DNA of 64,000 bases from Rhynchobatus australiae. Lineage: Eukaryota. The notes under the pieces were generated by a model. It saw only the letters and a program-made list of their open reading frames with translations. It was not told the DNA's origin and did not search any database. Made by a program: the position numbers and the translations under genes. Shown here piece by piece: positions 1 through 64,000 of this stretch; positions within the stretch are counted from its first letter, which is position 1; each line of letters begins with the position of its first letter. The stretch is taken from NCBI GenBank assembly GCA_034780895.1, contig JAUZTB010000048.1, positions 19,840,225-19,904,224 of the forward strand, read 5' to 3'.

Positions 1-2514
1 AAAGCAAATGCATTAAATCCCCATTATGAGCACCATATTTAACTTGATCAGAAATAATCGTTGCATAATGTAGACAAACACAAAACTAATGATGATACCA
101 TGAATAATGCTCATTAAAAACCTGTCGAATTGCTGCTAAACACTCAACCAACATCCTGTGTCGACATCACATAACAGAACACATGAATAGTAGCAGGAAC
201 AACAACTCCCCGATTTAATGGAAATGAATCATTTTCAGGTTAGCTTTTGATTATCCTCCACTGCCTGTCCCTACAATTCTGCAATGTTTTGTGCTTTCTA
301 GGGTTCTTTGAAGTGGCTGAAGTCCATAGGCAGTGGTTTGCCAGATGTTGAATTATGCTTCTAAATAAAGCAGTTTCTACCAGACCTGGGGGTATTAGTA
401 GATAGTTTACTCAGTACAGCAAGTCTTGGAGAATGATCACAGCACACAGAGCAGGACAGACTCCTTGACGAAGAATGAGGAGGTGAGGAAAGGATCTGTG
501 CAGGAAGTTGCATCTGCCCAGGTATTATAGGTGTAATTCTCCTCTCAGTAACTCAGCCAGGTGCAGTACGTGAGACATCTACAATCCATTAAAACTATTG
601 TGATTAAATGTGCCTCAGTACAAGATGAACCTTATTGACAGTGGCTGGAAAAGGTCACCATGTTCATGATCTTCTGTGCATTGGAAAACTTCCATGAAAC
701 ACCTCATGGTTTACCATGTATTGATGTTTTAAGTTAGCTTGCTGCTTGAGAGAGTTGAGTACAATGAGCAGAAACCCTTGTAAAGATTTCAGTCTTCTCT
801 ATGTTGCAGGGTGTCACTGCAAGCACATTGCTTTGCAGGAGTTATACATTGATTCAGTGTCAGACTGGTGAATGATCAAGTGAATGGTGTCATGAAATTC
901 AATTCCTTAAGAACCAGCAGAGCCAACCCTCCTCTCCCATCCCCTCTGCTTCCTGGATAGTGAATTGATAATGAAAACCAGAAACTAGGAGGTCTGTTAG
1001 GAAGGGACAGAACAACTGCAATGTTTCCAATTAGAGTCAAGGGAGGGGAACATGGTAAAAGGATAAAACTCAAGGCTCCTTGCCCAAATGCATGCACCAT
1101 TCGAGATGGTTTTCTAGATCAATATGTTAAGGAACCAATGAGGGAACTGGCTGTTTTTAGAACTGTGTAATGAAAAAAGTTTAGTTAATAATCTGGTAGT
1201 TCTGTTGGGAAGAGAAATCCTAAACTAAAGATTGAAAATTATTCAGTTCAATCTGAAACGGTCTTATATCTAAACAATGGAAACATGTTTGTGGCTTTGG
1301 TTGGCTATGGTAGATTATGAAACTATTTAAAAAGTTTTAAACTTTTTAAACTAAGTTAAAGTATACATTGAGACAGCAACAATCACCATAGGGCTTTCAT
1401 TAGTGCCTGTCTTCCATGTTCCTTTTGTTGTCTTTCGGTAGCTTAATTTGCTGCTGACTTTCAGTAGAAGGGACTTTTGATGACCTTTGAGGATGATCCT
1501 ATAAGGTTTCTCAAATGGACTTGCATTCATCCACACCATCCAATTGATGGCAACAGCAAAGGAACTGGCAGTGTCACAGAGAGAGAATCATGAATTATAT
1601 TATTTTGTGCTCCATGGAGTCACCGCCACTTATCAGGGCTGGTGCCTCAGCCATTCTAGTAATTCACTGTAATTCACACACAGATGAAGGGAGTTAAAGG
1701 TCGACTGTCCATTTCCCTCTACAGATGCTGCCTGACCCACTCAGTTCCTCCAGCAGCTTGTCTTTTTTTTGCTCCAGATTCCGGCATCTGCAGTCTCTTG
1801 TGTCTCCAAAGAGAATGATAACCATGCTTATTTTAATGCTTTTAATTGTTCCAGGTGGTTTGAATTTTAATTTTGTTTAGCTAATTTGGAAAGAAACACT
1901 CAGAAGTATCCATTTTCTTCGGCTGCCAAAGCCTGGGAGACCACTCCATTAACTGTTCAGCTTTTTCAACTATTTTGTGAGCAGGGCTTGGTTTGGCCTG
2001 CCCATGTGATGCCATTACATTGTACAAGGCCCTGCCATTGCACAGGATTTGCTGTTTGGGATCACAATGCTGCTTTCCAGCAGCATTAGACATTTGAAGA
2101 TATTTGCAGTGACCTTGACCACGTAAGGTAGTTAAACCTGCACCAAGATCCTTGGGGCTTGATGTTGTCATCAGCTCCACAGCTGTCTACTCCCACTGCC
2201 TCCATAGTGTATGCCCAGAGGACATTCTGGCTCCCTGAGGAAAGAAGACGTGTTCTAGTTTACACCTCCAGTGCTGTTCTCCCTAGGGTTGTGCCTTTCT
2301 GTCTCCCAGGTCATAATGAACTTCTACATACCTGCCTTTGGCCACAACCATCCATCCTTGAAACCTCCAGTGCTTAATGAAATTGGGACTGATGAGGTTT
2401 AATCAGAATACGTAGATGATGTGCACAAAGATCCAAAGCTCTTTTAATATTAGAAAATAGTATCTGCCAACTGCAGAAGCACTGGGGGTATGTAATTTCA
2501 ATGGCACCATTAAA

Positions 2515-3020
2515 GGTGCTGCCTTGCAGCCCCAGTGACCCAGGTTCAATCCTGACATCCAGCTCTCAGTGTGTGGAGTTCACATGTTCTCCCCATGACC
2601 TCGTGGGTTTCCTCCACGTGCTGTGATTTCCTCCCACATCCCAAACACGAGCAGGTTAGTAGATTAATTGTCCACTGTAAATTGACCACTGTAAGTTGCC
2701 CCTAGTGTGTAGATGACTGTTTAATTTTGAGGGGAGTTGATGGGAATGTTAGAAGAATGAAATGGGATTAGTGTAAATGGGTGCTCGATGGTCAGTGCAC
2801 ATTCAGTAGGCCAAAGGGCCTCTTTCTGTGCTGTATTTTGGGGAGGGGGGGGATTAGAAATAAGGGCAGCATAGTGGCCTAGCTAGTAGAGCTGCTGCCT
2901 CACAGTGTCAGAGATCTAGGTTCAATCCTGACCTCCAGTGCTGTGTGTGTGGAGTTTGCATATTCTCTTGTGAGCCTGCTTCCCTCCAAGTTCTCCGGTT
3001 TCCTTCCATGTCCTGAAAGT
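2515..3020 (+). mobile_element. Two tandem tRNA-derived V-SINEs (HE1-like), about 2515-2838 and 2863-3020
   Basis: B-box GGTTCAATCC plus V-domain GTGTGGAGTTTGCA..TTCTCCCC..GTGGGTTT. Confidence 0.8.
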
Positions 3021-4895
3021 TATTTTTTAAAAAATGCTAAAGGTAACCACACATACTTAGCAGCATACAGAATGTTGTTACTGGATTAATTTCTCAAGTT
3101 GCTGTAAAGGCTGTGTATGTCTTAGTTAATGTAAGCCACTATGCACATAATGAGTTGCTCACTTCTCTCCATTTTTATGAGCCGAAATTTGTAATTTTAT
3201 TTTAAACACACATACAGCAATGGTTATCCTGCGTAATGCCAATGCCTTGTGGCTCACAACATATGAACATTCTATCCCACCTGAAAGCCAAATGATCTCT
3301 TGGGAAAGGCAAAAAAAAGCAAAATCCCAGGCAAAAAAAATCTGGAAAACTTGTTCCTAATCTTTCTAGATGCCGATGTTGTGTGGTACCCATCTTTATA
3401 CAAGGTTACTCTCCTTTTTCCTTCCCCACCCCAACCTGAACCAGATTCAGCTTTCACTGAATCAATGTACACCACATTATTTTCTTCCATTGGTCCACTA
3501 CTGTCTGGAGAAAAGGCCAGTATCTAAGAACTATTTCTATACTATACGAGTAAAATTTGTTACATTCTTGTTGTTTATCAGTTAGTGTGGATGTGTAATG
3601 TTTCTCCACATGCAATTAAATATGAAGCTATATATTTAAAAACACAAGTTACTTGACTCTTGAGGGGAAAAAGTACAGAACTCCTGGCATGTACCAGTTG
3701 GTTGTTGGGCTCCCTTGGGTATGTTTTCTACCCAGTCCTGTGTCATAATGTGCTACATGCTGTGGTAGTGTACAATCCCAGTAGTGCAGTTTGTTCTAGG
3801 GCTAAAAAAATTCCACCTGTAAGATGAAGCCAATTCCCTTCTGAAGCATTATAGTTGAGTATTTTTCATTGAAGATCTACCCATTACTTTCAATCAGAAA
3901 AGTGTTGAAATGGAATTTGATACTAGTAGTATGTTATATACCTGTAATTCTTGAATTCTAAATTATGAATCAAATTCCCAAGCTTAAGTTTGATTTTCTG
4001 GATGAGGGCATCATTCTAGTAAAAATAAGTGCAAAATGTAAATTGTAATTGTGTAACACCATCCTTTTGTCTCGTTGTAGTACTAACAACTGCTTTGTCT
4101 GATTGTGAGCGTGCTATGTTGGTGCCGGAAGAGTGGCAACACTTGCGGGCTGCCCCCAAAACACTACGCAAAAAATGCACTTCACTGTGTGTTTCGATGT
4201 ACATGTGACTAATAAAGATATATCCTATCTTATCCCAGGTGCTATGCAACTCTTTAAGTTTGCATCATGTCCCTTGATGCCTAATTTACATTGTTAGGTC
4301 AATGAATGTTATAGTGTGAAGGGCAAAATCACCTAAGTTGGAGAAGAAAAAAATTGAAGGCTGCATCCTTCAATATTGACTGTTGATTACGTACCATGCT
4401 AACATCATAGGCTAGGAAAGGCACCTGAGGAGACCATTTGACCCCTATGGTCCAATCTTTTACTTTGAGAAGAACAATCCCAGCCGAACCAATCATTACC
4501 CATAACGAGTCCTCGTCTGTAAAACCAACCTGGAAAATCTTTTCTGCACCTACTTTAAGTTGCTTTAATACCTTTATATCTTTCCTAATGTGTTATGATT
4601 AGAATTGGATGCAGTCCTCCAGTTTTATCAATACCAGTGTTTTGTAATATAATTAAGTTGCTTGCTTTTTTACTGTATGGACAAGCACAGAGGTTGCTCT
4701 GCACCTGCACCCCTTTTGAGGGCTGTACAGTCCTGATCTGCGACTTGATTTTGCAATCAAAGAAGGCAAAGATATAACACAAAATTAGTCTGTTTAGTAT
4801 ATTAAATCTTGAGTTCTTTTACTTGGAAATTATTCTTAACTTTCTGTGCAGTAATTGCTTATTTTCTCAGCTTAATATAATGTATTTATTTACAG

Positions 4896-4993
4896 CTTCA
4901 TCTTTGAATTATTTGCAAAAGCCCAAATTACTTTTCAAAACAAGTCTGCAATTTTAGAAGCATTGGAACAGATTATGAGTGCTCTGTCAGAAC
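4896..4993 (+). CDS. RTEL1: RTEL1 exon (human exon 13 equivalent), FIFELFAKAQITFQNKSAILEALEQIMSALSE
   Basis: tttacag|...AAC|gtaagt; 98 nt; resembles human YIFELFAEAQITFQTK. Confidence 0.93.
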
Positions 4994-6274
4994 GTAAGTA
5001 TTTGTGCTTCATTTTAATTTTGTGTGTCCTTCATACAAATACTAGCTGAGAAATTTCATTGAATAGTTAACATTTACATTATTGGAAAATGGTTCTCAAA
5101 GTGCAACCTAAGCAATCATACAATCTGGGTTGTCCTTCGCTATTGATGAAACATGTGAGATCTACTTCCTTGTAACTTCAGGAAGATAAGTAGGACAGTG
5201 GGAACTCTTTCTTGCACTTCCCTAAATGGAACCTCTATACTGTCACACCCCTTGTCCACATTGGCCACAGGCCACACAGCCAGTGGCATCCTGCTTTCCC
5301 CTCTCCAAGCCTGATCACTAACACTCAAGCACCTACTGCCTTCTTCCCACCCATCCCAAGCAGCTAATGATAACCATCTCTCTGACACCACTTACAGCAG
5401 ATTCACAACCAACCGGTTTTCCTCAGCACATTTTGCAATAGCAGTACATGTGATGGGAAGACCTTTGAGCATATTAGTTGAATTAGGGTGACTTAGTTGT
5501 GCATGATGCCTTGAGCCATGCATATAGCAGAAGTATGCATGTTTGGCCATTGGGGAATGAGTGGAAGTGAAGAAGAGAGAAGTAGGAAAATTCTTTGGCC
5601 CACTAACCTTTGCAATTTGATACATGTTTCTAGCTGCCAAAGATTTTCCTACTTGCTGCATTTCAGATTGTTTCCTTATAAATTTCTTCACTAAACATTA
5701 ACCATTTATAATACAAATACAGCTTTGAAGTATTAATGAATGAACATGTTTGTATAGTGTGGTGTATGTTTAAACTTGGTGTTAAATACCTTAGCTGATA
5801 TGGTTCAGGGGTAAACTGCTCAATATTAGAAATAAAAAATCTGTTTCCCCTATATGAGACTCAAAAGGGGAAGAGATGAACTGTCAGTTGCTACAGATAG
5901 CACTATTAATCTTAATAGTTTAAAGTAATTTGTACAATGGCATCCTGTATAAATAGTTAATCTGCTTGTAATGACCTCGATTGCTTCAGGTGTTCACATT
6001 AATACCTTTTACACATATGTATGCACCCTTATTATTTTAGTTCATGTTTATTCGTCAGCCAGGGCATTATTTGATTTTACTTAGAAGAATAATGCTAAAG
6101 TGGAGTATAACAAAGTCTGCTACCACCATCTGAAGTGTGTTTCTGATGTTGAAGCCAGTCACCTTTCTCTTCACCCACTGTTCTCTCTGGAAAGTTACCA
6201 AGGAATTTATTGATTAAAACAATAACAACATTGGAGCATGAAGTTAAAATAAGTTCTTCATTCACTTACCTTAG

Positions 6275-6330
6275 GTGGTGGAATATTCACCAATACAAGT
6301 GGATTGCAAAAGTTAGCTGATATTCTGCAG
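6275..6330 (+). CDS. RTEL1: RTEL1 exon (exon 14 equivalent), GGIFTNTSGLQKLADILQ
   Basis: ccttag|...CAG|gtaaga; 56 nt; phase fits both neighbours. Confidence 0.93.
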
Positions 6331-6439
6331 GTAAGATGTTCTTGTCAAATTATGATACCATGTTTTTTGTATATATTAAAAAAGGCAATGTTTTTAGAGC
6401 TCAAAGTTGCTGAGTTTACAAGCAGTGCTTCAATCTGAT

Positions 6440-7470
6440 TAACTGGAGCAAGACAAAACTGCAGATACTAGAAATCGGAAACAAAAGCAAAAATGCCAGA
6501 AGCACTCTGGGACAAGCAACATTCTTGGAGAATGAAACAGTCAGTGTTTCAGATCGCCAGACGTAGAAAATGAGAAAATAAGCATTTTTAAGTTTCAGAA
6601 ATGGGAGGGGTGGAGAGAATATACAGAATATTTNNNNNNNNNNCAAGGTAACTACTGAACAGAGAAGAAATAAAGGAACTAGTTGAAACAGAAATATGCA
6701 GAAACGTGTGGAGGAAGGAAACAAGAGATAGTTACTTGAAAATGAGTTAAACATCTAATACCAAAGGCTACACTGTGCCCAAATGGGCTCGTATTTCTTG
6801 AACTTGTGATAGGCATCATTGGAATAGCGTACATGGCCAAATATGGTCAGGGTGGTAGTTGGATGGAGAATTAAAGTGATAGGTGAATGAAAATTCAGAA
6901 TCACCCTTGCAGACTGAGTGGAAGTGTTCTGCAAAGCAGATGCCCAATCTACATTTAATTTCTCCAGTGACTATGGTGGGCACAATGTGCAATTAACTAA
7001 ATTGAAAGAACTGCAAGTGATTTGTAGCTTCACTAGAAGGATTACTTTAGTCCCATGATGGTGGGAATAGAAGAGGCAAAAGGGGAGGTGAGGCACCTCC
7101 TGCCATTGCAGGAGTTAATGCTGTGAGAAGGAAAAGTTGGATGGAGGTGGAAAAGTAAACTGAGAAGAGGGCGGTCTTTTCAGAATGCTGAAAGGGGAGC
7201 AGAAGATATTTCTAGTGGTAGCATCATGTAGAAGGTGGCAGAGATTACAGAGAATGATCCATCAATTGTGGAGTCTGGCGGTGACTTGTGAGGATGAAGG
7301 GGATCCTGTTCTTCTGGCTGGACACAAGTGGGTGAGAGCAGTAGTGCGGCAAGTGGAAGAGATGCAGTTCGGAGCCCTTTCACTGCAGGAGGGAAAGCCA
7401 TGATTAAGGAAGAATTAAGATATCTCAAAGGCAATGATATGGAAAGATTCATAATCAGAACGGATACGAC
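6440..7470 (-). mobile_element. Penelope-like element remnant (GIY-YIG end plus terminal repeat)
   Basis: Reverse complement reads GE..RLG..FAEH and LxPxGxxxL-like motifs; typical terminal gatgctg/ctgcagtt repeat. Confidence 0.65.
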
Positions 7471-7477
7471 AGACACA

Positions 7478-8003
7478 TCTTCCCCTCCCCTTTCAACGTT
7501 CTGAAGAGACCATTCCTTTTGTAAATCCCAGGTTTTCTCTTCCATCTCTGCCAACTATCCTTGCAGTACTTTCCCACACAACGACTGGAGATGCAATATT
7601 TCCCCTTATACTACTTTCTTTCCACCATCCAGGAACCCAAGTAGTCCTTCCAGGTGAAATAGTAATTCACTCGCACTTTTTCAATTGCATTTAGTGCTCA
7701 TGACGTGGTCTCCTCTGTACAGGAGAAACCAAATGCAGATTTGGTGATTACTTTGTAGCACATCTCTTCTTTCTCTGACTGTCAGCGTTTAAAGTAATAG
7801 TCCACCTGGCAACGTTGGTTTGTCCCCATCACAGATATCCCCCAGTTATCTCCACTCCTCCCATTTTATACTATTTAAATCCAGCAGATTTTCTTTCTTT
7901 ACAATTCTGGTGAAGGGCCATTGACCTGAAGCTCTGACTCTGTTTCTCTCTGCATGGCAGCTGCCTGACCTGCTGTGTATTTCTGGCATTTACTATTTTT
8001 GCT
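7478..8003 (+). mobile_element. Penelope-like element remnant, inverted relative to the previous one
   Basis: CI*CS*RGLLCTGETKCRFGDYFVAHL at about 7690-7770 matches the decayed GIY-YIG motif CIRCSRCGLLYIGETKRRLGDRFAEHL; terminal repeat 7907-8000. Confidence 0.75.
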
Positions 8004-9689
8004 GCAATCCGAAAAGCAGTCAAGAGAGTTCATTAGACATTAGATATAGGTGAGGTAACTGCTCACCTAACTGCTCCAAAAGGTTGGAGAGAACTGCTGA
8101 CATTCCTGCAAAAGGAGACTTCAGGTTCAGCAGAAGAAGTGATATTCTGCTGAGTTATGCAATATTTGCCTTTGTGTAATCTCCTCCTGATAATGAGCTT
8201 GAAAAAATTGATTAATCATAATGTGGTTTGCACTATTTATAATGTTAAGATGTAGAACCAACATTCAACAAAAGTACTGCTCTCTGCTGGAATGAGGAAA
8301 TTAATTTTGTAGATTGTGAAAGAAGCTCATGACAGCAGTTCATTGTGGTTATTTAAATAGTATTTGAAAACTAATGCTTCATCTGAATAAAACGAAAATA
8401 ATAAAGTTTGAAACCACAAAACTATATTAGAAACATAATTGTCAGCTTGTCATTTGACTGTTTAATTGCTGAAGTTGTATGGATGGTCATTTTATGTTAA
8501 TACCACATGCTCCTGATATCATTAGTATCAGCATAAAATGATGTGACAATAAAATAATTGAAATGTATTCAAAATAGAATGCTAATTGTTTTGAACATGA
8601 AATGTATGAGGTTATCAAGCTTGCGTTCCATTTGCTGTTCAATGACAAGGGTTTTAAACTCTTGGGGATAACAGCAGATTTTTAAAATTTATTTTAAATT
8701 TTATTTACAGCGTGGTAACAGGCCCTTCCGGCCCAACGAGTCCACGCCTCCCATTTTAAACCCATGCTAATCTACCCGTATGTCTTTGGAATGTGGGANN
8801 NNNNNNNNNNNNNNNNNNNNNNNNNNNNNNNNNNNNNNNNNNNNNNNNNNNNNNNNNNNNNNNNNNNNNNNNNNNNNNNNNNNNNNNNNNNNNNNNNNNN
8901 NNNNNNNNNNNNNNNNNNNNNNNNNNNNNNNNNNNNNNNNNNNNNNNNNNNNNNNNNNNNNNNNNNNNNNNNNNNNNNNNNNNNNNNNNNNNNNNNNNNN
9001 NNNNNNNNNNNNNNNNNNNNNNNNNNNNNNNNNNNNNNNNNNNNNNNNNNNNNNNNNNNNNNNNNNNNNNNNNNNNNNNNNNNNNNNNNNNNNNNNNNNN
9101 NNNNNNNNNNNNNNNNNNNNNNNNNNNNNNNNNNNNNNNNNNNNNNNNNNNNNNNNNNNNNNNNNNNNNNNNNNNNNNNNNNNNNNNNNNNNNNNNNNNN
9201 NNNNNNNNNNNNNNNNNNNNNNNNNNNNNNNNNNNNNNNNNNNNNNNNNNNNNNNNNNNNNNNNNNNNNNNNNNNNNNNNNNNNNNNNNNNNNNNNNNNN
9301 NNNNNNNNNNNNNNNNNNNNNNNNNNNNNNNNNNNNNNNNNNNNNNNNNNNNNNNNNGCTTGAGTTTTTTTAAGGGGTGACTAAGCAAATAGAAATGTCT
9401 ACAAATGTTATTTTTAAGCACTTCTGGAAATCATGAGATAAAATAAGTCAGCAGACACTGTTGGCTAAAGTTGGAATGGAATTGAAAACAACTTATTGGC
9501 CAGATTTAGAGAATTTCCTGGGTGGCAGTCAGCAAGATGTGCTCTGGTAGGATGTAAGAAGTGCCATTTCACACAAACATAAGAATAAGAAGCAGGAGTA
9601 GACCACTTGCCCCAACTGTAATTCAGTAATATCATGGCTCTTCAATCCATCGAGTCTCTCAGAGCAATTCCAATGTCTCACTTATTTAC

Positions 9690-9930
9690 CTGTAATCTAT
9701 TCTTTCACGTGCCCAGCAACTCTACCTGATTCACCTACCATTTGCCAACAATTGGAGGTAATTTACACTACCAGTTAACCTACCAGCCAGCATGTCCTTG
9801 TGATGTGGGAGGAAACCTGAGCACCCAGGGAAAATCCATGCAGTCACGGAGAATATGCAAACTGTACAGAGGCAGCACTGTAAGTCAGCACCAGAACTGT
9901 GAAGCAGCTGCTTTAACTGCTGTGCCACCC
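9690..9930 (-). mobile_element. V-SINE, antisense
   Basis: tgtgggaggaaacc..gagcacc..atgcaaact pattern. Confidence 0.7.
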
Positions 9931-10003
9931 ATTATTACAGTTGGTGATACTACAATATTGTTGTAATAAATCAGTCTTACTGATAATAGGTCTTTCTTTT
10001 CAG

Positions 10004-10078
10004 ATTGTTTTTTGCATAGATCCCCCTGAGGGTACTACTCAAGACACAAAGGGACTGAATGCAGCCAAACATTACAAG
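10004..10078 (+). CDS. RTEL1: RTEL1 exon (exon 15 equivalent), IVFCIDPPEGTTQDTKGLNAAKHYK
   Basis: ttttcag|...AAG|gttatt; 75 nt. Confidence 0.9.
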
Positions 10079-10552
10079 GTTATTGAATTTTATTTTATTT
10101 TAGAAACTGTGTTCCAGCATATTTTTTGATCAGGTAGGTCATCATAACTTCTGTGAAATGTTTGGTTGTTTTGTAACATTATCGATTCTCTTATTCGCAT
10201 CCTTATGAGGGTTATGGGAAATGTGCAGTCTAAATTTAGACATGGTCTGAAAGTTACAGTATGGTTACTAGAGTATGTCTCCTGTATATTTAGANNNNNN
10301 NNNNNNNNNNNNNNNNNNNNNNNNNNNNNNNNNNNNNNNNNNNNNNNNNNNNNNNNNNNNNNNNNNNNNNNNNNNNNNNNNNNNNNNNNNNNNNAACCAT
10401 ATATTGCCACATGTAAATTTGTTTACCAGCTTAAAATGATGGTGGCACTGTACTATCTGTTGTTTGCTCATGAATATGTTTTCTCATTGTTTTAACAGCC
10501 ACTAATTCCATTTTACTGCTGTATGAATAACTGCAGTTTTTAATTTCACTAG

Positions 10553-10631
10553 GTTCACATACACCCAGATAACAGTGGAAACAAGAAGAAACAGAGAACT
10601 GATTTATGGACTTCATCAGTTACAAAAGAAG
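10553..10631 (+). CDS. RTEL1: RTEL1 exon (exon 16 equivalent), VHIHPDNSGNKKKQRTDLWTSSVTKE
   Basis: cactag|...AAG|gtacaa; 79 nt; conserved VHIHPD start. Confidence 0.92.
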
Positions 10632-13561
10632 GTACAAATTAATAGGAATAGTTTAACCTCCAATGCAGGATAGTGCCATTTTTTTTTAATAAAAAAGTAA
10701 ATTATTTAATCATGTGCTGCTTATGAGGTCGAAATGTGTGTAAAATAATTGACATATTTCCCAATTTGCAACAAATGTCTGCACTTTAAAGCAAGCATTC
10801 TAAGAGATCCAACAAGATGCTGACTAAATTTAATTTTCTTTCACAAAATCTATTGCCAATTGGTGAAACTTTTTTAAAATTTGCAGAACAGAAATGGAAT
10901 ATTTCNNNNNNNNNNNNNNNNNNNNNNNNNNNNNNNNNNNNNNNNNNNNNNNNNNNNNNNNNNNNNNNNNNNNNNNNNNNNNNNNNNNNNNNNNNNNNNN
11001 NNNNNTCACCATGTTGCTTCATGTTTGTATTGATGCTGCATGTAGACTTCCAGTTATATTTCCAAACCAGAATGATGTGCATCTTGGATGGGAACCTGCA
11101 GGTGGTTCATCCCTTGCCCTTGTCCTCCTTGGTGGTAGAGACCAAGACATGGAGTAGCCCAGCTGAATAACTGTAGTACATTTTGTAAATGGTACACACA
11201 GCAGTCACTGTGTATAAGTGGTGGAGGAATGAATTTTTAGGGTGATTTATGGGGTATCATTTATTTGTGACTGTCTTATATTTATGGTGTTATGTTGATT
11301 TTTTTTCTCCCATCTTTCTTCCACCTGCCTGCCATGGACCCACCCATACCACTGTCCCCAATAAATCTTTCAGAATTTTTAAAGACCTCCACTTGGTCAT
11401 TCCCTCAGTCTTTTCTGGAAAAAAAAGAGTTTAAGCCTGTGCTAGCATAAAGTAAATCTGGAAACACTTGTATCCAATACCCACAGTATTGAAGATTTCA
11501 AAGCCTATTTTAAAAAAAAGGAAATGTAATTACAACACAAATTCGATATCACTAAACCAGATCATTATCTTTCTTTTCTATTAAACAAACAGACAACAGG
11601 TAGCAGAATATATTGGATTCTGACAGCACTCTGATCAATTTTGCAAACACTAAAAGCTCATAATAATACAGCACAGAAGAAGCTTATTCAGCTTTGCATA
11701 CGTACAGGCAATCTGAAACAACCATCTAATTGGTACCGCTCTCCTGCTCTTTGTTTCATAGCTCTGCAAATATTTAATTTGCTATAAATCTGAAAAAAAA
11801 ATTAGTATTCATGTGGGCCTGTATCCTCCAATACAAATCCCTTGGAGAGAAACAAATGAATAAGTAAGGGGTAGCATAATTGCAGAGCCGTTGAGATTAA
11901 CATGGGTGGAGGATATGGTGAAGAGGGAGATGGAGCTGGGATGGACCGTAAAGCCAAGAAAAAGTTACCCAGACACCATCAGAATTAGCTCTGAACTTGC
12001 TTTGTTGATATTGAGCTTCAAGTAATTTTTTAAAAAAATTCNNNNNNNNNNNNNNNNNNNNNNNNNNNNNNNNNNNNNNNNNNNNNNNNNNNCATCTTGG
12101 AAGTGATTTATTAAGGTTGCCAGAAAATGACCTTTACGTAATTACAATGATAAACCATCAAGTGTTTCATCTGATCCTGTGAACATCATTTTGTACATAG
12201 TACTTACTGGTGTTTGAAGCCCTGCTTTTAAAATTCACCAGTGCAGTGAAATTGTATGTGGGGCTTGGAACTGTTTATGCAACCTACTGTTGGTATATAT
12301 TTAAGTCATTGTTAATTTAATCCTGCCACACAGCCTTGGTCAGATGGCGACAACTGCAGTAGTGTAGCCAGAGTAAGTAATTCAGGTACTATATTGTTTA
12401 TGATTGCATGTATTTGCTAGTGTGAACAAATAAATCAAGATATAATTTATCTAAGAAATAATGTATTCATGCTGCTGTTTGTGTAATGAGCCATTTTCAG
12501 AAGCTCCAGATTAGCTGGCTGAGAGTTAAGTTCCAAACAATGCAGTTTTGTATAACTCTTTGAAGTGTTTTAATGTAGTGACAGGAGAAGGCTACATGCT
12601 GGTTGGAGCTACAAAAACTTAGTAACATCAACTTAAAGTTCACAAACTTTTGTGGAGGAAAATAAGGAGGCATTTCTTCCCATGGAGCATGAAATACTTG
12701 GCCACAGGGNNNNNNNNNNNNNNNNNNNNNNNNNNNNNNNNNNNNNNNNNNNNNNNNNNNNNNNNNNNNNNNNNNNNNNNNNNNNNNNNNNNNNNNNNNN
12801 NNNNNNNNNNNNNNNNNNNNNNNNNNNNNNNNNNNNNNNNNNNNNNNNNNNNNNNNNNNNNNNNNNNNNNNNNNNNNNNNNNNNNNNNNNNNNNNNNNNN
12901 NNNNNNNNNNNNNNNNNNNNNNNNNNNNNNNNNNGTAGTTCATAGGCTAAGGGAAAGACTTTGTTACATGATAACAATAGAATTTTGTTCCCATTTTATG
13001 CACATTAAAATGCTTATTATAAAAATTAATATTTAGACCTAATATTTATGTCCAATTAAAGGTACCGTGTATATTACATGAATGGATGCATGTTATGTAC
13101 TTAGTTGAATAAATTGTGTCCAAATTACAGTGGACATGTCATGCACAATTTTGCATATGAATCATCATCGATTCATTTTTATTGAAATGATGGATGTGAG
13201 GGTATCTATAGCAAGACGAGCATTTATTGCCATCCCTAACTACCCTTGAGAAGTTGATGGATGGTGAACTACCTTCTTGAACTCCTGGATTCCTTGTGGT
13301 GACAGTACCAGTATTTAGGACCTGTAACACAATAAGCAACAATATACTTGTGTCAGGATAGTATATGACTTCTTTGTGTGAATACATTCCTCAGTATTTA
13401 AATTGTAGAGAGGAGATATAAAACATTGAGACAAATGATTTATTGGTAGAACTTAAATGTTTGTTATTAAGCTACAAATATATCTGATAGTATTTTTTCG
13501 ATGTATTTAAGTTTATTGCATTCATTCATAAATTCATTTGTTGGTATTTTCATTTTGACAG

Positions 13562-13694
13562 GAAAAATCTTAAGTTATTGGTGCTTCTGCCCTGGGTACA
13601 GTATGGCTGAGTTAGTTCGCCAGGGGGTTCGGTCCATCATCCTCACAAGTGGTACTCTTTCTCCACTGTCCTCTTTCACATCAGAAATGCAAAT
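13562..13694 (+). CDS. RTEL1: RTEL1 exon (exon 17 equivalent), [43 protein letters not shown] (helicase motif III)
   Basis: tgacag|...AT|gtgagt; 133 nt; LTSGTLSP motif. Confidence 0.96.
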
Positions 13695-14237
13695 GTGAGT
13701 GTGGTTGTTGCCTTTTGCTGCCTTTTTCACATTACCGGCTGAAAATTATCTGCACTTTAGATGTATAAAATAATAATAATATGTATAACTTTAATTTTTA
13801 AAGTTCAGTGGGTCTAAATGTTTTTTTTGTATTGGTTCAAAATGAAACAATAATTAAGAGTTATAATATCTGGTTATTTAATTCATGTATTATTTTATTT
13901 AAAAGTTTTAGCTTGTGCTTAGTAACATTATTTTGAAATATTACTCAATTGTATTATACAGATGTTAGACCTAACAGGAAATTAGAGGTGATATCATTCT
14001 TTAAAAAATACATACCTTGTGACTTATTCCAAAAAAATCACTATCTAAATTAGGAAAAGTTTTTAATGAATGCTTCTTATTTCTAATGTAACTATGATCT
14101 TGGAATAATTTTGTTAATAATTAAATTTGTGTGCTAGGTATTGCAGTCTTGCCAGGGTTAAATGTTTATTCTTTGAACAAAAGTACAAGTATGTAACACT
14201 ATTACATTTGTATTAATGCTGCCATGATCTTTCTAAG

Positions 14238-14351
14238 TCCTTTCCCTGTAAGTCTAGAAAATCCTCATGTAATTGACAAACATCAAATATGGATTGGGAT
14301 TGTTCCAAAAGGCCCTGATGGAGTCCAGTTGAGCTCTGCATATAACAAAAG
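14238..14351 (+). CDS. RTEL1: RTEL1 exon (exon 18 equivalent), [38 protein letters not shown]
   Basis: ttctaag|...AG|gtagga; 114 nt; LENPHVI and GPDG motifs. Confidence 0.94.
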
Positions 14352-14644
14352 GTAGGATTTAAATAAAATATTGTTATAATTTACTTAAAACATGACAGTC
14401 AGCTACATTGACTTTTAAACTAGATCTGTTTTCTGTCTTATGCATGCTTAAAGTCTTTGTGACACAATATCTTTTTCTAGTATGCATGGTCAGAAATTCT
14501 AGACTTCACAATCCTTGCTCTGATTCACAGAGGTGGCTGGTGCTTATTTGTAATGCCAACAGGACCAGTAGAGAAATATTTTGAATGTTCTTGTGTACTG
14601 AATACGTGCCCATACCACAACAAATATTGAAACTTGAAAATCAA

Positions 14645-15180
14645 AAAAAAACTGCTGGAAATCTGAAATAAAAGTAGAAAATGCATAAAATACCCATCAG
14701 GTCAGGCAGCATCCGTGGAAAGAAAAAGAGTTAATATTTCAGGTTGAAGACCCTTTATCAGAACAGGGAAAGAGGGAAAAAAAAAGTTGCAGAGATGGTG
14801 AGGGGATGGATAGAACAAAGGGAGTATCTGTGATAGAGGGTTGCCATAAGGACAAGTTATAGCGGAAAGGGACAAGGTGAAAATATTTGTGTTGAATCTT
14901 TTGCAGTTGCATAAGAAAATGCTACAAGATGGGGAATGCTTGGTGGGGACAGAACATTTGGAGCAGGGAGTCTTTATGCCAAGAGGAGAGAGGAGTATGT
15001 ATCTGATGGTAGAATCTTGTTGGTGAAGAGTGCAGAGGTAATCCTTTAAATACAGAGGCTGGTGAGACTAAAGGTGAGACTCTTTTGAGACTTGCCTTTG
15101 GTTAGAAACTAGGCTGCATTTGGTTTTTCCGTTGGCACTCCACAACTTAAAAACTATAGGTATGTTGCACTTCTTGCAAT
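14645..15180 (-). mobile_element. Penelope-like terminal repeat and remnant
   Basis: Reverse complement CTGATAAAGGGTCTTCAACCTGAAA...GATGCTGCCTGACCTG, same family as 7907-8000. Confidence 0.6.
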
Positions 15181-15522
15181 CCCCTGATATGTTTATACTT
15201 TTGGATATGTTCATTGACAAATAGTTTAAAAAAGATGTTAGTTGAATGTTTAAAGCCACAGTTGTTTTGGTATCCTNNNNNNNNNNNNNNNNNNNNNNNN
15301 NNNNNNNNNNNATAGTTATCGACATCAGTTGAGATTTTATGGTTATTTAATTACTTTTTCAGATCATTTGCACACAAGTAATGATTCCTTTTGCCAATAG
15401 TTTGTTACTTTTATTAATTTGTGATTAAAATCTCAGATCTGAAATACATCAGTATATAATATGTTGGTTGCATATGAGAAGCTTCATGGCTCTTAGTAAT
15501 GGGTACTCATCACCCTTTTTAG

Positions 15523-15563
15523 ATTTTCACCCGAGTACATGTCTTCCCTTGGAAAAACAATGG
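15523..15563 (+). CDS. RTEL1: RTEL1 exon (exon 19 equivalent), FSPEYMSSLGKTM
   Basis: tttttag|...TGG|gtaagt; 41 nt. Confidence 0.92.
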
Positions 15564-16687
15564 GTAAGTAGGGTTTTTTGGTTTTGTTAACCATTCCTAG
15601 TTACTCCTAGATAATTTCAGAGGGAAGATTTAAGTCCATTAGTGATTCTTGATTACATGTAGGCTATACTGGTTATGTGGTGGGTTGTGGCAGGGGGCAG
15701 ATTTTCTTCTTTGAACATTAGTGAACCAGATTGATCTTTTACAAGAGTTTAGTAGTTTCATGGTCACCATTACTAGTACTTTAAACTCAGGTAGCACTTC
15801 TAACTAGAGAGTTAGCTCTTGTATGCATTCAACTGATACTTTTATTTTTCAGACTGTTTTAATCAATTACATATCCATATGTCCAGTTCTCACCTAGATG
15901 TTTTTGCTTCAATTGGTGATAATGGGTTAGTACTCAATAACAGAAATTACAAGCACTTGTTCAAGGCCCTTTTACAGTGTTTCAAATTTCTCTTTCTCTT
16001 TCTCTTTTTCTTTCTCTCATTCCCTAGCCCTGTCTTAGTGTGTGAGGAGATCAGTGTAGGCAAGATAGTGCAGTATTGCTCAATGGGGAGTTTGCCTGGG
16101 GAACCCAGAAGTCTTTAGATTGGAATAGAGCAGCATGGAGGTATGTGAAGAGTTGGATTTGATTTGTTGTGATGAGAGGTGGTCCTGATAATGGACCTGT
16201 AGGCTTGGTGACTGGGAAGAAGCATAGTGCTGAAAAGACCCTACCCTTTCCCTGCTTTGCCTTCCTTCAATTTTTGAATTAAACTTGAAATAGCAGGTTA
16301 AGTGTGAGGCACACAGCTTTTTTTTTAAATAATGTATAAGTATACAACCTGCCACCTAACTCTCCATCTCATTCTTCCTCTCTTGCCCTCAGGCTTGAGT
16401 GCTATCTTTGTTCCTCTCTATTTCCCTTTTGCTGACTGTGACAAACTTTGATTTCTTTTGAGTTGTAAAATTCATTTCATTACAGAACATGAATATTATT
16501 TAGTCCTATACAGATTCAACTACTCTATAGGATTGATTTTCTGCGTGGATTGGTTTTCCAGAACTAATAAAGAAAAAAAGTTGAAGTGGTTCTTTACTAA
16601 CCTTGCCAAAATAACTAGAAAGCATTAAATAACTTCTTAAAACACATATTTCACATAAGTAATTTTGTTCAACATTTAAACTTCTAG

Positions 16688-16773
16688 TAAATCTGTGCAG
16701 AGTGGTGCCAAATGGTTTGTTGGTGTTCTTCCCGTCATATCCTGTCATGGAAAAAAGCCTAGAGTTTTGGAAG
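16688..16773 (+). CDS. RTEL1: RTEL1 exon (exon 20 equivalent), [28 protein letters not shown] (motif IV)
   Basis: cttctag|...AAG|gtgagt; 86 nt. Confidence 0.95.
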
Positions 16774-17258
16774 GTGAGTGATCAATCTGATTTTCTTTAA
16801 TCATGCTTTGTTTTATTTGGTTTATCAAATGTAATTGCTGTTCCTTTTAACTTATTTGAGGGGACTGGTGAATAAACAGGTCATTGTTTTTTTTCCTGTG
16901 TAAGTTGTTGTCCATTTATAGGTTCATTAGGTTATGTTATTTTGTGTCTTTTCTGTTTGTTCCATTTGAACAATTATCTTAAGAAAAATATCCTGGTAGT
17001 TGGGACATTATGGTAGAAATGAAGCGGGGGAAGAAGCTAACACATTCAGCTCAAATAATAATTTCAAGAGTTATAATTTCTTTGTTTATATAAAATTTGT
17101 TTGAGAATATGTTCAGCAAGATTCCTCCCCATCCTACTTGGAGAGTGCATGGCACTTAATTTAAACTTCCTTATACATCAGGAAAATTTTTATCACTCCA
17201 TTATCCAAAGTCAGGTGATAAAGAGTTGGTTTTCATTTTAAACTATTCTGTCTAACAG

Positions 17259-17336
17259 GAGGAGGGAATTTCCAATAGAATAGAGGAGCTCAAACCTATC
17301 TTTGTGGAAGTAAAGGGCAAAGGATTATTTACGGAG
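17259..17336 (+). CDS. RTEL1: RTEL1 exon (exon 21 equivalent), EEGISNRIEELKPIFVEVKGKGLFTE
   Basis: taacag|...GAG|gtttga; 78 nt; KPIFVE motif. Confidence 0.92.
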
Positions 17337-17477
17337 GTTTGATCAATTTTACTTCCTTTCCACTGGTTTATGAATTTACTTTCTGTGTTTCCATTAAGTT
17401 TATGAAAAACTAAATTATCTGAGTAGTAGCCCTGACATACACCATCTGTGTCCCTTGTAATGGCATATCTATTTCAG

Positions 17478-17555
17478 GTCATGGATGCATACTATGATAA
17501 AGTAAATAATCCAAAGTCAAATGGAGCTTGTTTCTGCGCAGTGTGCAGAGGAAAG
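17478..17555 (+). CDS. RTEL1: RTEL1 exon (exon 22 equivalent), VMDAYYDKVNNPKSNGACFCAVCRGK
   Basis: tttcag|...AAG|gtgagt; 78 nt. Confidence 0.95.
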
Positions 17556-17719
17556 GTGAGTGAACCAGATTCATTGGCTTCTGTATAATCCACCAACATA
17601 CTTCCTGATTTGTCAAGTAATTTTAGATTGAATAGCATTTATTAAATATAAAATGTGATGATAAGTTTTTATGTTAGTAATAAAAGATAATTTGTTTTGT
17701 CACTGATTGTGATATTAAG

Positions 17720-18260
17720 CTTTAGAATATTAGGAGCAGCAAAAGATCATTCAACACCTCGTGGCTGCTCTACTATTCAACAAGGACATGGCTGATCTTC
17801 CCCATATCCAGAAATTTATCGATCTCTGTGATCAATGACTGAAACTCCATTACGCTTTGGGGTAGAGAATTCCTAAGATTCATCACCCTGTTGTAGAAAA
17901 AATAGCCTCTTCATTTCTGCCAACCCCTTATTTTAAGACTAAGACCCCGAGTTCTAGATTGTAGTTGGTAAATCTTATCCCCTCAACACGATCGAGTCCA
18001 CTTATAATTTTGTATATTTCATTGAGGTCATCTATCATTCTTATAAGCTCTAGAGAATAGCGGCCTAGCCAACTCAATATCTCCTCCATTGACAGACCAA
18101 CCATTCCAGGACTCAATCAGGAATATTCTTTTTTTAGAAAAGGAGAGCGTAATCCTTGGTTGAAATATCACCAAGGACCTATATAATTGTAAATAAGACA
18201 GATTCACTCTTGTATTCAAATCCTCTTGCGATTTGGTAATTGCTGAATATACTTGTAAAT
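17720..18260 (-). mobile_element. CR1 LINE 3' remnant
   Basis: YSLE..RM..DL.E.YKI..GLDRV in ORF 17928-18116. Confidence 0.75.
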
Positions 18261-19664
18261 GTTGACTTCACCAGGTAAAGATAGTGTGAGCATAGACAAG
18301 TACAGTTAACGAGCAGCTTGTATTACTATAGTCTTTTCAGACATTACAGGTGTTGAGGGGAAAAGGGAAAACCAACCCAAAAAATTAGGTAATTAAAGAA
18401 GTGTGTTCTAGGAAGGGTATCAAAAGAGGTAGAGAATTAGGAAACTGTTGGGTTTTGGAAAAGGTATGCAAAAATTTTGTATATGTTTTGGGATCTGGGT
18501 TTCACTTGATAGTCTGGCATTTATTGGTGATTCCTAATTGCCCCTGGAGGAGGCAGTGTTGAGCCACATACAACTGAATGGTTTGCCAGACTATTTCGGA
18601 AGGCGCTTAAAAGTCAACCAAGTGGAAAGTGCCAGGAGTCACATAGAGGCCAGACCAGGTGAAAATTTTCTCACTGAAGGGCATTAGTGAACGAGATCTA
18701 TTTTTAGAATAATGCGGTAGTTTTTCTGGTCACTGTTATNNNNNNNNNNNNNNNNNNNNNNNNNNNNNNNNNNNNNNNNNNNNNNNNNNNNNNNNNNNNN
18801 NNNNNNNNNNNNNNNNNNNNNNNNNNNNNNNNNNNNNNNCTCTGATCTAATCTCCTTGGTGGGACTGGCATCAGATACAGGCATTTCCCCAATTGCTAAC
18901 TGAATTTAAACTTCTTCATCCAGGCTTCTTTGTTAATAGCTTGGTAAGTTAACCACTGAACCACCACAATACCCATCATTCTTAGGATTTAAATGATTGA
19001 TTGAAAACTTGGCATTGATGTTAAATATGCACATCTAATTGAATAGTTAAATCACACTGTCTGCCACAGAAGGTTATCTGTGTGGTTTATAGTGACATCT
19101 GGAGTTATTTCAGCCCGAAGACATCTTACAAAAGTCAGAAAATACTGCAAGTTCTCAATTGGTCTCGCAACATCCATGAGGAGAGAAAGACAATATTTCA
19201 TCAGAACTGGAAATGTGGGTGAAAAAAAAATCAAGGGTTTTAAGTTGCAAGGAGAGCAGTGGAAACAATAAAAGGAATATCTGAAATAATGTGCAGACTA
19301 TACTTATGAAGATAATTATAAGAAGCTTAGTAAATTGCATCAGCAATTGAGAGTTATCTAACTGATGGCTGAGAAAAGATTTCTGTGTTTTTAGCAAAAA
19401 TGTATCTAGCAACAATTAGGTGTATTTGTGCATAACTAAGCAGGTGTATAGAAGTGAAAAGTAAATTAGCATTCTCTTCTCTCAAAGTACTTTGAGCTCC
19501 TGTCAGAATGGTGGGATAATGTCCTCTGATTCAACATGTTTCCATGAAAAGAATTTGGACAAGTTGAATACAATTAATTAAAATACTTGTCTACTTATAA
19601 AAAAATAAGCTTACCATTTAAGTTCCTCTGTTACTGTATCTATTATTACTTTTGCATTCTTTAG

Positions 19665-19811
19665 GCCAGTGAAGGCTTGGATTTTGCAGACATGAATGGA
19701 CGAGGTGTGATTGTCACTGGTTTGCCGTTTCCTCCGCGAATGGACCCTAGAGTAATACTGAAGATGCAATTCCTGGATGAAATGAGAAGGAAATGTATTG
19801 GAAGTGTTCAG
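19665..19811 (+). CDS. RTEL1: RTEL1 exon (exon 23 equivalent), [49 protein letters not shown] (motif V)
   Basis: ctttag|...CAG|gtactg; 147 nt. Confidence 0.96.
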
Positions 19812-20769
19812 GTACTGAACAGACAAAGCATAACACAGTTTAATGGGCCAGGCCTTCAAGAGCATCTGATGCATAGGCACACTTGGTACTTATGGAATTA
19901 CATTTGAATTCTAATTGTCAAACTTAAAATTATTCCCGTATGCACAAGTACATGTATGTACGGGGGCATTGAAAAACCTACTTGCAGCAGCATCACAGGC
20001 ACGTAGCATAAGGTACACAACATACACAAGAAAAACATAAATAAATAACATAAATTATACAAGAGAAAACACAATTAGAACAAAGTCAATGTTGTGTAGA
20101 GTGTCAAAGTGATAATAGTGTTGCTGTACTGAGTAGTGATTAGAGTTGTGCAGGTCGGTTCAAGAACTTAATGGTTGAAGGGAAGTAGCTGTACTTGAAT
20201 CTGGTGGTGTGAGGCTTCAGGCCTCTGTACCTCCTGCCTGTTGGTAGCCACAAGAAGATGGCATGGGCCAGATAGTGGGGATCTTTGGTTGTCCATTTGT
20301 TATGGAATTTTAACTATACTGTCATTTTGCACTTGCCCCATGTTACAGTGAGGCTTAGATTAATAGGTTGCCTAGATCTCACTGGCCCAGTGCTCACTTC
20401 CCTCTTCAGCCTTCACTAACATTGGAATTACTGCCCAGTGACCTTCATGCCCATGCATATCTTGGCTCTCTGCATCCAGACAATCTCACTGGCTTTCTGC
20501 ATCCCAGAGTCCAAAGCACAAGGTGGCCAGCACAGTGAGGAAGCTCTGTCCCCACAATGCCCTATAGCTATTGTCAGTCAGTTTGCCACCTCTAAAAGCT
20601 GTTAGTTGAATGTTAAGTTTTTAAATGAGCACGACATTCAGAGACATCCAAAGACAACTGGAATAGAAGTGAATATCAAATGTAAATAATTAAAAAGCAA
20701 ATTGAAAGCTTAAGTAATGAATAGTATTGTTGGATTAAGGTCTAAATTGCTATTTAAATTGTTATTAGA

Positions 20770-21285
20770 ATTGGGTTTATTATCACTGAAATATGTCATG
20801 AAATTTGTTGTTTTGTGGCAGCAGTACAGTGCAAGATGTAAAACTTACTATAAGTTACAGAAACAGTGCTAAAGAGGAATAACGAGGTAGTGTTCGTGGG
20901 TTCATGGACCGTTCAGAGATCTGATGGCAGAAGGGAAGAAGCTGTTCCTGAAATGTTGAGTGTGGGTCTTCAGGCTCCTGTACCACTTCTCTGGTCGTAG
21001 TAACGTGAAGAGAGCATGTCCCAGGTGCTGAGGATCCTTAATGATGGATGCTGTCTTCTTGAGGCTCTGCCTCTTGAATGTGTCCTCAATGGCAGGGAGG
21101 GTTGTGCCCGTGATGGAGCTGGTTTCATCTACAACCCTCTGCGGCTTCTTTCCGATCCTGCGCATTGGAGCCTCTATACCAGGCAGTGATGCAATCAGAG
21201 AGAATACTCTCCACCGTTCATCTGTAGAAATTTACAAGGGTCTTTGGTGACATACCAAATCTCCTCATACTCCTAATGAAGTAGT
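20770..21285 (-). mobile_element. Rex1/Babar-like (CR1-group) LINE 3' end; a related fragment lies at about 19940-20290
   Basis: IIKDPQHLGHALFTLL...YRSLKTHT..FRNSFFPSAIRSLN. Confidence 0.75.
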
Positions 21286-22787
21286 TTAACTTTCATTATG
21301 CTTGCTTATATGTTTGTANNNNNNNNNNNNNNNNNNNNNNNNNNNNNNNNNNNNNNNNNNNNNNNNNNNNNNNNNNNNNNNNNNNNNNNNNNNNNNNNNN
21401 NNNNNNNNNNNNNNNNNNTGTTTGTATAATCAGCTGTTTATCTGTAAATTTTCAGTAATTTGTAGGACAGTCGGTTCTGTACTTCTATAGTTTCTTTGTC
21501 TGTGAGCCTGAGATGTCATGGCAGTTTAAATCAAGACAGTCCTTGTTGTTCTGATCAGAGAAGACTCCCATATCTATCCAGCTTGAACTAGTTTTCAGTA
21601 TAAAGGAAGACCACGCATTCTCTGGTCTTTTATTACTCCTTCTCTTACTTGCTTGCTTGCTTACTCTGCTGATACTTACTGTCACTCCTTTGTTTTGAAC
21701 ATCTGACAAAACGGTTGTAATCACAAGATTTGCACCTCATTCTTGACTTCTGAAGAACCCCTGGACAATATCACCTCCAGATCCAACAGTATCATAATTA
21801 AGCATTTTTTAAAATGCAGCATGCCTTTGTCCTTGCTTTCTAAATATTTGCTCTAAATTCTCCATCAAGATCATTGGGGTGTGATGTTCTATGCCAGCAC
21901 AAACCTGGTGCAGGATCCAGGAGGCAATTCTCCCCACTGTACATACCGAGGAACCTCAGCAAAGATGTGGTGCACTGTTGGTTTCTGCTGCTGGACTCGG
22001 GGAATCGAGCAACAGGGTGTTTTGGCTTTCTACATTTGCCAATAGGTGCACAGAAGTATAGGACTTCAGTTCCAAAAGCTGAACAACAGCAGACAATTCT
22101 GAACACAATAGCCAGCAATGGCTCATTGTTTCGATAAAGTAATCAAATTGCTCAATTGATGACAGATTTGCCTTCATGAATATGTATTTTCTTACAGCAA
22201 AGTTATGCACTATTCAGCATTGGGTACTGTTTGATAATAAATTGGAGTAAATAGGACTATGAAGTTTGCATTTCTGAAGAATATAAATGTTTAAGAATAA
22301 CACATTAAAAATAATCAGTATTGTATGATTTTAGGCCCAGTAATGCTGTAAAATGAACAGCGTTTTGTGGCAGATGGATCATGTTCTATTTGTGATACAG
22401 CTCTTGCTAAGTGAGTTAATAAGTTCCAGCAGTTCCCGTATCACTTTCTTTCTCATTCTTGTTACTCCTCCACCCTGTCAAGTGTTCTTTTANNNNNNNN
22501 NNNNNNNNNNNNNNNNNNNNNNNNNCATTTTCATAGGAGACCAGGCATGAAAACTAAAGAAAACTTGTCAAAAATCTGTAACTGCACATGGATGAGGTCT
22601 AAATTTTCTGTCTCAGTGGGAGCGTCTCTGCTTTCACTTTGCAGGAAGTTAATTGTGTTTTCTAGTTAATATGTATTTTTCAGGTTAATAAACAAATGTC
22701 ATTGCTTCTATTTGATGGATCAATTTCTCATTAGTATTCAAAGCAAATTAAATCTAATTGCATTGACAATGTTATTCAATAGATTAA

Positions 22788-23000
<213 letters not shown>

Positions 23001-24318
23001 TAACATCATCCCAAATGTAATTTTTCTACCAATATTTATTTTAACCTTTTAAAATCTAATATACCTTATGATAAACCATTTAAACAAGAAGAAGAAACTG
23101 GCAGTGAAAACTTACTACATAGCAAATTACATAATATTCTGCATTTTCCCACTTGGGGGTATGTAAGGTTTATTCATAAAATATGACTTTGCATTTCAAG
23201 GAAACTCTCCAGACTCCTTCCACCNNNNNNNNNNNNNNNNNNNNNNNNNNNNNNNNNNNNNNNNNNNNNNNNNNNNNNNNNNNNNNNNNNNNNNNNNNNN
23301 NNNNNNNNNNNNNNNNNNNNNNNNNNNNNNNNNNNNNNNNNNNNNNNNNNNNNNNNNNNNNNNNNNNNNNNNNNNNNNNNNNNNNNNNNNNNNNNNNNNN
23401 NNNNNNNNNNNNNNNNNNNNNNNNNNNNNNNNNNNNNNNNNNNNNNNNNNNNNNNNNNNNNNNNNNNNNNNNNNNNNNNNNNNNNNNNNNNNNNNNNNNN
23501 NNNNNNNNNNNNNNNNNNNNNNNNNNNNNNNNNNNNNNNNNNNNNNNNNNNNNNNNNNNNNNNNNNNNNNNNNNNNNNNNNNNNNNNNNNNNNNNNNNNN
23601 NNNNNNNNNNNNNNNNNNNNNNNNNNNNNNNNNNNNNNNNNNNNNNNNNNNNNNNNNNNNNNNNNNNNNNNNNNNNNNNNNNNNNNNNNNNNNNNNNNNN
23701 NNNNNNNNNNNNNNNNNNNNNNNNNNNNNNNNNNNNNNNNNNNNNNNNNNNNNNNNNNNNNNNNNNNNNNNNNNNNNNNNNNNNNNNNNCAAAAAGTTGT
23801 AAGTACCCTATATTTGAATTGAACCTACAAAGTGCTGTACGCATTTATTAGAAGAAAAATGGGACAGCAATGAAAAGAGAGTATTTTTAGGCTGTATCAT
23901 ATTCCTGAAATCTTCATAACTTAATGGAATTGCTAAGAGAGTAGTTAATCTTTTTTGTTTACTACCATAATGTTTTTTCCACTGAGCATGACAGCTTTTT
24001 AAAAAAAAAGTTAGTATTTGTAAGTTGTTTTAACCCTTTTATGATAAGAATCAATGCAATGTATTTTTAATTGTGTGTCATCCCTTCTAGAAGACCAATT
24101 CAAAGCCGATCAAAGCCTTATATATTCCAGAATATTTTGAGGGAAGTAAATTCATTAACTGCTGTTCTTTGTACAGATGGGTTTAACATATTTTTAAGAA
24201 TAGGATTCTTCTGGACAAATTAAATGAACTTACAAATTGTAAAATGAAAGAATTGTTTGCATGAGCATTAATTTACTGTTATATTACTGTAATGACAATA
24301 CTTCTGTCGCACGGATAG

Positions 24319-24469
24319 ATGCCTCCACCAAAACCAAAGACGGTGACTTGCAGTGCCCAGTGCTCAGGAGTAAATTCTGTCTCATCTTTCTCTGCTGCAT
24401 CTGGGCAAATTCTGAAGAAAGCAAAAACTTTAGATTCTCATGTCCCAAGCCTCAAAAGAAAGCGTGCTG
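24319..24469 (+). CDS. RTEL1: RTEL1 exon (exon 26 equivalent), MPPPKPKTVTCSAQCSGVNSVSSFSAASGQILKKAKTLDSHVPSLKRKRA
   Basis: ggatag|...CTG|gtaaag; 151 nt; KAKxLDxHVPSLK motif as in human. Confidence 0.88.
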
Positions 24470-24789
24470 GTAAAGTATAATAATTGCTGTAAATGAAATT
24501 AATATCAGTGGCATGGGTATTTATAAGTATGTCAAATCTATTTCTAGAAATTTTGAATAGTCAAGGCTGCTAATAAATTACAAAAATAAAATTTCAATCT
24601 TTGTGAAAAAAAAAGTCATGATAAATTCAGCAGTGCTTATTATTACAAGAATTCAATGTTTTTCAGCATTACAAAAGGAATCAAGATCATGTGCAGTGTT
24701 CAGTTCAAGTTGGTGTAGAGGAGCTGGGATAATTAAATTTGACCAAGAGGAGGTAGGGAAAGAGAAAAAGAAGTGTAGGTGCCACTTCT

Positions 24790-25700
24790 TGAGTCAGTGG
24801 TAAAGAAGGCAAATACAATGTTAGCATTCATTTCAAGAGGACTAGAACATAAAAGTATCGATGTACTGCTGAGGTTTCATAAGGCATTGGTCAGACCTCA
24901 TTTGGAATATTGTGAGAAATTTTGGGTCCCGTATCTAAGTAAAGATGTGCTGGCCCTAGAGTGGGTCCAGAGGAGGTTCACAAAAATGATCCCGGGAATG
25001 AGAAGAGGAGGAATTTGATGTCTCGGGACCTGTACTCAGTGGAGTTCAGAAGAAGGGGAGAAGCCTACCAGATACTGAAAGGCCTGAATAGAGTGGATGT
25101 GGAAAGGAAGTTTCCATTAGTAGGAGAGCCTAGGATCTGAGGGCGCAGCCTCAGGATAAAGGGACGACCCTTTAAAACTGAAATGAGGAGGAATCTCTTC
25201 AGCTAGAGCGTGGTGAATTTGAGGAATTTGTTGCCCCAGAGGGCTGTGGAGACCAAGTCATTGGATGTATTTAAGCCAGAAATTGATATATTTATTAGTT
25301 ACATGTACATAAAAAACATACAGTGAATGCGTCTTTTTGCATTACTGAGAATGTGCTGGCCGCAGCCCGCAAGCGTCACCACTCTTCTGGCACCAACATA
25401 GCATGCCCACAGCTCCCTAACCTCTATGTCTTTGGATTGTGGGAGGAAACTGGAGCACCTGGAGGAAACCCACGCAGTCACAGGGAGAACATACAAACTC
25501 CTTACAAACAGTGGCAAATTGAACTTGGGTCACTAGTGCTGTAATAGCATTACGCTAGCTGCTGCGCTACCATAAGGGGGTTAAGTTTCACGGGAAGAAG
25601 GCAGGAAAATGGGATTTTTAAAGTCAGCCATGATTGAATGGCGAAGCAGACTCGATGGGCCAAATGGCCTAATTCTGCTCCTATATCTTATGAGCTTATG
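24790..25700 (+). mobile_element. CR1 (HER1-like) LINE 3' end, interrupted by an antisense SINE at about 25292-25572
   Basis: VVKKANTMLAFISRG..LVRPHLEYC..VQRRFTKMIPGM; CR1 3' tail gatgggccaaatggcctaattctgctcc. Confidence 0.85.
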
Positions 25701-27563
25701 ATGCATGGGTATACTCAGGAGAAAAGGATCATTTCTTGTCAAATGTGTGAAAAGTTACCTGACCGCCAATGAGGAGTGTGGGCTCTAATGGTCTATGTTA
25801 GGGTGTTGGTTAGGAGATGCANNNNNNNNNNNNNNNNNNNNNNNNNNNNNNNNNNNNNNNNNNNNNNNNNNNNNNNNNNNNNNNNNNNNNNNNNNNNNNN
25901 NNNNNNNNNNNNNNNNNNNNNAAGGGTAGGGAAGGAGAGAGGAGGGCCCTAGTGATAGGGGACTCTATAGTTAGGTCAACATTTTCGATATCTGATTTGA
26001 CATTGAATTTACCCACTCCAATTACCCACTCCAACTCACAATCCTTCAACCTGGCAATTTTCCTTTTTCCCTCAGGTGCTCCCAGGTACTCCCATGTAGG
26101 CTTCCAAATGTATTTACATGACCACATACAGTGGTGTCATGAGTAAAATGTATACCATGAAATTTGTCTGACAAAATCAAATAGTTAAGTGCTTGATGCA
26201 ACTCTAAATCTAGGCAGAGACTGGAGAAGAGGGCTGGGAGACCTGGGATGAATCTCTGTTCCCATATTCCTGTGCTTTGTGCATTGAGTTAACCTCGGGA
26301 AGAGGTGTGATTGCAGGATTTCTACTGTAATACCAGCTGCTCGTGAAGGAGTCTGAGACCAAAGACTATCTCCCCTCAGCAGCTTGCTGCAGGTTCAGTG
26401 TAAGGTAATGGATTATTTCATTTTGTTACAGCATGGCACACAGACTGCAGATGACAATAGCAGAAGAGCCTTTTGACTGGAAGCTGTCAGGAAGCGATAA
26501 TTTTGGGATGCCATCTTTGCATATACCTCATCTTTGGCAGTGAGAGAATTCATAGCGCCCTGCTCTTTGTCACAGAAATATCTTGATAACTAACTGCTGA
26601 CTTTATCATAAAAATTGACACTTTTAATAAATCTCCAGGAGGTACACAAATGACAAAATAGACATTCAAGTTCAGCGCAGTACTTCCCAGCCTACCCCAC
26701 CTCTTCTTCATTATCAAATACTACAAATGACAGAAGAATGGGTAGTAAACCACATCATCTGTACATCAGATATATTGAAGATTTAGCACATATGCCTTGT
26801 GGAGTTTGAAAGTTTAAGATAAATGTTTCAAATCAATTTTGTTTAGATAAGATATCTTTATTAGTCACATGTACCTCAGTGGCACCTGGCACCATTTAGG
26901 TCAGCATGTTTTGCTTGGAATACAATCAGTCACTCTCCATAAAGTGTATTTTATACAACAGTTTTACCACGATGTGTGATATTTCTAGGAGGTGCAGTGG
27001 GTCTCTCCAATATCAGTGACTCAGTATAAAATCCCCCACCCAACCATCTTGGCCACTCAGAAATTTTGTATTTTTCTAAAACAAATTTTAAATGCAACAT
27101 TCCAAGGCTGTATCTTTTATATTTCCATTGAGGTATAATATAAACTTCAATAAGGAATTACATGATGAATATCCTCCCTTAGTATGGTTGGGTTCTAGGT
27201 CACTCCTCAAAGTGCCAGAAAGTGATCGACTTGGGATTCTGACCTGGTTTCCGGAGGCAGTAAGCAGAGGTGTGTTTGCTTGTGCTTTGATGTTTGAAAG
27301 TTTCCTTAAAATTTCACACATGTTGATACTAGTTAACAGCAGCTGTAATCTGTCAATGAAGCTTCAAGTAGAAACAGTATAATGTACAAAATCTCAAAAA
27401 GGTGAGATTCATGAATGGTCAAATTGAACATATCTTCAGAAAGGTTGCATTAGATTTAAACTCTTGTGGAAGTGAAAATTCTAAAGACAGGAAAATATTC
27501 AGAAGTTCAGACTGCAACTACAGAGGGTTAACATAATACCTTTGAAAGTTTGTATGTTAACTA

Positions 27564-27671
27564 CAGGGTTAACGAAATACCTTTGAAAGATCATTGATCT
27601 GAAACATTATCTTACTGAGGGAGGATAATGTTTCAGGTCAATGATCTTTCAAAGGTATTGTGTTCACCCTG
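27564..27671. repeat. Near-perfect hairpin (36-bp arms, 12-nt spacer) with an upstream tandem partial copy
   Basis: 27576-27611 is the reverse complement of 27624-27659 with one mismatch. Confidence 0.9.
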
Positions 27672-29374
27672 CTTTTCTCTTTCCACAGATGTAGTCAGAC
27701 TTTCTGAGCATTTCCAGCATTTTCTGTTTTTATTTCGGATTTCTGGCATTTGTTGGATTTGAAAGGAACAATAAACTAGGAAAAGTCTCACAAAATAATT
27801 CTAATGATGTTCTACACTAACAAGAGAAATTGTATATGTAAAATGATCTATAACCAAATGTTTGTAGTTTGAATGATCAGATTTACACTACTGGGTATGT
27901 GCTTAAAAATTCACTTCTTTTTTGGACCTCAGTATGGATCTTTAGGTTGGTGGATGTCTCTTACAGTTACCTTCTGGGGTTGGGTTGAATCTGCCTGGGT
28001 GAATAAAACTACTCAAGGCTCACAGAGAAGCACAACTCAGAAGTCTTTTAGGAAGACTGAGCAGTCACCAGAAACAAAATGCTATAAATACAGATGTTCC
28101 AAATAATATAACAGAAGATATGACATGATGAAAGTTATGAACACATAAAATATGGTGCACTAATGTGGCCTCTATACTCCAGATCTTACATAGGTTTAAT
28201 GCTTAACTGTAATTATAACATTTAATCTCTGACTCACAACTTCCTCCAGTAATTATTTGAAGGATCCCATCGCCAATTATATATCAATCATATGCATAGT
28301 TCCCTTGCAGTAAGTCTTTTAAGTTTAATATTATTCACTCTTTAACTTTAGATGATTTGAACATAATTCACTGTGGTTATCACTCAGCGTGTTCAGGTAA
28401 ATACAGGAATCAGTCCTCTCTGCAGCTATCTGAACTTTCCTTATTTTATAATCCAAAAATCACAAGTGTAAAAATTTGCTGATGTAGCCTCCGCTTCAAT
28501 TTTATCATCTTCATCCTGTTTTCCTGCTGCAAGACCATGAACTGTTCGATATAGAAATGTTTGTTGTTCAACCATTAGCACAGCAGAAATACTTTGGTGG
28601 GGAAGGAATAAGCTTATCTGCATCCTGTAAAGTTGTTGGTTAGGTATTACTCTAGTAACGCTTCTGATATCAACCACTTTCAAATATACTTGGAGACAGA
28701 ATCAGTCATATTAATAACATCATCACCATTTATGTGTTGACTTGTAAATCTTTTTTGATATTCACACCACAAGGGTTTTGAGAACTTGTTTGTGTTTGTA
28801 AGAACCGCTTCTTCAGCAGTTCCTGTCAGCTCTCAGTCTGTTTGAAAAGTTGACTGCAGAACCCCTTCATAACATTCAGGGACAGCACTTTTGGACAATT
28901 TTTTATCCATGTTGGTTTATCAGGAGTTAAGAGCACACTTATTGCAGGTTTTTTTTGTTGATTTCGTATTCCTAATTATAATCATCTCATTTATTTCTAA
29001 TAGATTCAAATGTAGTTGTTCAGTCTCTCAGCATTAATATAACTGGACTTTAAATTGCCCGAACAAATGTCTAATTGGTAGGTTTAAAGCTTAGTGAGTG
29101 CAGTTAGCTCATTTTCCAGAACCAATTCAAGTTAGATGTCTATAATAATAACAACAGGAGATTAATTTAAAACTGGTCCCAAGTTGCCATGAGTTTCTGT
29201 TCTTGCTAAATGTTATATAAATCATTAAACTGCCTGCTGATGAAACCATGTGCCATAAATCCACCAGATGTGCCTTGCAATGAGTGCCCCAAGGAGCCAT
29301 CTTCAAGTGGTTATACTCTGGATCTTATACCATATGAACCCCTTAGCTGCTGACTAAGCACAGCAATTACATCA

Positions 29375-29965
29375 GGCATAGTATCATACAGCACGAAAAC
29401 AGGCCCTTCGGCCCAGTGTGTCTGTACTGACTGTGAACCACCCATTTACACTAATCCTACATCAGTCCCATTTTATTCTCCCACATTCAACCACTTGCCT
29501 ACACACTGGAGACAATTTACAACAGCCAAATAATCTACCAACTAGCACGTCTTTGGGATGTGGGTGGAAACGGGAGCACCTGGGGGAAGCCCATATCAGC
29601 ACAGGGAAAACGTGCAAACTCCACATCTCTCCCCTAATGGTTCCCATTATCGCCTCCCTTACATATCAGATTCCAGCACCTGTGTCCACCTTCACTCTCC
29701 CTTCTCCTCACCTCGCTCCATCTGCCTCTCCTTTTTCTCTGCCTTCATCCATTATCCACTACCTAGCTTGACCTACCCATCATCCTTCACTCTTCCTCAG
29801 CCCACCAATTGGGCTCCTGTCTCACCAACCCCCTCTCCTCTTTATACTGACTATCTCTCCACTCTCAGTCCTGATGCAGCATTTCCACCCAAAACGTCAA
29901 AAATTCCTTTTCCTCCTAGAGATGCTGCTTAAACTGTTGAGTTCCTCCAACAGATTGTTTGTTGC
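29375..29965. mobile_element. Antisense V-SINE (about 29375-29625) followed by a Penelope-like terminal repeat (about 29650-29965)
   Basis: aggcccttcggccc..gaaaacgtgcaaactccaca; then cctgatgcag..caaaacgtc..gagatgctgct. Confidence 0.65.
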
Positions 29966-32900
29966 TACAGCACAGGAAGTGATTATCAGAGACAGAGGAA
30001 AAGATTCAAGATGTGCTCAATGCTCCTTGACAAATTGTAACACCTCCACTAACTCACTTCCAAGGTTACTTACCTTTTCCCCTGGTTCTGTAAGAGTCAG
30101 ATCTGAAATGTACTATATTCATGTATCAGATTTTAACCTCATTCTTGAAGAAAATTCACTTGTTCTTAAGAGTAAAAATTCTCCTGATTGAATTTAATAT
30201 AAAAAACTTTTCTAGTGGTATTCTGTCCGAAACGTTGAGGTAGTATGATCCCACCATGTCAGTCACAAATTCGAAGCCTTTTTATTACAAAGGAAGTGAA
30301 TTATTCAGTAATTCAGTGAGTACTACAACACTGCCAATAGCAGAGCAAGGCTCAGGTGAACTAAACAGATTAGCACCTTTATAAGAAATGACAGAGAATT
30401 GTTACTCATCCTCTCATGGCCCCATCATTCAGTTCTCGTCTTCATTGCTTTGTGATTTGCAGGTTTGGGCTTTGGTTAAGGAATCTCTCCTTACTTGTTT
30501 GAGACCCTTGAACCTTATTAAGTGAGTGAAAACAATTGCATTAAAAATGTACTGTAAACTGTAAACCAATCACCCACTAATTATCTTAATTTTACAGTTA
30601 ATGCTCCAAATTTGCATGACAACCATCACCCATATTTCAACTGTAGTGCTCTTAGGAACAATTCAATTTACTAGCTAGTGTCATATTCAAGTTAGACAGA
30701 GATCAAATTTACATACAGTGCCAAGGTGGTGGATGAAACATGATGGACAATAATTTTCCCGTGAGCTGCTGGGTATGCTTTTGTTAGCCTCCAGGTATTT
30801 TAGGCAGAAGATAAAACAAAACAAAGCAAATTAATGCATGGAAGATTTTGCACAGCCGATTTTCTGAGCTTTGCGTCAGTAATTTAGTTTTGGCTTTCAA
30901 GTGGGATAAGGTGGAATAAGAGAGGTTATTTTCCAATTAAAACATTGAAACATCAAAAGATTTTTGATTGAAGTTATCTGGCTGCAAATTCCTAAATGAG
31001 CAGTCCAGCCTTTCAAAACACCATTTGCCTGGCAATCATTAAGGATAAAAGAATTGGTTCATTTTTGTTTGAATAGGTTGGTCTGGTCCATTTCCAAGAT
31101 TATTATTTGCCACAATCAAATATGTGCTGCGTTTTTCAAGTTGGTAACAGTCTCAAGTGCATTGGAAGATTGTAAGTTCGAGGTTCACTCTGCCACCTGA
31201 GTGCATCATCTTGGCTGGCATTCCAATGACATACTGAAGAAATCCTTCAGCAGCAGCTCTGCAGTGAAGCTGAGGCTGCAGTGAAAGTATTTCCTGAAGT
31301 GAGGCCACCTGGTTCAGGTAGACATTGGCACAGCTCATTACAAGTTGAGGAAGTGTAGTACATTTTACTCTTGTCCTGGACCAAAACATCTCTCTCTAAT
31401 AACACCATCAAGAATAGTTTTATTCAATTCAAAGTAATTAATCACATATGAAATGCTTTAGAATGTTGTCGCAAGTGTCAAAACACTGCACTAAAACAGT
31501 GCTAAAACTGTTCTATTGAGTGGTTGGCTTATAGTCAGCCAAATAGAATTATTGGTTCTGTGCACCCTAAGGACGTTGCATCTTGGGGGAAGAAGCCATA
31601 TTTAGGAAGAGGGTGAGGTATCTTTGATGATGGAGGCAGATTTCACTTTGGTATTGTGATTTGTAGTATTTCGGTTTCTTGGGTGTTTCTTTCTTTTGAT
31701 AGGCATGGAAAGCGATCTAATCAGTTTAGAGATGAGAGATTGATGGCAAGATCCAGTTCTAATTTTTATGTGCTTTAAGGGAGAGATTTATGTATTCAAG
31801 ACTCGCGTCAACTGAGAGTTTAAAGTTATGACTGGATTTTCTGTTTTTACTCAAGTGTCATTGGGGATGGTGAGATATGCTGGATGTCATAGGTAAATTT
31901 TGTAATATTAGTTATAATTAAAGTACAATGGAAGTGAGGAAGTATGAGGCTGTGCTATTTTCATTGCTTTTTTGTTTGTGTGGTGTAAGTACAGGATATT
32001 GTGCTTTCCGAGGGGGATTTATTCCCCAATTTAATTTGAGTTTGCTCTATTGCAGATTTCTTTCTTGGGTGGGTGCTGTTTGGTTAAAGATATGATCTTG
32101 GAAGCGTAGTATAGTACCTATGTTTCTACTTGTTTAGTATGACGTTTGGGTTGTTACTTGATGGTCAGCTTTTTGTAAAAGGTGCAGATACTGCTGAGTG
32201 ACTTAGGGATGGGGGAGGTGGGGTTCCTGTTGAGTATTTGACACATGCCATGCAGGGCTGTTCAGAATATTGCTGAAGTGATTTTCTGCAAAGTTTGCCA
32301 CAAAAGTTGACTGCAAACATTATTTGGCAGTTGTTGCATTTTTATTGCTTACTTAACTCTGGCTACCACTTCTAACAAGTGCTCGATTCTTACTCAAGTT
32401 ATGAAAACAGGTAATTATATTCTTGGTTGTAACTATTCCTTCAGATTGCCTTCCAGTAGGAACAGTTCCTATAAGGTCTCAATTATTTTTAGCAAACAGT
32501 GGCAGTTAATTAGCCTTTGCAAGTCCATGTTTACCAGGGTTCTGTTTGTTGTCAATATGGTTTCCCTTGCCAAACCACAATAGGCCTTGCAGACTAAATC
32601 ACCATCAAAGGCCTTTCCTCTGTACTTCCACCAAAGCAGAGCAAGTGAGGGAACTCTGATAGGTTGGTGGATTAAACTGGAAGGCATTCTTGTGGGCTGT
32701 GGATAGATGGATGAACGATGGGCATATCACATGGGGAATGATCACATTCACAAGGATCAGGCTGGATCACAGCAAGAATGCTATCAGCTGCTGGGGGAAG
32801 GTGAGAAGCTTTAGATTTAGTCAGGTGAGATATTCACTAATTATTGTGCCATTCAATTCCATTTAGATATTTATACTGGAAGAACTTGGCTACAATTGAT

Positions 32901-32989
32901 TCATAAGTGCAGATCTTCAGTGGTGATGTTCTCTGCTGCTGTAGTCTTTGTAGTATTTTTTGATATTTAATATAGCTAATTACTAGCCA

Positions 32990-34250
32990 GTTGGTCTACT
33001 CTCAGTGATGAAAGATGCTGTCAACAGTGTTATCAAGTGATACTTGTTCACCAATAGTGTTGTCACTGATGCCCAGTTATGGTTTTGCTAGGACCACTTG
33101 GCTTCACATCTCTTCACAGCCTTGATCCAAATGTGGACCAAAGAGCTGAATTTCAGGTGTGAGATGAGAGTGGCTGCTCTTGACACCAACAGAACATTTG
33201 ACCAAGTGTGACATCAAGATCTCTGGCAAAACTGAGGTCATTGGACATTAGGGGAAAACACTCCAATAGTTGGATTCATACCTCATAGAAAAGAAGACAT
33301 CTGTAGTTGATGCAGATCTATAATTCCAGCTCCAGGANNNNNNNNNNAGATGTCCCTCAGAGCATTGTCCTCAGCACAACCATCTTCAGCTGCTTCATCA
33401 CCAACTTCCCTTCCATTACCAGGTCTGAAGTGAGGGTGTTCACCGATGATGGTGCAGTTTAATTTAATTCCCAACTTGTCAGCAAATGAAGCAGTCCATG
33501 TCTGCAGACCCTGATTCCAGATAACATTCAAGCATGAGGTGACGTGGCAAGCAACATTCATACAACAGAAGTGCTAGGCAATGTCTGTCTCCAGCAAAAG
33601 AGAGTCTAATTAACTATGAGATATTCAATGATATTAACATTACTGATTCCCCACCATTAACTTTGAGTGGTCATCATCAATCAAAAACTCAATTGGACCA
33701 GCAATATAATTCATGCAGCTGCCTTAACAGGTTAGAGGCCAGATATCCATTGGTACATAGTGTGCTTCCTGACACCCCAAAATCTTTCTGTTTTCTAAAT
33801 GGTACAAGTCAGCAGTGTGATGGAATGCTGTCAACTTGTTGGAAGCTCAATATCATCCAGAACAAAGTAGCTTGCTTGATACACCATCAACCGCAATAAA
33901 CATTCATTCCTTAAACCACAGGTGTACAGAGGCTGCATTGAAAATCAACTACAAAAGCCTCTCCAGCTGCTCATCTAGGTTTCTCTGGAGGCACCTCCCA
34001 AACCCACAACTTCTACTACCAAGGAAAGCAAGGGCAGCAGAAGGGACGCCACCACTTGAAAGTTATCTATAATCCACAAACCATGCCAGCTTGGAAGTAC
34101 ATTCCCATTCCTTTATTGTCATTGAGTCTAAAGCCTGGAACTCCCTACTTAATGGCACTCTGGGAATAGCCTCATTAGAAAGAAGCTGGCCACCACCTTC
34201 TCAAGGATGGGCAATAAATGCTGATCTTGCCAGTGATACCCAGATCCAAA
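32990..34250 (+). mobile_element. Decayed non-LTR retrotransposon (CR1/L2 group), RT and 3' tail; antisense relatives at about 11050-11290, 13180-13300 and 60930-61350
   Basis: RVAALD..FDQV.HQ, VPQ.SI...P.IF..FI, .FTDD motifs; tail gatgggcaataaatgctg. Confidence 0.75.
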
Positions 34251-34524
34251 AAAATTAATGTTTTGAAAAATCTGCTTTTTTTTCAGTACAGCATTTAAAA
34301 GACTAGTTTAATGAAATGTTGTGTTTTTTTTTCTCTGTACCAAGAGTGCACTTTTTTCACCTAATGCCATTGTTTTGAAGCATATCTATTTACACTTGGA
34401 CAAGATAAGCTATTGATTTGTCTTTTTTTAATTATGAGGTGAACAACTCTTTCTCCATCCCTGAAAAAGGCTACTTAATTATATTTCTAAACAAATTATT
34501 GTAACTTTGTATTTTTTCACTCAG

Positions 34525-34676
34525 ATGAGCTTTCTGGGGAAGATGGTATGGCTAAGCTCTGCATTGAATATGAAAGAGACTCTGCAAGCACAAGAAAGAA
34601 ACCTGCGAGTCTCCTTGATGCTTTAGAACACAGTGAAATGAAGGCTGATGAAGGGATATCCCTCGGTGAGAAAAAG
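34525..34676 (+). CDS. RTEL1: RTEL1 exon (exon 27 equivalent), ELSGEDGMAKLCIEYERDSASTRKKPASLLDALEHSEMKADEGISLGEKK
   Basis: actcag|...AAG|gtaggt; 152 nt; LCxEYE and LLxALEHSE motifs. Confidence 0.92.
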
Positions 34677-36539
34677 GTAGGTTGTGTACTCGAGTGAAAT
34701 GTTTAGCAATACCATCTACACTTGAGCACCACAAGCGTTCTCCATTATCCAGACTGTTTTTGTAAAATAAACATTTCTGCAATTGGAACAGTTACCTTTT
34801 CCTGAGCATTTCTAAGAGTTTCAAACTCTCCTTGAAATGTTAACTTTAACTGCCTGTATTTAATCTGTTATTTAATCAGGCCCATGAGCACAACATGCTT
34901 TTCTCTGAAGCTGCTCTAATGGACATCTAGGCGAGAACACATCATTTGGTTTTCAACTGTTATGGTTACCAAGGCAACTTTATTTTCCTCTCACTGTCAA
35001 ATTTCTTCTCATCATTGTATTTGTACAGTTACCCTTCACCCAGCAATCTGTCTCTCTCCACCCTATGACAACTGATTAAGTCAACACTGAATAGTTTGAA
35101 AAGCATTCCAATTAGTCTCACTCCCTAGCACCTTTATCATAATCCTGCTAATGTTACATCTTCAGATATTGTAGGAAACAAATGGTCAAAGGACATTTTG
35201 AGTGTAAAGCTACTAATAGTAGTAAATGAAAATATAGAAATTAATGTTACTAATGAAACGACTGCTGGACCCAAATGCCCACATTATAAGATTCTAAGTG
35301 CTGACAGATGGATGTGATGTATTCACCAGATGACCTGATGTCAAAAGTGTGGAAAATGTTGGAATTTATCAGCAAGGGAGTGGAAATAGGACATCTTGAA
35401 AATCACTGTCATTGTTGAACAATATTATGAAAGGCAAATAATGTATCACAAATCAAATAGGAATTTTTGATGGTGTAATTAGGGGAGTAAACCAAATGTG
35501 AATAGGTCATTGGTTTACTCCCTAGTTATATCTTCAAGAATACTCCTGTTGTGGTTTGTGATGGATTATTTTCCTGTCATGTTGTTGTTCTTCTTAACCG
35601 TAGGTCATTGGATTTTCAAATGGTATTTGATAACATCAAGTATTTTGACACATCGAAGGTTACAGTGTAGGGTTAATGCTCTTAGGGTGGGGCTGTTGTA
35701 TTAATATTAATTTGATAGGTATAAACCATTTCTTCTTTGCATTCTTCAAAATAGAGGCTGACTTGAGTCAGTTCTTTGAGTTCTGAGGTTTCTGACGAAA
35801 CTAATGTAGTAACTATGAATTCTTCGATTGGTAGGGCAGAAGGTGGGTGATTGATCCGCTTGTGAGATAGCGTACTCCTTCTGCCACTTATGCAGGACTT
35901 TTGTGTGCATCTAGCATATGAACTCTAGATTCTCAGTTGCAGCCCAAATGCTACTCCACTTTGAGTAGTTATTGGCCATGACTCAGTAAGGATGCTGCTT
36001 TTATTTGCTAGAAAGTATCCATGAATCTTTTTTTTAACTGTCCAGCAATTCCTCATAGAACCTGAAATAGACTGTCTGTTTTGGTGTCTGGTATTGGGCA
36101 TGTGAACAACACGGCCAGCCCCAGCAGAGCTGACTGAGTGTAACTCAGACTGCATGGCTGCGGATGTTGGCCTAGAAGAGGACACTAACATTAGTTCACT
36201 TGTCTTGCAGTGGATTTGAAGGATTTTGCAGAAACCTGGAAAATTGCTAAGCAGAGTCAACATCATAAAATTGAAACAGAAAATGCCAGGTCACACTGTA
36301 TCTATGGGAAGAGAAACAGAGTTAATGTTGAAGAGTTAACATTGTTTTCTGAAAGGGGAGTAGTTTGTAACAAATCTACTATGAGTTTTGTCAGGGTGTA
36401 ATTAGGGAAGTGAAACAAGTGGATTTGGATTTTCAAATGACACGTAAAAGGTTGATGTACAACATTGAGATTCTTGGGTGGGGACATTGATGTCGTAATG
36501 TTGGTGATGTCTTTCCATTGCTTTGAAGTGCCTAGAGGA

Positions 36540-36832
36540 AGATAAGATATTAGTCACATGTACATTGAAACACAGTGAAATGTGTCTTTTTGCGTTACTG
36601 AGAATGTGCTGGGGGCAGCCGGCAAGTGTCACCACGCTTAGGGCGCCAACATAGCATGCCCACAGCTCCTAACCTGTACATCTTTGGAATGTGAGAGGAA
36701 ACCAGAGCAGCCAATGGAAACCCACGCAGACACAGAGAGAACGTACAAACTCCTTACAGGCAGCAATGGAATTGAACCCGGGTTGCTGGCACTGTAATAG
36801 CGTTACGCCAACCGCTACACTACCGTGCCGCC
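36540..36832 (-). mobile_element. Near full-length tRNA-derived SINE, antisense; same family at 4105-4232 (+), 25292-25572 (-) and 61890-62070 (-)
   Basis: Intact A/B-box head (reverse complement GGGCGGCACGGTAGTGTAGCGG..GGGTTCAATTCC) and shared body. Confidence 0.85.
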
Positions 36833-36839
36833 CTCGTAT

Positions 36840-37600
36840 CTCAAGAGCTTGAAGGAAGGCAGGATCACCTTGGACTGGTAGACCATGAATTTTGTGCCAG
36901 GTTTCAGGTCTTGATCTTCAAACATCCTTTGCCTCAGTTGGCCAGAGGCTTAGCTGGCAAATGTAAGGCAATGGTGAATTTCATCATTAATGTCTGCCTT
37001 CGCCAGGAGGCAGCATCCAAAGTGGTCCATGTTTTCCAGCGTTGTGACGTGATATGTATTGTTAGAGGACAGTGTTGACTAGTGAGAATGTTGAGCATAA
37101 AGCCCATCCTCTCAGATGCTTCATCGTGTGAGTCGACATTAATGTAGTGTTCTGATGGTGCACAAATGCAAACATAGCCTGCCCTAATGCAGCTTGAATA
37201 CTGGGGTTGGAATAACCTTGGTATGCAATTTGAATAGTTCTCCTTAGATCCACTCCAGTGGGAAGCTTGTTAGAGGTGAGATATGCCACTGCAGTGAGAA
37301 AGACTGAGGGTAATGACAAAGCCTTGCTTGACACTGGTCTGCACCAGTGTTGGCTGTTCTGTAGACCATTGGTTAGAATCGTGGCCTGCATGCCACCATG
37401 AAGGAAACGTAAGATGAAACCAGATTTCTAAGCACAGCGCAAATTGAGAAGGATGCTCCACAATCAACAGGGTCAAAGGAATAAGGAAAGGCCATTTAGA
37501 GTGTTTGGAGCTGCTCCACACATTTCTCCTGGAGTTGCCACTCTATGAAGATAATGTCCACTGTGCTTCTAGGTAGGAGGACTCCACATCAGAATTTGGG
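36840..37600 (-). mobile_element. RTE-clade LINE remnant; a second RTE remnant lies at about 40690-41700 (-)
   Basis: LENMDHF..LLAKADINDEIHH; FFSTIKAI in the second block. Confidence 0.65.
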
Positions 37601-37619
37601 GAAGAATTCTTAGGCTACT

Positions 37620-38930
37620 GAGAGAAGCTGATTGAAGAGGACTTATGGGGGAGGTTCAGTCTGCTCAGGAAGCAAGGAAAGAGATTACAGATGACTGCAA
37701 ATGTTGAACCCTTTTCAAGAAGGCCAGCAGTGAAAAGCCTGACAACTGCAGACATAAGCCTGTTATCAGTAGTAGGAAAACTAATGGAAAAAATTCTGAG
37801 GGGCATAATTAATGATCACTTGAAAAGACAAGGACAAATCAAAGATCGCCAGCATGGCTTTGTCAAGAACCTATCCTGTCTGACCAATCTGATTTGAATT
37901 TTTCTGAAGAGGTAACAAAGTGTATTGATGAGACCAGTGCAGTAGATGTGGTTTACATGGATGTCAGTAAGGCCTTGGACAAGGTCCCACATGGGAGACT
38001 GGTCCAAAAAGTTAGAACCCATGGGATCCAAGACAAGTTGGACAAGTTGGATCTGAGTTTGCCTTGGTGGGCAAGAGGCACGGGGTGAGAGTCAAGCATT
38101 CTTTTTGCAAGTTGGAAGCTCGTGACTAGCAGTGAACCTCAGGGATCAGAGCTGGGACCTTGCTGCTCATTATATGGATTAATGATGTGGATGTGAATGT
38201 AGGAGGGTGGAATAGTAAGGTTGTTGATGTCATGAAAATTTGTGGATTTGCAGACAGTGAGGCAGTAGTCTTCAGCTACAGAATGACATTGGTGAGTCAG
38301 TAATATGGGTGGAGTAATGGCTGATGGAATCCTATCCTGATAGGAATGTGAATTGGAAGGACTAATAAGGCTAGGGTCCTAGGAAGTACAGGGGAACTGA
38401 AAGACCTTAGTGTACATGTCCAAGTATCCTTGAGGTAGCAACATGGATAGATGAGGTTGTTAAGAAAGTTTATGGGAAGCTTGCCTTCATTCAAGAGGTC
38501 ATCAAATACAAGGGCAAGGAGGTTAAGGTACAACTATATAAAAACCCTGAAATACTGTGTCAGGTTCTGGCCACACTGCAGAAGGTATGATTACACTGGA
38601 GAGGAAACAGAGGAGATTCCCAAGACCTTGCCTGGGATGGAACACTTCAGTTATGAAGAGAGATTGGAAGGGCTGGGTTTCCGTTCCTTGGTGCAGAGAA
38701 TGAAATTATGAGGCACATAAATAGATAGTGAGAAATGTTTCCTCAGAGCAGGTCTATCCATGAATGACCTGGTTTAAGGCAAGGGGTTGGAGATTTAGAG
38801 GGGATTTGAGAAAAGATTCAGCCAGAAGTTAATTGAAATCTGGAATGCTGAAGCAGGAACTCTCATTTAGATGAGGACTTGAAACACCATGACATAAAAG
38901 GCTTTGCTGATTGCTGGGAAATGGGATCAG
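37620..38930 (+). mobile_element. CR1 LINE ORF2 (RT) remnant
   Basis: SLLSVVGKLMEKILR..QHGFVK..SCLTNLI..AVDVVYMD.SKALDKVPHGRL. Confidence 0.88.
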
Positions 38931-40200
38931 AGTCAGGGAGTCACAACGTCATACGTCATGAAAACAGACACTTCAACCCAATTCATCCATGCCAACCAAG
39001 ATGCCAATCTAAGCCAAACCCATCTGCCTGCATTTAGTCCATGTCCCTCTCAACCTTTCCTATCCATGTACCTGTCCAAGTGTCTTTTAAATGTTATTGT
39101 ACCTGCCTCAATCCTTTGGCAGCTCATTCCTTATACACACCACCCTCTGCATGAAGAAGTTGTCCCTCAGGTCCTTTCTCATATCTTTCCCCTCTCACGT
39201 NNNNNNNNNNNNNNNNNNNNNNNNNNNNNNNNNNNNNNNNNNNNNNNNNNNNNNNNNNNNNNNNNNNNNNNNNNNNNNNNNNNNNNNNNNNNNNNNNNNN
39301 CCAAAAGAGGCCCCAATGATCCAGAAAACTGAATCCCTGCTCCTTACTCCAATCCCTCAGCCCACACATTCAACCTCCTCCTCATCCTGTTCCTATACCC
39401 ACTGTCGCTTAGCACGGGCAGGAATCTGGAAATTGCTATCTTTGAGGTCCTGCTTCTCACCTTCCTTCCTAATTCTCTATAGTCTCTTTTCAGGACCTCA
39501 TTCCTTCCCCTACCTATGTCATTGGTACCAATATGCACCAGTGCCTCGGGCTGTTCTCCCTCCCCCTTTAGGTTATCTTGGACGTGATCTGAAACATCCT
39601 GGACCCTGGTACCTGGGAGGCAAATTACCTTCCGAGTTTCTTTCCTGCATCCACAGAATTGCTTGTCTGCCCACCTAACTATAGAGTACCCTATCACTAG
39701 TGCCCTCCTCACTCCTTCCCTACCCATCTGAGCCACAGGGCTGGACTCTCTACCGGAGACACTGCCACTGTTGCTTCACCCAAGTAGGCTGTCTCCCCCA
39801 ACAGTACTCAAGCAGGAGCACTTATTATCAAGGTGTACAGCCGCAGGGGTACTCTCTAGTACCTGTCTCTTCCCCTTCCCCTCCTGACCATGACCCACTT
39901 GCCTGACTCCGGTGGTCCCGGTGTGACCACCTGCCTATAACTTCTATCACCTCCTCACTCTCCCTGACCAGACAAAGGTCATCGAGCTGCATCTTCAGTT
40001 CCCTAACACGGTCCCTCAGGAGCTGCAGCTCGACGCACCTGATGCAGGTGTAGCCTTCCTGGAGGCAGGGAGACTCTGGGAACTCCCACATCTGGCACTC
40101 ATACTCCTTCCTTAACTCAAGTCACCTACCTTTCCTCGCCCCTTGAGCCAAAGCCCAGAACACTCTGCTCCCCTCCACTCCGCAGCCTGCTGGATATGGC
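38930..40200 (-). mobile_element. Antisense CR1: 3' end (38930-39200), gap, then ORF1 (zinc finger, leucine zipper, SGNH esterase)
   Basis: MWE..CIRCVELQLLRDRVRELK; RRALVIGYSIVR..CLPGTRVQDV..VHIGTNDIG. Confidence 0.85.
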
Positions 40201-42424
40201 AGTTTGCTTTTTAAACAGCCTGCTGATGTCACGCGCCTGCACAGTCCAGTCCCCACTATTCCCAATTAAAACTTCTATAAAAACTTACAAAACAGAACCT
40301 TACAAAACTAAACCTTACAATAAAAACTCTATACAAAAAAAAGAAGAAAAACTTATCTGTCCCGAAGTCCCAACCTTTGCAAATGACACGAAGATTGTTG
40401 GAGGATAGTTTTAGGTCACAGATTTGGTTTCAATGTGTTAATGAAATGGGCTGAGAAATGGCTGATGGAATTTAATCCAGATAAATGTAAGGTGATGCAT
40501 TTTTGATAAGCTAGGATGTACACCATGAATGGTGAGGTCCGAGGGAGCATTAAGCAACAGAGGGATGTTGGTGCACAAATCCAAAGATGTGAATGTGGCA
40601 GTGCAGGTAGATAACATGGTTAAGAAGACATTGGATACTGGCCTTCATTAGTCAGGGCATCGAGGATAGGGTCACAGTAGAGTGCATCTTCAAAGGGCTG
40701 GCTGGAAGGAATACTGACTGTCCTTTGCTCTGTTCTTTAATGGATGAAGCCTTCGGTGTTTGGTCATTGATGGCTTTGATGGTGCTGAAGAACCCACTTA
40801 TGTCATGATTGTCAAGAAGCTGGTGGTGTGTCTCCATCCAATGTCTGTTCTTTAGATCACTGGCTTTCTACTGGACCTCAGGCATCAAATGTCTATTGAG
40901 CTGTTTCTTTTCTCTTGAGCCTTAGTGCTATTTCTAATTCAACAAAAAATTGTGATTTGTGTTTGTGGTTAATTAGATCTGCATGTCCTGGTGGTTCGCA
41001 TCAAATTAGGTCCTGAGTGTTCCCTCACAGTTGCTAATAACAGCAGGCTTCAGGAAAGTCCATCTGCTGTGGCAGAGGGCCAACAAAGTTGTCTGTGAGC
41101 CATTGTCAGAGAAGAGTTACCTTTGTGAATTAATTTTCTTGAGTATTTCTATTGATACTTGTGTTTTGNNNNNNNNNNAGCCAGATCAATCAGATAAGTG
41201 CATTAGATGATGATCAGCCTAGCAGTTATAAGAACTTGTCATGGCACAAATAATGTGGCCAATCATGTGGTCTTTCACTTGTGATGATGATACATGTATA
41301 TTGTAACTAGTGCCAGTGTCTAGACCAGACGACATTTACCATGAAGTTGTGCTTGTCTCTGATGAAACAATGTGTCAGTGATGCCAAGTCTGTGCTCCAA
41401 GCATTTCATCAGGTGGAGGGTGCTGTTGGAGTGAGCCTTCTCAATTCCCTCCTGCAGATCATGCCTTGCCAGAGGGTTCTACCTTTTCCCAACCTGATGT
41501 TCATCTCCCAGTGGATAGCTGGAATATGCAAGTCATATTCAAATGCCAGGATGTAATTAGTGGAGGGCTACAAGAGACTTCCTTTCAGCAAAACCTTACC
41601 TTAGTACTTCATATAGTCAGGTCTTTACTTTCAGCTCCTAGCTATTTTTTTCTTATGGATTTGTTAACCAGACCTGCCATGTATCAACATCGATAAGGAA
41701 GGTAACTGCAAAGGTACCATGTAAAATTGTGGTCCTGTAGACTAGTTAATTCATGGTATCAGCTTTTGTACAATGCTGGGTGTCAATCTCAAAATGAATT
41801 ACTTTTCAAGCCTGCAGTTGAAAGCAAAACTCTGAAGCAAAGCTGAAAGTGCCTTGGGCTGAATCATCTACCTACATACAAGTAGTATCTTCCTTGACTG
41901 TCTATACTTGAGTCCCTCAGCCGCTGCACAACAAAGCTCCCCACAGTTGGCTGGCTAATTGATTCCTGACTATGGCATGGGTTGCTTAATCATCCAGTCC
42001 TTCTGTCAGTGGGGGTCTTCTGGTCATCCAGACTCCACTGAGATTTATCAGTATATTATGACTGCTAAATGATGGGAGACGTCTAGCTGAGTGAAACCCT
42101 GGGAAGGAAGGGGATCTCTGACACTGGGGCCTGAGGTGGTGGAGAGTGTTGGGTTGGAAGGATGCAAGGTTAAGGAATTACTAAGTGGAAATGAAAGGCA
42201 NNNNNNNNNNNNNNNNNNNNNNNNNNNNNNNNNNNNNNNNNNNNNNNNNNTTACGTTGTCATTTAGCTGTAGGGTAGGCAGTATACCATGTTTCAACAGG
42301 TGTCCAGGCCCCAGCCTTGACCTAATGCCAATTCTTGGAAAAGGGTGTTCTATTTACAATAACCATTGTATTCTGTTACATGAAGAATCAAAATTTCTGT
42401 ACACTATGACTCAGTCAAGGGGGA

Positions 42425-42814
42425 CGTAGTAGTGAGCAAGAAAAGCAACATAGCGTTGGTGCACCAGGAAACCAGACAAAGCTGATCTACCCAATCACTA
42501 TTTTCGGACAGCCTTGTATGTAAATGATTACATAGAAAACTTAATTAACTACATAATTACAGTAAAACTAGGTTATTCATTACAGAATAAAACAATTATC
42601 TGTAAATCTAACTGAGTGATAGCAAATCCAAGTTTCAGCCACAGCAATTGTGTATTATGATGTGATCATCAAGTCTCTGTATCTTGGCGCAGTTATAGCT
42701 GCATCCCATCTCTCTATGGATGAACCTTATCAGTAGTTCCCTGTTACCAAATCAGCACAAGCTGCATCTAAATGTTACTAGTTATTAACCCTCTCTATTC
42801 CTAACCCTACAACA
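42425..42814 (-). repeat. 3' LTR of the provirus (about 390 bp)
   Basis: On - it begins TGTTGTAGGG right after a purine tract (AGGGGGCAT); aligns by eye with 49408-49684 and about 50990-51323. Confidence 0.85.
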
Positions 42815-42845
42815 ATGCCCCCTGTAGGCTCTTGGCCTAAAGTGG

Positions 42846-44400
42846 TCAATAGGGCCTACAAGTTTCCATCTCTAACAGTATCTCAGCTTGGCCTTCTAAG
42901 CTGCTCTCCCGCTGACACCAATGCTTTATCTGGCATTGCAGAATGCGCTCTAAAATAATAACAGCCATTAAAACAACCAGCTGTACAACAATAGCAGAGT
43001 GGGAGTTAGGAGGAATCCAGAGATGAATTTGTACATTCAAGCCAATTCCAAATACTGTCCCAAAACGAGAGGTTCTCCAGAGCCACCTTGGCCTCATTTC
43101 TGTGCATCCCATTGCTTGATGACTTCCTTGTCCTCCTGGATGGTCTTTTCCCAGTCAGCCCCCTCTTGGACTTGTGTAACTCAATTTCATGTCAGTGGGT
43201 TGCTTAGTGATATCCGTATTTCCTCATGGTGTTTTGCAACATTGAGCACTCTCATATCAGGGTACAATCTGATTGTCACCATGTCGGAGAGTACCACTGT
43301 GTATACAGTGGACTGCTCTCATTTTCGCAGTCTCCCAGGACACGATTAGTCAGAGTGAGATCCTGAATGTGGCACACAGGGGCTCCTTCACCCACCCATT
43401 CTTTCAACCAGTTGTCTGACATCCAATCTGGGAATCTACGGCTTTCTAACTGTCAAATATTTGCACTGACTACAGACAAGAGCCAGGCAGCATATGTCGT
43501 ACAAACTGCATCTTTATCACAGTGTTAAGTGTCATTATTCACTCTATCAATAACCTCGTTAGTTATACCCTCTAATGGCTGCAATAACTGAATAGTTTCT
43601 AAAACTACTTCTGCCCCATGCTTCACTATTCTACTAGCTTGTCCCAGATCACCATAATTTTGTCCTATGATCCCCTTCTACTTCTGCCGAAGGGAATTGA
43701 TTTGTGAATCTATCTCTGTTATAAAGTATTACCTGTAGATGTAGTTGCTGCATATCCTGTTCCTAATAATTCTATCAAACTCTTCTTCATTCTCTGCCTT
43801 TCTGTCCTAAACCCATTANNNNNNNNNNNNNNNNNNNNNNNNNNNNNNNNNNNNNNNNNNNNNNNNNNNNNNNNNNACTATCTGAACATGCCTATTATAG
43901 CCTGGTACCAGAGTGACCATTTCACAAGAATCTTCCAAAACTAATCCTATTCTCCACAGCCCCTGCATCCATTTGGCCTTTGCTACACTGTGGTGCGCTT
44001 GTGGTAACAGGTGACCATCAGTCGTCGAGTCCTGAACAGAACAACCCAGTTGCATAACCGTACAAATTTCATTGCCGCACTTAAACACGAATGGTTCAAT
44101 GGTCCTATGTCTAGGCATGACAAATATTAACATGGTATTCCCCCTCTCATGTATGCCCATTCCCCACTGGATGTCCCCTTAGTGCCATGCAAATTCCAAA
44201 TGTCCATTCCACAGTACTGCATGCTATCACGTCCCCCAAGCAAAATTGCATACCACTGGTACACTCTGCCAATGGTCGTTCTTTATTATTTCCTTGATTT
44301 ACAGTACGTATTTTGCTTGCTGTTAGAAGAAAGCTCAAAAAGGTGATTCATCCAATTATCCAGATTCTTCTGAGCAAAGCTCATTGGGCTCCATGTGTAC
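42846..44400 (-). pseudogene. env: ERV env remnant (signal-like segment, Cys-rich N region, RMKK|SLIELLGTGY cleavage site and fusion peptide, heptad region, TM anchor)
   Basis: Splice acceptor tttctacag|G near 44405 on -; basic site at 43782-43793; hydrophobic AIVVQLVVLMAVIIL in ORF 42846-43112. Confidence 0.8.
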
Positions 44401-44449
44401 TATTCCTGTAGAAATATATTTGTATGGTCAAATCATTCCTGCCCAAGGT

Positions 44450-47400
44450 ATCTCCAAGTGGGACTAGTGCTTCCACTTTGGTCCTTCCTTAGTTTCCACC
44501 AGGGCACATATCTCTCCAATCAAGATTACCATAAATGGCCCCTCAATCTAGGTTATAATCTTAGTTTTGCTGGTGCAGCCTTAACCACTACCTTACCTCC
44601 TGCTTCTGGCATGTTTGCCTTCACCTGAGCATGCCTGTGCCCCCAGTCTCTCACTCTCTGCCAATCAATGACTTCCCCTTTCAGATCATGCAGACAAATG
44701 GTCAACTCCCATGTAAACAGAGTAATCCGGCCCTTACCATTACAGCTTTCTGGTCCTCCGGTAATCGCATCCTCCGGTAGTTGCATGGCCTGTCCTGTCA
44801 TTGATTCAAAAGGTGTAAATCCTGTCTCACGACTAGGGTTCGTTCATACTTTCATCAGTACTGCTGGTAAGAACCAAGTCCAGCTTTCCCCAGCCTCCAT
44901 TTAGGGTCCTTTTTAGAGTACAATTCATTTTCTCAACTATGCCAGAACTCTGGGGTCAGCGTGCAATGTGAAACCTCCTTGGCCCTTAACAACACCCTCT
45001 TGATTACCTTCCCAGTAAAGTGTGTCTCTTGATATGAGTCAAACCTGGGTTATTGCCTCTCAGCCAGCACACGGGCGACTGACTCAGCAGAGCAGTCTCA
45101 ACTTGGGATTACTACCACCCACCTTGTAAAGTGATCTAGGATCACCAAACAATACCATTTACCCCTGGATTGGCATAATGGCCCTGTGAAGTCCATCTGA
45201 AGTTGCTCCCACAGGCCTTTAGCCCGTGGCTGATGCCCTAGTTGAATATTAGGTGCTTGCCCCAATCACACTGAGCATATTGTACATTGTTGGCAGAATT
45301 TGGCAATGTCTCTCCTCGTTCCCAGCCACCACCAGCACCCTCTAGCTGGGACCTCATCTTATCCCGCCCAATATGGGCTAAACCAAGGTAGGTTTTCAAC
45401 TATGTATGCCTGATGCATTCTGGAGCTAACATGCGTACATTCATCATCTCACCACATCTTCCTTCGCACTCCTGCCTGTTACCAAATCTGCTTTTCTTTT
45501 GATGATGCCTCTTCTTGTATCGCCTTTAAATCTTCCTCCTCTGCCTCCCTGACCATCACTATCTCTACTGGCACTGGGCCAGACTCTTCCACAATTGGCT
45601 TACCTGCTTAATCGGCAAATGCATTTCCCCTTTGCTCAGGGGTGTCTACCCCTTTATGCGCCTTAATCTTTATGACTACTGTTTTGTAGCTTCCGCTAAC
45701 TCCTTCACCATCTCTTTATGTTGTGCGTGTCCTCCTGACGAGGTCACCTACCCTCTACTTGCCCAAGCTGCCATATAATCATGAAATACTCTCATGTACC
45801 TGCTGTCTGTGTGAATGTTCACATTCTATCCCTTTCCTAACCATAAGGATGCTGTTAACGCTTTTAGTTCTGCCACTAACCCTAACCTGTAGAGTGGGAG
45901 TTTTCCTCCTGCCATTCAGTTCCCTCTTTTATCCATCCTGTACCATCAAACTGGCTGGGTTAACCTTTATCATCTGTACATGCTTGTCAGCAGGTAATGA
46001 TACTACCTCCCATTTCACTCACCTGCTGTCAGATACTGCCTGCACTTTCCCTCTCCAGGAGAGTGACTGTACTCTGAGCTGTGTGCAAGATTATCTGATC
46101 CATCAGAGTAGTAGGCTCTGATGCTCCGACAACCCCAGTTGCACAATCTATCACTTGCACACACTAACGCATTCCTGCAACTTCAAGGTCTTGTTCTACA
46201 GAATAATATGCTACAGGCTGCAACTTGTCACCATGTTCCTAATGTACAACAACAGTATAAAATTCTCCCTGATTATCACAAAAAAAATGGAATAGTCTCT
46301 TCGTGTCTGGCAAACCCAAAACCACGCAGCAACTAAAGTTTGCTTTAGACTCGAGAAAGCCTGATCTATCTCTGGCATCCATTCCACCTACTCTTTGCCC
46401 TGCCTCCCCCCCTTACAAGAGTAATTTTCCACAAAATTGTGACAGTAATTTAGGAATCCCAAAGTCTGACAGACTCCCTTCACTGTGTACAGGCAGGGGA
46501 GTTTAAGAATTGATGCTTTATGTTCCTTGGGCATTACTTTCTCGCCCTACCTAATCTTGTGTCCCAAATACTCTACCTCAGGCTGACCAACCAGACCTTG
46601 GGAGGGGTTTACTTTTAGACCCACATTCTCAATAACTTGTCGAGTCCTTGAAACCACCCAGATGTGCTCTTTCTCTCCCAAGATCCAATTAACATATTGC
46701 AAAATGCTGCTGGTATCTGCCAAGGGGATTCAGGCAACTATCTTAGCCATACATTGGATGGAAAATGGCAGAGCTGTTATGGAAACCCTAGGGCAGCCTT
46801 GTCCAAGTGTCCCACTGTCCCTGGACAGTAAAAGCTAGTTTATCCTGACCATCAGCATGTACTGGGATCAACCAAAAACCATTTGCAATATCTAAGACAA
46901 TAAAAGTGCCCTGTTCCAGCCTCAGGCCATTCAAAATGATAGATGGATCTGCTACTATAGGATATTCTCGAGTGGCATATTTGTTCAAGGATGTGTAATC
47001 AATTGTCAGCGGGTAGGACCCATCTGGCTTATGTATGGGCCAGATAGGGGAATTTGTATGGGAAATGGTAGACCGGATTATTCCTTGTTTCTTAGTTCTG
47101 TGACTACCTTTACCACTGCAGCTTCTGCTGCTAGTTTGATGGGGTCTGTCTACGGGGTGGGTGTGACGGGTCCTCTATCCAAACGGGCATCATATCAACA
47201 AAGTCACAGTCCTGTATGTGAGTGGCCCACACCCGGGGGTATGTTTTGACGATAATACCCCATACTCCAACCACTGCCCACTCAGCCTTTAAGGCTGCAA
47301 CTCATGGTATACATAAGTCATCCCTACTCCCCTTCCACCACCAAGGGTGAGCCCACATTCCCCAAATGATTTTTCTTGTACCTGCCTTAATTATAGCTCT

Positions 47401-47825
47401 CAGACATTCCAACAGATCTATGTCGATGCCTTCGTAATTGTCACAAAGTCGTATACGTACAGTAGTGCTCGTGTCCTCAATCTGTATTGGACGGGGTCAC
47501 TTAATTGAGCAAGCATGGATCCTCCCCCCACCCCCATAACTAGTTGTNNNNNNNNNNNNNNNNNNNNNNNNNNNNNNNNNNNNNNNNNNNNNNNNNNNNN
47601 NNNNNNNNNNNNNNNNNNNNNNNNNNNNNNNNNNNNNNNNNNNNNNNCATGGATCCTCCCCCCACCCCCATAACTAGTTGTAGGTTTACTTGTAATGTGC
47701 AAGTCAAGATTTGTCATGGATATTGAGGCCCCAGTGTCATCCAACACAATGGACTGCTGGCCCCCTAATGGCACATTGACAAACATCTTGGGGTCCCCAC
47801 CCTTCCCGCCAAGGGCTGATACTTG
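44450..47825 (-). pseudogene. pol: ERV pro-pol remnant (protease, RT, tether, RNase H, integrase)
   Basis: LDDTGAS; LTIDYTSLN; LDIANGFW; WTRLP*GFHNS; LQYV; GLKVNP..EVEYLG; PVAYYS; VNIHTDSRY; KIKAH..GNAFAD; H-X..CQQC; WEQLQMDFTGPL; PQSSGIVEKMN; EGPF..WKH. Confidence 0.93.
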
Positions 47826-49200
47826 TCATTTCATCAGGAATCGTTTCAACTCCTCCGCGGAGATCTGGAAGATAGGTCCCGTTCTGCTACCACTGAAGCA
47901 GAGTGGTGATCCTCAACTTGCTGAGTCCACGATCCTTGTCCTGCCTTCCATCCGCCTTTGAACCAACAATTGTCCTGACTATGTCCTGCTGTGCCTAATT
48001 TGGCCTCTTCCCCTGTTCTTACAATCCCAGGTCATGTGCCTCTTCCTTCCACACCTGGAACATTCCACATCACCTTGCCTGTCCTGCCTCACAGCTGCCA
48101 CTAGGGATGCACATTCTCCTGTTTCTTCCCATCTCTGCCTCTGCTTCCATTGCCCAGTTAAGAATTTAGTTAAACGTAAGACCCACAAGTAATCTCATCT
48201 TTATTAGTTGGGTCAGATGTGGACACATATCATCTTTCAGAAGTTGTAAGCAGACGTCATCGTCCATCTGGGCCCCCTTTAGGCCACCATGTTGCTTGTA
48301 CACTTGATACTTCTCAACTTTCTCTTTTGGACCTTGCTTAATTAAAATATCCTTGGTCCAGTTTGCCTAACCCTTACCTGTCACGTCCTTAACTGCCTCG
48401 GTAAAGTCCCCCAGATTGTCCTCTGGGGATTTGTTTCTCCCTTTGAGCCAAATCTTATTTTGGACATGGTTGGGCAGCTTGTACCAGACCTGCATAAGAA
48501 TTTAGCCTGGTCAAATGATGACCCTCTAAGTCTTTAACCTTTTGCCAAAAAGCACATTATTGTTATGTTTAACAGAGGAGAATTCATTTAGCAACATCTG
48601 TTTCTCTGTTGCTGTAAAAGGTTCTTCCACCCTGGATTCTGTAGTCTTATTCCCTTTGGTCTTCCAGATGATCTGGAGGGATACTAGCATCCACTGCTGC
48701 CTCATTAAATGGTGAAGGTGATAATTTTTTGTTGCAAGTTCCATACTCCTAGCTGCAGTAGCCAAATCATTCCAATCTACATTGTTTTCTGTGGACGCAC
48801 TTGACCTTGCCCTACTTATTATCGCCCCAGTGTCAGGGGGGGGTTCTGAACTCTTATCGTGTTTAGTGGTCGCTACTCTATGATGGTTGCGCATTAAAGC
48901 TGTTATTACTATACAGCCATTTTGTATTTACCCTTTTCTTGTCCCTTCCACCAAGTAATTTGCTTGAGGATTGTTCCATCTGGATCGTAACTCTTCTTAA
49001 TCATTTTTTGTATCATCTTATGGTTACCGTGCACTACCATCTGTACAAGGGATCTTTCTAGTTCCCACACTACTACGCCAGTCTCCTCCAGCTTCTTTCT
49101 CCACCATGGCCATACCTTATTGTGACTGCAATTCTGGCTCCCCGAGCCTATGTCTCAAAAAAGAGTTGGTTAGTCAATCAATTTCCCACCCGGACATTGT
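47826..49200 (-). pseudogene. gag: ERV gag remnant with one CCHC zinc knuckle
   Basis: CSRCGRKRHMTWDC (C-x2-C-x4-H-x4-C) at about 48020-48065; lies between PBS and protease; ends EELKRFLMK*; start approximate. Confidence 0.8.
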
Positions 49201-49386
49201 CCACCAGTTACCCAGGCACTCCAATCCCTCATTCCTCTGACACTGAACTCCTCGCGTTCCAAGGTCTCTTTTTACCACAGCATATGGTCGTATCAACTAG
49301 GAGGTTATCCCCTAACCCAACGGGGTGGTATTTTAAATGTACTCACCCAACCAGGAGCCTCATAGTCACTTGAGATGCAGCGAGGT

Positions 49387-49404
49387 ATCCTGCCAACTAT
49401 CCCA
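49387..49404 (-). promoter_or_regulatory. Primer-binding site, tRNA-Ser type
   Basis: - strand TGGGATAGTTGGCAGGAT versus TGGCGTAGTCGGCAGGAT (complement of the vertebrate tRNA-Ser 3' end), 15/18, 3 nt after the LTR CA end. Confidence 0.75.
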
Positions 49405-49407
49405 AAT

Positions 49408-49684
49408 TGTAGGAGTGAACGAGAAAGGCAACATGGAGCTGGTGTCCAACGATTTATTGAAACTGGTATGCACCAGGAGACCAGACAAAACTGATCTACC
49501 TGCACACTATTTTGGGACACCATTGTATACCTCTCCACATACCTGATTACACAGAAAACTTAAGTTTTGATTGTTACGTTTCTCCGATTACATCATTACA
49601 TGGACTCATTACAGAACAGAACACTTAATTATCCATAAGTCTAACTTTAGTTAACAGCAAACTTAAGTTTTGGCCACAATAATA
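49408..49684 (-). repeat. 5' LTR of the provirus (truncated by gap), with AATAAA on - at about 49453-49458
   Basis: TGTAGGAG terminus on +, aligns with the LTR starting at 42425. Confidence 0.85.
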
Positions 49685-49784
49685 NNNNNNNNNNNNNNNN
49701 NNNNNNNNNNNNNNNNNNNNNNNNNNNNNNNNNNNNNNNNNNNNNNNNNNNNNNNNNNNNNNNNNNNNNNNNNNNNNNNNNNNN

Positions 49785-50962
49785 AGACTTGGCTGAAAGG
49801 GAGAAACACACTCCCAGAGGACCAACTGGGGCACTTTAATGGGGCAGACAAGGATGGGATTACCTGTGGGTCACACATTTAACCAAACTCTTCACTGGGC
49901 AATGGAAGCAGAGGGAGAGAGGGGGAAAAACCAGAGAATGTGCAGCCCCAGTGGCAGCTGTGAGGCACGACAGGAGGTGATGTGGAACGTTTCAGGTGTG
50001 GGAGGAAGGGGTACGTGGCCCGGGACTGTAAGAACAGGGGAAAAGGCTAAATTAAATGCAGCGATTGTGGAAGACAGGACGCAGTTGGGACAATTGCTGG
50101 TCCAATGGCGGAGGGAAGGTGGGACAGGGACCACGGACCCAGTGAGCTGAGGAGCGCCACTCTGGTGGATCTGGTCTTTCAGATGTCCGTGGAGGAGCTG
50201 AAACAACTCCTGATGAAGTGACAAGTATCAGCCCTTGGTAGGAAAGGCAGGGGACCCCAGAATGTTTGTCAGTGTGCTGTTGGGGGGGCCAGCAGTGCAC
50301 TGTGTTGGTAGACACTGGGGCTCAATATGGATGAGGAATCTTGACTTACCCATAACAAGTACAACTTACACTGGTGATGGGGGTGTGGGGAGGGTCCATC
50401 CTTGCTCAGTTAAGTGAGCATGTCCCGATACAGATTGAAGACGCAAGCACCACTGTCTGTGTATGGGTTTGTAACAATCACAAAGGCACCATCTTAGGGG
50501 CAGATCTATTGGAATGCCTGGGAGCTATAAAGGCAGGTACAAAGGGAAATCATATGGGGAATGAGGACTTGCCCTTGGTGGTGGTGGAAGGGCAATGGGG
50601 ATAATGTATACCACAAGTTTTGGCCTTAAATACTGAGTGGGCAGTGGTGGGAATATGGGATATTATTGTCAAAACGTACGCCTGGGTGTGGGCCACTCAC
50701 AAACAGGACTGTGGCCTCGTCCATTTGGATGGAGGGTTCATCACAACCGCCCTGTAGACAAGCGCCCCATCAAACCTGGAGCCGAAGATGCAGTGGTAAA
50801 GATAGTGACAGACTACAGAAACAAGGAGTGATCCAGTCTCCTGGCTGGGACACATCAGACGAATCCTACCAGCTGACAATCGATGATACCTCCTTGAGCA
50901 AAAATGCCACTGGAGAATATCCTATAATGCCAGATCCACCCATCATTCTGAATGGCCCGAGG
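49785..50962 (+). mobile_element. Second, inverted fragment of the same ERV family (gag C-term, protease, RT start)
   Basis: Reverse-complement similarity to about 46925-48455, with an internal deletion of about 190 nt; decayed zinc knuckle, VDTGA-like site, LTIDDTSL..YPIMPDPPIILNG. Confidence 0.88.
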
Positions 50963-50989
50963 TTTTGTGATATCCCTACCCACCACTCT

Positions 50990-51323
50990 GCATGTGTGAT
51001 TACACAGAAAACTTAATTAACCAAGTGCTGATTGTTACATTTCTCAGATTTAGTCATTACACAGACAATTATGTCAAAACTGGGTTTTTGTTATAGAATA
51101 AGACACTTAATTATCCACAAGTCTAACTTAGGTTTGTGTTAACTAAGTTTTGGCCACAACAGTAGTGACACGTTGTACCATGATCATCAAGCTTCTGTAC
51201 CTTGGTGCAGTTACAACTGCATCCCATCTCTGTTGTTGAACTTTATCAGTAGTTCCCTGATACCACATCACCATTTATCCTATTTTACTAGTTATTAACC
51301 CTCTATGTTCCTACCCCTACACA
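50990..51323 (-). repeat. Third, partial LTR of the same family
   Basis: Shares tgattacacagaaaacttaa, tggccacaa, gcatcccatctc, ttatcagtagttccctg and ttactagttattaaccctct..ccctaca(a)ca with the other LTRs. Confidence 0.85.
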
Positions 51324-52599
51324 AAGGATGTACCATATTTGGTTCGCAGTGTAGGCTCTTCCCTGGTTATGAGCAGGTTCCGTTGCATATGAAACCATTT
51401 TTAAAAAATTATCATTTTTCTCCTTGCCTTTCAATAACACAAACATTAGGTGAAATAAAGCCACCAGTGTTCTTTGCTACTTTACTTGAGTGGCCCTTCT
51501 TCATGTATAAATGAGGTAATGCAACTGTGGAAGCCTTAGCAATATCTACACCTGCATTTACAGAAGGAGATTATTAGAAATGGGAACCTTAGCAGACTAC
51601 CCAAGAAGAGTGTGGTAGCTTGGTTGCTGAGTATATTGAAGATCAGTAGACTTTTAGATTTTAAAGGAATCAATAGATATGGGGGTAGTACAGAAATGTA
51701 ACAAAGGTTAAAGGATCAGTCATCTGACTGACAGAACAGGCATGAGGGATGAAATGGCCTACTACTCTTTTCTGAATGTTCTTAAGCTGTTTTTACATTT
51801 AGTAGCTCATAAGCATTGAGGTCAATTGTAGCATCCTTGCTGTCATCCAAATTAAGATCAGTTAACACAGCACAGAAAGGTGCTTTCGCAACAGGAGAGT
51901 TGCACTTAATTTTAATTAATCATAATCCTCGTGGATTAACTTTTGGTGGAAAACAATATGGAATTTAATGTATTTATTTAACTGTTTTTGATACCAGATA
52001 GATCTGCATTTATAATTATGTTCTTGTGGTCATTCTCATTGTGCCAATTTGATATGTTGAATTCATTCACTGCAGTTTTCTTCCAGTTGCTTTTAATTTG
52101 GCTCTTCTACTTTTGAATTTTTGTCATCATGGGTAAGTTGGTAACACTTGACAATGAATCTGAAGTTATGTTTTGAAGACCATTAAAAGGTGGAAAGCAG
52201 GTTGGCAAAGGGGGAGGTGGCCGAAGTGTTGACATGTGCATGCAAGAGCAGTCATGGAACTTCTCCTCCCACAACCCCCAACAACCCAGGAGCACTTTAA
52301 GACCAGTGCGGCACAAGAATTTGCTGAGAGAACAGCCTGTTGAATGTTGGGAGCTCATCAAGATCACCATAAATTACTGGGTGGTGCACACTGCAAATTG
52401 CAGCAATGTGAGTGGCAGATGGTCATTGGGTCAGATGTAAAGCCATTTCTTTCAGCTACAATAAATGACAATGTGATTAAGAGATATGGAAATTGCATTA
52501 AAGTAGCACTTGTTGCATCATGAGTGAATTACTTAAGATTCATCACCTTTTACTTTATAGGGGAATGTGACATTGTTAATTTTTTTCATATTTCTTCAG

Positions 52600-52686
52600 G
52601 CAGTTAAGATGACAAGTACATCACTTAAGTATCAGAGTGGAGAACAGAAAGGAGGCAGGAAAAAAATCACCCTTGTGAATAGTTAT
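52600..52686 (+). CDS. RTEL1: RTEL1 exon (exon 28 equivalent), AVKMTSTSLKYQSGEQKGGRKKITLVNSY
   Basis: cttcag|...TAT|gtacgt; 87 nt; GGRKKI motif (NLS-like). Confidence 0.9.
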
Positions 52687-52739
52687 GTACGTATGTTTGT
52701 ATTTCCATGCATTATTTTCAAATCTCTTAATTAACTTAG

Positions 52740-53530
52740 ACTTGGGGTACTGAGCAGCATTTTAAAGTTTGCAGGTGACAGAAAACTTGTCAGAGTATTA
52801 GATAGTGAGGATGACGGAGACAAGGTGGTAAAAGGCCAGAAACGCACCAGATGGAGTTCAGTCTGGGGAAATGTGAGGTGATGAACTTTTGGAAGAGTAT
52901 TAATCGAAAGGCATAATGCTGTAAATGAGTGTAGGTGAACAGAGTTCTAGTTGCCAATCTTTACAGATAGCAAGGCAAGTTAATAAGGTGATCGGAAATG
53001 CATATAGGTTGTTTGAGTTTGTAAATAAAGAGGAACATAAAAGACCACACTAGAACTTAAAATTACTGGTTAGCCCTCAGTATTATAGACTAACTCAGGA
53101 AACCACACTGCAAAAGAGATGTAAGGATCACAGAAAGGTTACAAAGTAAACATGAGGAACAAATCGTTACAAGTAGAAAAAGTCAGTACTGGCCTCCTTA
53201 GGACAGAGAAGGTTGAAAGGTGGCCAGACAGAGAACTTCAAAATAATGAACAGTTTCAATAGAGCTGAAAGAGAAAGCTATCCCGTCTGGTAATTATATC
53301 AATAATAACCAGATGTCATGGATTCAATGCCAAAAGCTCCTGAGGAGAGAGGAAAATTTTTCTTTTACACTGTTTGGATCTGGAATATCCAGCCTGAGAA
53401 GGTGGAGGAAGCTAATTCAGAAAGTGAATTGCACAGGGATTTGAGGATGAGGAACATCCCGGGTTATGACTGAAAAGGATGTGGTGGCTGGAAGCAATTC
53501 TGCACTTTCAAAGAGCCACTGGAAGTGGGT
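52740..53530 (+). mobile_element. Old CR1 LINE remnant; others at about 870-1330, 40370-40680, 51590-51785, 57970-58390 and 63824-64000
   Basis: LKFAGD.KL, QMEFS.GKCEVM motifs, heavily decayed. Confidence 0.65.
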
Positions 53531-54070
53531 GAATAGCCTCTTCTTGGAGAGTAAAATCCATGATTCATTTTCTCAAGCTCTTTAATACTTTATTTAGTGC
53601 TCCAGATTCCTCAAGAGTAACAGCACACTTTCCATTTGCTGGCCGTTCCATGAAATCTCCTTTGAAATGAATTCTGAGTATCTGTTGAGATTCTTCACAA
53701 TTTACCATATATGTAGACTATTTAGTAATAGTCAAAAGTAGATAATTCCTTTTGATGGCCTTAGAAGCTGTAGAGGTTTCCTGCAGTTTATGTAGAGATG
53801 TTTTATATGTCATTTTAGTTGAATATCTATGCTAATTTGTTAATTTCCAAATGTGACGGTACTTGTTTTGGAAAGTTTATGTAGTTGCAAATAGAACTGT
53901 ATTAAAAGCATTCCCACCTATCTCAGTGTTAAAAACTGTTGTAATTAATCATACTGAAAATTCAGCATTAATTGTTACTGTCAAGATAATTTTTTTTCAA
54001 TGTTTACTCAAATGTTAACTTTATAATCTTTTCAGCAATAGATTTACTTTGGGAGGTTGATTTTTTTTAG

Positions 54071-54281
54071 GGCTTTGATGTGTTGCCACCATCAGAGAAG
54101 ACAAAAGCGGGAAAAGCTAAGTTTTTCATTGTAGCTGTAAAAGAGGCCCTCAGCAAGGCTAACTACGAGCGCTTCACAGAAGCAATGCAAAAGTACAAAA
54201 TGACTGATGATTTTGACGCCATGTTAAGTGAAATGACTGCTCTTTTTACAGAAGACTTGAGAAAAAATAATCTTCTGCGAG
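54071..54281 (+). CDS. RTEL1: RTEL1 exon (exon 29 equivalent), harmonin-N-like domain 1: GFDVLPPSEKTKAGKAKFFIVAVKEALSKANYERFTEAMQKYK...NNLLR
   Basis: tttttag|...GAG|gtaatt; 211 nt. Confidence 0.92.
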
Positions 54282-56219
54282 GTAATTAATGGTAAAATAT
54301 TTGTGTAGTTTTACTAAGTATATAGAAGTAAATACTACCAAATTTTTTCAATGAAGTGGTGACTTGAGTTGCACAATCTAAAAATAGGGAGAACTGTACC
54401 CGGTGAATTCTATGCCCTCCATGTACTATACTTCTGATATCCATGCCACTTGTACTACGAGTATTCAAGAATATATCATTGTTTCTCTGCTCTAGTGACA
54501 AGGTCCCCCATATAAAAATAATTGTAAATACTGCTGACATGTACTATGTATTGAACTTTAAGCTGATCTGCCTGGCTGGTGATGACTAATACATGGTGAC
54601 TACACCATCTAATATATGGTAATATTTTTGCTTTTGGTAGTACTTGCTCTCATGCCTATCTGCAAGCTCCCTTGAACAGTGATGACAGGTTTTACATTTC
54701 ATAAAGTAGTAGATTATTTTGTGTCAGTGATAGGAATGTTTCTCAGTATTAAATTTAGCCTCTTAGTAGTGCCATACTTCTAATACAAAACTTTGACCAA
54801 TCTGAATATTGGTGGGATTCAATCATCAAACTAATTTATTTTCTTGAATATCCCTGGACTTGCTGATGAGAAGATTTTATTTTAAATAGTTTTGTGCAAT
54901 GGAAAATGTTTGCTGAGGGGTCCTGAAGTCTGATCGATTGTTTGAATGCTTGTACATCAAGGTAAAGGGAATTCTAATACATGGCCAGATTTAGGAACTT
55001 TAAACCATTTGTGAAAAATGCTCAGAACAACTGGAAACTAGCAACCATTGCATAATTAGATTCAATTTTAAAATTGAAACGGGGAGGAGAGTTTAAAGGC
55101 TTAATTGAAAAACAACACATTTCAGTAAGATTAAAGGAACAGNNNNNNNNNNNNNNNNNNNNNNNNNNNNNNNNNNNNNNNNNNNNNNNNGGGAAATGAA
55201 AGAAAAACAAAAACGTGTGGGGGGTGGTGGATGACTGGAAAAAAAATCAAATTAAAATTGTTCTTGAAGGCATGTAGCAGATTTAGATTAAGACAAAGGA
55301 AAATTAAACAGTATGGAAAATGTAAAGAAACATTCATTTGAAAAGCTGAAATTAAAAAAGATTGGCAGGTGAGGAAGAGAAATAAGATTTTATAAATAAA
55401 AGATTATTTAAAAGACATAGCCAATGAACACTTAAACTTGAGGCATGGGAGTGAATGGGTTAACTGCATACTTTACCTCAATTTGCATAGAAGGGAGGTA
55501 ATGATATTGTTTCTGCTTGAGGTGTCCACAACCTTATTTTCATTTTTTTCGAAGTGGCTTTTGGGAAATGTTTATTTTTAACCATATTCCTATTTGTCTT
55601 CTGTTGTAGATTTTGCTTTCAGCATTTATCTGCTCAAGCATTTCATTTCCTGGTACAAAACAAAAATTAAGAGTCCTTCATTATTTTAATGAGTTGATTT
55701 ATAACCTCCAATTATTGGTTAGCCAGCCACTGCAAAGGATTTTCATAATTAATCTGACAATTTTCATAATTTTACTAATCTTTATGAACCCTTTTTTTGC
55801 TGCAATGAAATGAGCCTGAGTTACAACACAACTTCAGAGCCCATTCTTTGCCCCTGATTTCCTCTGCTGTGTCCAACTATTGACTAATGTGGAGGAGTAT
55901 CAATTTGTCAGGTTTGGGTGCAGTTTCCAGAAGGTTATTAGCAGGAGGTTCTCCACTCCTTACTTTACTGATACCATTCTATGTCAAAGTTAATGTAGAA
56001 AACTTCCAGGAGTACATTCAATTGACTGTACTTCACTTTTAGTGAGTTATTTCTCCAGTAGGATAGGTGCATCCACCATGGCAATGGAGAACTCTAATAT
56101 TGCTTCATAATTCTGGTTCAACGTAACTATATCAAGATGGAATGTTGTCAAATACTACATGATAATGATGCTAAGACACTTTCTGGTTCTGATGCATTTC
56201 AAATACTCCTTAAAAACAG

Positions 56220-56363
56220 ATTTTTATCAGTTTGTTCGTCCACATCATAAAAAGATGTTTGATGAAGCCTGCTATAATTTGACTGGTGAAGGCTGTGGAT
56301 TTAAACCTGAGCATGCAATTCCACGAGAAGAGAGGCAGAAGATAGAACAGGAAGCTAATGCGG
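56220..56363 (+). CDS. RTEL1: RTEL1 exon (exon 30 equivalent), [47 protein letters not shown]
   Basis: aacag|...CGG|gtacgt; 144 nt; [10 protein letters not shown] motif. Confidence 0.94.
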
Positions 56364-57199
56364 GTACGTAGTTCAGAAGAGCAGAGTTCCTTCATTAACT
56401 CGAATATGTTAGTTTCTCTTAAGGAGAAGTTCTCAGTTTCTCTTAAGGAGAAATCCATTTTGCATGAGTTGTTTTGTGCAGCAATCAGTGCCCATGGAAA
56501 AAAGCTTTTTTTTATTTTCTGTAAGTTATAATGTGGGTGATATTAAATGCTCACTGTCATTTACTGTTGAGAAAATACAAACACTTACAGATAATAAATA
56601 GGAAGTATCTAAAAGGTACTTTCCAACATACTTTTTTTGGTTTTAAAAACACTTCCTAAAAAACTAACCAGAAATTTTGTACCTCCTGTTAAGATATTCT
56701 AATGACAAATGTCACTAATTCTGAAATAGACTAATGAGTGTTTACTTTTCAGTAAATCAAAGAAGATGCAGGAATTAGACAAGGTTCCCCTTTCTCCTAT
56801 CTTGTGTGTTACATAAAGCCCTTTGTTGAGGCCATCTGAAAGGATGTGGGTAGAAGTGTGCTGATCTCAGGCAACAGAGCCACTCAAGTCCAAACCTCCT
56901 TGTACATCTTCGAATGTGACTCAAGATTGGTCTGCAAAATGATTAGCATCTGCAACCAATTTGTACTAGGTGCAGGGTTAATTGCAGCAAAAGTGAGGCC
57001 ACATTCTTTGGTAACTATTCCGAATTATCCTATGTCCCTACACCGTCAGTTCTAACTATCTGGAGGTGCTGGGAGTATGGTACAAAGGAGCTGGGGTATT
57101 CATAATAAGCTGGGCAAAGCCTATAGTTAAGGTGAAGCAAAAGCTAGCATTCTAAACAACAGCTCGCTTTCTCTCACTCTGGCTCTCTCTCGCTCTCCC

Positions 57200-57895
57200 T
57201 CCCTCACGCTTGGAGAAAGAACCTGGTTATCAGGTACAGGGTGCTGTAGGATCCATATCCATGTAGAAGGATCCATACCCTGCACCTATTCTAGAGCAGT
57301 TGCCCAAACCATGTTCCATTTCATCTCAAGGTCAAAAATACATTATACATAATCTCCAAATAAAGTGGGGAAATGTATCTAAACTGACATTCATCCTAAT
57401 GGCTACATCAAGTTGGCCATAGACCCTGGTTACAGTCACCAAATGCACTGTGTACTGAGATTCTATCTGTCACCAGTATTGTGAAGAATGTTGCTGCAGA
57501 ACATACCTTTCAGCAGAACTGTATTATTGCACCTGTCCTTCGTGGAACACTTCATCCCAGAAGAACCACAAGTCACATATCTGCATAGAACATCCTCAAA
57601 ACTTGTGGGGAGGAGAAAGAGATGATGGATCCTGTTGGATGGCTTCCAGGACAGACTGTTAAAGTCACTTAGCAGAATATCTCATTGTCCAAACTTTCAA
57701 ACAGGTGCCAGGCCTTGGCTGGTGGTGAGAAGGACCCTACTTGTCGGACCCTTCCTGTACAGCTGGAGTTTCAGTGTCATCACATACTGCCCTTGAGGTG
57801 GCTGTGTTGGAAGTGAGCAAGATAGTTGTCCATTTACTAATGGAATGCATGTTTTGCAGGAAGCTTTGTAAAGAGGTGCTGTGGCTTTTTTAGAG
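57200..57895 (+). mobile_element. Tx1/L1-clade LINE remnant (C-terminal CCHC region)
   Basis: LAWLVVRRTL...YCP*GGC...VHLLMEC. Confidence 0.6.
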
Positions 57896-59599
57896 TTTGT
57901 ACCTCCTCTGTTAAGATAGCCTAATGGGAAATGTCACTAATTTTGAAATACACTAATGAGTGCTCTGAGGGCTATCCCCAAGGACACTGAATACAAGAAC
58001 AGGGAGGGAATGAGAGAACTAAATACTAGTTAGACCACAGCTGGAGTACGGGTATGGTTTGGTTAAATTATAAGGTCGGTTGAGAATCGAAAAAATTAAC
58101 TATGATGCATGATTACCAGGTTGAGATTGTTTCCTTTAGAAATGAAATGCAGATTTAATGAGTATGTATAAAATTATGAGAAGTCACAATAACATGATTG
58201 GGAAGAGCCTTATTCTCTTAGCAGAGAGTCACTAACTAATGACAGTAAACATACTTGAGGGGATTTAAAGAAATATTTTGTCACCCAAAGAATGATGGGA
58301 CCACTGGCCACAAAGGAGGTAGAAATCCTCAACGCATTAATTAAAAAGGTAGCTGGAAGTACATTTAATATGCTGTGATTCCTTTTGTAGGTAAATGTGA
58401 TTACCAATGGTTATGGAGGGAGGATATTAGCTCCTTCAAAAGTGCTGGGGGTTGAAGTCTTTTATTTCTGGGATGAAATTTGTGTGTTATGGTGCTCGAA
58501 TCAATAGGTCACCACCTTGTCTTAAAAAAACAGACAAGGATATTTCATACATGTCTGCTAATAGTCACTTTGCTAAATGTGAAGGCAATGGTTTCAAAGG
58601 GTAATAAAATGTGGCTTGAAGATAAACACATTGCTGCTCAAAACACCTTTGTACAGTTGTTCAAATGTTAATCTCTACATCTACAAAAGTATACATTACC
58701 ATGGCCAAGGTTAGTCATATATTTAAATACAGTTGGTGATGGGAAAGGCGAGGGGAAGGAGCGAAGAGTCGAGCTATTTTGCAGGAACCGTGATGAAGGC
58801 AGAAACAAAAACCTCCTCTAAAATCAGATTGAGCCATGACCAACTTTAGCCAAGCCCAGATCATCAAAGAGCCCTTCACAAGGCAGTTAGTGAATTCCAT
58901 GAAGGCCTCATTGCGGCATTATCAGGCAGTGCCATAACCACTAATTCCTATAGGAAGTCTCTGCCCAAATACCAAACTGTATGAAACATCTTTGGTCAAT
59001 CAGCAGTGATTTGTTTTTATGTGGTTGCTTTAATGGCTTTGATTAAGGTTCTGAATGTTTTCCTTTTAATTTAATTGTTGACTTAACATTTTTTTTGAGA
59101 AAGGGAGCATTTTCAGTCGAGTGTTTTGGTGACAATTGACCACTGTGTGAATGTTTCTTTTAATCAGTGCCACAATATGTTAAGCTTGTGGAGCAGTTAA
59201 TGCAAGGAAAAGCCTGTGACAGTCACCATAATAAACGGCAGCAGTTTAAAAGAAAATGGTCAACTCCATTACCTCAGCCTCTCATAATCTCTGATTAATG
59301 AGGCTAAAGCTGTGCAATATATGTCAAGTGAGCGGACTGCTGTGGGTGAGAAAGTTTTGAATGAGTGACGTGATTTATTTGAGAACGAGACGGTGGGGTG
59401 GTGGGGGCTGGGCTGGTGAAATGACTGGACTGTGTTTTTTTTTAAAAGGGTAATGAAAGAATTGGGGTTGCTGCTCATTCTAAATATTACATTTCCAACC
59501 AGTTCAGAAAGGACTTGTCCAACGGCGAGCGGTTGTGTACGTTGCTGAAGAGTAAAGATGCAGGAACCACGGGCATTTGACAATTTTGCTAGAAATGCA

Positions 59600-60475
59600 A
59601 GTCTAAAGGGAACACAAAAGTAGAGGGTATGGGTTTAAGCTGAGAGGGGAAAGATTTAAAAAGGACCTCGGGCAACTTCTTCATAGAGTCATAGAGCAAT
59701 ACAGCACAGATACAGGCCCTTCGGCCCAACGAGTCCATGCCAACCACATTGTCCACCCAGCTAGTCCCAATTACCTGCATTCAGCCCATATCTGTCCAGG
59801 CCTCACCCCTCCATGTACCTATCCAAGTGCTTCTTAAATGATACCGTTGTACCTGCCTCAACCACTTCCTCTGGCAGCTCGTTCCATATGCTCACCACCC
59901 TCTGTGTGGAAAAAGTTACCCCTCAGGTTCCTTTTAAATCTTTTTTTCCCCTTGCCCAGAATCTATGCCCCCTAGTTTTGGTCTCCCCTACCCTGTAGAA
60001 AAGACTATTACCATCCACCTTATCTATGCTCCATAATTTTAAACACTTCTGTAAGGTCACCCCTCATTTTCCCTTCCAAGGAATAAAGACCTAGCCTGGC
60101 CAACCTCTCCCTGTAACTCAGGGCCTTAAGTCCTGGCAACATCCTTGTAAATCCTTCCAGTTGCACCACGTTTTTCCAATAACAGGGTGACCAAAATTGT
60201 AGACAGAACTCCAAGTGCGGCCTCAACAATGACTTGGACAACTGCAACATCGTGTCCCAACTCCTATACTTCTTTCAGAGGGTGGTGCATATATGAATGA
60301 GAAAGTAGTTGAGGGAGGTACAATAACATTTAAAACTCATTCAGATAGGTATAGGGATAAGAAAAGTTCAGAGGGATATGGGCCAAACACAGGCAAATGG
60401 GATCATCTTGGGTGGGCATCATGGTTAGCATAGAGGGGTTGGGCTAAAGGGACTGTGTCCGTGCTGTATATTCTG
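59600..60475. mobile_element. Nested CR1 3' ends: a + copy split by an antisense copy at 59682-60267
   Basis: LLRPHLEFCLQFWSP on -; ACTTCTT at both junctions. Confidence 0.8.
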
Positions 60476-63249
60476 ACTATAATTTGTACCAGTAGCCTCT
60501 GGGATGCAGGACTGGTTGTGTGGACTCTATCACCCAACTGATTGAGTACAACTTGAGTGTTACTTGGATCTGTCCACCAGTTTTCAGTAAGGCCATCAGC
60601 TCTTGATCTATTTTCAGGGTGGAATGCCCTATTGTACTGAAATATTTCACACTGGCCTCCAGGCACAGTACCTGTGCCTTGTCAGCAGTAATATTGGGTC
60701 ACAGAAAAACGCCAGCCGAGGTCCTGAGCAGCAATTCTCCAAATGGAGGTCAAGAAGGCAGAATCTTTGTATCATAAAAGCAGAATAAGGAAACCCAATC
60801 TTTAGGATCTGCAGGATTTCGTGAGCTATTGGCCAATTTGTCAGATTGCTTGCAAGAATTCTACCTGCTGCTCATTCCCATGCTATGGTTTTTATTGGGT
60901 GTAGCTAATAAAGCCACTGTTTATTTTCCATCCATGCCAAAGGTGGTGGTGGTGAGCCACTGCTTAACTCTGTAGTGAGGATGGTCCCGTAGTGCCCCTA
61001 GGGAGAGAGTTCCAGGATTTTACCCCAGTGATGATGACATTTCCACTTGTAAACAAGTCTGTGCTTCATTGCTGGGAAGAGCACGTTGATAGTGGTTTTG
61101 TGCATTTTCTGGCCTTCAGCATAGTAGAGGTTGCTGGTTTGGGAGGTGCTGTCAGAGGAACCCAGGCAAGTTGCCACCATGCAACTTGTCGCTGGTACAC
61201 CGTGCAGACACGGTACTAGTGGTGGAGGGAAAGAATGTTGCAGGTGGTGTGAGGGTTGCCAATCAAGCGGACTGCTTTGCCTTGGCAGGTACTGATCTTT
61301 GGAGTGGTTAGTGCTCCACCCATCCGGACTAGTGAAAAATATTCCATCGTGCCCACCCTCTATCCTTCTTTCATTATGTTTACTTGGTCAGTTCATTTTA
61401 AGTTAATACAATCTTTGAATTCAATTCAGTCATTTCTGCAAGATTTTGTGTGTATTTCTGTCTGTCCCCGCTTAGTTTTCTCTTCCTCCATATCTCAAGT
61501 CCTGTAATTCAGGTCTAATTGGAGACTCCCAGTTTTAATCTATACATGTTTTGCACGTGGGTTTAATTTAATTATTTTTGAGATAAGTTGACTTTAAGAC
61601 CTGTATCTTTATTGTAGATTGCATACATCTAGAGGCATAGGCTACTGTCATTTTCCAAAACCATTTTTTCCATTTATTCATTTCCCAGGACCTGAACATC
61701 ACTGGCAAGCCCAACCTTTACTTCTCACCCCTAATGAAGTTTCATGAACCATTCTCTTGAATTCCTGTGGTCCTCCTGCTGAAGGTACTCCAATAGTGCT
61801 TTTAGATAGGGACTTGAAGCCAGCAGTGGTGAGGAACCATCGATATAGTTCCAAGTCACCAAGTAACTACAGTACACTTTGTGGATAGATAGATTTCTTT
61901 ACTAGTCACCTGTATTTTACTGTGTGTTTCAATGTACATCTTTTGCATAGTGTGTTCTGGGGACAGCCTGCAAGTGTCGCCACACTTCGGGCACCAACAT
62001 AGCACGCCCACAACTTCCTAACCCATATGTCTTTGGAATGTGGGAGGAAACCGGAGCACCTGGAGGAAACNNNNNNNNNNNNNNNNNNNNNNNNNNNNNN
62101 NNNNNNNNNNNNNNNNNNNNNNNNNNNNNNNNNNNNNNNNNNNNNNNNNNNNNNNNNNNNNNNNNNNNNNGACTGAGAAATCTGAATCCTGTTTAAGTAT
62201 TTTCTTGGAGATTTCACCAACTGCATGCTTCATTCCCAATCAGTTTACTGATTTCATGTGCACCTGAAATGGCATATTTAGAAATTCCATTAATAAATCA
62301 AAGTGTTGCAGTTTTTGAAATGCTGCCTGATCTGCTTAGTTCCTCCAGCTTTTTGTGTTGCTCACAGTATAACCTTTTTTTATTGGTGAAGTTTGCAGCA
62401 CAGGCTACTGCAAAAGGTTTGTCTTTCTAGCATTAAGTTTTAATAGAAACTAAGATGATTTTCTGACTGACAGCTGTGACTTCAATTTATTCCCAAATGC
62501 AGAAAAAGGGAAAATCCATAAGGTTAATTTGCCAGGAAATGCAAATAATTTAGTTCCTCAACTCACATAACTTTTTCACAGGACAATACTTACTTTCACT
62601 TTAGGGTTTATTTTCTGATTATTCCTGTTTATAAACTGGCATACACATGTTGAATATTTCTTATCATACAGCTAGATAGTTTCAGATTTGGTTCCTACTT
62701 TACTTGGGCTGCTAACAAGTTGGGTTAAAGATTCTGAAGCTGAGCTAATTCTTCAACAATTAAGTTCAGGCCATGAATCTTGACTCTTTCACCCTAAGAA
62801 GAAAAACTCACTGTCTGGAATTGTTAAAATGGGCACTTGCATAAACAATGGCAGGGTTACTCAAAGCCATAAATTGTTTCCCGGAGTATACTCTGTCTTC
62901 AGAAGTAAAGATCATTGTGGGAGGGTGCAGTAAACAATAGGTGCTTAGTGTAAATCCTCACATCCAAAATTTTGGTTTCAGTCTGAATCAGGATCCAGGT
63001 TAAATCCTGATCTCAATTCAGAGGATTGAAGAGATAAAGCTCATAGCTCTTTTACTGGGAAAGGAAAATGTTAGAAACATGCAGAATTCCAAATCTTGGT
63101 TATGTTCAGGAATTCTTACTGGAATTCTACAATACACATTGAATTTTTTTAAAAATTGGTTACTGTGTAGGGTAAATCGAAAGCTGCAAATTGCTACCCT
63201 TCTGCTTAAAACAGGATAATTGTAATCCATCATTTTATGAAAAATCCAG

Positions 63250-63390
63250 GTGGTGAAAATAAGTGGAAATTTGAGACTGCAGTCTCTGACATGAAGTTTA
63301 CATCAATAGCAAGCTCATCTCAACAGCTAAATGCTTGCACACACCTTAACAAAGGGGGACAGCATTTAAACAGTGGACCTCTTAGCAAAG
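63250..63390 (+). CDS. RTEL1: RTEL1 exon (exon 31 equivalent), GENKWKFETAVSDMKFTSIASSSQQLNACTHLNKGGQHLNSGPLSK
   Basis: atccag|...AAG|gtatgt; 141 nt, open frame, phase 1-1; QQL...HLNxG..HL resembles human QQLDPQEHLNQGRPHL. The acceptor position is less certain. Confidence 0.8.
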
Positions 63391-63583
63391 GTATGTGAAT
63401 TTATTGTGAATATTCAGGTTGTATTATGTAGTATTGAAAATTCTATTGCTGATTAGTTTTCCTATTTTGTGTTCTCTACAGATGTTGTTCATGTTGTTCT
63501 AAAATCGTTGTCAATACTCCTAATTAGAAAAACCCCAAGTGTTACAATATTTAGGAAATTTAAATATGCATAGATCATTAATC

Positions 63584-63823
63584 TGTAGCGGCTAGCTACA
63601 CTGAATAAAGACACGAGACACTTGTTTGGAGTCCAACAGTTGAATGAACGACTGGGGTGCGCTGCCCCTTTAATAACTACACGTCACGCGCAGGTCACGT
63701 GACCTTCCCGCGTGCGGGCTCCACTAGCCCGACAAAGAAGGAGTGCCCCGCACCATCTTGTGTTGGGGCCTCCGACGACGCCCGCGATCGTGGGAGCCGG
63801 TTCGTGAGAGGTAAGTCGCCACA
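63584..63823. mobile_element. Young, CpG-rich solo LTR (Gypsy-type, 240 bp)
   Basis: TGTAGCG...CGCCACA imperfect inverted termini; abrupt CpG-rich island in AT-rich DNA; no clear TSD. Confidence 0.7.
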
Positions 63824-64000
63824 ACCTCATATTTATCAGGATTAAATTCCATCTGCCATTGCTCTACCCAATTTACTAGCTGAACAATATCATTCTGCAA
63901 CTTAAGACCACCCTCCTCACTGTCAACCACACCACCATTTTTGTATCATCTGCAAACCAGTAATCATATCTCCTTCGTTCATATTCCAAATCATTAATGT

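Follow-up and report, generated by a model that had tools for sequence, protein, structure and literature searches.

The window, that is, the whole stretch of 64,000 nucleotides of Rhynchobatus australiae DNA that was analysed, contains a broken endogenous retrovirus with the gene order gag-PR-RT-RH-IN-env, all parts of which lie on the minus strand. The element begins with the inner part of its 5' LTR (49,408-49,682), the outer part of which enters an assembly gap. Directly after this LTR follows an 18-mer similar to a primer-binding site (49,387-49,404), which may be tRNA-Ser-like; no tRNA gene was found in the window. Further along are gag with a CCHC zinc knuckle (47,982-48,927; Pfam zf-CCHC_3, E 3e-4), a protease with the motif DTGA and an assembly gap inside (47,421-47,825), reverse transcriptase (RT; 46,391-47,174), tether and RNase H (45,600-46,390), and integrase (44,556-45,400; Pfam rve, E 3e-5 for 45,101-45,265), all of them broken. 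The 3' LTR at 42,425-42,811, the outer end of which is approximate, matches 49,469-49,563 at 76% and 51,076-51,321 at 73%. The env pieces sit between the integrase and the LTR starting at 42,811, and env ends about 40 bp before that LTR. The region 42,849-44,400 is the env gene, now broken, of this LTR element, an old endogenous retrovirus present in multiple copies.

The two LTRs are identical in 175 of 222 aligned columns. A search of the own genome at the DNA level, in which 24 candidates were scored, gave 34 matches, and the sister copies so found have env genes that are 67-87% identical; the insertion is therefore old. Several of these sister copies match the env query as two blocks about 400 bp apart. 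A chance acquisition of env from another element is ruled out by the linkage of env to pol in all five sister loci fetched, and a captured RNA-virus F gene outside a retroelement is ruled out by the place of the gene between IN and LTR. In two sister copies (L034:945-1490 and L037:1270-1545) env pieces directly follow RT or tether, implying large internal deletions.

Directly upstream of the element lie two further pieces: a gag-PR-RT fragment in inverted orientation that belongs to the family (49,785-50,962, plus strand, 75-81% identical), and an LTR-like one (50,997-51,321). An exon matching the RTEL1 HHD domain is present at 54,071-54,286 (plus strand, E 1e-8), and the position of the element, as read from the sequence, is likely antisense in or beside RTEL1. 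An ORF remnant resembling SGNH/GDSL esterases, of a type typical of LINE ORF1, is found at 39,347-39,775 (minus strand, E 3e-4).

The env peptides quoted in the preliminary description can be read on the minus strand, where they fall in three frames, interrupted by stops and frameshifts as well as an assembly gap. The gene starts with a signal-peptide-like hydrophobic stretch (44,318-44,380), at which a sister copy has Met followed by about 20 hydrophobic residues. The extra N-terminal block comes next (43,960-44,317); it is frameshifted, has about 100 codons with seven Cys and a Thr/Pro-rich linker at its end, and is kept in sister copies (17 matches). It is followed by an F2-like core (43,782-43,955) of beta strand(s), a helix and a degenerate furin site, with an assembly gap inside at 43,819-43,876. 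LWRIGLVLED lies at the start of this core (about 43,955-43,925), and RQRMKK, followed across the cleavage site by SLIELLG, at 43,799-43,760. The fusion-peptide-like segment after the cleavage site (43,722-43,781) aligns with the post-cleavage segment of all ten relatives in the alignment. The F1-like part (43,160-43,722, including ITEIDSQ...DNWLKEW at 43,722-43,395) comprises a heptad repeat and a central helix with a conserved Cys, then a beta region, with several stops and frameshifts. Beyond a deletion junction (43,158-43,160) remain a frameshifted membrane-proximal ectodomain segment, apparently HRB-like (42,993-43,158), a hydrophobic transmembrane (TM) segment (about 42,948-42,992; family-profile positions 461-493), and a cytoplasmic tail of about 33 codons that stops just before the LTR (42,849-42,947).

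When a profile is made from 13 database relatives alone, leaving out the own genome, one frame of the window scores 85 bits (E 9e-28), and 100 shuffles reach at best -0.4 bits; the env signal in the window is therefore not a matter of chance. This search repeats an earlier one whose profile took in one sister copy and which was thus partly circular. As the preliminary description had stated, neither a gamma-type ISD nor CX6CC occurs in the three minus frames of 42,800-44,600.

That description also counted about 265 codons from cleavage site to TM. The count holds for the window copy but not for the family, for which sister copies have about 400 codons; the window copy is short because about 390 bp are deleted at 43,159. 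In pairwise alignments the gap at this position is 396 bp against sister copy L119, 387 bp against L120, about 394 bp against L006 and about 449 bp against L004. The part lost is a Cys-rich part of the ectodomain, as may be seen from the sister copies. The corresponding distance from cleavage to TM is about 410-415 residues in the intact relatives P0027 and P0023, about 355 in the snakehead retrovirus SnRV and about 385 in the walleye virus WDSV. The junction is crossed without a gap or difference by a contig of sequencing run X1, which may be the source sample, and without a gap by a contig of run X2, from a second organism. The X2 contig corresponds to 42,026-43,373 of the window at about 96% identity and takes in host flank, LTR, env end and deletion junction; both the insertion and the deletion therefore predate the split from the X2 organism. 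Since contigs of two organisms span the junction, an assembly artefact is ruled out. With its stops, frameshifts and deletion, the copy in the window is a dead fossil, which makes no such Env protein.

The layout of the family Env is, in order, a signal peptide, a block of about 100 residues, a Thr/Pro linker, a pre-cleavage core of about 70 residues (69 between core start and cleavage site in one sister copy), a basic cleavage site, a fusion-peptide-like segment, an ectodomain of about 400 residues in the sister copies, the TM and a short tail. The cleavage site is degenerate in the window (RQRMKK), and one sister copy has an RxKR site.

Relatives of this Env were sought in a database of 1.84 billion proteins, with a sister-copy frame in which one stop was read through as X. 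Twenty-two proteins match at E ≤ 0.001; the origins of 16 of them are sharks (13), an amphibian, namely a frog (1), and unnamed (2). This distribution makes it probable that the element's host is a cartilaginous fish. When aligned, the relatives have in common a core that runs from a beta-strand motif and RxxR to a fusion-peptide-like segment, heptad repeats, a conserved Cys-x-x-Tyr, a region rich in Cys and, last, a TM; N-terminal to this core they diverge. A word-based protein search returned no match for the env read-through or the pol piece, and one homolog only for the intact shark relative P0016. Env pieces and profiles searched against PDB sequences had no relevant match, and a search for related loci with the RT piece found no viral contig. 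In the Atlas, P0016 falls to one chordate cluster at 0.82, which is a lead only. The own genome also holds other, more distant broken F-type env families (L021-L030), with 30 matches to P0016 at 21-53% identity.

The preliminary description had likened this env to paramyxovirus F or foamy Env, in an F2/F1 layout, rather than to gamma-type Env. Neither of the Pfam families it had proposed to look for, Fusion_gly and Foamy_virus_ENV, was hit directly. Pfam scans of the window pieces, the sister-copy ORFs and the relatives gave no Env or F family match, and there is no sequence-level match to F (PF00523). The likeness itself is supported by a structure search with an intact relative, by profile ranking and by the ectodomain of about 400 residues.

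The protein folded was P0016, which is about 23% identical to the window family and not a member of it, with a 15-row alignment; the resulting model is of low confidence (mean pLDDT 47, pTM 0.37). A Foldseek search of the PDB with this model gave 51 matches at E ≤ 0.001, and the best 42 of the 51 are all F or foamy Env (41 paramyxovirus or pneumovirus F and one foamy Env), with TM-scores of 0.10-0.18. In a library of viral structures the model matches diverse F-like glycoproteins, the Env proteins of WEHV-1 and WDSV ranking fourth and fifth and paramyxovirus F sixth. A second aligner matched the whole part of the model behind the N-terminal block (residues 189-598) to F of hMPV and RSV with about 250 residues aligned; the F chains have Z-scores of 4.3-5.2 at about 9 Å rmsd, and several unrelated helical proteins score higher. 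The class Ib core fold is thus seen on the low-confidence model of the intact relative, and weakly in the second aligner. The class Ib layout is seen in the sister copies, the window copy having the deletion and the degenerate site.

Among 270 long ORFs of reference contigs ranked with the profile of the 13 relatives, foamy Env takes 15 of the top 17 rows, with a best E of 1.6e-6 over the Cys-rich region. For WDSV Env the E value is 0.022 and for SnRV Env 0.5; the best-scoring gamma-type ORF has 8.2. With hhalign, the family profile aligns to WDSV Env over 345 columns (prob 70%) and to SnRV Env over 269 columns (prob 52%, E 1.4e-4). In this reference set contig L078 was taken as SnRV, as its RT matches the published SnRV RT by eye, and L104 is presumably WDSV by its gene content; genus labels of the other contigs were inferred from motif, tree and the like.

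The low model confidence, the weak Z-scores and a gp41 helical bundle at rank 2 of the second aligner would fit another reading, namely that the likeness to F comes only from a poor model and from coiled coils in general, and that the gene is in truth a divergent gamma- or beta-type env. This is barely credible, since the Foldseek rows listed are all F or foamy, the matches reach through the beta and Cys-rich region, the ectodomain after the cleavage site has about 400 residues, ISD and CX6CC are absent, and the family profile scores no gamma-type ORF better than E 8. Structure search, profile ranking and profile alignments are none of them strong alone, but together they make it very probable that the env encodes a fusion core of the paramyxovirus/pneumovirus F type (class Ib). 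The predicted fold, the F2/F1 layout and the ectodomain length are those of F itself (PDB 1ztm, 7tjq, 6apb); F differs in having no N-terminal accessory domain and in relying on a separate attachment protein.

The lineage of the element may be estimated from its RT, of which five unjoined fragments were placed among 25 reference RTs (of 48 extracted, redundant ones being dropped), a set without Loki, fish foamy-like, ERV-L, lentivirus or metavirus sequences. In the joint tree all five fragments group together, with SnRV as their sister (UFBoot 90), and SnRV, foamy viruses and the element form a clade with UFBoot 99. In single-fragment trees two of the five are sister to SnRV, one lies at the base of SnRV plus foamy, and two have no clear placement. 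The RNase H and integrase fragments score best against gamma-type contigs, in a set without epsilonretroviruses. It is probable that the element belongs to the SnRV ('Huo') clade. An SnRV-like lineage in the elephant shark (CmiERV lineage I) and the presence of clade Huo in all major vertebrate lineages are described in the accessible parts of PMC4422223 and PMC6001957, respectively, and SnRV-like ('Huo') ERVs are also treated in the part available of PMC12193657.

Beyond the probable RT clade, the Env of the family resembles SnRV Env in having a core-start motif, a basic cleavage site, a long post-cleavage ectodomain and an N-terminal extension. Its N-terminal part, however, has about 120 residues against about 530 in SnRV, its cytoplasmic tail is short against 136 residues, the element has no 3' accessory ORF, and the likeness of the Env proteins is at the profile level only. 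The Env proteins of WDSV and WEHV-1 resemble that of the family by the profile alignment over 345 columns (WDSV), the structure-library match and the N-terminal extension before the core, but belong to epsilonretroviruses, which have another RT clade, an extension of about 400 residues and a long cytoplasmic tail. Epsilon Env is predicted to be structurally distinct in the portion available of PMC3758190.

The preliminary description had also hinted at lokiretroviruses. If the element were a lokiretrovirus, the first in cartilaginous fish, with an N-terminal block added to its F-like Env, then the type of Env, the tether with RNase H and a core-start motif that resembles Loki Env by eye would all be accounted for. 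Moreover, the RT tree holds no Loki sequence, so that attraction to SnRV is possible. The Env proteins do agree in the F type, the RxKR site, the fusion peptide, the coiled coil and the TM (PMC7947760, as far as accessible). The RT motif of the family, however, is by eye of the LPQGF type, against the published Loki xPFGY, and the RT nests within known retroviruses beside SnRV and foamy viruses (UFBoot 99). Loki Env is also without the N-terminal block: in the accessible parts of PMC7947760, 12 Loki Env proteins are shown, and in the 11 of them that have an N-terminus the core comes right after the signal peptide. The same parts report no lokiretrovirus from cartilaginous fish, none of the six chondrichthyan genomes in the original screen holding one. 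We consider a lokiretroviral identity very unlikely, and the hint is not upheld.

Among the reference viruses, the family profile matches foamy Env best in sequence, over the Cys-rich region of the TM subunit, and foamy RT is the best PDB match of the RT (in a set without an SnRV structure) and a close second in pairwise RT scores; an endogenous foamy virus of cartilaginous fish has reportedly been published. An alternative is therefore that the element is a foamy ERV or a fish foamy-like one (clade Tu), its Env having been reduced. Against this, no large domain separates the first helix from the cleavage site; core start and cleavage are 69 residues apart here, whereas the two furin sites of a foamy Env have about 445 residues between them. 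The element has a Gag with a CCHC knuckle, whereas foamy Gag, to our knowledge, has no zinc knuckle. There is no room for accessory genes between env and LTR, and the RT is sister to SnRV and not within the foamy viruses. Membership of the foamy lineage is thus unlikely. The foamy Env shares the class Ib core but, in the accessible parts of Fernandez et al. (PMC11468914; PDB 8rm1), its receptor-binding domain is inserted between core parts and a leader peptide is present, whereas the extra domain here is small and N-terminal; binding modules are described there as N-terminal or inserted.

The N-terminal block had been described as Cys-rich and 140 codons long. Its presence is confirmed, but its length is about 100 codons after a signal-peptide-like stretch of about 20, and its content of Cys is moderate (5-7) rather than high: 4 in 56 and 3 in 45 residues in the window pieces, 5 in 108 in L124 and 6 in 100 in P0007. 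The block of the family has no match in the PDB or Pfam and does not align to the N-terminal parts of P0027 or SnRV Env; its model (pLDDT 44) is uninformative.

Other Env proteins have different N-terminal parts. P0023, an intact Env of 723 aa from the frog Pelodytes ibericus, weakly resembles antibody heavy-chain V domains at residues ~115-185, and a search with its block gave antibody heavy chains in all 50 rows listed (best E 0.0049). The UniRef name of P0016 is 'Ig-like domain-containing'. The first segment of SnRV Env has a faint V-set match (E 0.26). In SnRV Env (L078:6131-9535) and WDSV Env (L104:5962-9651), both of which align to the family profile, 400-530 residues precede the F-like core. 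Its first residue is number 406 in WDSV and 528 in SnRV, as against 163-208 in three relatives, and from there it is 67-98 residues to the cleavage site.

Its position before the core, and the lack of any separate attachment protein in a retrovirus, suggest that the block may be an attachment or receptor-binding domain, to which we give an even chance. The Env would then work as follows. Furin cleavage would free the fusion peptide, the trimer would refold from the pre-fusion form to a post-fusion six-helix bundle, as in F, and the block would supply attachment in front of the core, an arrangement like that of coronavirus spike and, as it appears, of the N-terminal parts (400-530 residues) of walleye and snakehead retrovirus Env. 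It is conceivable, though doubtful, that the Env is of the F type and the block is nevertheless a structural cap, a spacer or a degenerate remnant, the F core itself doing the binding, as a pneumovirus F core can. The block is small and without a detectable family or fold, and Loki Env works without one. Against this, the domains that relatives have in this position are unrelated, and one is Ig-V-like, which is the pattern of an exchangeable binding head, and conserved Cys and the Thr/Pro linker set the block off as a separate domain. As a whole, it is rather likely that the window holds the broken env of an SnRV-clade ERV that encoded a predicted F-type fusogen with a small N-terminal domain that may have served attachment.

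Intact chondrichthyan copies, which the preliminary description had proposed to look for, exist as shark Env ORFs in the protein database. P0016, P0027 and P0029 (Chiloscyllium punctatum, Scyliorhinus torazame and Heterodontus francisci) are intact F-type Env-like ORFs of 739-754 aa. They are 85-88% identical across three shark orders, with 597 invariant columns, and all keep the furin site, the fusion peptide and the TM. On these sequence data, the three ORFs may represent a candidate domesticated env gene of sharks; no intact ortholog of this gene is seen among the 61 candidates scored, of 73, in the own genome.

The literature searched, available in part, covered also PMC13709493, PMC10699275, bioRxiv 2021.11.23.469661 and bioRxiv 2023.10.26.564294; two likely sources lay outside it. 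Within these limits, it contains neither a statement that the Env of SnRV-clade or shark ERVs is of the F type nor a description of the conserved shark env gene. In the accessible part of PMC12583693, F-like proteins are found across viral realms and more are expected in Retroviridae, and a chondrichthyan Env screen required the ISD (bioRxiv 2026.05.06.723177, likewise available in part).

Wang and Han (PMC7947760), in the parts accessible, report that Loki Env resembles F. As no other retroviruses were then known to have an F-like Env, they leave open four scenarios of how retroviral Env arose. Since that time the F core (class Ib) has been demonstrated in foamy Env as well (PMC11468914, in part). 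An ancestor of the F type is favoured by the occurrence of such an Env in a third RT clade and by the links, in profile and structure library, to the Env proteins of the walleye and snakehead viruses. Tentatively, an F-type Env may be ancestral and kept in Loki, foamy, SnRV-clade and epsilon viruses, with exchangeable N-terminal heads (Ig-like, Cys-rich or large) on one core; the gamma and beta types would be later replacements, and one such Env may have been domesticated in horn, bamboo and cat sharks. If this is true, the domesticated shark Env would be a captured fusogen of a non-syncytin type, missed by ISD-based screens. Env screens that rely on the motifs ISD and CX6CC, as do those of the 2021 anamniote and the 2026 chondrichthyan preprint, overlook the whole class, including this candidate gene, and the intact relatives in sharks and a frog make the question of Env origin testable.
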